Positions 1 to 64,000 of a stretch of DNA of 64,000 bases are shown here, one piece after another (the first letter of the stretch is position 1; every line of letters begins with the position of its first letter). Position numbers and translations under genes: made by a program. The notes beneath the pieces are model-generated. The model saw nothing but the letters and a program-made list of their open reading frames with translations. It did not search any database and was not told the DNA's origin. Origin of the DNA: Vitrella brassicaformis CCMP3155 (taxonomy: Eukaryota; Protista; Chromerida); contig CDMY01000265.1 of NCBI GenBank assembly GCA_001179505.1, positions 1-64,000 of the forward strand, in the 5' to 3' direction.

Positions 1-1393
1 CCAATTTGCCGTCCATCCATCCACGAGTGCGTGCGTGAGACAGACGTACGGAGATCGACTGCGGGTACTCGTTCTGGAGCTTGCGGAGGTACAAGTCGAC
101 ACACACGTTCTGGAGACACATGACACACAGCACACATCTCAATGCTGTGTGTCTCTGCAAAAGTGACTCACGTTGATGATGGATGCAGGGTTGGTGCGGA
201 TGGCGAACTCCATGGGGTCGGGGTCATTTGGATAGTCGAGCTGCCACTCGAAGAGGGCATCGGGGAAGTAGTTGACGCCCGAATACAGGGGGCCGGCGAC
301 TTGGGAGCCACCCACAGTCCTGATGGATGAACACACAAACATAGACACAGACACATATACAGGATCCCAGGATGGGTGTGTCGGGGTGTCACGTACAAGT
401 CCTTGAGGGTCAGGGGACACAGGGTCGGATCGTATTGCCCAGCACTGGCCATGTTCTGTATCTTGGTCAGCATGTCCTGACCACACACACACACACACAC
501 ATACACGGCTGGGATGTGTGTATCTCTTTGTGTGGGTGGGTGGCACTTGAGCAGCGATATCATCGGGTCCGCTCCTGTGACACACACACACACACACACG
601 AGAGGGTTTGTTTATGTGATGTAGGGCCAACTTCTTGCTCTTGTACTTGTACCTTGTTTTGGGCACGCCGAGCGGAGTTGTCGTGACGAGAGTGCCGACG
701 ATGAGGAGCACGGCCACCAGCAGCAGCACCACGATGACCACCAGCTGCATCAGCGACCGAGGAGGCGCGTACCTGCACATCCATGGCAACAACAGAGACA
801 TGGACACTTCCTGTGTGCTGTGTGGTGCTGTCTTGTCTGAGCGTGTGTGCACTGACGGCGTTGTGAGGCGCTGTCCGATGAGGTTGACGGCGTTCTTGAG
901 GCCCTCGCCGGTCGGCAAGTTGCTGAACCCAACTGATATCTGCCGCATGAGCTCTGTGTGTGCCATCCTGTAAAAAAGAGCCGGCTCGACTCCTGATTTC
1001 CAACTCAACGCCACCAGATTGTCTGAGTGAGTGAGAGAGACACACGCAGAGAGAGAGAGAGAGTCTGGTGGATGCGTCGATGTGTGGGTGGTTCTCGTGC
1101 ATGCGACCTTTCTTGGCATAGACCTACATGCACATTAATTAGCACAGATGAAGCTGTTTATCAGCTGCTTTTGCGTGAGTCTTCTTACGAGTATGGCTCC
1201 ATCGTGGCACTCTTTGTGTCCGAGTCCCCATCGGCTGAGCAGCGCCGACGCCAAGTCGTCCACATCCACACCTGACGGCAACTCGCTGCATGGCACGCAC
1301 ACAGAGACGCACAAGACGTGGCCAGAGAGAGACGTGAGCAAGCGAATGAAGAAAGGCTGACTTGATGAGTGCGACGCCCAGGTGGTAGTTTGC
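1..1393 (-). pseudogene. 5'-truncated duplicate of the TPM/MOLO-1-like membrane protein gene (3' end lies beyond the window edge); may still be expressed
   Basis: Bases 1-1393 align by eye with 10590-11973. Exons (ELPSGVDVDDLASALLSRWGLGHKECHDGAIL, DNLVALSWKSGVEPAL, TM segment LMQLVVIVVLLLVAVLLIVG) and splice sites are retained. Similarity stops abruptly at ANYHLG (1393), so the signal-peptide exon and the CDPDG part of exon 2 are absent. Confidence 0.6.
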
Positions 1394-1696
1394 GGTGCTG
1401 GTGTGTGTGGTGTGTGTGCACTCCACCGCACGGACAGTTGAACGTTCAATCAATGGTTCATGGTCGTGGTCAGTCGGCCGCACACACACACGCACAGAGC
1501 ACCGACGAGTGTCAGTCAGCATCCACACACACATCCATTCCTCTGAGCTGAGCAACCATCGCTCAGAACACATCAGCCGTCGTGTACGTACGCGCTGGCT
1601 GCTGCAGCCACGCACTCAGCCGGTCAGCCATAGATATCTCTATCACGCCAGACAGACAGCAGAGATGCCATCCACACATGCATGCTCGTCAGTCGG

Positions 1697-4600
1697 TCAG
1701 TCGTCGTCGTCATCGTCGTTTTGGAGGGCGGCGAAGGGGTTGTTGGCGGAGACGCCGCTGCTGCCCTTGGAGCCCTTCTTGCCAGGGGCACCCTCCTTCC
1801 TGTCGGCCTGCTGGCGAGACGCTGCACACAAACACACGCACAGAGGAAGAGATAGATGGGGTCATCCATCCATCCAGCCATCCCTCTCTCTCTCTCTCTC
1901 TCTGGTCAGCGTACCGGTTGTGACGTGTTCGTTGCCCTTCCCATCGATGGAGATGGACCCGACCGTCGGCAGGGTGTTCTGACTCGACAGCTCGTCGTGA
2001 CGACGCACAATGCCCTCCTTACCACCGCCACTACCACCACCCTCCCCTCCAGCACCACCGGCAGCCGGGCTGTTCTCCTCCCTGCCACCGTGGCCGTCCA
2101 CCTGCGGCTCTGGCGAGTCGGCCGTCACGGGGGACGATGTGGGCGAGGGGCTGCCCTGCTTGGGGCGATAACCGAGGTCACCTGAGCGAGTGTGATGCAC
2201 ACCAGACAGCAAGCAATGCGGTTCTGGTGTTTTGGTTGTCATCTGGTTTGTGTATTTCTGACCTCGGCCGCGCCCCCCTCTCCCTCCTCTGCCAATGGGC
2301 GTCCTCTGCGACGACTGGTGGGACGTATTGAAGGCCCCGCTGGCCTGCCCTCGGCCTCTCGTGGTGCTGCTGGTGGTGGTGGTGGTGTTATAATGAATTG
2401 GGGCTGCTGGGGGAGCGGGCGAAGGGGAAGTGGCCGACTCGCCTGCATAGAGACGCGAGAGAAATGTTCATTGATTCATTGCGCGTGGGGGGTCGGGGGC
2501 TACCTTTGACGACAGCAGCGTATGATGGTCTCGGGCCACCACTGCTGAGTTGAGGGGGTGTCACGGGCGATGCTGCACATGGACCCACACACAGAGAGAG
2601 GTGCTGTGGCCTGGCGGGTGATTAATGCGTCCACGTGTCTATGTCGCACACCCACCTTCAGCCTGAGGAGTCTCTGCTATCTTGCCGTGGTCCGTCGGCG
2701 ACAGGTGAAGGCCTGACCGCCCAGCCGTGTCCGAACCTGACACACACGATGACACACAAGGCGGACACCGGACACACACGCGTGTTGTCACTTCTGTGGG
2801 CCGTGATGGACCTCTCTCTCACACAGACTGACCGTCGACAGGCGGGGGCGGGTGTGAGCGGGGCACCACCCCCTGTGGCGTTATGAGTGAGCCGGGCGGC
2901 AGGGTCTTGCCATGATGCTGCTGGTGCTGGTGCTCTCGGTCCTTCCACCTGTTCCACCTGTTGCCCCCGCCCCCTGAGGGCTTGCTGACTGCTGTGGCCG
3001 ACGCGGCCGGCGGGGTGGGCTGGCCAGGAGGGTGGTCGTGGTGGTCGTCGTCACCCTCCTTGTGGGTGTGGGTGTGGGTGTGGGTGTGCTTGGGTTTGCC
3101 TTGTGACCTGAGCAGTAGACAGCAGACACCAGACACACACAGCAGCACAGTGAGAGTGTGTGTCGGGGGTGGGGGATGGGGGGTGGAGAGGGAGGCGTAC
3201 GTTTGCCCATGTGTGTGTGCCGCCGACGCAGATGCAGATGCAGATGCAGACCCAGACGCCGACGCGGGCGTGAGCGGGTCGTCCTTGGCCCTCTCCTCCT
3301 GAAGCCAATGAGTGAATGGATGGATGGTGGGGTGGTGGGGGGTGGAGGGAGGGAGATTGCTTGAGTGACCGACCGACCTACCTGTTTCCGCTGCAGTATC
3401 TCCTTCTCATCTCGAGGCTTCCCGGTGCCGAATATCGACGCTGTGCGGCCCCTAATACACACACAGACACACAGAGAGACAGTTAGAGAGAGACTCAGAT
3501 GAGCGAGGATACACACCACCAGGAATGACAAGTCGAGCAAGTGGAGCGAGCACTAAAGAAGAAGTGACTCACTGTCTAGGGAGCGATGCGGGTGTGTCGA
3601 TCTGCCCCTTGGGCTTGTCGAGGTGGAGGTGCTGCACCGGGTGGAAGGGCTTGTCTTCTCCGTGTGCCGACGACTTGGGGCTGACGCTGCTCGCTGGGGT
3701 CATGTCGCCTGCAACCCATCCAGGTGTGGAGCCATGTGTGGATGGATGGATGGATGGCTTTATCTGTCTTGTCTGGTGCTGCTTTGGTCTTCATCTCACC
3801 TCTGTCTCTGTCTCGATTTCTGTCGCCGAATCGGTAAGACGGCCGCCGGTCCCTGCCCCTGTAGCCACTGTTTCGGGCTCTGTCCGAGCGCCCGAGGTTG
3901 GAGAACCTGTCGTGGCCCCCATCGCCACCGCGAGTGGGGTGCGGGCGACGACCGCCCATGCTGTCGGCGTCATAGCCGCGGTCACGATACCCGCCAACTC
4001 CACCCCCACCACCTGCACACACACCAGATCATGTGACGCCTGGCCGTGTGAGTGTGTGTCGTCGTGTGAGTGTGTGAATGAATGCGTGTGTGTGTGTGTC
4101 ACTCCCTCGACTCACGTTTGTCGTCATACTCGTCGTATCCGTCCCTGCCCGGCGGACGAGAGGGCCGGTCACGCTGACACCCACCTCCGCCGCCATCGCC
4201 ACGCTCTCGCTCGCTATAGAGCTCGTCCTTCTCCTCCTCCTCTGCACCAAGCAAGCCACACGCACACACGAGGGAGTGACCAGGCTGTGTCCATCGATTC
4301 ACTCGCCCACAGACAGACATACCGTCACGCCTTTGCGGGGTTCCCCTCTCGCCGCGGTGCTGGTGGTGGTGCGGCAGGACGTCCTCGTTGCCGCTCACGT
4401 CCGCCCACGCCTTGCGGCCCTCTCCGTCGCCAGCCGAGACGACCCGTCGGTAGGGGGATGTGCCAGCCGCGCCGCATCGCTGCTTTAAATCTGCAATGAG
4501 GTCCTCCGGCACCACACAGCACTCGGCGTCCTCACCTGCACACACACACATGCGCAACGAGGGAGGGGTGCTTGTGGTGGTGGTGGCGGTGGAGTTGGTG

Positions 4601-7600
4601 CCCCTTGGTGTTTGCTACGCACTCACTTGCGCATGTGGGGATGAAGTCCTGTGCGATGATGTCCTTGAGCTTGGGCAGGTCCAGCATCAGGTCGTCCAGG
4701 TACTCGGCGAACTCACGCACACTGCGACCACCAACACACACACCCAACAGACAGACAGAAGCAGAGATGAAGGTCGGGAGGGCCACAGGTCAATCCACGC
4801 CCCCATAGAAGTCTATAAATGCATGTGGTATGTATCATGGTCAGTCACTGCCCTTCCACAACCAGGAGGACGGTGACTCCAGAATCCTTCCTTCCCGAAG
4901 ACAACAGCTCTCTCATCATCCCAACCCTCCCTCCATCCCTGTCTCCCTCCCTCCATCCCTTCTGCCCTGCCTGTCTGCCTGCCAAGAGAGTTCACTGACC
5001 CGTCTTGAATGGCGTCTGGTGTGAGTGGTGCCGGACTGCCGTCGGTCGATGGCTTGGCCAGGAGGATCAGCAGCGGGTAACACACGGCCCGCTGCGACTC
5101 GTTTTGCTCAGCTATCCAAGACATCAAATCGGACACCACACGCTGATTGATCGATCCACAACACACACATGACGGGAGCGAGGGAGAATGAGAGGGAGAG
5201 AGAGGGAGAGAGAGAGAGCCACATCACAAAACATGTATTATGGATTCTGCTGTGTGTGTGGGTGTGGGTGTGGGTGTGGTATGGGCGTAGGTACCGATGT
5301 ATGTCTGCCGGTATGGCCATATCAGCAAAGTTCTTCGTCACGTCCTCGAGGTCACTTGAAAAGGTCTGACGCACAGACAGACAGACAGACAGAGGGAGAG
5401 AGAGAGAGAAAGAGAGAAAGAGAGAGAGAAAGAGAAAGAGAGAGAGAGAGAGATAGGCCGACACGGATGAGGGAGGGAATTGCTTGGTGTATCTAGCTAT
5501 CCATCTTAACTCTCTGCAGCACTCACTGCTACCGTGCCTGTCTGTCTGTCTGTCTGTGCGTGCGTGCGTGCGTGTGTGTGTCTGTCTGTCGGGGCCCGTC
5601 CGTACATATTCCTTGATGTAATCCTTGGCCTTTGACCGCATCCGGTGAATCAACTCCTCCTGGCATGACGACCGACCAAACCACGCGCAAATCAACCAAC
5701 CAACAAAGCTTTGAAGGAATGAAGAATCCACCTCGCCACCTGCCTCGCCTTTTTCCCTTACCCGGCCCTCGTCAGCAAAGGCCGCTGACGCAGGCTGGGG
5801 GCTCGTCCCCTGATTTGCACCACCCCCTGCTGCTGGTGCTGCTGCAGCAGCTGCTGGTGACGTGGACCTCTCGTCAGCGGCCGTTGGCTGCGTGGGCGGG
5901 GCTGTGGGGGTGGTGGCATTGCCCGTGGCCCTCTCCTCCTTCTCGCGCTCGCGACGCTGCCGCCTCTCCCGCCGCTCCTCGTGGCGATCGCCCCGCAGGT
6001 CGCTGCCCTTGAGCACACGGCGGGACGTTATCACACTGCACGGACAGACACGGACACAAAGGCATCCAGTGGTTGCAGGTAGCGGGACACAAGTGCCGAG
6101 GCGCATGGACGCGGTGCGCGGGCCATACCTGGTTGGCTTCCCGGGGGTGCGGGATGGGACGCGAGAGGCCTCCTGGAGACGGGATGACTGACGAACACAA
6201 CAGAGGGACATAGAGGGACAGACCACCGTGACACTCATCGGCAAGAAGATGCGGTGTGTTGTGTTGTGTTGTGTTGTGTTGTGTCGTCTCGCCCACACTG
6301 GCAGAGGCAGCAGCAGCAACGGCGGGGGGCTTGGGGCCCGCGCTGGGGATCGGGAGCAGACCCTCGGATGGGGAAGCCAACCCACGCAACTCCTGCTTAC
6401 ACAGACACACGTACACACACAGATCATTGTGTGTCTTGGGGGCATGGGCAATCGCACCAGGTTAGTTCTGCTGAGTACGATGTCCTCTCCCTTCTCCTCG
6501 ACATGTTGTCTGTGGATGTCCCTCAGCTTGGAGGGTCCCCCCACCATGCCCGGCTTCACCATGCGGCGCCAACCATTGGCTCGCAGATCCAACACATCCT
6601 ACGACCAACCACCATAACCAACCAGCCACCATAGCCAAACATGCACACCGACATACAATCTCCTGTCTATGGCGCCTCTGTCTGTCTGTCTGCCTCAGTG
6701 CGTACGCACACGAACCTTCATGAGGCACCTGACGCGGATGCCAAGGTTTTCGTCGCGCGACTTCTCCTCTAGCTTGTGGAACCACTGCTGCAGCTCCGCT
6801 CGCCTATTCCACTGCAGCGGTGATGGATTGATCCACGGATGGAGTCCACACACACACACACACACACACATGCATGAAGGAGCAGATGGGCAGTAGATAT
6901 CTTGTGTAGGGGTGGCGGGTTGGGTGCTCACGTCTTTCGCCACGTCGTACACGGGCCCGATGGTCGTGAGGAAGGTGCACACGCACTCCTGCACACATAC
7001 ACACACCGAGGTATGGATGGATGGATGGATGGTGCTCTGTGTGTGCAGGGGCGTGTGCGTTGATATCTTACGAATTGTGCCTCTCCCTCTTTGCCTTGTT
7101 TCTCGCCGTAGTGCCAGAGCTGCTTGAGGCACTCAAACAGCAAGTTGGCGCTCATGATACGCTCGATCAGCAGCTGACCTGCACCACACACACACAGAGA
7201 GAGAGAGAGACTCTGAGAGAGGCGGGTGAGCTGTGTGTGTGCGTTTCTGTCTGCGTCTGGTGTGGCACGCACCCACGAATTTGATATTGCCGAGCATCTG
7301 GTTCTTGTACTTCAAATAAGCCTCCGTGTAGTCGTTACCTGCACCGACAAAATAACACATGGAGAGAGCCGAGGGCCGTTTATGGTGAGTGAATGGATGG
7401 AGCTCGGGACAGGTGGGCGTGGGAGGGTACCTGTGAGGCCGTTGAGATTGTCAGGCGGCTTCAGGTACTTCTCAAACGACTCCTGACACCGATTCAACAG
7501 CATCCTGGGACGGCACACGCGCACATAAACACGCATAACCGCGGAGAAGACACTTGCAAGAATGATGAGTGCACCTTCTGAACTCCTTGTCCTCTTCTGT

Positions 7601-9354
7601 GCCCTCCTGGTGTCCATCGGCCTTGTCTCCCCTCTCCATGATGGCCTTCAGATTGTCCTTCAGAAGCACACACAGCTCCACATACATCTGATCAATGACA
7701 CAGACAGACAGACAGACAGACAGACAGAGTGCGTGTGTTTGTGGGTGTGTGGGTGTGTGGGTGTGTGTGTACCTGGATGAAGTGGTGCTGCGTGGTGGCC
7801 TTGTCAAAGACCATCCCCACGAGCGCCTCAATCTGATCGACACAGACACGACATGCATCGGCACACACACACGGAACCTCCCTGCCTTCTCCTGACTCCC
7901 TCGCCGACTCACCTCAGAGTTTTGAGTGATTCCAGCGTCGAGTATCTGTTGGTAGAGCCGGTCGAACTTTTCGATCGTCAGCTTGTTGAGAATCCCTTTC
8001 AACTTACGCAACACCGCCTCAGACTCGTTCCTGCACAGACAGACAGACAGACGGAACGACGTCGTGTTACAGTGTGCTGTGTTGCATACTGTGTGTCATG
8101 TAAGCTTACTGTTCAACCTTGGTCTTCTTCATAGACGCGACCCATGAGTTCTCACCCACCACCACCTTATTGTCATCGCGGTCGCGGTCGCGGCCTGAAC
8201 AAAGGAGTGCAGGCAGGCGACAAGCGTGTGTTCTATCTAGCGGCTCTTTCTCTCCCCCCACTCCGCCCCCTCTGTGGTGGGTGCTGACCTCCCCTCCAGC
8301 CGCTGTCATCCTCACGACCACAGCGCCTGGCAGACGAGCATGGCGTCTGTAAGTCAAGTGGCTGCGGCACGTATGTTTACTTACCATTTGTCGCGGCTCC
8401 ACTTGTCCGCATCATCACGATCACGGTCGCGCTGACCAGCCAATCAATCACACACACAGACGCTACAGCCTCCGCCAGTGTCAGGTTGCCCATCCAATGA
8501 GTGCATCTGTGTGCTCACGTCGTCTCTCCGGCTGTCCCCGTCTGCCGCAGTGCTGTCCCGGACGTTTCTGAAGCCGACTCTCCTCTGGAAGGACCCGAAG
8601 CTGCCCGCAGCCGGGCGGCCCCCTGCTGAGCCGCCTGGCCGGAAGCTGCCCTTCCGGGAACCGCCCGCACGGTGGAACTCGCCGATCTCGGTGGCCGCGG
8701 CCGAGTGGTCTGCACATGGATGGATGGATGGATGGATGGGAAGCACTGGCTGTGATTGTGATTGTAATTGTGATAGCGCTTGTGTTGTGTGTACCCTTGA
8801 GCAGGTACAGGGGGATGTTGTGGTTGTCTGGGAGCCTCTGGCAGTGCTCCTGAGGCAGGCAGATCAGGACACACATACACAGATGTGATGTGCACACTGG
8901 TATCCAGTCAGTGTCTGGGTGAGATGTCGATCTGTCTAGATCTGTGTGCGTTTTTGTCTTGTCTATATCGGCCGGCACGGTGCGGAGACACTTACCTGGT
9001 CTTTGAAGGACTTGAGGAAGTCGACGGGGTAGAACCGGGGGATGCCCCCGGACTGCTCAGCCTCCTTCTGCTCCTCAGCAGGCGCCTCCGGCACTTCAGC
9101 AGCAGGGGCCTCCCATAGGCGGAGGGGGAGGGGAAGAGGGAGAGGCTCGGGCTGCAGCCTGCCTCTCCTCCCACCGTCGTTTGACGCGTGCTCTGATGTC
9201 CTCGAGGCGTGCTCTGATGTCCTCGAGGCTTTCAGGCGCCAGTGGGGCCATCATGGCGGCGGCGACCCAGGTAGCGGTGCCGCCGCCGATGATGGCCCAC
9301 ACGGTGCCGCCCCACACCGTCTCGAGCAGCATCGGTTGGGAGGGAGGGAGGAAG
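1697..9354 (-). CDS. EIF4G: Translation initiation factor eIF4G (eIF4E-binding-like motif, MIF4G, MA3) with a long eIF4B-like C-terminal extension; multi-exon, 5' end unresolved at the scaffold gap
   Basis: Spliced exons give MIF4G hallmarks LRKLKGILNKLTIEKFDRLYQQIL, RMLLNRCQESFE, KNQMLGNIKFVGQLL and RVRCLMK..LDLRANGW. MA3-like VREFAEYLDDLMLDLPKL follows. RFYPVDFLKSFKDQ lies at 8996-9037. Stop TGA at 1697-1699 follows NPFAALQNDDDDDD. Confidence 0.9.
9186..9227. repeat. Perfect 2 x 21-bp tandem duplication (GCGTGCTCTGATGTCCTCGAG)
   Basis: Seen directly: 9186-9206 equals 9207-9227. Confidence 0.95.
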
Positions 9355-9654
9355 NNNNNNNNNNNNNNNNNNNNNNNNNNNNNNNNNNNNNNNNNNNNNN
9401 NNNNNNNNNNNNNNNNNNNNNNNNNNNNNNNNNNNNNNNNNNNNNNNNNNNNNNNNNNNNNNNNNNNNNNNNNNNNNNNNNNNNNNNNNNNNNNNNNNNN
9501 NNNNNNNNNNNNNNNNNNNNNNNNNNNNNNNNNNNNNNNNNNNNNNNNNNNNNNNNNNNNNNNNNNNNNNNNNNNNNNNNNNNNNNNNNNNNNNNNNNNN
9601 NNNNNNNNNNNNNNNNNNNNNNNNNNNNNNNNNNNNNNNNNNNNNNNNNNNNNN
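9355..9654. other. Scaffold gap of 300 N flanked on both sides by (GGGA)n
   Basis: Run of N; GGGAGGGAGG-type sequence on both flanks. Confidence 0.99.
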
Positions 9655-10435
9655 GAGGGAGGGAGGGCGGGAGGGAGGAAGTGCGGGACGCAGCAGCAGC
9701 TAGATGAGTCGATGGGGAGGCGAACAAACACTCAGAAGCCTCAAAGGAACAGAGGGGAGAGCGCGCCCCCGGGAGACGGGGCCGCAGTGCCACGCAGTTT
9801 GTCGTGACTTCCTTCGCTATTTTTTGTTCTTTCGTTGCTTTTCCCACACAACCGTTCCTGGACCACCGAATCGTTCTCGCCCCGTTCAAGGATGCGATTC
9901 GAAGGATGCATCGCCCTCTTCATCTTTGGCTGGGATGTCACGTAGGCCACATGCACTTCACATATACATGTACATGCGTCCCCTCGCCGCTGTATGTGTG
10001 TCTCTCCCCGTCCGTCTCTGTTGTTTCTGCACAGCCCATTCCCCATCACCGTTCACGGTCTGCAAAGGGACCATGACAGAGGAGGGGAGATACTCGGCCC
10101 AGCACTGGCCAAATGCGCCACAGCGGCGCTTCGCCTGTGATCATCTCCTCTGTGTGTGTGTGTGTACGCGTGTGTTCAGAGAGCAATCCATAGGCTGATC
10201 CGAGGACAATTCAAATAGCGAGGGTTTGAATTGTGGAGATCATTTCGATTGTGTCCCTTTCATGCGTGGATGGATGCAGTCAGTCAGTCAGTCGGCTGAA
10301 TCGGTCAGTCACAGACTCTCAGACATGATGGTGTGACATTGGTGTCTCTCTCTCTCTCTCTGTCCGATGCACACTCGTCGATGGATCGACGATGATGAGA
10401 TGGACACGTGATCAGGCGTCTGCAGTGCACACAGG

Positions 10436-12192
10436 TCATGACCAGGAAGAAAGACTCGTTGAATGTGTCTCGTGCGCTGACTGACCGAGCTCTTGCGGTC
10501 TGATGGTCCAGTTGGCGGTCAGGCCGACAGCCAGCCAGCCTCTGACGTCCTCATCCTGACAACACACACACATACCAACCAACCGACGGCCAATTTGCCG
10601 TCCATCCATCCACGAGTGCGTGCGTGAGACAGACGTACGGAGATCGACTGCGGGTACTCGTTCTGGAGCTTGCGGAGGTACAAGTCGACACACACGTTCT
10701 GGAGACACACAGCACACATCTCAATGCTGTGTGTCTCTGCAAAAGTGACTCACGTTGATGACGGATGCAGGGTTGGTGCGGATGGCGAACTCCATGGGGT
10801 CTGGGTCATTTGGATAGTCGAGCTGCCACTCGAAGAGGGCATCGGGGAAGTAGTTGACGCCCGGGAAGAGGGGGCCGGCGACTTGGGAGCCACCCACAGT
10901 CCTGATGGATGAACGGATGGATTACATGACGCATACACAGAGGATGGGTGTGTCGGCGTGTCACGTACAAGTCCTTGAGGGTCAGGGGACACAGGGTCGG
11001 ATCGTATTGCCCAGCCCTGGCCATGTTCTGTATCTTGGTCAGCATGTCCTGACCACACACACACACACACACACACACACGGCTGGGATGTGTGTATCTC
11101 TTTGTGTGGGTGGGTGGCACTTGAGCAGCGATATCATCAGGTTCGCTCCTGTGACACACACACACACACACGAGAGGGTTTGTTTGTGTGATGTAGGGCC
11201 AACTTCTTGCTCTTGTACTTGTACCTTGTTTTGGGCACGCCGAGCGGAGTTGTCGTGACGAGAGTGCCGACGATGAGGAGCACGGCCACCAGCAGCAGCA
11301 CCACGATGACCACCAGCTGCATCAGCGACCGAGGAGGCGCGTACCTGCACATCCATGGCAACAACAGAGACATGGACATTTCCTGTGTGCTGTGCTGTCT
11401 TGTCTGTCTGAGCGTGTGTACTGACGGCGTTGTGAGGCGCTGTCCGATGAGGTTGACGGCGTTCTTGAGGCCCTCGCCGGTCGGCAAGTTGCTGAACCCA
11501 ACTGATATCTGCCGCATGAGCTCTGTGTGTGCCATCCCGTAATGCAGAGCCGGTTCGACGCCCGACCTCCACTTCAGCGCCACCAGATTGTCTGAGTGAG
11601 TGAGAGAGACACACGCAGAGAGAGAGAGAGAGAGAGTCTGGTGGATGCGTCGATGTGTGGGTGGTTCTTGTGCATGCGACCTTTCTTGGCGTAGACCTAC
11701 ATGTACATTCACATTAGCACAGATGAAGCTGTTTATCAGCTGCTTTTGCGTGAGTCTTCTTACGAGTATGGCTCCATCGTGGCACTCTTTGTGTCCGAGT
11801 CCCCATCGGCTGAGCAGCGCCGACGCCAAGTCGTCCACATCAACACCTGACGGCAACTCGCTGCATGACACGCACACAGAGACGCACATGATCGATGTGG
11901 CCAGAAAGAGACGTTAGCAAAAGAATGCAGGGAGAGCTGACTTGATGAGTGCGACGCCGAGGTGGTAGTTTGCTTGGCCGTACTTGCCGCATTTGTGTCT
12001 GCTGTCCTGCCGGATGAAGAGCAGCATGTCCTCTACCTCGTCGGCCTCTCGACGGCTGATGATGCCGTCAGGGTCGCACAGCCAGCTGTGTGGAATGTGG
12101 CGGCGATTGCTGCACACACACGCACAGAGAAAGAGACACGCACAAAGAGAGAGACACACGACGGTGAGTGAACGAATTTCACAAATGTTTCA

Positions 12193-12229
<37 letters not shown>

Positions 12230-12486
12230 TGTGTGTGTTCCTCACTCACTCACCAAATCACCGGGCTGTCGATGGGATTGGGGTAGTTGATGAGTGTCAG
12301 AGGTCGCGGCACCGGCACAGAGATGTCTTCACCAGGCAGAGGCACGCCAGGCAGCAGCGAGTGGGCAGCATACACAGGCCTGTGGCGCATGTAGTGAGGC
12401 GGCTCATTCTTGCCATCATAGGCCGACGCACACCACAGACACGCCGACAGCGCCACCAGCAGCACACCCATCAGACGCACACACAT
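10436..12486 (-). CDS. Secreted/membrane TPM-domain protein, MOLO-1-like; multi-exon
   Basis: Signal peptide MCVRLMGVLLVALSACLWCASA. Spliced YPNPIDSPVICNRRHIPHSWLCDPDGIISRREADEVE and ASALLSRWGLGHKECHDGAILVYAKKD match the YPNP..C..CDPDG / WGLG pattern of MOLO-1/TPM proteins. One TM helix. The 3' exon boundaries are less certain. Confidence 0.7.
10590..11973. repeat. Segmental duplication partner of 1-1393
   Basis: Same sequence as the window start (CCAATTTGCCGTCCATCC...), with scattered substitutions and microsatellite length changes. Confidence 0.9.
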
Positions 12487-12817
12487 GGTCGGTGAGTCGT
12501 GTGAGGGCGCAGAAGGTGTGGTGGCGATCAATCACTGAGTCAACCAACGGTTTTCATTCATTCGTACACAGAGTTAGATGATTGACTGCTCGATCGCTCG
12601 ATAGAGACATGCAGTGAAGTGACTGACACAGAAAAACCGCTCATCTCTCGACTGCGTCCAAAGAAACTCACTCACTCCCACCCGCCCACTCTGAGTCGCT
12701 CACTCCCACCATCCATCGATCCATCCACAAAACAGAAGTGAGTGCTAGCGCTACATACACACACAGACTCGGGATGCCCCACTACTTACTCTCTGCACAT
12801 GAAGATGCACCTGTCTC

Positions 12818-13860
12818 CTACGCGCCGGCTGCAATCTGCTCGTTGATGAGTCTCTCGAGCTCTTCGGGCGCGATCTGCCTCTCCTGACCCGCAAAGGGGT
12901 TGTCGGGAGTCAAGAACAACATGCCTGCACAGCACAGACAATACACAACACACATACAGCACAACACAACACAACACAACACACACGGTCGCACACACCC
13001 ATTTGCACTGTGTGTGCATGTGAGTGCGTTTGTGTAGTCAGTCAGCTCACAGTGGCACTCTTTCCGTTCTTGCATGGGTACACACGGGCAGTTCCAGTAG
13101 GCCGTCTTGACCTCCAGCGCCCTGCACACACACAGACAGACAGACAGACAGACAGACAGCAGACACAGATGTATGCACCCACACTCATGCATTCATACAA
13201 GCCACCCATCATCCTTGGGCATCACTGACTGACTTGTCTTCATAGTGTCTGCATGGGCACAGCGGGGCGCCGTAGTGCGTCTTGTGGTCGGCCAATCCCT
13301 TCAGCACCGTCGCCGTGATGGACAGATCTGCAACGCATGGATGCCAATCCAGCCATCCCTCTATGTCTGTGTGCACGCCTCAGGCTCTGACTGACGTGCC
13401 TACCAGAGCAAAACCGGGTGTCGCTGACCCGCGCATACTGTTCTGAGAACTTGCGAATCGCCTCAAGATTCTTGCGGCTGATCTCCTGCACACACAGACA
13501 AGCAGCAGCAAGGACACATTAATTCACACAGATCTGAGTGAGTGACTGACTAGCCATCCACACACCACCGAGCAGGCAGACACGCGCACTCATTCATACC
13601 TGTGCATTGACGTCCTCTTCCTTGGCTGGCGCCATTCGCATGGCCGAGGATGGCCTCAGCCTGCTGCGCAAGAGAGGGACCGATGACTGCACGAAAGCTG
13701 CTGCACCACACACACACACCCCTACCTGTGTTGCAGGCACAAATGTGACTGATGGCAATTCCAGAATCATGCCTGCGTGTGGTCTCCGTGTGGGCGCCAG
13801 CAGGGCATCGCCACGTGAGCACACCATGACGCACGAGACAACCAGCAGACACCACTTCAT
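12818..13860 (-). CDS. FTRC: Ferredoxin-thioredoxin reductase catalytic (beta) subunit, plastid-targeted
   Basis: Leader MKWCLLVVSCVMVCSRGDA. Spliced RKNLEAIRKFSEQYARVSDTRFC, PLCPCRHY, YWNCPCVPMQERKECHC|MLFLTPDNPFAG contain the CPC/CPC/CHC Fe-S and disulfide motifs. TAG at 12818-12820. Confidence 0.95.
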
Positions 13861-13975
13861 GACCTGAAGGGCCGCCGCAAAAAAAATAATGCAGACACAG
13901 CAGTGTGTCGCTCACGGTTCCTCCATGCACTCTGCTTACCGTTGTTCGTCTTCCTCTCTCACAGCCGCTCAGATC

Positions 13976-13992
13976 TGCGAGCTAAGCTCGCA
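13976..13992. promoter_or_regulatory. Palindrome TGCGAGCT-A-AGCTCGCA in the FTRC/SerRS divergent intergenic region
   Basis: Perfect 8-bp inverted arms seen directly; regulatory role is inferred. Confidence 0.35.
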
Positions 13993-14020
13993 ATGAGGAC
14001 CTACCGAAATCGCGCGCCGA

Positions 14021-17137
<3,117 letters not shown>

Positions 17138-17289
17138 ATGAATGATCCGTGCCATCGATGGATGCCTTTGGGGTGGTGGCTATGCCTGGAATCAATGTGT
17201 GTGCATGTACCTACCTACCTACCTACGACACCGACTTGTATAGCCGTGTGTGGGTGGTGTGGTCTGGTGTGGTGTACAGTGTGTCTCTG

Positions 17290-18798
17290 CCTGCGTTCAC
17301 GCCCATCCGTCTGTCTGGGACAGAACATAAGGATCTAAAGCTGCTACTGATCGGTCACCCACGTATCACCTCGTGTGGGTTGTTCTCTGAACACACACAC
17401 ACGCACGCACGCACGCACGAGAGAGAGAGAAAACGAGATGCACTGAGAACAATACACGTGGACCAGCTGCTGTCTGCCCTCACGTGTGAAGGCCTTCATC
17501 ATGTCTCGCTTCATCTTCTCCGCTGCGTCATCGGCTTCGCCCATCGGACCAGCATTGGCAAAGCCGACAAAGAACAGCCGCGGCCTCACACGCATGACGT
17601 TTGTGAGCATGTGGTGGTTGCACTCGAACGCCGCGCCGTTCTTGTGCGCCAGCAGCTGGCTGAAAAGGTCCCGCCACGTCACGCCTCTTCTGGCGTGCGT
17701 CGCCTTGATGAAGACGCTCGTGCTTGGGTCCGCAGCAAGTGTCTCCCATGTCACCCTCTTGTGCTGATGTGTAGAAGAAACAGAGGCCCTTCCATTCCAT
17801 CAAACACCCACCCGTTCCCACCTGTCTATGGCCCCGCTGCTTACCGGCGAGTCCGGGCTCAAGGCAAGCTCGTAGTTTTTGCTGCGTACATTAAGGAAGG
17901 CCTCAACGGGCTCCATTCCGTCTTTGGTCAAGTCGTATGCGGCATAACAATAGCACAGGCGGGTTCGGTGCACCACAATGGAAGGATGGCGGCTCACCAA
18001 CTGCGTTCACTCATGCCATGAACACATACGAGCTGAGCTCAGGACACCAGTGGAAAAGTGCATGCAGCCGAATGGAACACGTATACGTACCTTGTCAGGG
18101 TTGATGCCGCTCTCCTTGCCCCATTCGTCGACGTTCATAAGGTCAGGAAAGTAGTTGACAACGGCCGCCTTGATCTCGCCCCCCGAACAGGACCTGGACA
18201 GCTCATCGAGTGACTCAATCAGCTCCTCTCGATTGGCTGCCGCAGCCTTGCAATATTTCTTGTGCCGCTTCCAGGCGGCCCTCTGGCACTCCTGCATACA
18301 AGCCACATCAGGAGACGGCCAGACCCGTCAGAATGTGCACGTCTGCAATTTTTGTCTTGTTGCCGTCTCACAGGTGAGCAGAAGAAGATCTCTAAGCAGC
18401 CCCGACATCTGCCCAGCTTCACGCCAGGCTCAGAATCCTCCTTTCGACACTGCCAGCAGGCCCGTGGCAAGATCAACTGGCACAATTTATCGGAGCATGT
18501 CCGCCACAGATGTTTACTCAAGCCATAGCTCGGGGTGCTGGTTCGCATGTACACAGAACCAGCGGCGCTGTTCTTGTGGTACACGGTGGAACATGGCGGT
18601 CCTCCGTAGATCCTTTTTCTCCTCTTGCGCGCCAAGCTCGCAGACGCAACTTGAGATCGCATTTTCCGCTTTTGTTGTGGGCGACGGACAGCGCCTAACC
18701 ATCCCCAGATCTGCGTCCACTCGACTGCGGTGTCGTGGGAAGAGGAGGCTGTGCGTGCCGGCCCGCCTCTCTCGATTGGCCTCTCTGGAGGAGGCCAT
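17290..18798 (-). CDS. MYND zinc-finger protein; start (18798 or 18702) and end uncertain
   Basis: CWQCRKE..KLGRCRGCLEIFFCSP|ECQRAAWKRHKKYCK is a MYND finger split by an intron. Further coding-like exons run down to about 17480. Confidence 0.65.
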
Positions 18799-18822
18799 CT
18801 CGCACTGGAGATAAGGACAGAG

Positions 18823-19952
18823 ATGTCGCGTGCGTCCGAGCCGAGGAGTCAGGGTCAGCTGCCAACACTGATTCACTACCACTTGCCTGGCGACAAGGAC
18901 GACCCCGACCATCCCAATGCCTTCCCCATCCTCAAGAGCCCGGAGGAGATCAAACTCAAGGACGTCAAGCAGAAGTTCCCGCTTCCTGGAGTGTACCACT
19001 TCAGGTAGGTACGCACTGATGCGTGGCGACTGAGGCAGCAAAGAGATGGTTTGTTTGCTCACGGTGACTGTGCGGCTGGTGTGGCTGGTTGTGTGTCCGT
19101 CTCTGCGTGGTGGTTGTGTGTGATAGGTTCAAATATCGTCAGGAGTCATCGTTTGTGTGGATTGATGTGACAAATGATGACTCGAGAGTGCCCATGTTCA
19201 ACCAGAAAGTCGTCGCAAAGGTACAGACGGACCAGACGCACCTGACACACCCCGCCGACACGACACGTGTGTTGCTCTCCATCGCATGGTCCTTTCTGTC
19301 CGACCAGGTGCTGCGGATATCATGGCACTCCGACAAGGACCACCCCGGCAAGAAGCGCCCCGACAGCATCATCGCCCCCAAGGCCTCATCGTTCGCCGCC
19401 CCTCACCCCTCCCCACCCCCCACCTCCCACGCCACAGCAAACACCACAACCATCGGCAGCCACGCACCGCAACAGGCAGACACGTCCACAGGCACCACTG
19501 GCGGACACAGAGACGAGCGGAGCGACGCGGGCGGGCCGTCGCGGCCGGCTAACCTGGGGCCGGCAATGTCCAACGAGAACCTGATTGGTCTTGACATGGG
19601 TGGCGGTGGCGGTGCGGGTGCAGGCAGCGGGGGAAACCAGGCGGACATGCTGATTTTTGACACGGCACCCGCAAGTGGCGCAAACAAAGGTAGGTAGATG
19701 GGCGGGCAACACAGGGAGGGCTTTCACAATGACCGACCAATGGGAGGAAACCATGTGTGATGTGTGTGCGTGTGTGTGCGTTCAGCGTCTGGCGGTGTGC
19801 CGCGGACTCCCTCTCCCCAGCCGTCTCCCCAGCCCAAACCCACCCCCGGCAAACACGATGACTTCGATATGTTCTTCGGTCAGCCACATTACATTAGCAC
19901 TGAACACAACCCCACACACAAACACAAGGCTGGAGGTGCAGTGAGCGCGTGA
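18823..19952 (+). CDS. DIX-domain (ubiquitin-like fold) protein with low-complexity C-terminus
   Basis: LIHYHLPGDKDDPDHPNAF..IKLKDVKQKFPLPGVYHFR|FKYRQ..FVWIDVTNDDSRVPMFNQKVVAK|VLRI fits the DIX pattern (FPLPG.YHFRFK..W.D....VP). Canonical splice sites. Confidence 0.75.
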
Positions 19953-20519
19953 TGCGATGCCCGTCGATGGATGGATGGGTGTGGGCGTGTACAGGACGGT
20001 GAACTAGGGCCATCCCCTCTCACTCCTCTCTGTGCCATGAAGCAATTGCTCATCGTCACATGGGCCTGTCAGCGGATACGACAACAGGCTTCTCTGCCGC
20101 ACTACACAGACACAGCACGGCCCTTGACGCTCGTGAGAGCGGTTACGGATGATAAGCGGCCTGTACTGACGTGAGTGAGCTCTCTGGATGGATGGATGCG
20201 TGGCGTGTGACACACAACTTGTTTGTTCCTCTGCCTGCCAACACCTGGCCAACTCACGATGTGATGCGATGAGTCTCATCCCGCGTTCTCCCCGGCTTAC
20301 AGCAGAGGCGGTCCTTCTGACGCTCACAAGGACCCGCCACAAAGCTCCGCAACACAAAGCTCCGCTCCCCGCGCCAATTCTCGGCGATCGCCCTTCCGGG
20401 GAAACGAAACGCACGAACGAGAAATCCGTCGAAGATGTTTGAGATTGGCTATCAGCTTCATTATCTGCTCCATTCTCACCGTGTTGGCGTGAGTCTACCA
20501 TCAGTTGACAGCCTCGACC

Positions 20520-23500
20520 ATGGATGAAGGCAAGGAGTCACTCAAGGAGGACATCCAAAACGGTGAGGGTGCCAACAAGGGGACAAGAGGAGCCACGGAC
20601 GGCTGCTTGTATTCCTCCGCACCATCTCTGTGTGTTGTTGTCAGCATCGAGTGTGGATGACCTGCTGAGGGCCTTGCAGTCCTGGGGCCCTCAGCAAGCG
20701 ATAGATGAGGTACGGCAGACGCCCCTCGCGCACACAACGGACCAAGAGATGACTGACACACCAGTGCAGGCAGATCACCCACAAGATGCGTCTCTCTCTC
20801 TCTCTCTCTGTGTGTGTGTCTGTCTGTCTGTGTCTGTATCAGAGTCTTCAGCCAGCAGCGTTGCTGCTCGACGAGCTGGGCATCGACCGCCACGAGCAGT
20901 ACAAGGACGTTTTCCAGCGGCTGCAGCAGGAGTTTGCCCAGCGGTCGCACCGCATGACCACATCCAGAGACCGAACCCAGCAGTCCGAGCGGTTCCTCAG
21001 GCAGCCCTTCCCGTCATCCAGCAGCAGCCGGGAGATCTCCACGTCTGCACCAGTGGACCGCTTCGCGATGGACAGGGGGCAAAAGGATGGCGTGGCGCTA
21101 ACGGCGGCCTGGCCGGCGCGACAAAGCGAAGAGAATGACGCCAAGTGGGAGCGAGGGGTCGGGTGTGTTGTGTGTGGTCTCTCCCCCCCACGCATGAGTA
21201 GTGTGTTATGTCACACAGGATGTTGGCGGTGCTTCGTGAGTCACTGCCGTTCATCGGCGACCATCACCTGAAGAGCGTGCCGCTCAAGCTGTTAGAGGCC
21301 CTACCGGTGCTGCCCCCTGACGTCTTGGAGGGATGTGCAGACAGACTTAGGGAAGCCAACAACAAGGTAAACAAGTGGTTGTAAGCGGACACACCTGCTT
21401 GCAATCGACCTACCTGCTGTGTGTGTCCAATCGCGATTCTTTCGTCAGGCTGTGTTTCCGACGTCGGTGACGCGCCAGGTGTGGGCGTCGTGTCCTGAGC
21501 TGTTTGAGAGTGCTCTGGGGCCACGGGTGGAGAAGCTCATCAAACACCTCCACGAGGACGCCGCCTCCTCGCCAATCGACCGATCGCAAGACCGCACCGC
21601 ATGGTATGGTCAGCCGAATCAGACAGATCACACACATAGGGGACGGGAGAGAAGGGAAGGGAAGGAAAGGCTTGCTGTTGTCATGCTCCCTGTGGTGGTG
21701 TGGTTGGTTCAGGCGCAAGTCACTTCCGGAGCTGAAAGAGATTGTTGAGATGATCGGCGAGTAAGACCACACACACATACCGTTTTTTGCACGCACTGCT
21801 GTGGTCCGTGGTGTGTGTGTGTCTGGTCAGCCGGGTTGAGTTGTATGACATGTGTGTCGCGATGCTGCTCCGCAGCTTCTGCCACTCAGCCACGCGCCAG
21901 CCAACCAGCGCCTCTGAGCCGCACAAGCACCACCACCATCGTCACCACCACGGCCACCATCACCACCACCACCACCACGCATCATCATCATCGCACAAGA
22001 GGAAAGAGCGGCACAGCGGCAAGCACCTCTCCCCGCCACTGCCGCCATTCCCCCAGCTCAAGTCGAGCGGCGACAATGATGACGTCGTCATGATGGACGG
22101 GCGGTCGCCGAGGTCCCGCAAGCGGAAGGCGCCGTCATCGCACCAGCCCTTTGTGTCGAGCGCGTTCTCGAGGCCGGAGCCATACCTCAGGTTGGCGGAT
22201 GATGGAGGATGGTATGGTAAAGCGGGGGAGGGATGTCTGTCTGTGTGGTGTCTGTCGGTGTGTGGCATTTATTTCAATGTGCAGCACTGTTAGGAATCTT
22301 CTGGTGTTGGCTCTCCACGATGCCCACGCTCACAAGAGGGGAACGGCGTCACTCGATCTGCAGGGTGAGGATGCACCACACCACACCACACCACACCACA
22401 CCACACACTTGTACTTGAGGCATCTTGTCTTTCTGCTGCAATGTCCATCCATCTATCCATCCGTCCATCCAGCTGCCGAGCCTCTGTTCGACCTCATATG
22501 GCAGCTTGAAGCAATTAGGTAGGCGTGAAGACTGGCACGCAGCCGAGCGTGCCTCACCTGCCCAATTTTTCGTTGGCTGGCTTTGGCTCAGGAATCGCAC
22601 CTTGACGGCCAAGGGAGAGGGAGGGCTGCAACACTGCCTGGCAAACACCAAAACAGAGGTGGGAGCTGACCTGCACTGCAGCATGGAATGGAAGACACTT
22701 ACTTGTGTGTGAGTGAGTGCAATCCAATCCAATCGCCCGCCCGTACATGTCTGTCATGTGTTCAGGATCCGACGGTGGTGTTTGACGTGAGTTTCATCCT
22801 TGCTGACCCGCACCAGCTTATCAGCCTCATCAACGAACTCGAGAGGGACGGAGCATGGGAGATGCAATCACTCGCGGTGAGAGGAGAAAGGCAGAGAATA
22901 CAGCATGACCCCGCAAAGCCAATGGGTGGTGTCTCGTCTGATGGGGTGTGCAGGATTCATCTTCCAAGGAAGGGGCGCACTCCAAGTCCGTTATCCTACA
23001 GCTGTTCGCGCTTGGTAGGCAGGGCAGGCATCGACGACCCCACACACACAGACACCACATCTGTATTGTATGTATGGTCATGTGACGTCATGTCCGTCTG
23101 CTGCCTGTCTGTCTGTCTGTCTCTCTGTCTCTCTGTGTACACACAGGTTTGATGTGCGTGCCGATCTACCACAAGAATCAGTCTGAGATCACCTCTTCCC
23201 TTCGCCCCCACCAGCACCGGCCCAAGCCCGTCGTCCGGTCGGCCAAAGACGTCTGGGCCGGCAACCACAGCCACGCCAGCCACACCAGCCACGGCAGCCA
23301 CCCCACGTCACCCCGGAAGCGAGAAAGACGGCACGCTGTGAGTCTGCTGCAGTGCGTGAGCTACCCCATGGAGGACATACCCATGTACGTCGCCCCGCCT
23401 CCCGCCACCACCACCAGGCGGGCCAGGGGCGACACGCGCACTGATACCGACGTCGTCCTTGGGGCAGATACCGACGTCGGCATGGGCCGGGCGGGGAGGA

Positions 23501-25579
23501 GGGGCTTGGGGGCCGGCACTGGGTCGCCCTCCTCGCCTGCACCACCCCCGCCCCTGTACATGGATGAGGACGACGAGGCGACCCTAGAGGAGTGGCTGCC
23601 GCTGTTGGACCGCACGGCGATCGTCAAGCCGCTTTCCAAGTACCGCCGCTTCATGCAGCTGCTGGCGCAGAGCCGCAGGAAGACAGCAGCAGCAGCAGCA
23701 GCTGCAGCACAGCAGCAGCAGCACCCGCCATCGGCGAGCAGCACGTCGTTGTCCCATCCGACTGACGTCCACTCGCCATTCACGAAAGTGACGAGCCCGA
23801 TGTCGGCAATGCCGGCTCGTGTGCGGCCGTCCTTCCCTCCTCCCCTTCTACCGCCACTAGCGCCGGCAGCCGCCCCTCCGGCAGCCGACAAAGACACCGA
23901 GAGGCAGGACACACAGCACGCAGGAGGCCAGCTTAAGGCCGCCACAGCCACATCATCGGCTGTGCGGCCGTCTCTGTCTGCGGCTCTCAACGAGTTCGTC
24001 GAGGCGATCCGTCAGGGCAGCCGTGAGGCGAGCATGATGGCGACGGCCGAGGACGAGCTAGACGACGACGAGTCGTGTGTGGCTTTGGTGTACAGCCGTC
24101 GGGTGCTTCACCGGCTGCTGTCGTCCCTGGTGCTGGTGCGGGGCGTGCAGCAGGCAAGGTGGCTGCGGGAGGTGGGGGAGGTCCTCATCCAGAGCTTCCA
24201 ACACGAGGCACTCACCCAGGAGGGGCTCCCCGAGGGGTGGACGAGCCTGTTCGTCATGGAGTGCATCCAATTCGCCGTCACACAAATGATCCAGGTAGGG
24301 TACGCCCGACCCGATACCCAAGGGTGCGACAAATGACCCGGGTGGGTGCACTCTGTTGGTTGTTGCGTTCATTTAGGTGTCGGCACCCCCGAGTGGCCGC
24401 TCCGGTTTGGGGCTGCGACTGTCGACTTCGCTGTGGACGCTGCTGCACGACAAGCTCATGCTGCCCCTCGCCGCACAGTGGCGATCCTTCAGGACCATCA
24501 GACATATGAGCAAGGTCAGTCAGTGAGTGGGTAGGCGGACGGGTGCAATGCAATGCAACAGCAGAGACCCGGCGCCTCTACCGTGCGTGTGCCTTTACCT
24601 AACCCCCCTCCATATATCAGGCAATGGTCCGTGTCCTGTTCACCGCCAAGCAGCGGGCCCTTCAACCCACACCCGCACCCCCACAGCCACCCCCACAGCA
24701 GCAGCGCCGCTCGCCCACTGCAGAGGTCGGAGCCGATAGCGATGCGGCCCCTACGAGCTCATCGCCACGGCAAGGCAGCACGCCCGACGAGAGGAGGGAG
24801 AGGGCGGACCGCGAGGTGGGCGAGTGGCTGGACACCCTTGCCAAGACGGCTGCGTCACTGTGGTTCGCCAAGAAGCCCAAGGAGAGCACCAAGATGCCGC
24901 GAGACGCCGAGGACATCTGCAAGGTGGTGGGTGAGGTGTGGACGGCCAGCCAACACGCCACCTTTAGGGGTGAGGTGGTGCAGAGGTTTTCAGTGCTGAT
25001 TCAACAGACCAAGGGCGGCGGGGCCGTGGAAGGACAGTGAGTGAGCAGACAGACAGACGTTGTCCAGATGAATCTGATGCATGGGCGTGGCCCGTGGGGT
25101 TGGGCGGGGCGGATGTATGCAGCTGACTGACTGGCCATCTCTCTCGTCTCTGTCTGTCTGTCTGTCTGTGTATGCCGTTACCACATCCATCTCATCTCGG
25201 CGTTGGCCTGCCTCCGTGCCTGCCTGCGTGCGTGTCGCGGCGTGGAGTCAAGTCATGGACTGGACGGACAAACAGATTCATGTGTGCTCCCGACCAGCAA
25301 ACATACATGTATGTATGTACGTCGGTGTCTCAACCAACAGCTACATTCGATGCAGTCAGTCATCCGCCCTTCTCACGTCTGTCGGTCTGTCTACCTATAC
25401 AGATACACACATGCGCCACGGTCTGTCACAGCATTGTCCGTCGTGTCCTCAGCAGTTTGAGTGCCACCGCGATGGCCACACCGGCCACCACACCCACACC
25501 ATCACTCAACACCCGCGGGTCACCAGGCAGCCAGAAGGCAGACCCGCACGATGAGGAACCCTTTTGCACCTCGCCCTGA
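20520..25579 (+). CDS. NELFB: Negative elongation factor B (NELF-B/COBRA1)-like protein with His-rich insertion and long C-terminus; 3' end uncertain
   Basis: Five collinear blocks resemble metazoan NELF-B as recalled: SLQPAALLLDELGIDRHEQYKDVFQRL; LRESLPF..LKSVPLKLLEALPVLP; VTRQVWASCPELF; RRKSLPELKEIVEMIGESRVELYDMCVAMLLRSF; RNLLVLALHD..EPLFDLIWQLE..DVSFILADP. Confidence 0.75.
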
Positions 25580-25649
25580 CACACACTCACACACACAGAC
25601 ATCAATCCGCAGAGGATCCATTCATTCATCTAAGTACGCAGTCTATAGC

Positions 25650-27583
25650 CCAGAATGTCGCTCTGTGGTTGCTGACCTTGATCTGATCCCGCAGCCTCTG
25701 CAGCTCCCGCACACCGCCCATACCCACGTGGCCGTTGCCTATCATCGACTCACACCCGGCCAGCTGCACACACCAACAAAGGCCACCAAACAGCTAGCTG
25801 CTGCAGACATCCATGCGCCGAGTCCTGTTGTTCACACATGGCTGGCCGACCTTGAGCTGTGCGCGCAGGGCGGCGAAGAAGGCATCAGCGGAAGGCCAGT
25901 AGTTTGTCGAGTAAGAGGGCTGCAGGTCCCACGAGTACAGACCCTATATGTAGGTCACACACACACACACACACACGCACGCACTTCTACATCATGGCGG
26001 CGCGTGTGATGTGTTTGCCCCACCGACCACTAGCACCGCCGCGCTGTACACAAAGGGTAGGGGGACCAAGGGAGCTGCAGCATAGCGGCCGAGCACTGTG
26101 GCCCCGATGGCGAGTGCGTATAGGGCCGGCTGGCTGCCCATCAAAGGCGGAGAGTCGCCACGCATATGCTGCAGTGACACAGCCACGCCATTGCACAGCA
26201 CAGTGGACCCTGAACACGTACACACACACGCACGATCATGAGCTCAAATGAAGCGCATAACACGTGGCTGTCTGGCTCGACACACCGACCGGCAAACGTG
26301 GCGAGAAGCGCAGCGGTGCCGACAGTTCTTTCCCACAGGGCGGCAGCCAGTCCTCCAATGAGCAACCTGGTGGCCGTCACCGCAGTCACGCCACCAAAGT
26401 GCGCCCGGTCGTCGGGAACAGAAGGGCCACCGAGAGTGAGTGAGCAGCTCAGCAGGCGATACAGCTGACGGGCGTCCATAATGCCCCTTCCCTCTCCCCC
26501 GATCCCCAGCAGCTGTGGGTGCAAAGCCATCCCCCTCGCCCACGCCACACAGGCGTCTACACTCCTCTCCAGCTCATCCACAGACCGGCAGCGGCTCACC
26601 GCCCTCTCACTCGCCCACCCAAGCCCAGTACAGAGGGCTATCAGGCCCACCAACCCGCACCACACGTACCCGCTGCCAGCCGGCCACTCGATGCCCGTCC
26701 TTCGCTGCTGGTCCCTCAGCCATTTCGTCAGTGAGGCATCTGCTGACAAGGCAGCGGATGGCCGCGTGGCCTTCTCAATGGGCTCCAAGGCCTTCATCAC
26801 AGCGCGCAGGACGTCTTGCGGGCCGAAGAATCTCGTGCCCGTCGGCGACTTGGGTGAGTAGTTGGGGTGGTCGGGGGTGAAGACCTCAGGCAGAGCGGAT
26901 GAAGCAGCGACAGCGGGCCCCTTTGCGGCAGATGACGTTGCTGATGATCTGACGATGGGTATGAACTGTCTGCTGCGCTGCCGGTGGGCCTGCTGCCTGG
27001 CCCGCTCCGTCGCCCACTCTTTTCTCTGCCGCCGCCGGTCGCTGCGGTGCGTCAGCCACCACCGCACCACCTCGAGCAGCTGCTTGGTGCTGCCGACCAC
27101 CGGCACCTTGTAGAGCCGCCCACGCCACCTCCTGAGCACAAAATCCACTCCGTCTGGAAAGGCCATGTACCCGTTCTCAACCATCCACTGCCTCTGCGGG
27201 TCGCTGAGGAAGGCGGCCTTGTCGACAGTCTGCCACCAGAGGCCCCTTTGGCGGATCTTCGCAAGGCTGAGGGCGTCCCAGATCTTGCGGAAGACTGCGG
27301 CTGGTGAGTGTGCGAAGAGGTACTCATCGAACGACTGGAGGGACCTGCTGTCGGGCTGCTGCCACTTGGAGGATGACGGCGGGGAGGGGGAGGCGAGCAG
27401 CCGCCTGCTGGCTGACAGGAAGGCACGCTGCTGATGGGTCAGGGAGGACGGCGGCAGCTGAAATCGCTGGAATGATGAGTAACGGTGCATCATGAGCATC
27501 TCTAAATGGCAGATCTGCTTCATTGGAAGCTTGGCATCGTGCGATCCGCCATAGGGTGCTGCCTGAAACGGCTGCTGCGGCAT
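25650..27583 (-). CDS. Hypothetical protein with hydrophobic C-terminal half; one very long first exon plus smaller 3' exons
   Basis: 480-codon open frame (26141-27583) free of microsatellites. Plausible splice TTTGCCG|gtcggt...ttcag|GGTCC gives FAGSTVLCNG..YALAIGATVLG. A later exon may read GLYSWDLQPSYSTNYWPSADAFFAALRAQLK. No recognisable family; 3' end approximate. Confidence 0.5.
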
Positions 27584-27704
27584 CGTGCGATCGCCAGCAG
27601 ATAGTGACGGGTCCCGAGGTCAAGATGAGCAATGAATTCGAATGGGACGTCTGCAGGAGGAGACTGATGGGGCCTTCGGCGTAAGCGCACGACCAAAGGA
27701 AAGG

Positions 27705-28897
27705 ATGCCTTCGTTCCTTCCCTCATCTTGTGCGCGTGTTCTTCCTTTTCACCCGCCCAGATTGCGTGCTTTCCGTCCTGCGAACGCACCACCTGGTAAC
27801 ACGAGAGAATCCTGCCACACAGACAGACAGTTTCATTCGCTCACAGACCTGCTGTACGACGGAGGTGGCCAACTGCGCGTGGATTTGAGCCCGGACGGGG
27901 AAGTGGAGACGGGCAGAATCGAGCACGGGCGGGGCTGTTCCATCGTGACGTCCGACGTCCAGAGAGCGGACGCGTTCCCGCGTGAATGGTATGACGAGCA
28001 CGGGATGCTCAGCCTGGACCGCATAAACAACTACAGATGGCCGGAGGAGGCACCGTAAGCGAACCAACAGATGAGCAGGCGTCCACGTGTGTATGCGTGT
28101 TAGTAGATTATTACATGCATTGCTGTGTCTTTTGACAGTCTGGTTGGCCACTACGGGATACTAGGCGATGGCAACTTCTCCAGTGGACAGCCATCGCAGT
28201 ACACATACCATTACCCATACGAGCCGGTGTAAGGCCAAGCGGTCATTCGCCGACAAGAAGGGCAGCTCCGGTGTCACTCTTTGTGTCTGTGGCTCACTCA
28301 GGCCTCCTGTGGCGCCGGCAACGGCTCCGGCCCTCGTGCCCTTCGTGCCCCAGCAGTAAGTAGGCTAACTGCAGGGGGCAGGCAGGTACTTGTGTGGAGG
28401 TGGGTATGTGAGCCGGTGCATATGTGTTGGTTCAGGCAGGATTTCGGTCGTTTGATCATGACCGACCCCGCACCTGCGATGGTGCACACCAGATCGTAAG
28501 CGATTCGTGTGTCTGTCTGTCTGTGTCTGTGTCTGTGAGTGTGTACGACGTATCTTGGGTGCGTGTGGGTCTGTCATTGCCCTCTCTTGGTTTGGTTTGG
28601 TGTGCTGTGTGTGTCAGAAGGATGCATCGCCCACGCACAGCGACGGCCGATGTGCTCGGCCTTCCATCCCACCATCCCATGGCGGCTGCGGGCAACATCC
28701 CCCCAGCCGTTCCCGCTGCTGCTGCTGCTACTGCTGCTGCCGCTGCTGGCCCGCCCCCGACATACCCATATTCACCCCCACCAGCCATGCCCTACCAGCC
28801 CGCACCGGCCGACCCAGCCCCACCCCCACCCCCACCAGGCTCCTCACGGGGGTCGATACTTCTGTCGCTCCGGCAGCAGCGCACGGGGCAGCGATAG
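27705..28897 (+). CDS. Hypothetical multi-exon protein, Pro/Ala-rich C-terminus
   Basis: Exon 27705-27795 (MPSFLPSSCARV...), intron gtaac...cacag, then exon DLLYDGGGQLRVDLSPDG...RWPEEAP. Further GT-AG pairs lead to the PPPTYPYSPPP-rich frame ending at 28897. Structure downstream of 28058 is tentative. Confidence 0.4.
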
Positions 28898-30088
28898 CTC
28901 CACCAACCGGCGACCAAGACGTCAAGAGCCGGCGGTGCAGTGGGGTGCGGTGCGGTGGGGTAGGTGTAGATACCGTGAGCATGATGATTGCATCGCAGAC
29001 AGAGAGAGAGTTGGTCTATCGCGATAGACAGCAGACAGACAGACAGCAGACAGACAGAGGTGTATGTGGTGGATGGATAGAGAGGGAGAGAGAGAGGTGA
29101 GGTTCGGGTGCGATCTGGCTGGCTGGCTGGCTGGCTGAATGGGTGGATGGATGGGCGAGAGGGGAGATCGATCCATCCAACCGCCGGGCTCCCTGGCTGT
29201 ATTACTGCCTGTTGTTTCAGACATGATGGATGGATGGATAGAAGATGGGATGCTTAGGCGGGCTGCAAGCTTATAGGGATGGTGTGGCTGTGCTCGCACT
29301 TCGTCTCTCTCTCTCTCTCTCTCTTATGAATTGCTCCTTTGCTGCTTCCGTAATTCTCTCTCTCGCCTCTTGACTGTCTGTCTGTCTGTGTAGGTATGCA
29401 TTGCTCGACGGCGTGGTATCTGCCGTGCCGTCCCCGTGTGGCTCTCACTTAGTCACTTGCGTGTGTATCGCTGTCAATTGATGGACAAACGTGTGTGTGT
29501 GGTGGACTGTATGGCGTACAGCAGCTGATGGCCTGCCTGACTGCCTGTGTGCATATTGTGGACGATGGACGCAGGATGGCTGTGCGTGTGTGTGTGTGGA
29601 TGAGGACCACCACCACTCCATTCAATGTCTTCACCTAACAAAAGGCAACGGGTTCTTTCCACCCAAAAATTAATTATACAGAGATTCTGTCTTTCTGTTT
29701 TCTTCCATCCTCTCACACAAAGAGGGGCCCAACGACCAAGAAATCCCGTTTCTGGCTGGCTGGCTGGCTGGCTGGCTGTATACTAGCCCAGAGGACAGAA
29801 ACAACAGCGTGAGCCCTCATCCACTCAGACTTACTTTTCCCGATCGATTAGCCACTTCGTAGCAAACCAGGTCCCCCAATCAGTCACCACTCAGTGTGTA
29901 TATGAGAAAAAGATGCCCACGCCCTGACATGGGCTACCTAGGAGCCCAGCCCGCCGGCAGTCAGTCAGTCACCCAATGAGTGACAAATCCCTTCCCTTCC
30001 ATCCCACCCCAGCACAGCACAGACAGTGAGTGAGGTCCGTCGAGTGACCTAGCGATGGTGTGCACACACAGCACAGGGGCGCAGGCAT

Positions 30089-30120
<32 letters not shown>

Positions 30121-30177
30121 TAAGCAGACAGGGAAGGAAGCCGAGGCAGGCAGGCAGGCAGGCAAGCCATGTGCAAG

Positions 30178-30735
30178 GTGAATCATTGCACAAATGCCAC
30201 ATGACCCTCTTACGTGACGCAGCATATTCGAAGTCACCTCAAACGAAAAGACCTACAGCCTATCTGCGCTGAGCTTCCGCACATATATGCGTCGGCTTGC
30301 TTCCCTCTCTGCGTGTATGTCTGTCCGTCTTGTCTGATACCTGCAACCCAACCCTGTGCTGTGTGTGCGTGCATGAATCAATAAGAAAAGGATGCCGGAA
30401 TGTGCGTCCCTCGACCAGGCTGACGCCCACATACACACAAGCCGGGCGAAACTCAGAAATGGGTGCCCCCTCCCTTCTCGCACGTTTCCCTGACGGTAAT
30501 CTGGCTGCCTTTCTCTCTCTATCGACTGCCTCTCTGTCTTTGCATTCCCTCGCGCACCCACTGCTTGCACCAGCCAGCACAGCAGACACACACGCCGTCC
30601 CATGGCATGCACTGGAGTGAATCATTCACTGTTCAGCAGCAAACGACGTACGTAAACAGTGCACAAATGCGAAACAGCCTATTGAAACGCACCTCAAACG
30701 AAAAGACAAATGGCCTATCTGCACTGAGCTCTCGC
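30178..30735. repeat. Two copies (30178-30280, 30617-30735) of a ~100-120-bp non-coding element; a third copy is at 32964-33058
   Basis: Shared GTGAATCAT...GCACAAATGC...TATT...CAAACGAAAAGAC segments. Confidence 0.8.
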
Positions 30736-30746
30736 GCGGGCGGCGG

Positions 30747-32439
30747 TCAAACCGTGCGAAATCGACGGTCACACCGTTGGTCTCTGACCTTTGAGTATGA
30801 TGTTCTTGTTCTGGGCCTTCTTCCCACCGGACGGACAACTATGTCAGGTGCGGGGGGCGTCGCGTCGTCTTGACCATGCCTGCACACACACACACACACA
30901 GACATGGACAACCACGCATGTGAATGAACTGTCTGCCCAGCCCAGCAATTGTCTGTCTCTGCTGTGTGATGTCTGCAAATATGTATGTGTGTGTGTGTGT
31001 GTGGCACGCACCAAAATGGGTGTGCGAGCACATCCGCGGTCGAAGGGCGCATCGCGGGGTCACCAGCCGTCATGCTGTCGATCAGCTCCATCACATCAGC
31101 CGACAGATCCCGCCGCCACGGCCCCGAGAAGAGCGGCCGCACGTACGTTTGCATGAGGCGACGGGTGGCGGGGTCATGCCCGAGCTCCAGTAGCATCCGC
31201 AACATCTGGCCCAGTGAGTACACGGTGGCCTTCTCTGGATCGAACACCGTATTGGGCGTGTTCGCCTACAGTGCATGCAATGCAACACACACACACACGC
31301 ATACAGATGAAGGACGTCTCCCCAGGGCCCTCTGCATGTGTGCCAAATACCTCTCGTGACATGTAGAATGGCACTCCGGTCGGATTCGGCCCGCTTCTGA
31401 CCAGACGCTGATGGGACAGAGCACACAGAGACAATGGTCTCAACCCTCGTCATGCATCTGCATGAGTGGGTGCGGTGCTTTGCTCGGAGAGAGCATATTT
31501 GGACAGACAGACAGACACTCCATCAACTTACCTTTTGTGGGGTGAAGAACTGCACCAGTTCGAAGTCGACCAGCTTTGGGCAGCCGTGCGCATCAAACAC
31601 TATGTTGGCGGGCTGCTGGTCTCTGAAGGAACCAATCAGACACACATACACAAACACACACTTTACACATGACCCCTCCCTCCATCCACACACAAACGCG
31701 TTCGTCTGTCTGTCTGCTGCCTGGCGTGCCCTGGTCTGGTTGATTCAAATCCCTACCCGTGGTACAGTCCCTTGGCGAGTAGTTGGGCGTAGGTCTCAAC
31801 AACGGGCCGCATCCATTGGCGCGCCTCCCACTCGTACACCGCCGACCTGCCGAACTCGTCCAGACACATGCGCTCCGTCAAGCTGCCACCGGGCAGCAAC
31901 TCGAACTCCAAATGGCTTGTTTGACCCATGTGGTATGCCTGAAATGGACATAACCATCCACATGACATGGACACGCACCATACCGTCCCGTATGCATTGC
32001 CTTTCTTTTCACTCATGCTCACACCCACGGGACGTACCCTTTTGAGCTTGGCCACGCCCTTGATGTCGCTTGCGGCCTCGAGGGCCCGAATCTCGCGCTG
32101 GACGTACGGCATCCAGTCGCTGCCGTCGCCGCCCACCTCGACCCGGTTGCGATTGGCCCTCGTGTGGACGGCCACGATCTCTCCCGTGTCCTTGAGGCGG
32201 GCCTTGCTGCACACCGAGGTGAAGGCGCTGCCCGGCTTGATGATGCTGAGGAACTCCAAATGGTCGTCTGGGAAGGCACCGATGTCGTTGCTGAGCCAGG
32301 AGAGGTCATATTGGTCAATGGCGTCCGCGGGGCGGTCTGATGGCAGCGGCACGCGAGAGCAACAATGACGGAACCAGGCAGAGGGGCGCGAATACAGCCA
32401 ACGGAGGGTACGATGGACGCACTGGGGGATGCACGGCAT
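30747..32439 (-). CDS. Atypical protein kinase / probable pseudokinase, tandem copy A
   Basis: KARLKDTGEIVAVH, REIRAL, LEFELLPGGSL, YHG|DQQPANIVFD..KLVDFE, KATVYSLG, DPAMRPSTADVLAHPFW. Confidence 0.8.
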
Positions 32440-33310
32440 CTTCAGGGGATGGGGTCAGGGATATGAGGGGATGAGAGAAAGAGAGCGGAATGCGACAAAG
32501 GGATGAATTGGCACGCAGCCCTCATACCGAAAGAGCTTCAGACACGGCCAAATCTGCGAATCTGAAGCCCGAGATCTGGAGCACAATTGCGAGCTTTCGT
32601 GTCGTCATGGCACTGCCTTTTTGACGGTGGATGGTGAATCAGACACTACAGGAGACACTCAGACTCACTGCGAAGGGCCTCGCAGCCACGTCCGCAGACG
32701 GATCGAATGAGTGAGTGAATGGACGGATGTTTTTTCGTCGTTCAGGGTCGTTTTGAGCAGGGAAAAAAGAGTCAATGTGATGGAGGGTGGCTCTGGCGAG
32801 TCGTTTACGGCGAGAGACCCCGCAGAAAACTCGCTTGTGCGTATGTATAAACCAATCAAACGTCTGAAGCAATCAGCCCTGTACTGATTGCTTGAAGCGA
32901 TTTGAAGCGCGAATCTCGTACCATGTCCGTCCAAGCGGTCCTATCACATCACATCCCCTGCAGGTGAATCATGGTTCAGCAGCAAACTACGTAAAAAATG
33001 CACAAATGCCAAACAGCCTATTCGAGCGGAAACCAAACGAAAAGACACAGCCAAACTGTATGTAAAATGGGCCGGGTCGGGTTGGTCATCCTTCCATCCT
33101 TCCTTCCCCCTTGCTTGCTTCCTTCCTGGGCGAGGCGTCTGACTGACGGATATCCGCCTGTCTTTCGCTCTCTATCGAACGATATATCCATGCATGCACC
33201 AGCCAGCCAGTACACAAGATGCACACACAGCCCGAGACACCACCCAAGGGTAGCGAGACACGCAGCGACAAGGCGGGCGATGCATACATACATGAGAAGT
33301 CCCACGCCCG

Positions 33311-33619
33311 CTACCCCCACACCGTGACGGCTGTCGGGTATTGCAGGTGGTGTGGGTGGTGTGCTGAGGGTGGTGGTCCGCTGACCCAGTGGCCGTAGGT
33401 ATGGTTGTGTGTGTAGGGCTGCCTGAGAGTCATGTTTGGAGGAAGGACCGGGCTGGGGACCGGGGGGAAGGCCGTCATTGGCGGGGCAGCTGGTGCGGTG
33501 GGCCAAGTCGGGTTCCTTACAGAACCGACGGCCGTCGCTGCCGGCTGACTGCGCTGATTGACGTGTGGCTGCACTTCAGGGGATGTCACAGGGGATGTCA
33601 CGCCGCCTTGGCCAAACCT

Positions 33620-33650
<31 letters not shown>

Positions 33651-35122
33651 CATTGTCCGCCCAGCCCATCCATCGTCTGTCTGTGTGTCTGTCTGTCTGT
33701 CTGTCTGTCTGTATTGTTGTCTGTTCATGTATGTGCGTATAGCACTCACCAAAATGGGTGTGCGAGCACTTGCACGATCGAAGGGCGCATCGCGGGGTCA
33801 TCAGCCGTCATGCTGTCGATCAGCTCCATCACATCGGCCGACAAGTTCATCCGCCAGAAGGGCGTCCGCACGTACGGTCGCATGACGTCACGGGTGGCGG
33901 GGTCATGCCCGAACTCCAGCAGCATGCGCAACATCTGGCCCAGTGAGTACACGGTGGCCTTGTGTGGATCGAAGAACGTATGCGGACTGGCTGCCTGCAT
34001 TGCAATACAAGTGGATAGGGAGAGATACAGACAGATGAATGACGTCTGTCCAGTCCTTCATGTCCGTGTGCGCCTGTGACATACTATGTACGCAGGTAGG
34101 CATACATACGTACTTCCGGTGACATGTAGAACTCAACTCCGTGTGGATCCAGCCCGCTTCCGACCAGCCGCTGGGACGGATCACGCAGAGAGAGACCATT
34201 TGTGGCCGGCGTGAAGAACTGCACCAATTCAAAGTCGACCAGCTTTGGGCAGCCGTCCGCATCAAAGACTATGTTGTCGAGGTGCTGGTCTCTGAAGGAA
34301 TCAAGTACACGCACACACATCATATTTATCTAACCCATGCTTCCTCCGTCCACCCGCACACACATCTGTCTGTCTGTCTGTCTGCTGCCTGGCGTGGGCT
34401 GGTCTCTCGTTGATTGATTCAAATCCCTACCCTTGGTACAGTCCCTTGGCGAGTAGTTGGGCGTAGGTCTCAACAACGGGCCGCATCCATTGGCGCGCCT
34501 CCCACTCGTACACCGCCGACCTGCCGAACTCGTCCAGGTACTCGCCGGTCCTCAGGCGCTCCATCAAGCTGCCACCGGGCAGCAACTCAAACTCCAAGTG
34601 GCTGTTTTTGTCCATGTGGTAGGCCTGAAATGCACATAACCATCCACATGACATGGACACGCACCATACCGTCCCGTATGCATTGCCTTTCTTTTCACTC
34701 ATGCTCTCACCCACGGCACGTACCCTCTTGAGCTTGACCACGCCCTTGATGTCGCTTGCGGCCTCGAGGGCCCGAATCTCGCGCTGGACGTACGGCATCC
34801 AGTCGCTGCCGTCGCCGCCAAACTCCTCCCAGTCGCAATTGGCCCTCGTCCGGACGGCCACGATCTCTCCCGTGTCCTTGTTGCGGGCCTTGCTGCACAA
34901 CGCGTTGGCGCCATTGTTGATGACGCTGAGGAACTCCAAATGATCGTCTGGGAAGTCACCGATGTCGTCGTTGAACCAGGAGAGGTCATACTGGTCGATG
35001 GCGTCCGGGCTCCTTGATGGAGGCGGCACGCGAGAGCAGCAATGACGGAACCGGGGGGACGGGCGCGAATACAGCCAACGAAGGGTGCTTTGGACGCATT
35101 GGCCCATGCACGCCATCGTCAA
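33311..35122 (-). CDS. Atypical protein kinase / probable pseudokinase, tandem copy B
   Basis: Paralogue of copy A with matching intron positions: GEIVAVR, YQG|DQHLDNIVFD..KLVDFE, FYMSPE, KATVYSLG, RPSIVQVLAHPFW. Distinct Pro-rich last exon. Confidence 0.8.
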
Positions 35123-35398
35123 GGGATGGGGTCAACGGGAGATGAGGGGAAGAGATAATCAAAGCAGAATTTGACGAGGGATGAATTGGCACGCAGGCCT
35201 CAGAAGACAAGAGCCGCCAGCGGGACTCTGGAAGATCTGCTCGAAGCCTGAAATCTTGCGAGCTCACAACTGCGAGCTTTTTGCAGATCTGGTCATGTCC
35301 CTCCGATTTGAATAGAAGCGTCTGGCGACGATCACGCCGCAGGTTATTGACGAATCCGTGACCTGTAGTCATCTCTGATCCCGGTTGTCGGCCAATCG

Positions 35399-38300
35399 AT
35401 GGAGTCAGACGCCCAGGTGAAATGTCTGGCGGGCGACGACTCATCCGACCGCTTCCGCTTCCTCTCCTTCGCTGAGCGCATCGCCCGCATCGACGTCAAC
35501 GTCATCCACAGATCGGAGGGAGAGGCCATCTATCGTCCTCCAGTGGCCGACACACAACAGCAAGATGGCGAGGGCGAGAGCGGCCTCACGATGGACGCCG
35601 CCATGCGGTCGACCCACTTCAGCGCGGCGCTGCAGCACTTCCGCTCAATCAACCGGTCGCTTGACTTTTCGGAGGTGGCCGTGGCGCTGTGGCCCTACGC
35701 GCAGTCGATGCCTTTGGTGGTATTCCACCTGGGCAAGATCGTCGATGTGCTGCTCGAGGGGGTGCGGACGAGCGCCATTGCGGCGCTGGAGCCAATCATG
35801 AGTCTGCTGGGCATACTCGTCAGGGTAAACAAGATGCAGCTCTACGTGTCAGCCATGCCAGCCAGGCATGGCAGACACCCATCCATCTCTCTCTCCCTCT
35901 CTCTCTGTGTGTGTGTGTGTGTGTTGTGTGTCAGGATGTGCGTGCGGATTTTGAGGCGTACGTGCCGGTTGTGCTGTCGGGTGTGGTGGAGAGGGTCGAG
36001 AGGCAGCCCCGCGAGCCGGCCGTCATCGAACCCGCATTCACCTGCCTCGCCTACGTCTTCAGGTACACACACACACATACACATACACACAAGGCATCCG
36101 TGCGCACCGTGTACCCTTGTTTCCGTGGCCCACTCAGGTTTCTGTCCAAATCCATCTTGGCTGACCTCTGTGGCTATCTGTCGTCCTACGGCCGCCTCCT
36201 GCGGCAGCCCTACCCATTTGTCCGCTACTTCGCCGCAGAGAGCCTCGCCTTCGTCTTTCGCAAGCTGACGCCGCCTAAATGGCCGAAAGCGCTGAGGGCG
36301 CTGCTGGAGACACTCGACAATGGCCACAGGTGGACCGCAAAGCACAAAGGCTGGCCGACAACACGGGTATCTTCCACTTAATGGTTGTGTGTGTGGGTCT
36401 CGGTTTGTCTGTGTGTGTGTGTGTGTCAGCCTGTCAGCTGCGGAGCTGTCCTACCAGGCTGACGCCATCAGCGTGATCCTGTTCGAGTCGCTCAAGGGCA
36501 TCCAGCACACATTCACCTCCAAGCTGCCGGCTGTCATCGACGCACTCCTGCGCATGCTGGAGACCCACTATGCTACCAATGGCGGGCAGGTCGGGGATGA
36601 GAGCCATGGCGGGCAGAGGTGGCTTGAGATGGCTGTGAGGGGCGCGCTGGTCCGCATGAGGCTGCACACGGAGACTGTCGATGGTGAGGGCTCGGCGGAG
36701 ATACTCGCGGTGGTTCGGAAGACGATCCAGCGGCTGCAGGTGAGAGGCAAGGAACGCAGGCATACCATACATCTGTGTGCTGTGGCTCGCTTACGCGTCT
36801 CTCTCTCGTCTCATTTCTCAGAGTGAGCTGCAGGCCGACAACAAGGCCGCCACGATGTGCAATGGGAATGGGCCGGAGCATGATCACCATGAGATGGGTG
36901 GTGAGTCGTTTGAGGCCCTCCTGATGAACCAAGAAGATGATGAGGCCATGCACGACGACCAACAAGACAACAAGCAAGACACCAGCCCGCTGGGCCGCGC
37001 CTCCCTGCTCACCTTCCTCATCGAGTGCACCGTCGGCTGGGTGTGGTGGAAACCACGGCTCAAGGGGACCTTTGACGCATACGTCAGCGACACCCTCCCC
37101 CTGCTCTTCACGAGCGCGTCCATCGCCCCCTCGCTCCCAACGCCATGCGACCAACACGTCTGGTACGCGGCCCACAAGGCGGCCTGCTGCCTGTGGATGG
37201 CCCTGCCGACCAGTGTGGCGCAGTACCAGCACGTACCGCAGCGAGAGATCCTGTGCCAGCTGCTGGCCATCTTCCGGGATGCTGTCAAGACGCCACGGCA
37301 CCGACAGCTGATGGATTGCGGTCCTCTGGCGGTGGACAGGCTGATCACGCCATCGCCCGTCGACTCTTTCCCCGTGACTGGCCTGCCGCACGCCATCCCC
37401 TTGTTGCTGCTGCACGCGCCGTCAGCATGCTCGTCGCTGCTGCTGTCGTCTCTGGTGGCCGCATACGGACAGAATGCCCTCGTGCACCTGTCTGCTGCGG
37501 CGTGGAGAGACCTCTCTCTTTCTGTCATCGGTCTGCTTGGCGGGGGAGAGGTAGAGGGAAATGACGATCGGGAGAGGTGGGCGTGTCTGCGGCTGGTGAG
37601 GGAGGTGACGATGGGGGCGGTCAGGCAGCAGGGACAGGCCGAGTACCTGCTGGCTGCCCACACAGACGACGGTGACTGTGCACTCGCGCAGTTCGCAAGG
37701 TGAGAGGAGCAAGGGCACATTTCGTCAACCCACGTCAGGATACGGCATATGTGCATGTGGACATGATGCATGCAGACACGTGGCGGGCATCTACCAGTCC
37801 TCCGCTACCAGTGACGCCCCCCCATCCACCCTACACCTGCTCCTGACAGCGGTGCCCTCCCTCCTGGCCCACCTGCTCACCCTGCCGTCGATCCACCCAT
37901 CGGTGGCTGACGCATTGAGGGCCGTGAAGGTTCATGACTTGCCAGACGAGCTGAAGGCGTATGTGGGTGACGATAAGAGAGGCGCAGTGGAGTGGTGGAC
38001 GGCCGTCGTCGTGGCAACGTGGCTGAGGCGACAAGACGAGCCAATGTTGCTGCAGCTGATGGTCGAGTGCTTCCAAATGGTAAATTAAAGGAAAAGATGC
38101 CGACACGGTCAGGTGGCAGCCAGCAGAATGGCGTGTTCCTTATTTCCCATTCAGGTGCAGCAGCATCGACCCCACTCCCCGCTCCTCGCCGACCCGGCTG
38201 TGCTGTCCCTCATCGCCGCGCCCATCATCCGACAGACCAAAAGCCCCAGCAGCCACGTCCGGCTGCTGTCCCTGCAGCTGCTCAAGTGCCTTCCATCCGC

Positions 38301-41300
38301 AGTACTTGTCTGGCAAGTCGACGTGATGGTGACGACAGCACCGGACGAGGGGCCGCCCAGTGTGGAGCGGGATCCGATGGGCTGTGTGGATGTGCGCGTG
38401 AGGCACGGCGGTGGCGGTGAGGCAAATGAGACAACGGTGGCTGTTGCGGAGGCGATTCTGGGTGAGCTGTGAGTGCGAGAAGGATGGCATGGGCAGAGAT
38501 ACTCACTGGATGGGACATTGAATGGGGATTGCGTGCGTGACAGGGCATTTGGTATCTCTCGAGAGCACGCCCAACACTATCGGCCACGAGCGCACCAAGA
38601 CCTCCCTCATCACCAAGACAGCAGACGCCCTCCTGAGGCTGCCCCCCTCCCCCTCCCCCTCCCCAGCCGCCCCATCCACGACCACTCTCATACACACAGC
38701 CGCCTTCCACGCCATCCTCTCGCAGTACACCGTCAAGTTCACCACACTCTTCCCCCCAACACTTGAGGCGCTCCGGGCCATCCATCCGATGATCCACAAA
38801 GACTACTTCTGGCGCGCTGTGGCTTCAGAAATCCTCAGGGCCACCAATCACATGCACATGGGGGAGGGTGAGACGGCCGACAGAGTGTTTGTGTCGGGGA
38901 GGAAAAAACGCGCCATCACCGCGCAGAGTGCGCGGATGATGGCCGCGGGCAGGATGGCTGCTGGCGGTGCTGGCGGGGGTGGGGCTGGAGGGAAGGATGA
39001 AGCTGATGGGGGGCAGGTGGCGAGCAGCAGCTGGAGGGACGTCACTGGCGCGCCTGACTTTGAGGCCAATGGCGTGGAGGGAGTGGTGGAACGAATGTGG
39101 AGGTGCGTACACAGACACAACAAAGATGAAGGAGATGAGGACACACAACACACAAGCAAAATCCTGTGTGTGTGTTTTCCCCTTTGCAGTTCTGAGCTGG
39201 ATCGGTTTGCCTTCAGCGAGACCGCCCCCTCCCTCCGACACAGATGGCTGTGGAAGACAATCGAGACACTCGCACCCCGCCTGGCATCATCCAACACCCC
39301 CCAAGCCGACGCAGTCGTGCAGTGGGCTGTCCAGTGGGCCGTCCATCTCTCCGCCCTCCTCACAGAAACCGATCCGGACGACACAGCCGTGGCTGCTGGT
39401 GGTCTGTCGTCGCGTGTGGGGCTGAAGGGCCGCGTGTGTGAGTGTCTGAAGGCCGTGTGTGCGATGGGCAAGCCGGCTGTGGGAGGGGGGAGTGAGTCGG
39501 CTGAGCGGCTGGTGGGTCTGTGTGCCCATCGGCTGGTGGGTGTGAGGGACGCTGAGATGCAGAAGCTGGCACTGCAGCTGCTGAAGGGCTCCCAGCGACT
39601 TGGGGCAGTGGTTGGGAAGTACTACACCTCGCTGACCCAGCTAAGCGACGACAAGGCATTCAGGGACGCTCTGCTGAAGGTGTCGCTCGAGCAGCAACAA
39701 CAACACCAACACACAGACGACGGCGACCGAGACGAGGGCGAGAGCGATGATGGAAAGGTGCGTGTGTTGGCTGCGGACCGGCCGGCGGTGATCCCGATCA
39801 TGATTCGCATCTTGTTGGCCAAGCTGCCTAAGAGAGGGTACGTGGGAACAGCCATCCAAGAATGAGTGTGTCGACACGTGGTGTATGGTATGGGGCGTGT
39901 GTTGTCTGTGTTTCAGTGGTGGCGGCCAGCCGTCCTTAGCAGCCCGCCGTGCGTCGGTCTTCAGTTTCTTCTCCCACCTGCCCACAGAGGAGATAGCTTC
40001 CCTGCTGACGGTCCTGATGCTGCCTATCTTCACCATCAAAACATCAGCGCAGCACAAGTAAGTACCTACCTACAGAGAGACAGACAGCTCGATGTGTCTG
40101 TGGTGTGGTGTGCTCGTACGTGTCAGTTCCGAAAGCGACACCGAATTCACGAAGGAGCGTCTGCTGCACTCGTTCTTCACTCAGCTGGCCTCGGCTGACC
40201 CCTCCTCTCCCACCAGTGCTCTCGCGCCCTTCCCCCTCCCGCCCTCGTTCCCCCTAACACCCACACAGCACCGCGCGGAGCTGCTCGTCGACGGCCAGCA
40301 CCGGTTGAAGCCCACCGCGCGCATCCTGGGCTTCCTGCACACCCTCAGCGATGTCATCGGCCAGCTGGAGATGCGGCTCGTCCCGTATGTGGAGTTCCTC
40401 ATGCATCTGCTCGTGGCCATTCTTCGCTCATACGTCCATCAAGATCAGCAGCAAGGGGGTGACGGTGAGGGTGAGGGAGACGCCATGGCCGACGACGGAG
40501 AGCGTGAAGAGACCCGCGATGAGGATGATGCAGAGCATCGAGTGGGAAGGAGGTCGTCAGCGGTGCGTCAGGTGGTGCGGCAGTGTCTGTGTCGGATGCA
40601 CGAGCTGGTGCGGCGGCTGCCGGGGCACTCGGCGTGGCCTAGATGTCTGAAGGAGGGCCAGGGGGCCTTCAGGGCACTGCTCAAGGCCGTGGTCCCTGCT
40701 GCAGGTCAGTGGTCTCAGAGACCACCAGTGAGTGCCACATATAGCCCCCACTCACCTCACCCATCCCCTTCTTCTCTGTGCTGTGTGCATCCATCAGGTT
40801 CGTTGAAGTCCTCTGCGATTGTGGACTTGGTGTGCAGCTGGTCGCACCAGGAGCCCCTGTTCTGTCTGTACGAGGCCGTGCTGCCGGACGCCCTGCCGCT
40901 GCTCTTTAGCACCCTGGCGGCGGGCAGCGTGGAGGCGAGAATGCGGAAGGACAAAATCACGCCGCAAGTGGTGGACCAAATTATCAAGGTACTTAAGGAA
41001 AGGTTTAGGTGTGAATGTGGCCGTGGGTGTCTGTAGCCAGCTACGTGACATAAATCCTCCGTGTGCGTGTGATTATGTGTGTGTGTGTATGTGTGTGTGT
41101 GCGTGTGCCTGCAGGTGGCCCTTCGGCTGTGCAAGGGTGGTGTGCTGGACTCGCGCAAGGCCAGGAGGGAGGCGCACCGCATGGTCGAGGCAAAGCGGAA
41201 CAAACGACGCAGGAAGAAATGGAAAGTAAGCGAGCGACAGAGACAGAGAGACCTCACCACCACCACCCACACCGTCTTTCATCCCTCAGGAGGGCGGCGA

Positions 41301-44300
41301 TTCTTCATCTGAAGAAGATGAGCAGGATGAAGGTGAGGCCGTCTTGGAGATCCAGGAGGCAGACGACGCCCCAGCCCCCATGGCGGTCGAAGAAACCGAA
41401 ACCGACCAGGGGCGGATGACAGAGGTGGCGGCGCTGCGTGCGGCCATTGCGGCGGGCAGGAGGGTCCTCGCGCCTCATGTGGACGCACTCCTGCAGCCCA
41501 TGCAGGTGAGTGAGACAGATGACCACCCTGTCTGTCCACACATAAATTTGCACATCAATCACATCACACACCACCCATACGTGTGTGTGTTTGTGTGTCA
41601 GGTGTTGATATCGAATCGGCGCAAGTATGGGTGCTCGGCCTCGTCAGTCCGCAGGACAGCCGCCGGGGGGGGCAGTGCTAGCAGCAGTGGCAGTGTGGTG
41701 TCCGTCGGGGAGCTGGAGCTCATGTCGCTCGTCGCCAACGACTGCTCTGTACGCCACGCCAGCCACACACACCAGCCCCCCACCACCCCCTCTCCCTCTC
41801 TCCCTCTCTGTGTGTGATTGTGTGGTCAGTCCCCAGTGACGGCTCTGCACCTGCTGCCCCTCCTCCAGTCGTCCCTCCCCCCTCCCACATCCACACAGGC
41901 GTCACAGAGGTTTGCCTCTCGTGCGGTGGCTGCGGCGGCCCAGCGGATGATGCTCGTCCTGCAGTCGATGCGGCACCTCATGGTGGGGCCGCTGGTGGTG
42001 GCTGGTGGAGGTGTGGAGGGGGTGGATGGTGGCAGGGAGGTGCTGAGGGGGGTGCAGACACACATGAAGAGATACTTGCAGGTGAGTGAGAACCGAGCGG
42101 ATCCATCCATCCATCCATCCACCCACTTGTATGTGGTGTGTGGTGTGGTGTGTGGTGTGCTGGTTGTTCGTGCAGACGGTGCAAGATCTGCCGTGCCGGG
42201 CGTCTCTCGCCCAGCTGTGGCTGACCACAGACATCCTCCTCGCCACACACGCCCCGACCACCGCCTCACCGACCAACCACCTGGTCAGCTACGTCAGTGC
42301 CACAGACGCACAGGCACACGCCAGGCTGTGGAACGACCCCGCCGCCGTCACACGAGAGCTATTCGGCGTGGGTCAAGGTGGTGGTGGTGGTGGTGTGTGG
42401 GAGATCTGTGCTGCCCATCTGCTGGTGGCCCTCAATGCCTTGCGGCGTGGGCAGCTGACTTCGGAGCCTGACTTCGACTTGCACGTGCAGCTGCTGGGAG
42501 AGTTCTGTGACAAACACGTCATGCCCACCACCACCACCACAGCAGCAGCGGCAGCAGCAGCGGCTGACGGCCCACAGCCGATGCCTCCCCGTGTGTGGGA
42601 GTGCGTTGTGCGTCATGTGCTGTTCCTTATCAGTGGGGCAGAGGTGGATATTGGCGTCAGACAGGTAGTACCCTCCGAAGCCCGCCACACACCCTTCTCT
42701 CTCTCTCTCTCTCTGTATGTGTCCTCTTTGTGCATCTATGTATCTGTCAGATGTGTGTGCGGGTTTTGCACCGGCTGGCCGACAGAATCGCCGCCTTTGC
42801 GTCCGCTCTCCGCCAGGCCATGGGCACCGACACACACGGCCACCAGGATCTCCACGCCGCTCTCACGTCTCCCGGCACCGATCTGCTCACCGAGGCCGTC
42901 CAGTGCTCCTCTGTGTGTGAGCACGTCTTTGGGGTGGTGCTGCCCACCATGAGGCGGCTGTTCCGACACTCTGACGAGGGCGTTCAGCGGTCGGCCTTCC
43001 AGGTGCTGTCACACTACATCCGGACGATCGGGCCACATCTCGCGACGCTGCCCCTGCCTTTGCCGTCATCATCAAAGCACGCACTCATCGACAGAGGTGG
43101 TGAGGAAAGAGAGAGAGAGAGATAGAGCTCTAGCCCCCCGTGTGTGGACCATGTGTGCTGATGGACCGATGTTTTGTAGGTGTGGAGAGAGCCTCCGCAG
43201 GAGATGGTGAGCTTGTGAGTCACATGTATGGGGACGCGGAGTTGTACAGCAGGAGGGTGGAGGGGCGAAGGGCGGCGCTGCACACCAACCTCATGGCCGT
43301 CATCAAGACCAGCAGCAGCACAGGCGAAGAAGGCGGCGATCTGTTTGGCGAGCTGCTGCACCTGCAGCGTCACAGGAGGGCGAGAGCCCTCATACTCCTA
43401 ACCAAGTAGGCACATACATTTCCATTTCATGACACCCTCCCCATCCATCCGTCGCACACACCGCATGCACCGGGCCGCACCGGTGCGTTCGCTGTACGGT
43501 ACGTGTGTGTCATCTATCTATCCATCAGGGCGGCCAAGTCAGGGCAGCTGCAGCGGTCCACCCTCACCCACTTCTGCCTACCGCTCTGCATGCACGCCAT
43601 CCTTCAGGCAGGGCACGCACCCCCTCCACACACACACCCACACCCATACACATACACACACACATTCTTCTCCCCATCTGACTGACACACACGTTGTTCA
43701 GAGGTCAGCCCGGAAGGAGACCTACGATTCTTCCCTGTGTGAGGTGGGCCTCACCTGTCTGTCCGAGCTGGCGGCGCGAGTGTCGTGGACAACGGCACTG
43801 TCGACTGTGCGGACGCTGGCCAACGCACTGAAGAAGACGTCAGAACGGGAGAAACCCATCGTCAGGGCCATCTGCAAGTACGTGGCGGCACAGAGAGGGA
43901 TACCTTTGGCTGGCCATGGTTGGGTGGATGTCATGTGGTGTGGTGTGTTGTGGTGTGTGGTCAGGGTGCTGGGGAGTTTCGACTACCACCTGCCTGACGC
44001 ACTGGCGACCTTCAAGGGCAGCAAGGACGCGCAGCACGGCAGCAGGGTCAGTCAGCCATTGCATACGCGACGGACAGTGGACGGGGTGTGGTGTGCTGTG
44101 TGGGGTGCAGGTGTTGGATGCTGTTCGGAGAGAGGCCGCCACCACCAGCAGCAGCAGCAGCGGCCAGGAGGGCCAGCAGCCTGACACCGACGAGCAGCAA
44201 GAGGCGGAGGACCAGGACCAACAAGAACAAGAACAAGAGCAGGAGCAGCACCAAGAAGACACAGAAGGTGCCGCAGCCACACAAACCGACGAAGCGCAGA

Positions 44301-47300
44301 CAAAGTGAGTACATCCGCACGGCCCACACCCACATGACCAGATCCACACCTCTGCTGCCTTTCCTGCACAACAAACACCCACAGGCAGGAGGCCATCCAG
44401 TCGGCGATCCGGAAGCGCATCTTGCCCCTCCTGCGGTCGCTGCTGCTGGAGAAGAGCAGGGCCGCACAAACTCCCGTCCACCACTATGCCCCCAAACACC
44501 GTCGCGACGACAAGGCCGACACGGGGGCAGGTGGTGGTGGGGTGGTCCGTGTGGCCGTGGCGGGCATCATGCTCCAGGTCAGTCAGTCGGATCAGTCAGC
44601 TCTCTCGTGTGTGTGTGTCGTCGTGTCTGTCAAGGATGAATGTGCTGCCTGCCTGCCTGTGTGTTGGCTGGTGTCTGGTGTCAGGTGTCGCGCTACTTGC
44701 CTGTCGATGAGTTCCATGGAGAGCTGCCGCGGCTGACTAGGATGCTCTGCACATGCCTCAGGTAGTAGGTGCACACACGTACCGACCAACACACACGAAA
44801 GTCTTGTGTGGTGTGGTGTGCAGGTCGCGTGACGTTGCCGAGCGCCGCACCGCACGGGCTGCAATCTGCCAGGTACGTACGTGGGTACGTGGGTAAGAAC
44901 AAACCTGGGCGAGGGGGCCAATCTACCTTAGGCTTCCCGATGTGTGTGGTGTGTGGTGACATACATAGGTTGCCCATGCACTGGGCCCCTCGTACTTCGC
45001 CTGGCTGGTGTCGGAGCTCTCGGGACAGCTGACCAGAGGCTATCAGGTGCTACCTACCCTACGTGTGGGCCTTGCCAGGCTGAACACCACACCACAGCCA
45101 TCAATCACTGTTTTTGTCGCTGGTGATCAGGTGCCCGTGTTGGTCTTCACAGTGCACGCCGCACTCCGGGCTGTGGTCGAGGGCAAACCCGATCACAAGG
45201 AGCAAGAGCAGGAGACGGACGGCACACGCACGTCAGCAGCAGCAGCAGCAGCAGCAGAGAGTGAGGGTGAGTTCACTGGGTCACTCGACGACGCACTGCA
45301 GTGGATTCTGCCACTCGTCACACAGGTGAGGGAGGGAGGGAGGGAGGGAGGGAGGGACCTGCGCTATCTACGCGGCTGCGCCCATGTGTGTGACATCCCT
45401 GTCTGTCTGTGTGCAGGAGCTGGACCGTCTGGTCGACCCCGACCGCCCGGATGTCGACGCCATGGCTGAGGGGGCATTCAGCAAAGTAATTAAGCAGGGG
45501 CACTGCCCGCAAAGCCACGTGCAGCATGACTGTCAAGCACTCGTGTGTGTAGGTGGTAGAGGCCAAGCACCTGAGGGGGCCGGAGATGCTGGAGATGCTC
45601 GCCAAGACCCTCACTAAAGACAAATGCGAAAACGAACTCATCGGGTGCATTTGCAATGCAACGCCTGATCATGCCACCCACCCACCCCATGGAGCAATCA
45701 ATCCACACACATACGTATCTCTCTGTGCTGTGGTGGGTGGTCTGTCATCTGTCAGTTTCCTGTGCGGTTTGTTGAGCGGCACGGCGTACGAGAGGGAGGG
45801 CGGCGAGGTCAGCCGCACGTTCTCACACAAGTACCTCCACAGATGCCGAGAGCTGCTCCAGAGGGTAGGTACCCATGCTCACCTGCACACACCACACCAC
45901 ACACCCCTATGTGTCTGTTGGTGTCAATCGCAGTCGATCCAAGGCCTCTCGGCGAACCCCTCCTTCCCTCCCGCCTCCCTCCTGCTGCTCTCCCGCCACC
46001 TCATCGCCCTCTCCCTCTCGCTCACACACCCATCCCACCCCACACACCCGGACGACCTACCTTTCATACGCAAGGCCACAAACAACAATACCACCAGCGC
46101 CCCTGACACCACCACCAGCACCCAGCAGCAACAAGAAGACGACTGGCAGGAGGGCGAAGCGCAGAGGCGCGTGAGGGCCATGCGCGACGAATATGTCTCT
46201 CTGCAGCCAGGTGCGGCGAGGGGCCGGGGGCCGCTGGACGGCGTCAAGCGAGGAAGGGGGTTTGACAAGAAGGTCCGGGGGGCGGTGCTGGGGCAGGCGG
46301 GGCTGCGCCTGCTGCTCCTCGCCATGAAGCGCTTCCAGGCCTCCAACACGGCCATGGAAGGGATGGAGAGTCTGGTGCCTTACGTGATGGAGTGTTTCTG
46401 CAGCAAGGAGAACGACGTCTACGGCGAGGCCGCCAGGGTGCTCTGGCGAATGCAGCTGGTCGGCAGGAGGAATGAGGCTCTGAGGGAGGCCATGCAGAAC
46501 AACGCCAGACGAGTGGCAAACACCATACTCAGGTACCCCTCCCCCCACCCACACACAGACAGAGCGGTCCCTTTCCATCTCTCTCTCTCCCTGTGTGTGT
46601 GTGTCACCTGCACACAGGTTGTTTGAGACGATGAGCGGCGCGGGCCAGTCGTCGTCGGCCGGTGACATCATCCCGACCACCACTCGGCTACTGGCCTCCC
46701 TCCTGGCCGACCCGCAGTCCAGCAAGTGGTTCGACCCACTCATCACACAACACCAACAGCAACAGCAACAACAACAACGGGCTAATGGCGAGGGGGCCAA
46801 GGGCCGGAAACGGGCCCCGCAGGAGAGCGAGGGCGAGCGCGTCATGGAGGGGCGCGCGCTGCTTTCCGCTCTGCTCTCTCAGGTCACATACATGGCGCCA
46901 TTTGGCTTACACAAGCACCTGTGGATGCCTGTGTGTGTGCAGATCCAGGTGTCCTTGAGCGACGCCCGGCTGCAGTCGTCTGCCTTGCAGCTGTTCCGTC
47001 GGGTGTTGCTGCTCAAGCACAAAGACGAGACGCTCAAGTCGTTCGGCCTGGCCAGTCAGGTGTACCAGTGCGTCGACAGGGTCGCCGAGCTGCTCGTGCA
47101 GACACACGACAAGAGCGTGGCGGCGGTGTGCTCCAAGATCTACGTGGAGTTCGTGCTGACCTTCCCCATGTCCAACAAGGTGCAGTCGTTCCGCGTCAGC
47201 CACCTGATCAAGAGCCTGAGCTACCCGCAGCCACAGGGGCGGCAGAATGTCCTCAACGCATTACACGCACTCCTGGTCATCCAGCCAGCCAGATGCACAC

Positions 47301-49613
47301 CAGACAACACAAGGCTATACAGCACCACCCGTCACCATGCTGTTATCGTGTTCGTGTGTTCGCACAGGTGGACATCCCTACTGATGTGTTGGTGTCCCGC
47401 TATTCTGGCCTGATTGGTGTGTCGGTGGCCGCGAGGCTGGCGCAGGAGGATGACAGCACAGCACGGTGGGCACCCACCAATTACAGGCATCCCAGACGGA
47501 GATGTGTTCATGTGTGTGTCTGTTTGTGTGTGCACACCACAGGCAGATGCTCCACGCCGCGCTCAAGACACTTCTGCAGGCCGTCAAGGACGAGGGAGCG
47601 CGAAACGACCTCATCCAGCTGCTCCTAAAGTAGGACAGGCAGCAGCAAAGAGAGCAAGGGAAGGCAGCAGTTGTGTGAGAACACGTGGATGGATGTATCT
47701 GTCTCTGTGTATCGCTCTGCTCAGGTGGTCCACGGGCAAGTATGCGCTGCGTCTGGCGTTCGTGGAGTCAGCGGGCATCCTCATCGACTACTACGGCGAG
47801 CGCTTCTCCGCCCTCCTCCCCTCCATCCTCCCAGCCGTCTGGACGGCACTCGCACTCTCACACACACCCTCACCCGCCCTATCGGCCTCGGCTGACAGCG
47901 GGCTGCCGTCCGTCCCTCTGGAGGACTGGCGGATCGTCTACTGCGCTCTCAAGGCAATGGAGGGATTGCTGTCTGCCGTCTCTCTAGGGGAGCTGGAGCG
48001 GCACCTCTCCCCCTCTCTCCTGCACCCACACTGTCGGTCGCTGCTGTGGCCGGGGAGCCATGGTGCAGATGGCGACACGCGGCAGCAGCTGCCGTCCGTG
48101 TCGGCCATTATGAGTGGGTCGGCGCGTGTGGGTGTCGCGCAGGCCCTTGCTGGCCTGTGGTGCTGCGCCATGACCAGTGGCCTCGGCCACCCGCACCCGT
48201 GGATCGCCGCACTCGCCCTCCGGATACTGGCCACCTACTACGGCAAGAAGAGCCCTGCGGCACTCATCAAGCAGCAGCAGCAGCAGCAGGGGTCCAGGAA
48301 AGGCAAGAAGGCGGCTTCATCGCCCGCACCTCCTCTGCTTTATGTCGCCCTTCCGGATGATGGTGACTATCCCCCTCCCTCTGTCCTGCTGCACCGATTG
48401 GTGTCGCTGATGGCGTCTGCGCGAGTAGAAGACCAGCCACAGCTGTGTGACGCGCTGCTGGCCGCCCTCACTGGTGCGTGTGGGCTTGCTCTCAGCTGCC
48501 CCGACATGATGGGCAAGGAGGGAGGCGCTGCTGATGACGAGCAGCAGCAGCAAGAGGAGGAGGAGGAGGCGATCGCAGAAGATGCTCCTCCAGAGGGCGA
48601 AGGCATGATGGACATGGATGCCGCGGCCGACAGGGAGAGGAAGAGGTCTTTTGATCAGCTGAATGGACATGCGGAGGATGAAGGAGAACACGGAGAGGCT
48701 GTCAAGCGGCCACGGACAGCAGACAACAAGGGACCAGACGAGGGCGACGCGGCCAAAGAGGACCGCGAGCCCGACGCCGCCGTCATTCCCCCCGAGTTGG
48801 TCACGGGCTCCCTCCTCCACCAGATACACTTGTCCCCACACGAGAGCAGACGGCAACCTCCACCCTTACCCCGCTCCAGCGACCAGCCAGCACCACCGCC
48901 ATCCCCATCCCCATCCCCCTCCCCCCTCTCCCCAGCCCATCAGCTGCAGCGCTCCCAGGTGTTGTGGTGCGTCCGTCGGCTGTCCGGCCGCACCAGCAGA
49001 TACCTCGGGGCCACACCCACCCACCCCGTCCGCACCGCCCTGCTCATCCAGTTCTACCGCCAGCTGCCGACCATTCTCCGACCCGACCTTCTGGTGCAGC
49101 ACGGCTTGCTTGACGCGTGTGTGCGGAGTCTGCACCAGATAGCGTCCAGCGCGGTGAGGGCGCGGGACAGACTGGAGGAGGATATTGGGCATCTGCTGAC
49201 GCGGGTGACTGACCAGGACAGAGGCATGGTGTGGGGCGGGGTGAGGGAGCTGTCGGCTGGGCAGCAGGTGGCCGTGCTGGCGCACATGGCTGGCCAGGCG
49301 CTGGAGAGGCTGGAGCGACACATGACCGGTGGAGGCCTCTCGGCTGAGTACACACAGGCCCTCACTGCCGCCAGACAGGTGCGCATCTGTCTGCATGTCT
49401 GCATAAGAGGCTGGTTGCACATTGGATGGATGGATGGATGGACCTGTCTGTGCGTGTGGGTACATGCAGGCTGTTGGTTCCCGGCGCCGAGCACGTCGTG
49501 TGCAGGAGAAGCAGAGGGCGGTCGTCGCGCCACAGCTGGCCGCACAGAAGAGAGTCCTCAAACAGATCAAAAAGAAGATGAAGAGACGGAAGGGCCAGCA
49601 GAATACCAGATGA
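35399..49613 (+). CDS. UTP20: Small-subunit processome component UTP20 (DRIM), giant HEAT-repeat protein; many exons
   Basis: N-terminus RFRFLSFAERIARIDV, LPLVVFH-type block, PAFTCLAYVFRFLSK and FVRYFAAESLAFVFRK. Later blocks RPAVIPIMIRILLAKL, QSFRVSHLIKSLSYPQPQGRQNVLNAL and a basic C-terminus KRVLKQIKKKMKRRKG. Confidence 0.9.
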
Positions 49614-50199
49614 CAGCAAGTGTGGGTCGGTCGATGAGTGGTTTCGGTGTGTCCGTTGTCCATGTGTGCTGTGTCCTGTGAGTGTTGACGTGTCTTTTGT
49701 GTGGTGCGGCATGACGTCCTTTATCCATGTGACGTCAACTGTGTGGAAGGGAAATGCCATCAATGCTGTATGTGTGATAGTGAGGATGTCAAAGGGAGGG
49801 AAAGTCTGTCCATCCGTGGGCCAGATAGTCTCACCATCTCTACTACACCATCATCGATCCACACGCAATGTGGGCAGCGAAAGAAGGAAAAAATAGGCAG
49901 CTCACGGCCAGCACACTGATGACGCCCAGAGGAGAGAGAGATAGGGCAATTGATACACACACTAATACTCCCACTGCAACAGAGATAGCTAGAGAGCAAC
50001 ACGCCATTCACCCATACATACAGCGGACTGCTGCACTACACAGACTGCGCTGCACATACGTTCCGCCACCACTGTCACCAACCAAAAAGACTTGCACACG
50101 AATATGTATAGCAGTGAACGATAGCCCCATTGCATCCTCCCTCCCCTCCCCCCGCCTCACAAAGTCCGTCCAAGAAGCTAGCTAGCTCGCTTCCTCCCC

Positions 50200-52088
50200 T
50201 CACCCTCCCACGTCATCCTTCCCTTCCACCAGCCACTCGAATGGACATGCCGATCTCAGCGAGCAGCCGATGAGATCTCGAATCGAAGCTCGTGAAGGAA
50301 TCATGCCAATCTCCTCACGTCCAGCATAGAGTGGCTCGTCCATCCGCTCCGCCTGCACGTCCTGCTGCCCAGCATCACCACGCAGCCAAATAGTCCGCAC
50401 AGTGACCGACTCTCCTACCCACTCCGAAGACGTCGCCCTCACTGCAGTGAGCGCTGTAGACACATTCTTGCTCAGCCTTGTGAGAGCCTCTCGTCGCGGG
50501 CCAGTCGGTCCTTCCTTTGCTTGATAGCCATAGATCACGGTCAGACGCCCTTTTTCTTTATGAAGACGAAGAAACCGTGGTCGCGATACGTTGAATGTGT
50601 CGATCTGACGACCCACGAGTAGACATTGTTGGCCAGATACGAGTGCTCTCCGTCGGCAAATAGCGAGTTCATCTTTCTCAGAAAACATCTGATAAGTCCC
50701 TCCGCGGCCGTCACCAGGTGGTCCTGGATGAAACCGCCAAACTTGCATCCTTCGGCAACTTCCACAGGGACCAGATTGGCTGCTGCGGGGCTAACAGGGG
50801 AGCTCTCCGTAGGGACGCCGCTGACTGACAAATGGCTGTACAGCAGTCGCAGTGTCAGCCCTGCAGCAGCAACGCCCTCCCATCCCTTCCCAGACCCCTC
50901 CGCGTCCTTGAGCTGATCAAGAAACACCTTGACCGCCCTCAATCCCTCGCCAAATCCATCGCGTAATTCGGGGGCTGCTGCGATGTTTTTGGAGCTGCCG
51001 ATCTCGTGAGAAGCAAATGGCAGGTAGCAGGGAGGCCAGACACATGCTGAAGATCCACCATAGACGTCCAGCAGACATGAAAACGACCCGAGATCATCGA
51101 CCTTGCCTCCATCACCCTCAATGGCCGTGAGAACGATGGCTTCTGCACGCACTGTGTCGAAACGATCGGTCGGCTGGCGCTTGACGATGTTTTCTACCCT
51201 CTCGGGCGATGGCGGCTCTCGTGGGTAGGCCAGCGTCAATAATGCGGGGCATCGTCCCGCCCAGCAGACGAGGCCGGAGTGGATGGCTGGGCAGAGGCCC
51301 GTTTCTACGACGTCAGACAGCTTGGTCACCTGCGGAATCCGTGGCCTATACACTTCGCGGGCGCTGGCATTGTTGTAGTAGTCCTTCAGATGAGACCCCA
51401 GCGCGGCGACGTGGCTTGAAAAAGCAAAATACCGCTGCTTGCGAGCGAGGAAGTGGACCTTCAGGAAATCAGCCACCTCCTCGTCCGCCGAGTCGGGCAA
51501 AAAAGTGCTGTCTGGGGCGATACGCTGGTTGAGCTCATCAATGAAGATGACGAGAGGGTGATTGCCCAGCCAATCGGCGAGTGTCCTCTTGGAGATAGAA
51601 ACACTCTTAACCCAGTCGTGAAACATGAGACAGTCCACAGACTTGTTGGCCGCCTCGGCAACCTCCTGCAGCGTGTCATCCGTTGAGGTTGCCCAAGCTA
51701 TCCGCACACCAATCGACTCAAGCGGGGTCATGGTCCTCTTCTCATAGGCGTTGACGTTGGTCCCGTCGTTGAAAGTGATGAATAGCGTGGGGGTCCCCTC
51801 CTTCTGCAGCGAGGCGGCAAGCTCCTTCATCATCCGCGTCTTCCCCCCTCGGGCGAAACGGGTGATGACCATGGGCGGCACGCGAGCAGGGCGGGACGTA
51901 TCTGACGCGTCATAGTGTCCTCGAAGCGTTGTTAAGATCTCCTTCAGGTCATCTTTGCCGATATAGGCCTATTGCTGGCCGGCTCTGAGAGTGACGCTCG
52001 GCACATTCTCTGGGTCACGGTCAGTTGGGTCGATGAGTCTATCGACTGACATGAGATGGCTGGGTGTCAAGGTGACCTTTTCAGACAC
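50200..52088 (-). pseudogene. Intron-free P-loop NTPase + restriction-endonuclease-like (Crinkler/CR-effector-like architecture) gene with an in-frame stop and a frameshift
   Basis: Walker A-like TRFARGGKT and Walker B VIFIDE. A C-terminal YGYQAKEG (QxK nuclease-type motif, 50509-50532) sits in another frame. In-frame TAG at 51969-51971; frame switch near 50541-50560. Confidence 0.6.
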
Positions 52089-52147
52089 CTGAACCTCGAA
52101 TAGACACACACACACTCATATGTATGCCTGTGTGTGTGCTTGCTTCG

Positions 52148-52183
<36 letters not shown>

Positions 52184-52533
52184 TTTCTTTCTTCCTCCCC
52201 GATTACATCATCATCCGCCACAGCGGCTGCTGCACACACACACACACACACACACACAAGGTGCACATATCAGCATTCGCGTGCATCGCGTACCAGCAGC
52301 AGCAGCGCCAGCAGGAGGGTCTCTTCGTCTGCCTCTGCATCGGCAGGGAGGGAGAGCCACAATAGAACGGTTATCAGCGGGAAGGGACAGTCACTTTAGA
52401 TGCATTTGAGGTCGGTGCAGCCGCGGTGCGTTTGAGGTCGGAGGGTTAAGAGGGCGTGAAACGAATCTGTGGAGGAGATGGGGGCCCCCGCGTCTTCTCT
52501 GACCACCGATCTTGCAAGGAAACGGTGAAAGCC

Positions 52534-54604
52534 ATGGAGGAGGAGGCTGGGCCAGCGAAGGCCCTGTCTATGCAGCAGAGCAACGTCAGTGGCATCAGCA
52601 GGAAGGAGTCCCGCGTGAGCCGAAAGGACTCGCAGCAGATACGATGGTCGCATCTGTCCGCCGGTGTCCTGGCTGTGCTGGGCGTCTGTGCCATGATAAC
52701 AGGTGCAGCAGATGGTCAAAAAGGGGGGCAAACCGTCACTTTGATCTCAGGGCTTCAAGGATGCTTGTTAAAATTTGATCATGTGCAGTTGTTGTGATGG
52801 ATTTCACGACTGCATCATCAAACATCATCGACAAGCTGACCTGCAAGACCAGCCACGACGTGCCGCAAATATACGATTTCGCCTTCCAGGAGGAGGACCC
52901 CGAGGAGACGGGTAGGTAACTCACAAGTCTGGCGCACAGGAGAGAAGGAAGAGGACACAATGTGCTCAATTAATGCTGGCATTCAGGCCCTGCTGCGTCT
53001 GTGGGAGGCGCCGGGCCAGCTCCAGGAGGCCCCCTCTTGCCGGTCGTGCCATCGGCTATCCCTTTGGGCGGCCCATCAGCCTTTCCAGTGATTCCCGCCT
53101 TCCCATCGGTTTTCCCCTCTGCCTTTCCGTCGGGAGCCCCAGGGCCTGCGTCTAGCGTGTGCTTGGCGCCTGACTGCACGGACGCCCAGAATGAGTTCAA
53201 CACGATGGACGGGGACGCATCGACCTGCATCACATGGACAGAGATGAGCTCATCGCCGAATGGGCTGCTCTGTAAGTTTTGGTAGAGGGGAAAGAGGAGC
53301 AGCACTGCCAGCCTGTATGACGACACTGAGAACTGCCCTGCCAGATGCGCCTGACGAGAATTTATTCAACACGACCATAGCTGCACTGGAGCTCCTCCAC
53401 GGCGCGGAGACGCCCGTGCCGGCCGAGGCCCCGTGTTTCACCTTTCGCCTGTTTGCCCTGATGTATACGCTCGAAGTGAGCGACTGTGGCGACTGCACCA
53501 GGCTGAGGGCCAGAGAGCTGCAGACGGTGATCGGACCGGAGAGCAGCAGCGATACGAGTGAGCACGGTGGGAGGTGCATTGGACGTGCGTGTCCAATGTC
53601 GCTATGTGTGTGGCATGGCATACAGGGTGCTCTGACGAGGAGTTCGCTGTGGCTCTTGGGAGCACTTTTCTTGCCTGCTTTGCCAGTGTGGGTGTTAGCT
53701 TCCTCATCAGAGGCGCCGTTTATAGGTAGGTAGGCCGGACAGGGAAAGAGAGGCTCTCTCGGCTTGGCATCATTGATTGATTGATGTGTGTGTGGTTCCT
53801 TCCGCTTCAGCTTTCTGACGTCTGTGTGGTGGTCGAAGGACGGTCTGTACAAGAAATATAGGACTGGCCTGTTTTCCTACGTGTGCGCCCTCACTTGCAT
53901 CGTCCCATGTACCCTCCACATCCACATGAGGCGCGAGACACGCAACTTCGTGTTTGTGCCTGCCTGTGCTCACGCAGGTTTCCTGTACTGGTGGTACTTC
54001 ACTGTTGAGGGGGTGTACGTCACTCTGGCTGCCATCAGTGCATCCTCGTTGGCTCTGCTGTTGCACGCCGTCCCGCCGGGTCAGGTAGAGCTGCTGCGGG
54101 TGACGACCTTCCACACGGGCAAGACCATGAACCTAGCATTCGTTGACGGCTCGTGCAAACACGACGTCACCAGGTGACTCCTGGCAGCACTAGATGCATC
54201 GTGCACCATGCACGTACAGTACACATCAATCATGATGAATATCGATCAGTGGCATGCGGCGCGGCATCACATGGATGGACGGCAACAAGCAAGAGGAGCA
54301 CATCGAAGAGGAAGAGGACGAGGAGGAGGCGGGAGACACGAAAGTGGCGGAGGGGATGCATGTGAGCCTCTACCAATCACCACACGACGGCCCTGGTCGA
54401 CAACAACATCAGCAGCAGCAGCAGCAGGAAGAGCATGACAGCAAAGGAGGAGGGCCGCTGTCCCCTGCAGACGATGCAGATGTTCGTCTGGAGGAGGGGC
54501 GGCAGGAGGAGGACATCAGCAATATGCATGTCGGTGGTGGTATTGGAGGTCAGACATTGGCCGAGCCACTGCATCAGGTCAGAGCTGTTGACGACTCCTT
54601 CTGA
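52534..54604 (+). CDS. Hypothetical multi-pass membrane protein
   Basis: Consistent splice phases: MEEEAGPA..HLSAGVLAVLGVCAMIT|VVVMDF..EET|GPAASVG..GLL. Hydrophobic segments LWLLGALFLPALPVWVLA and VYVTLAAISASSLALLLH. Acidic/Gln-rich last exon ends at 54604. Confidence 0.5.
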
Positions 54605-56342
54605 CCGAGCAACTGACGTGCTCATTTGCTGCCGCAGCAGACACAACGTGAGTACCCCTGGGTGACTGCACTTTGCATACGTACGCAAAATGGATACATG
54701 GTTGGATGACATTGGGGTGTACATGTGTGTGGGAACGGGGCACCAGCCCACTGTAGTGAGTGAGGTAGCAGTCTACAGGAGTAGCTATAGAGGGAGGGGG
54801 CTCTGACAATGAAAGACGACTGCACTGCATGCTTCAATGGATGTGTGGTCCGCTCACAAATAGAGCTCATGCAGGCAGGCAGACACACACAGAGTCAAAA
54901 CTGTCCGGTGTCAGTAATCGTTCGTTGGGAAGGAAACTCATCATCATGTCGGTCGGCACTCTCGCACACACCGAGTAGTCAATCCATGCATTGGGTCGGT
55001 AGGGTGGTGACCGCTGGCTGCACGTATGGAGGATGCCGGGCTCGACACGAAAACACCCCTGGGTAGTAGCTGGCTACCAGTAGACCACCAACCCTTCTCC
55101 CTCTGTCCCTAGCCATCCATCCATCCACACACACACACCCATCCATCCATCCAGGCAGGCAGGCAGGCAGGCAGCACTCTCTCACTGTCAAACATTCACA
55201 CACAGGTGGCACAAACATTCAAGTCAGTCAGTCGGGTCAATCGAATCGTGCATGTCGGTCTGTTTGTCTGTCGGTCTGTCTGTACACACACACACACACA
55301 CACTTTGCTTACCATTACCAGGGAGGGTCCTCCCCGCCCCTACCTACCAAACATTCATCAATCAGTCAGCCACTCCACCAAGGAACAAACAGGTTGGCTT
55401 GTGCTGTGTTGCAGTGCATGGCGTGGGGTCGGGTCGGCCATGGTGTGATGTGAGGCCATGGGAGGGCTTCACCACATCCACACGACACTCACACCATGAC
55501 CCCCCTCAGGCTGCTGTTGGAAAAGAATGCTGTGAGCAGCAGCATGTGTGTATTCATCCATGGCTCGATGCCAGTCCTGTGCGTTGGATCAGTCACCCCA
55601 CACCCCACCACACACATACCGACGGCCACACCATGGCAAGGAAAACGGTGGGTACTTGCACAGATGGACAAAAGACATACAGACATACAGACAGTTTCAT
55701 GATAGCGCTTGGCGCTTTGACATGCGAACACCACACGTACACACACACCACTTGCTTATCCATCCAGGCAGGCAGGCAGGCAGGCAGCCGAAGGGAAAAC
55801 AAACAAGCAAACAAACAACCAAACACGTGTGTGTGAATGTATGATGGGGATGTGTATACTATGCAGTGTAGGGGTGTTGTGTTGGGGGCGTGGGTGTGTG
55901 TGTATGTCTGTCTGGGCCAGCCAGCTACGGATCTCTCTACCAACCACGCCAGCCAATCTCTCCAAGTCACTCAGTCACTAGCCGTGCTGTGCCCTCTCTA
56001 CGCGACGCGCGTGCGTATGTGTGTGTGTGGGACGGCAAAAATGACCTTCCCACATCCACCCGACTCGACTCGACTCATCCGTCCGTCACCCACCCCCATC
56101 ACGCTCATCAATCCAGGCAGGCACCCACCCCACTGGAGCCATCCATTTCAAAAACCCCAAGCCAAGCCAGCATCCACTCACTCAGTCACTGCACAGACAG
56201 ACAGCAAAGGAAACCTGGGTGGGCGGCTGGCTGGACAGGTGGCAGGACAGTGAGGTGGGTGTCCTTCGTCGTGCCAGTCAGTCAGTCGTTCCTACCTACC
56301 TACCTCAGGACAACCGCATGAACGCGTATGTGTGTGTGTCAG

Positions 56343-59300
56343 TCAGTTCTTGACGGCCGAGTCCTTCTGGGCGGGCAGCCGCTTCTTGTTGTACTCCTAA
56401 ACACGCAACACGCATAGGGGCAGAAAGGCAGGCGTGAGGCCTTGTGTGCTGTCGTGTTCGTGCTGGCTGGCTGGCTGGCTGGCTGGCAAGCTTGCCTTGA
56501 GTTTCTTGACGAGTCCGTCAGCGTCGATTTTGCCGGTCTTGACCTCAGTGCCTGTGGGCATGTGGTTGAGCTTCATCAACTCGGCCGTCGCCACAGCTAT
56601 CGGGTCGCGGTTGCAAGTTGCGACGGCCTCAATCTGCACACACACACACACACACACAAACATCCACACCATATCTGCCTGTGTGGATCTGTCTGTGTGT
56701 GCAATGCATTGAGTGCATGTGGGTGGCTGGCTTACGTTGTCTCCCTTGATGTAGTAAGCGACGAACTCTCCCTTGTCGAGGTCGCCCTCCACGTGCAGCT
56801 CGTCGAAGCCGCGGCAGTGCCCGGCGTACCTCAGCGACTTGCCGAAGATCATCGTCCAGAAGAACGGAATGTTCGCAAAAGGCACGTGCTGATGAATCAC
56901 GAACATGTCACAAGGAACGAACCGATCACTCTGTGTCTGTCTGTGTGTGTGCGTGTGTGTGTGTGTGTGGGCGATTGCGTCCGTCCGTACCTTGCCACAC
57001 ATGTTCTGTGCCGCGACACGTCCCTGCTGGTATGCGACGTCCCAGTGCTCAATGCGGGTGTCGTGGCCGCTCTTGTACCTGAACAGAGAGAGAGAGGTCC
57101 CCGGCCGGCCATTTGCTGGATCTAGTCTGTGTGGTCTCGCGTGCCCCCCCGCCAGGCGACCAACGTACCATGGGAACGTGACACAGTCACCAGCAGCCCA
57201 GAAGTTGTCGGGGCCGTCACGAGCCCTGACGCAAGAGGGGTATCGGTGAGAGGGGGCGTGCTGGTCTGTTTGGTTGTTTGTTTGTTTGGTTGTGTGTTTG
57301 GTGATTTCTCACTCACTTCATGAAAGGGTCGCAGATGATGGATCCGTCTCTGCTGTGGACCTGCACACCCTCGACAAACTTGTGGCACGTCGGCGCAACA
57401 CCTGCAGGCAGGCAGACAGACAGATGCAAGCCATACCAGATAGGTAGGTGTGTAGGTGGTGGGCGTGTGACTGACCGGCTCCGAGAACAACGGCATCGCA
57501 CTCGATGTACCCCTTGCCGTCCTTCAGCTCAACACCCTTCACCATGCCATTCTCATCCAAACTGATAATAGCGACACACACAGGGGACAACGGACGGACG
57601 AGTGTCTCGGTGCGTGTGTGTGTATGTGTGTGGTGCTTTCTGTCTGTCTGTGTGTCTGTGTGTGTCCCCACTCGTATTTGTTGACGATGGCCGGTCCGTA
57701 GAAGTCGAGTTTGTTCTTGTCGAGGACGTTCTTGAAGACCTGACCCACCTGCTTGCCCAACACACGCTCAAACGGCACGTACTCCTGGTGAGGTGAAGGA
57801 TGGATGACAGTGAGGGGCAGAACAGACAAAGAAACAAACGGAGTGAGTGAGCTGACAGCTGTCATGTCATGGACGCCATATATCTTGGTTCTCTCTGGCT
57901 GGCTGACCATTCCGACAAGGGCGACCTTGGCCCCCTTCTTGGCGAGGGTGCACGCCACCTCCATCCCGATAAACGATGTGCCAACCACACACTGCACACA
58001 ACCAGTGGTCACCAGACACACAGACACACAGAAGCGACGCGTGGACGAACGGATCATCTCAGCTGTGTTGTGTTGTGTGTCAGCCAGGTCGTGTCGTGTC
58101 GTCAGTGTACTATACTGACCACTTTCTTTCCGGGCATGGCGTACTCCTGGATGCCGGTGGCATGGTCGGGTCGTCTGAGGATGAAGATGTTCTTGGCCTC
58201 GTGACCTGGAACCGGGATGCGACGGGGCTCAGCGCCCGCACAGCACAACATCTGCACACAGACAGACACCAGGGATTGGACTGGATGAGCAGGTAGTCTA
58301 CGTCAGTCAACCATAGCTATCATATGGGTGTGGTGTGTGTCCGTGTGTAGGTCTGTCTGCGGATCCGTGTGTGTGGGCTGGTTGGGTAGCCTTGCCTTAT
58401 CGTATTTCATGGTAGATCCGTCGTCGAAGTGGAGTGTGCTGTTCTTGGCGTCCAGCTTGGTCACCGTCGTCTTGAACTTGCTCTCGATCTCCAACTTATC
58501 TACACACACAAAGGCAGGCACCAGAAGGAAGGTTGCAAACAACGCATCGCAGCGGCCACATAACTAACGTAACGTGTGTGTCATTGTGTGTGTCATTGGG
58601 TGTGTGATTGTGTGTGCGTATCTATCTATACCGACCCATGAAGTCGGCCTTTCTGAGTTGGATGTGGTCGATGTCGGCGTAGAGGTTCTTGGACAGCACA
58701 GGGCGGTCATATGGCGGGAACTCCTCCTTGGTGATGAACACGATGCGGCCCTTTCATTCATATCACATCGATCACACATACGTACACAAGACAAGACAAG
58801 ACAACACGACACAAGACAACACACGGACGTGCAGTGCAGCCCTCGTGCTCCATTGCGTGTGGCTGTGGGTGTCATCCTCTCTCACCGTGAATCCCTCCTG
58901 CCTGAGTGTCTCCATGGCGGCCATGGATGCCGGGCCGCCGCCAATCACCGCATACACGGCCTTGTTGTTGGGGTCACGCTTCGCTACCGGCGGCTCAACC
59001 GTCTCCTGCACAACACACACACACGAATATGGTCATGTCTGTCGTGCGTCGCGTCAAAGGCGAGTTTGTCGTGTGTCTGCCCTGCACTGCACGTCTTTCG
59101 CACCCACCTTCATGTCCTTGGGGAGCGTGGCGACAACGCGGCCGTTCTTGACCTCGACGGGGTATGTGGGGATGGCCGTGAGCGAGGGGCCGTTGACACA
59201 TGCGCCCGTCTTGAGGTCAAACTCGGCATCGTGCCATGGGCATGACACGTGGTAGCTCGGACCACTGCCGTAGTGGTCGGGGGCCAACACACCTATACAC

Positions 59301-60207
59301 ACACACACACACACACACCAGCACATCACAGCACAGCACAGCACAGCCATCAACGGATGACGAGCGGTCGGTCGGTCGGTCGTGTGTGGGAGCGATTCAT
59401 GCAAGTGATGTGCCCGTGAGTGCGTGTGTAGGTACTGTACCCTTGACAAGGGGGGCGGAGTAGTGTGTGCAGGATGCCCCGGTGCAGTAGAACTGACCGC
59501 CCGCCTTGGTCACCAACACACTGCTCTTGCCTGCGCCGCACCAGACAGACAGACAATGAATCGATCGGCCCACAGATAGAAACACAGCCAGGCCACCCGA
59601 ACGTCACGTCCCTCTCTGCAAGTAGGTGTTGGTTGCGGTGTGGTCGTTGTGCGTGCGTACCTCCGAACACCTTGACATCATAGAGTTCGGCCTCGTCGAA
59701 CTCGGCTTCGCTGCCCAGGTCGACCCGCTCTACGGGGCCGGTGCCCAGAGCGATGGCCGTGATCTCCTTCGACTTGTCCGTCTCGCACACTGCCACCTGA
59801 GCCAATATTGAGTGGAGTGGATGAGCACCCACCCAGGTGGACTCATATGTTCGTTCCGTCTGTGTGTGTGTGTGCGATGCCCTTCATTACCTTCTTCCCG
59901 TTGGCGTAGTAGTAGTAGCCGAGTCCGGCAGCCGTGAAGGCAGCAGCCACACCACCCGCAGAGCCCTGCACACACAACACGACAGACAGCACAGGCACAC
60001 CACACGTCCCTCGAGAGAGAGACCCCATCGTGTGTTGGCTTGCACCCACCCCCTGTTAGTTACCCAGAGTCGGTATCTCTTGTCGTTGTCCTCTGCGAAG
60101 GCCTGTGATGAGGTCGCCACGCACCGCGCTGCCGGGAGTCGTGAGGCGGCGACAGTGCGAATGAGAGCCAGGGAGCGGCCCGTCTGCATAGCAGGCTGAC
60201 GCATCAT
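56343..60207 (-). CDS. Rieske [2Fe-2S] + FAD/NAD(P)H pyridine-nucleotide-disulfide oxidoreductase (AIF3/AIFM3-like), mitochondrial-type leader
   Basis: CTHYSAPL and CPWHDAEF (Rieske); VIGGGPA and VVGTSFIGME (dinucleotide folds); PYDRPVLSK; RIEHWDVA; IPFFWT. Arg-rich N-terminus. TGA at 56343-56345. Confidence 0.85.
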
Positions 60208-60330
60208 CGTTGAGAATGACTAAAATCGCCCTCCTTGACAGTGACTGAGGCTGGGTCCCTCAGCAACCAACCAGCTAGAAGACAGAGCAGCTCAATTAAA
60301 TAACTTCTGTTGCGATGCTTCGACGGAGGT

Positions 60331-60379
60331 CTAGGGTTTAGGGTTTGAACCCGAGCGGCGCCTTACCCTAAAACCCTAG
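60331..60379. promoter_or_regulatory. Inverted pair of plant/apicomplexan-type telomere motifs (telo-boxes) upstream of the AIF3-like gene
   Basis: CTAGGGTTTAGGGT (60331-60344), 20-nt spacer, ACCCTAAAACCCTAG (60365-60379). Confidence 0.55.
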
Positions 60380-60741
60380 GATACACAGTGCGCCGCCCTT
60401 GTTTGAAAAGCTTCATTCATTCATTCATTCCATCGTCTGTCTGCTGATGCGATCGATGCACGTCATGCATATGGACACATTCAAAACACTCTCTCTGTCT
60501 GTCTTCCCACAGCAACCGAACCACGCCAGACGACAGATCTCACACCACGCCAGACGGCAGATCTCACACGACGGACACATGGAGCATTGCAATCATTGCA
60601 ACAAAACCATGACGTCACCCCACGCAGACAGTTCCGACGAGCGGACAGACAGACAGACAGACAGACAGAGGGAAAAAGGACACACACACTGTTTCGCAGG
60701 GCCTATATCCTTGCGTCCCTGGATCCCCGACCCTTTCTCAT

Positions 60742-63557
60742 CTATCTCGCACCGGACGTCTGGAACTGGCGGTAGAGCTCTGCAAAGCTCTCGCTGCCCT
60801 GATCGAATCCATTGCTTTTCGACGGCCGGTCGTCGAATGAAGACGATGAGCCGCCAGAGTATGAGCCGCCAGAATAAGAATTCGAAGAGAACCTCCTGCC
60901 GCCGCCCCGACCGCCCTCAAACCCCCCTCCCCCCCGGCTGCGCGGTCCGCGCGAAAACGTCCTCTCTCGCCGACCGGCTCCTCCAAACTCATTATCCCGA
61001 TCGAAGCCGCCACTGCGGAACCTGCTGCCGCTGCCGCCTTGGCTGCCATAGCCGCCAGCTCGGCCCCCGCGTCGTGGTCCGAAGCGGCCCTCGCCACCTG
61101 GCCCCCCGCGCCTGTCGCCGTACCTGCTGCCGCGTGTGAAGTCATTGACGGTCTCTTCTTGCAATGGTGGCAGTGAGTGGATGGCGGCGAGAGAGAAGTC
61201 GTCGAAGATGTTGGGGTCGGTGATGTCCTCGGGGACGCCCTGCTCCTGGTACTTGGTCATCAGGCTCACCAGCATCTTGGCCGTGTCGCTGTGCACGTCA
61301 AACTGACACACAACACACGGTAAGTTCAGAGAGGCGATGAGAGAGAGGCCCTGCGCTGCCCACGAAGGTCTGGCGGTGTTTCGCTATTTACGTGTGAATG
61401 TGATGTGCCTCACTCACCACGGCGTGTTTCATGTCTTGTGAGATTCGGATCTTGCCGAGGCGGCCCAGCGTGACGCGAAGGTCCTCAGACACACGATGGA
61501 TCCAGTACAACACATCCCTGAGAAGCCAGCAACAGAACACACACACACACCACCAGCCGGTTTGACACACACACACCAACCGTCCGTCTGTCTGTGACTG
61601 ACTGACCTTGCGTCTCTCCATCCCCTCTTTTGGTTGGTGAACTGCATAGTGGTGTGGTCGGGCATGCCATTGAGCAGCGACCGCTCCACCAGCTCCTGCT
61701 TCTTGGCCATCACCGCCAGACACCGCGCAAGCAACTCCTCCTGACCCATTCCCACACCATCAGACCGCTTCAACACGTCCCGGGCCGTCTCCAGGAAGAA
61801 GGGGATCACCGGCCCCTCGACGGTGTCCAGCTGCCGGGCCACCGCGCTGGCAGACGACTCCATGACGAGCTGTGTGGAGGGTGGCGGTTTGATGTCGAAC
61901 TTGACGCCGCATGAGCTCTCGAGTTTGGAGAGCTCCCATTTCTCCCGGTCCGAGTAGAGGAGGACGCAAGTGCCCTCCCTGCCGGCGCGGCCTGTCCTGC
62001 CTGATCGGTGGACGTAGGCGTCGGGGTCCTTGGGGGGCGAACACTGCACCACCAGATCCACATTGCCCACATCGATGCCGCGGGCAGCCACGTCCGTAGC
62101 CACCAGCACCTTGAACAGACCTGAAGACAGACACATACACACACGATGTGGTGCACAGAGAGAGAGAGAGAGAGAGCGCGATCTGGTGCGGGGCTCTTCC
62201 CACAGACCTTTTCTGAATCTCTGCATGGTGTGGTCTCGTGTCTGCTGTCCGATGTCGCCGTGTAGCACAGCTGCGCTGAATGCCTTGAAGGCCCCCTCGC
62301 TGGCCAGCTCGTCGGCCTCCCTCTTGGTCTGTGTGAAGACGATCGTCTGACCGCCACGCGACTCGACAGCGACGATGTCCTCGAGCACGGCCGCCTTGTC
62401 CTCGATGCGCTCCGGCACTTGCACGGCGATGTGACGCACCGATGTGGCCGTGCGCTGGGTGGACTTGCCAACGACGTCGACATCCAGTGGATTCTTGAGG
62501 TACTGCCGACTCATGTCCTTGACCCACCTGACGATATATGCCAAACAGCACCGATGACTGACTGCATGTCATGTCTGTGTCGTCCATTAATGGTGTGCTG
62601 CCCTGCCCACCTGGGTGTGGTGGCGCTGAACATGAGCACCTGGCAGCTCCTGACGTCAAAGGAGCCGAAAATCCGCTCAATATCCTCAGCAAAGCCCATG
62701 TTGAGCATCTCGTCCGCCTCGTCCAGCACCACGTGACGCAGACTGTCGAGCCGCAAGTGGCCCGACTGTATCAGATCCAGCAGCCGACCGGGCGTCCCCA
62801 CCACAATGTCCACGCCCTTGCGCAGAGCGTTCTCCTGCGGGCCGAACGGCACCCCGCCGTGGATGCAGGTGATGCCCATCCTGTGCACGCGCGCCACGTC
62901 GCCTATCTCCACCTCCACCTGCTTGGCCAGCTCTCGCGTCGGCTCCAGAACCAGGATCTTGGGGTCTCTGTCGCGCTGCACTTCGGGGATGGATTCCTTG
63001 TCGGTTCTGAGTCTCTCGAGCAGCGGCAGGCCGAACGCGACGGTCTTGCCGGTGCCGGTGCGGGAGCGGCCGATCATGTCGCTGCCGTCGTAGATGGGCG
63101 TGAAGGTCTGCGCCTGGATAGGCGTCATGTTGACGATGTTCTTGCGTGCCAGCACGTCGGACGTCTTGCCGCTGATCTGGCTGAATGATGCGAAGGTTGG
63201 CTGGTCGCGCGTGAGTGTGGTCAGATGCTCGTCCTCGTCTTCGACGATGGCCTCCTGCACCCACACATACACATACAGCAGCATGGAGGAGATGCTTTGC
63301 TTTGCTTGTAGTGGAGATCTACATATGTTGTCTGATGCACTACTCACAGGAAAGAGCAGTCTGTTTGGGTCTTCGACAACCAGCTGCATTCGCATGCCGG
63401 ATGATGATGACCCTCTGCCGCCGCTACCCCGATTGACACGGCGCAGAAACGATGAGGCGGGAAGCAACGACGGCGAGAAACCCACCACATGAGCCGCCTC
63501 GTGCGCCAGTAGCAGAAGCACGACTGCAAGAGTGCTCAACATGGTCCTGAACTCCAT
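60742..63557 (-). CDS. Plastid-targeted DEAD-box RNA helicase with GUCT domain (RH3/DDX21-like) and RGG-rich tail
   Basis: Bipartite leader (VVLLLLAHEAAHVVG/FSPSLL). Q motif TPIQ, SRTGTGKT, PTRELA, TPGRLLD, LDEADEML, SAT, LHGDIGQ, ATDVAARGID, HRSGRTGRAG. GUCT-like ERSLLNGMPDHTTM..FDV. RGG tail; stop at 60742. Confidence 0.9.
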
Positions 63558-63691
63558 TCTTCAAGTCAAAGGGCAGGAGAGGTGGCGGTCGCTGGTCGAT
63601 CTACGAGGCTCACACTTTTGAGCGAAGCGGTGAGGCAGGATCTGTTTGGGTGTGTGACGTGGCGTGATTGGTGCCGTGAATCTGCGCAACC

Positions 63692-64000
63692 ATGGCGAAG
63701 AAGGGCAAGGGAGTCAAGATGAGCATGGTGAGCCGACAGACAGACAGGAAGAGGCGAACACACACGAGGCAGGAGGAGCGCTGGAACGAACAGAGTGATG
63801 TATGTGTGCTTGGCGTGACGCTGTTGACGTCATATTCCGTCTGTCTGCGTTTGCCTCGTGTGTGTCGCGTTGTGTTGTGTGTGTACCTGGCAGGCCGACT
63901 TGGCGCAGGAGTTCGGCGGTCCTGTTCCGGGACAGTCAAGCCTGCCCACCGAGTCCGGCAATGCGTAAGGACACACCTGCCCTGCACACACCACACACCG
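63692..64000 (+). CDS. 5' part of a gene, MAKKGKGVKMSM|ADLAQEFGGPVPGQSSLPTESGN; weakly resembles an eIF4B-type N-terminus
   Basis: ATG at 63692, donor gtgagc, acceptor ggcag, second donor gtaagg; truncated by the window end. Confidence 0.4.
   Translation, partial: MAKKGKGVKMSMVSRQTDRKRRTHTRQEERWNEQSDVCVLGVTLLTSYSVCLRLPRVCRVVLCVYLAGRLGAGVRRSCSGTVKPAHRVRQCVRTHLPCTHHTP

What the first reader, a model, noticed from the sequence alone, without database searches (positions are those of the whole stretch)
1697..4535. Apparent eIF4G-eIF4B fusion: the eIF4G frame continues into an eIF4B-like C-terminal half
The exon 4535-4323 carries the last MA3 helix (VVPEDLIADLKQRC) straight into KAWADVSGNED (WAD at 4399-4407) with no stop. 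The next exons splice in consistent phase to give, in the same order as in eIF4B: an Asp/Arg/Tyr/Gly-rich tract (GRDGYDEYDDK, GYRDRGYDAD, YRGRDRRPSYRFGDRNRDRDR; DRYG-like); RTASIFGTGKPRDEKEILQRKQ|EERAK (3382-3451), resembling the eIF4B/eIF4H SIFGGAKP(V/R)D..E motif; and a final NNPFAALQNDDDDDD resembling the YAAL + acidic tail of eIF4B. Canonical eIF4G ends in MA3 (plus W2 in animals), and eIF4B is a separate eIF4A cofactor. One polypeptide joining the scaffold and the helicase stimulator (no RRM recognised) would be an unusual initiation-factor design. I am not aware of it being described, but cannot check.
Basis: partly seen in the sequence, partly recalled or inferred. Interest (0 to 1): 0.8.

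Follow-up and report, generated by a model that had tools for sequence, protein, structure and literature searches.

The report
eIF4G gene with eIF4B-like tail
In the alga Vitrella brassicaformis, one gene joins the translation scaffold eIF4G to a tail derived from the helicase helper eIF4B/eIF4H; the join is real in the DNA, but this copy lacks the RNA-binding domain and looks like a loosely constrained, possibly damaged duplicate.

Summary
The window is the start of Vitrella brassicaformis contig CDMY01000265.1. Exon 4535-4323 (minus strand) carries the last MA3 helix and the WAD motif in one open frame. Eleven further GT-AG exons continue in phase to the stop at 1697. The public 35-exon gene model (P0003, 1406 aa, named only "MIF4G domain-containing protein") has exactly this tail.

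Related alveolate eIF4Gs end within about 10 residues of the junction. The tail alone matches no profile. Two paralogs carry the same WAD segment followed by an RRM whose best single-domain matches among solved structures are eIF4H and eIF4B, then an RD/Y-rich tract shared with this tail. The SIFGxGKPRD block matches published human eIF4B/eIF4H peptides far better than shuffled tails do. So the tail is an eIF4B/4H-derived module that has lost its RRM.

Caveats:
- The public model keeps the frame only through its worst donor site. The donor used by an expressed sister copy would frameshift this copy at residue 694.
- Exons diverge as fast as introns.
- Spliced tail transcripts exist, but none is shown linked to the scaffold.
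- The scan noted sibling chimeras elsewhere in this genome.

I found no published description of such a fusion.

The parts
1697..9332 (-). Whole public gene model: 35 exons, 1406 aa (P0003). The window equals CDMY01000265.1 positions 1-64000. The start codon lies 23 bases from an assembly gap, so the N-terminus is uncertain.
   Evidence: Exact spliced mapping of P0003 onto the window; locus look-up; N run at 9355-9654.
9005..9037 (-). RFYPVDFLKSF, the counterpart of the eIF4E-binding YxxxxL motif. The residue after L is K, as it is R in the Perkinsus homologue.
   Evidence: Sequences; coordinates. Binding not tested.
6575..8011 (-). MIF4G domain (residues 233-464), spread over exons 8-16.
   Evidence: Pfam PF02854, E 2.7e-32, 112.6 bits.
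4468..5656 (-). MA3-type domain (residues 648-812), exons 20-24.
   Evidence: Pfam MA3 is only sub-threshold (E 0.0022, 18.4 bits). It aligns with the MA3 domains of four alveolate eIF4Gs. The profile of that alignment hits PDCD4 and eIF4G MA3 domains in the PDB at E 1e-10 to 1e-5.
5228..5293 (-). 22-residue His/Thr-rich insert of the public model. It is probably intron sequence read through to keep the frame. The ordinary donor would follow 5295.
   Evidence: The insert falls in a gap against all four relatives. The model's donor scores -4.0, below all 33 other donors of the gene. The donor after 5295 scores 3.7 but yields a stop at residue 694. The expressed sister copy has 72 letters where this copy has 71.
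4323..4535 (-). Junction exon 24: the last MA3 helix (4515-4474), an 18-residue linker, and the WAD block (4419-4372), all in one exon.
   Evidence: Genomic contig X5 record 18 spans 4315-4495 without a difference.
3707..4149 (-). Arg/Asp/Gly/Tyr-rich (DRYG-like) tract, residues 892-974 (exons 25-27). The RRM of the paralogs is missing at this place.
   Evidence: Comparison with P0001 and P0002. The introns here are 103 and 91 bases long, too short to hide an RRM exon.
3278..3450 (-). GRTASIFGTGKPRDEKEILQRKQ|EERAKDD, the eIF4B/eIF4H-type SIFGGxKP motif (exons 28-29).
   Evidence: Smith-Waterman score 48 against the human eIF4H C-terminal peptide; shuffled tails score 26.2 +/- 3.6 and 0 of 2000 reach 48. 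Against the eIF4B peptide at residue 358, 1 of 2000 shuffles reaches the observed score. Peptides taken from PMC5988510 and PMC3808542.
2180..2389 (-). Thr-run plus RG-rich block (residues 1235-1277), shared with the C-termini of paralogs P0001 and P0002.
   Evidence: blastp 64% identity; blastn 78% identity.
1697..1744 (-). NNPFAALQNDDDDDD C-terminus and TGA stop.
   Evidence: The last intron and at least 96 bases of 3' UTR are confirmed by spliced contig X1 record 1. The likeness to the eIF4B C-terminus rests on memory only.

Best explanation
This is a lineage-specific mosaic gene of Vitrella brassicaformis. An eIF4G-type scaffold (YxxxxL motif, MIF4G, MA3) is continued in the same exon and frame by a module descended from an eIF4B/eIF4H-like factor.

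The original module had a WAD block, an RRM, an RD/Y-rich tract and then further tail, as paralog P0002 still shows. The copy in this window has lost the RRM. It keeps the WAD block, the DRYG-like tract, the SIFGxGKPRD motif and an acidic end.

If translated as one chain, the disordered tail would sit beside the eIF4A-binding MIF4G and MA3 domains. It could then supply eIF4B-like RNA contact or eIF4A stimulation in cis. This step is inferred, not shown.

This particular copy is most likely a relaxed or partly damaged duplicate and not the cell's main eIF4G. Its MA3 is interrupted: either frameshifted or carrying a forced 22-residue insert. Its exons evolve as fast as its introns. A near-identical sister copy with another 3' end is expressed about five-fold higher.
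For: - Fused frame and public model.
- MIF4G and MA3.
- Relatives stop at the junction.
- The only hit in 1.84 billion representatives is paralog P0001, which has MIF4G, the same WAD block and an RRM.
- The RRMs of the paralogs match eIF4H and eIF4B best as single domains. For P0001 these are the top four hits. For P0002 nucleolin ranks first overall only by adding three weak stretches.
- P0002 links WAD, RRM, the RD/Y tract and the GDMTPAS block of this tail.
- SIFG motif statistics.
- The embedding search of residues 820-1060 puts three eIF4B clusters on top. Scores are 0.75-0.78, so this is a lead only.
- Tail exons are transcribed and spliced, with exact matches.
- Relaxed constraint: exon identity 0.876 against intron identity 0.895 versus L001; 13 of 18 changed codons against variant contigs (sister copy or other paralogs) are nonsynonymous, 5 of 8 in the MA3 exons of the sister copy.
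- Donor problem.
Against: - The tail alone has no Pfam hit, including plant eIF-4B PF06273. It also has no hit to full-length human eIF4B (6fec_u) at E up to 10.
- The 23-residue SIFG exon did not retrieve eIF4B from the PDB.
- The WAD block alone is not significant.
- The one-base shortfall in exon 21 could be an assembly error. No run gave depth at 5243-5439.
- All 35 exons are otherwise intact, which a long-dead gene would not show.
- The sister copy could be an allele and not a paralog.
Confidence: 0.6

Rival explanations
1. It is a fully working single polypeptide. In this reading it is a principal eIF4F scaffold of Vitrella that carries its eIF4B-like helicase cofactor in cis, and the exon 21 problem is an assembly error or is bypassed.
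For: - 35 exons with canonical borders and no stop.
- The tail is spliced and expressed.
- The fusion of scaffold linker to WAD block is kept in three loci.
- Skipping exon 21, or using the model's donor, both keep the frame.
- eIF4B is reported as unrecognised in dinoflagellates and Apicomplexa (PMC6027434).
Against: - The model's donor is worse than all 33 others.
- MA3 is sub-threshold in Pfam.
- Exons are no better conserved than introns, and substitutions are mostly nonsynonymous.
- A sister copy is expressed about five-fold higher.
- There is no RRM.
Confidence: 0.2
2. The tail is an ordinary low-complexity extension with no eIF4B ancestry. In this reading the WAD, DRYG-like, SIFG and FAAL resemblances are chance products of an Arg/Asp/Gly-rich composition.
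For: No profile or database search with the tail itself finds eIF4B. The WAD match is not significant. Atlas scores are below 0.8.
Against: The same WAD-to-GRDxYDE segment (72% identical) precedes an eIF4H/eIF4B-type RRM in the paralogs. The SIFG motif beats 2000 of 2000 and 1999 of 2000 shuffles. The motif order is the same as in human eIF4B.
Confidence: 0.12
3. There are two transcription units that the gene model has joined. The scaffold transcript ends near 4466, and the tail is made from its own start site.
For: - The expressed sister contig matches exons down to 4466 and then runs on into unlike sequence. That is exactly where the tail begins (residue 813).
- At the sites that tell the copies apart in the MA3 exons, RNA contigs show only the sister copy.
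Against: - The junction lies inside one exon with no stop. There is no ATG before residue 919.
- Genomic contig X5 record 18 spans the junction.
- Contigs drop minor variants, so absence proves nothing.
- The paralogs show the same scaffold-to-WAD continuity.
Confidence: 0.1

Closest known systems
Human eIF4B (P23588)
   Same: The order of elements is the same: an N-terminal SWADE-type block, an Asp/Arg/Tyr/Gly-rich tract, then ASIFGGAKPVD (here ASIFGTGKPRD). The protein is long and disordered with an acidic end. The RRM of the Vitrella paralogs matches the eIF4B RRM at E 7e-5 to 2e-6.
   Different: This gene has no RRM. It shows no detectable overall sequence match. It is attached to eIF4G instead of being a free factor.
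Human eIF4H (Q15056)
   Same: It is the best solved-structure match of the P0001 RRM (2dng, E 2e-6) and level with eIF4B as the best single-domain match of the P0002 RRM. Its C-terminal ...SAIFGGARPREEVVQKEQE aligns with ...ASIFGTGKPRDEKEILQRKQE.
   Different: eIF4H is a 248-residue free protein that ends at this motif. Here the motif lies in the middle of a 594-residue tail.
Canonical alveolate eIF4G (P0004, P0005, P0007, Perkinsus P0008)
   Same: YxxDFL motif, MIF4G and MA3 in the same order, 32-35% identity.
   Different: P0004, P0005 and P0008 end within about 10 residues of the last MA3 helix, and P0007 adds only a short Ser-rich end. None has WAD, SIFG or RRM elements.
Vitrella paralogs P0001 (CDMY01000613) and P0002 (CDMY01000880)
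   Same: They share the same MIF4G and linker (84-88% DNA identity), the same WAD segment and the same Thr/RG block. They are scaffold-plus-eIF4B-like fusions too.
   Different: They keep the RRM but lack MA3, the SIFG block and the acidic end. P0001 starts with MGNCC. P0002 continues into a GYF domain.

Membership tests
eIF4G | MIF4G (HEAT-1) domain | tested here: met
   Pfam PF02854, E 2.7e-32, residues 233-464.
eIF4G | MA3 (HEAT-2) domain after MIF4G | tested here: inconclusive
   Pfam score is 18.4 bits, below the 23.2 cut-off. The region aligns with the MA3 of four relatives, and the joint profile hits PDCD4 and eIF4G MA3 at 1e-10 to 1e-5. The first third is disrupted by an insert or a frameshift.
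eIF4G | eIF4E-binding YxxxxL-hydrophobic motif before MIF4G | tested here: inconclusive
   YPVDFLK is present (9005-9037). The last position is K, where Perkinsus has R. Binding not testable.
eIF4G | Binds eIF4A and eIF3 and recruits the 43S complex | not testable with these tools
   Needs biochemistry.
eIF4B / eIF4H | Single RRM of the eIF4B/4H subtype | tested here: not met
   No RRM in this gene (Pfam; introns too short). It is present in paralogs P0001 and P0002, whose best single-domain PDB hits are eIF4H and eIF4B. The RNP aromatic residues of the paralog RRMs are replaced.
eIF4B / eIF4H | SIFGGA(K/R)P motif after the RRM/DRYG part | tested here: met
   ASIFGTGKPRD. Of 2000 shuffled tails, 0 and 1 reach the observed scores against the published human peptides.
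eIF4B / eIF4H | DRYG-rich self-association region | tested here: inconclusive
   An Arg/Asp/Gly/Tyr-rich tract lies at residues 892-974 in the right position. This rests on composition only, and no alignment is possible.
eIF4B / eIF4H | Family-level sequence or profile match | tested here: not met
   No Pfam eIF-4B (PF06273) hit, and no hit to full-length human eIF4B 6fec_u at E up to 10. Only an embedding lead at 0.75-0.78.
eIF4B / eIF4H | Stimulates eIF4A helicase; binds RNA through a C-terminal Arg-rich region | not testable with these tools
   Needs biochemistry.

The most novel reading that the evidence does not exclude
In chromerids the 'missing' eIF4B of myzozoans is not lost. It has been absorbed into eIF4G, so a working eIF4F scaffold carries its helicase cofactor in cis. 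The Vitrella family of scaffold-plus-4B genes would then be diversified, functional versions of that design, with or without RRM, MA3, GYF or a lipid anchor.
Probability: 0.2. Interest if true: 0.8.

Novelty: new variant of a known kind. Interest (0 to 1): 0.5.

Why it matters
eIF4B is described as unrecognised in dinoflagellates and apparently lacking in Apicomplexa (PMC6027434). Here a close free-living relative of Apicomplexa has eIF4B/eIF4H-type modules, and every copy I could inspect sits behind an eIF4G-type scaffold or inside another gene.

If any of these chimeras works, it would be a natural experiment in tethering the eIF4A cofactor to the scaffold. It would also guide the search for cryptic eIF4B function in parasites.

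If they are decaying duplicates, they document an unusually active shuffling of translation-factor exons in this genome. They would also warn against taking the public gene models at face value.

Tried and rejected
- Pfam on ten single-exon pieces gave nothing useful.
- PDB phmmer with the SIFG exon, the last exon and the junction exon gave only chance hits: a designed protein, antibody light chains and TALE repeats.
- The word search with the junction piece found nothing in its length range.
- The atlas search with the whole tail gave no usable hit.
- I looked for tail-like coding elsewhere in the window and for SIFG- or acidic-end-type exons in L001 and L002. Nothing convincing turned up; the matches were only His/Thr and low-complexity noise.
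- I checked whether the 1.4-kb repeats that flank the gene occur at the paralog loci. They do not.
- I considered a hidden RRM exon in this gene. I rejected it because the introns around the site are 81-121 bases long.
- I considered that the open frame alone proves coding. I rejected that because one other frame of the spliced tail has a single stop.

Full report
**What is there**

The window is the first 64 kb of Vitrella brassicaformis CCMP3155 contig CDMY01000265.1. Exon 4535-4323 and eleven further exons down to 1697 all have AG/GT borders. Spliced together they give one 617-residue frame.

This reading is letter for letter the C-terminus (residues 790-1406) of the public protein P0003. 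P0003 is 1406 aa long and is named only "MIF4G domain-containing protein". Its 35 exons map exactly to 9332-1697. The start codon lies 23 bases from a 300-base assembly gap (9355-9654), so the N-terminus is unreliable.

The junction is as described. VVPEDLIADLKQRC (4515-4474) and KAWADVSGNED (WAD at 4407-4399) lie in one exon with no stop and no ATG between them.

**RNA evidence**

One call of read laying (5901 letters) showed that runs X4 and X5 hold unspliced, genomic contigs. Runs X1 and X6 hold spliced ones.

- Exact-match spliced contigs confirm introns 4115-4013 and 1914-1822. They also support 3799-3709, but weakly.
- Contigs of a sister copy confirm 4626-4536, 4999-4722, 6931-6812 and 7071-6989.
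- The tail of this copy is therefore transcribed and spliced.
- A genomic contig (X5 record 18) spans 4315-4495 without a difference.

What is not shown is one RNA molecule linking this copy's scaffold exons to its tail. At the sites that tell the copies apart in exons 22-24, the RNA contigs show only the sister copy. That copy is about five-fold deeper. Contigs drop minor variants, so this absence proves nothing.

The sister contig matches down to 4466 and then runs on into unlike sequence. Position 4467 is the first base of residue 813, exactly where the tail begins.

**The scaffold half**

- Pfam finds MIF4G at E 2.7e-32.
- MA3 is only sub-threshold for this protein alone (18.4 bits).
- The MA3 region aligns with four alveolate eIF4Gs, and the joint profile hits PDCD4 and eIF4G MA3 domains at 1e-10 to 1e-5.
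The tail is therefore an addition.

**Is the tail eIF4B-like?**

Taken alone, no search says so.

- Pfam finds nothing, including the plant eIF-4B family.
- PDB searches find nothing, although full-length human eIF4B is in that library as 6fec_u.

The decisive evidence came from paralogs.

- The exhaustive search with the junction piece found a single protein in 1.84 billion representatives, P0001 of the same genome.
- P0001 has an MGNCC start, MIF4G, the same linker and the same GRKAWADVSDDEDVLP...GRDRYDEHDD segment. An RRM follows.
- P0002 has linker, WAD and RRM, then an RD/Y-rich tract ending in RDRDRGDMTPAS, and then a GYF domain. The RDRDRGDMTPAS block is also in this tail.
- Among all PDB sequences the P0001 RRM hits eIF4H (2dng, 2e-6) and eIF4B (2j76, 1wi8, 6fec_u) as its top four. 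For P0002 eIF4H and eIF4B are the best single-domain matches.
- The tail of the window gene is therefore the flanks of an eIF4B/eIF4H-type module from which the RRM has been lost. The introns at that place are too short to hide it.
- Further down, ASIFGTGKPRDEKEILQRKQE matches the human eIF4H C-terminal peptide (PMC5988510) with score 48. Shuffled tails score 26.2 +/- 3.6, and 0 of 2000 reach 48.
- The same block matches the human eIF4B peptide at residue 358 (PMC3808542), with 1 of 2000 shuffles reaching the score.
- The WAD block alone is not significant.
- The likeness of the acidic end to eIF4B rests on my memory only.
- An embedding search of residues 820-1060 put three eIF4B clusters on top, but at scores that count only as a lead.

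**State of this copy**

Three things argue that it is not a well-kept gene.

1. The frame in exon 21. The public model reads 66 bases of His/Thr-coding, intron-like sequence (5293-5228) as exon. This gives a 22-residue insert that no relative has. Its donor scores -4.0, below all 33 other donors of the gene. The ordinary donor after 5295 scores 3.7, but it gives a frameshift and a stop at residue 694. The sister transcript has 72 letters where this copy has 71. This copy is therefore one base short, through mutation or assembly error. No run gave depth at 5243-5439, so I could not decide which. Skipping exon 21 would also keep the frame.
2. Exons versus introns. Against paralog locus L001, exons are 87.6% identical and introns 89.5%.
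3. Kind of substitutions. Against the variant contigs (sister copy or other paralogs), 13 of 18 changed codons are nonsynonymous. In the MA3 exons of the sister copy the count is 5 of 8.

Against decay, the other 34 exon borders are intact and no stop occurs.

**Context**

DNA comparison shows a mosaic.

- Window 8132-5651 matches L001 at 84%.
- The 1.2 kb that encode MA3 have no counterpart in L001.
- Window 4449-3991 matches again.
- The RRM region of L001 has no counterpart here.
- Window 2411-2199 matches again.

A fourth locus (L004) holds only RRM fragments.

Earlier notes of this scan list several more eIF4G- or eIF4B-like chimeras in this genome, one of them shown to be broken. I verified two of these notes myself: P0001 and P0002.

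A review states that eIF4B has not been recognised in dinoflagellates and seems absent from Apicomplexa (PMC6027434). I found no paper describing an eIF4G-eIF4B fusion.

**Verdict**

The reading "eIF4G continued by an eIF4B-like half" is right at the level of gene architecture and descent. It is new in the sense that nobody has named it, although the gene model is public.

Whether this locus makes one working polypeptide is open, and the signs point to a relaxed duplicate in a shuffled gene family. Interest is moderate. It would be high if any family member proves to be a working scaffold with a built-in cofactor.

Noticed in passing
window 1-1393 and 10590-11973: The gene is bracketed by 1.4-kb direct repeats, 93.6% identical. 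Each carries an open frame, and the public annotation calls a 183-aa gene in the copy at 46-966. The repeats are absent from paralog loci L001 and L002.
   Followed up: partly
window 4466-7176 (variant contigs of runs X1, X5, X6): A sister eIF4G copy (or allele) is 93-98% identical in the MIF4G and MA3 exons, with similar introns. It is expressed about five-fold higher and diverges from this gene exactly at the scaffold/tail junction. It is not in the window. It may be the locus of scan note s1-227106.
   Followed up: partly
L002 (CDMY01000880.1, 13.4 kb): The public model P0002 strings together repeated copies of the eIF4G linker, two eIF4B-like RRM modules and a GYF domain. It looks like a poorly resolved tandem array. 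It has the same Tim17-like downstream neighbour as L001.
   Followed up: partly
P0001 residues 700-790; P0002 residues 178-265: The eIF4B/4H-type RRMs of the paralogs have lost the aromatic residues of both RNP motifs (LILDNI and GRCYVQF). Pfam scores the RRM below its threshold in P0001. This suggests altered or lost RNA binding.
   Followed up: no
L004 7919-8668 (CDMY01000176.1): Fragments of the same RRM module sit inside an unrelated, garbled gene model (P0009). The module is dispersed in the genome.
   Followed up: partly
window 62511-63557, minus strand: A 348-aa open frame has DEAD-box helicase motifs (GTGKT, DEAD) behind a hydrophobic N-terminus. Next to it, at 63692 onward, the scan notes another eIF4B-like gene that runs off the window.
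   Followed up: no
window 3025-3102 and 5228-5293: CACAC-type microsatellite sequence is read as His/Thr runs in the public coding model. The stretch at 5228-5293 is probably intron. The run in exon 30 (HTHTHTHTH) could not be checked, because reads are cut at these repeats.
   Followed up: no
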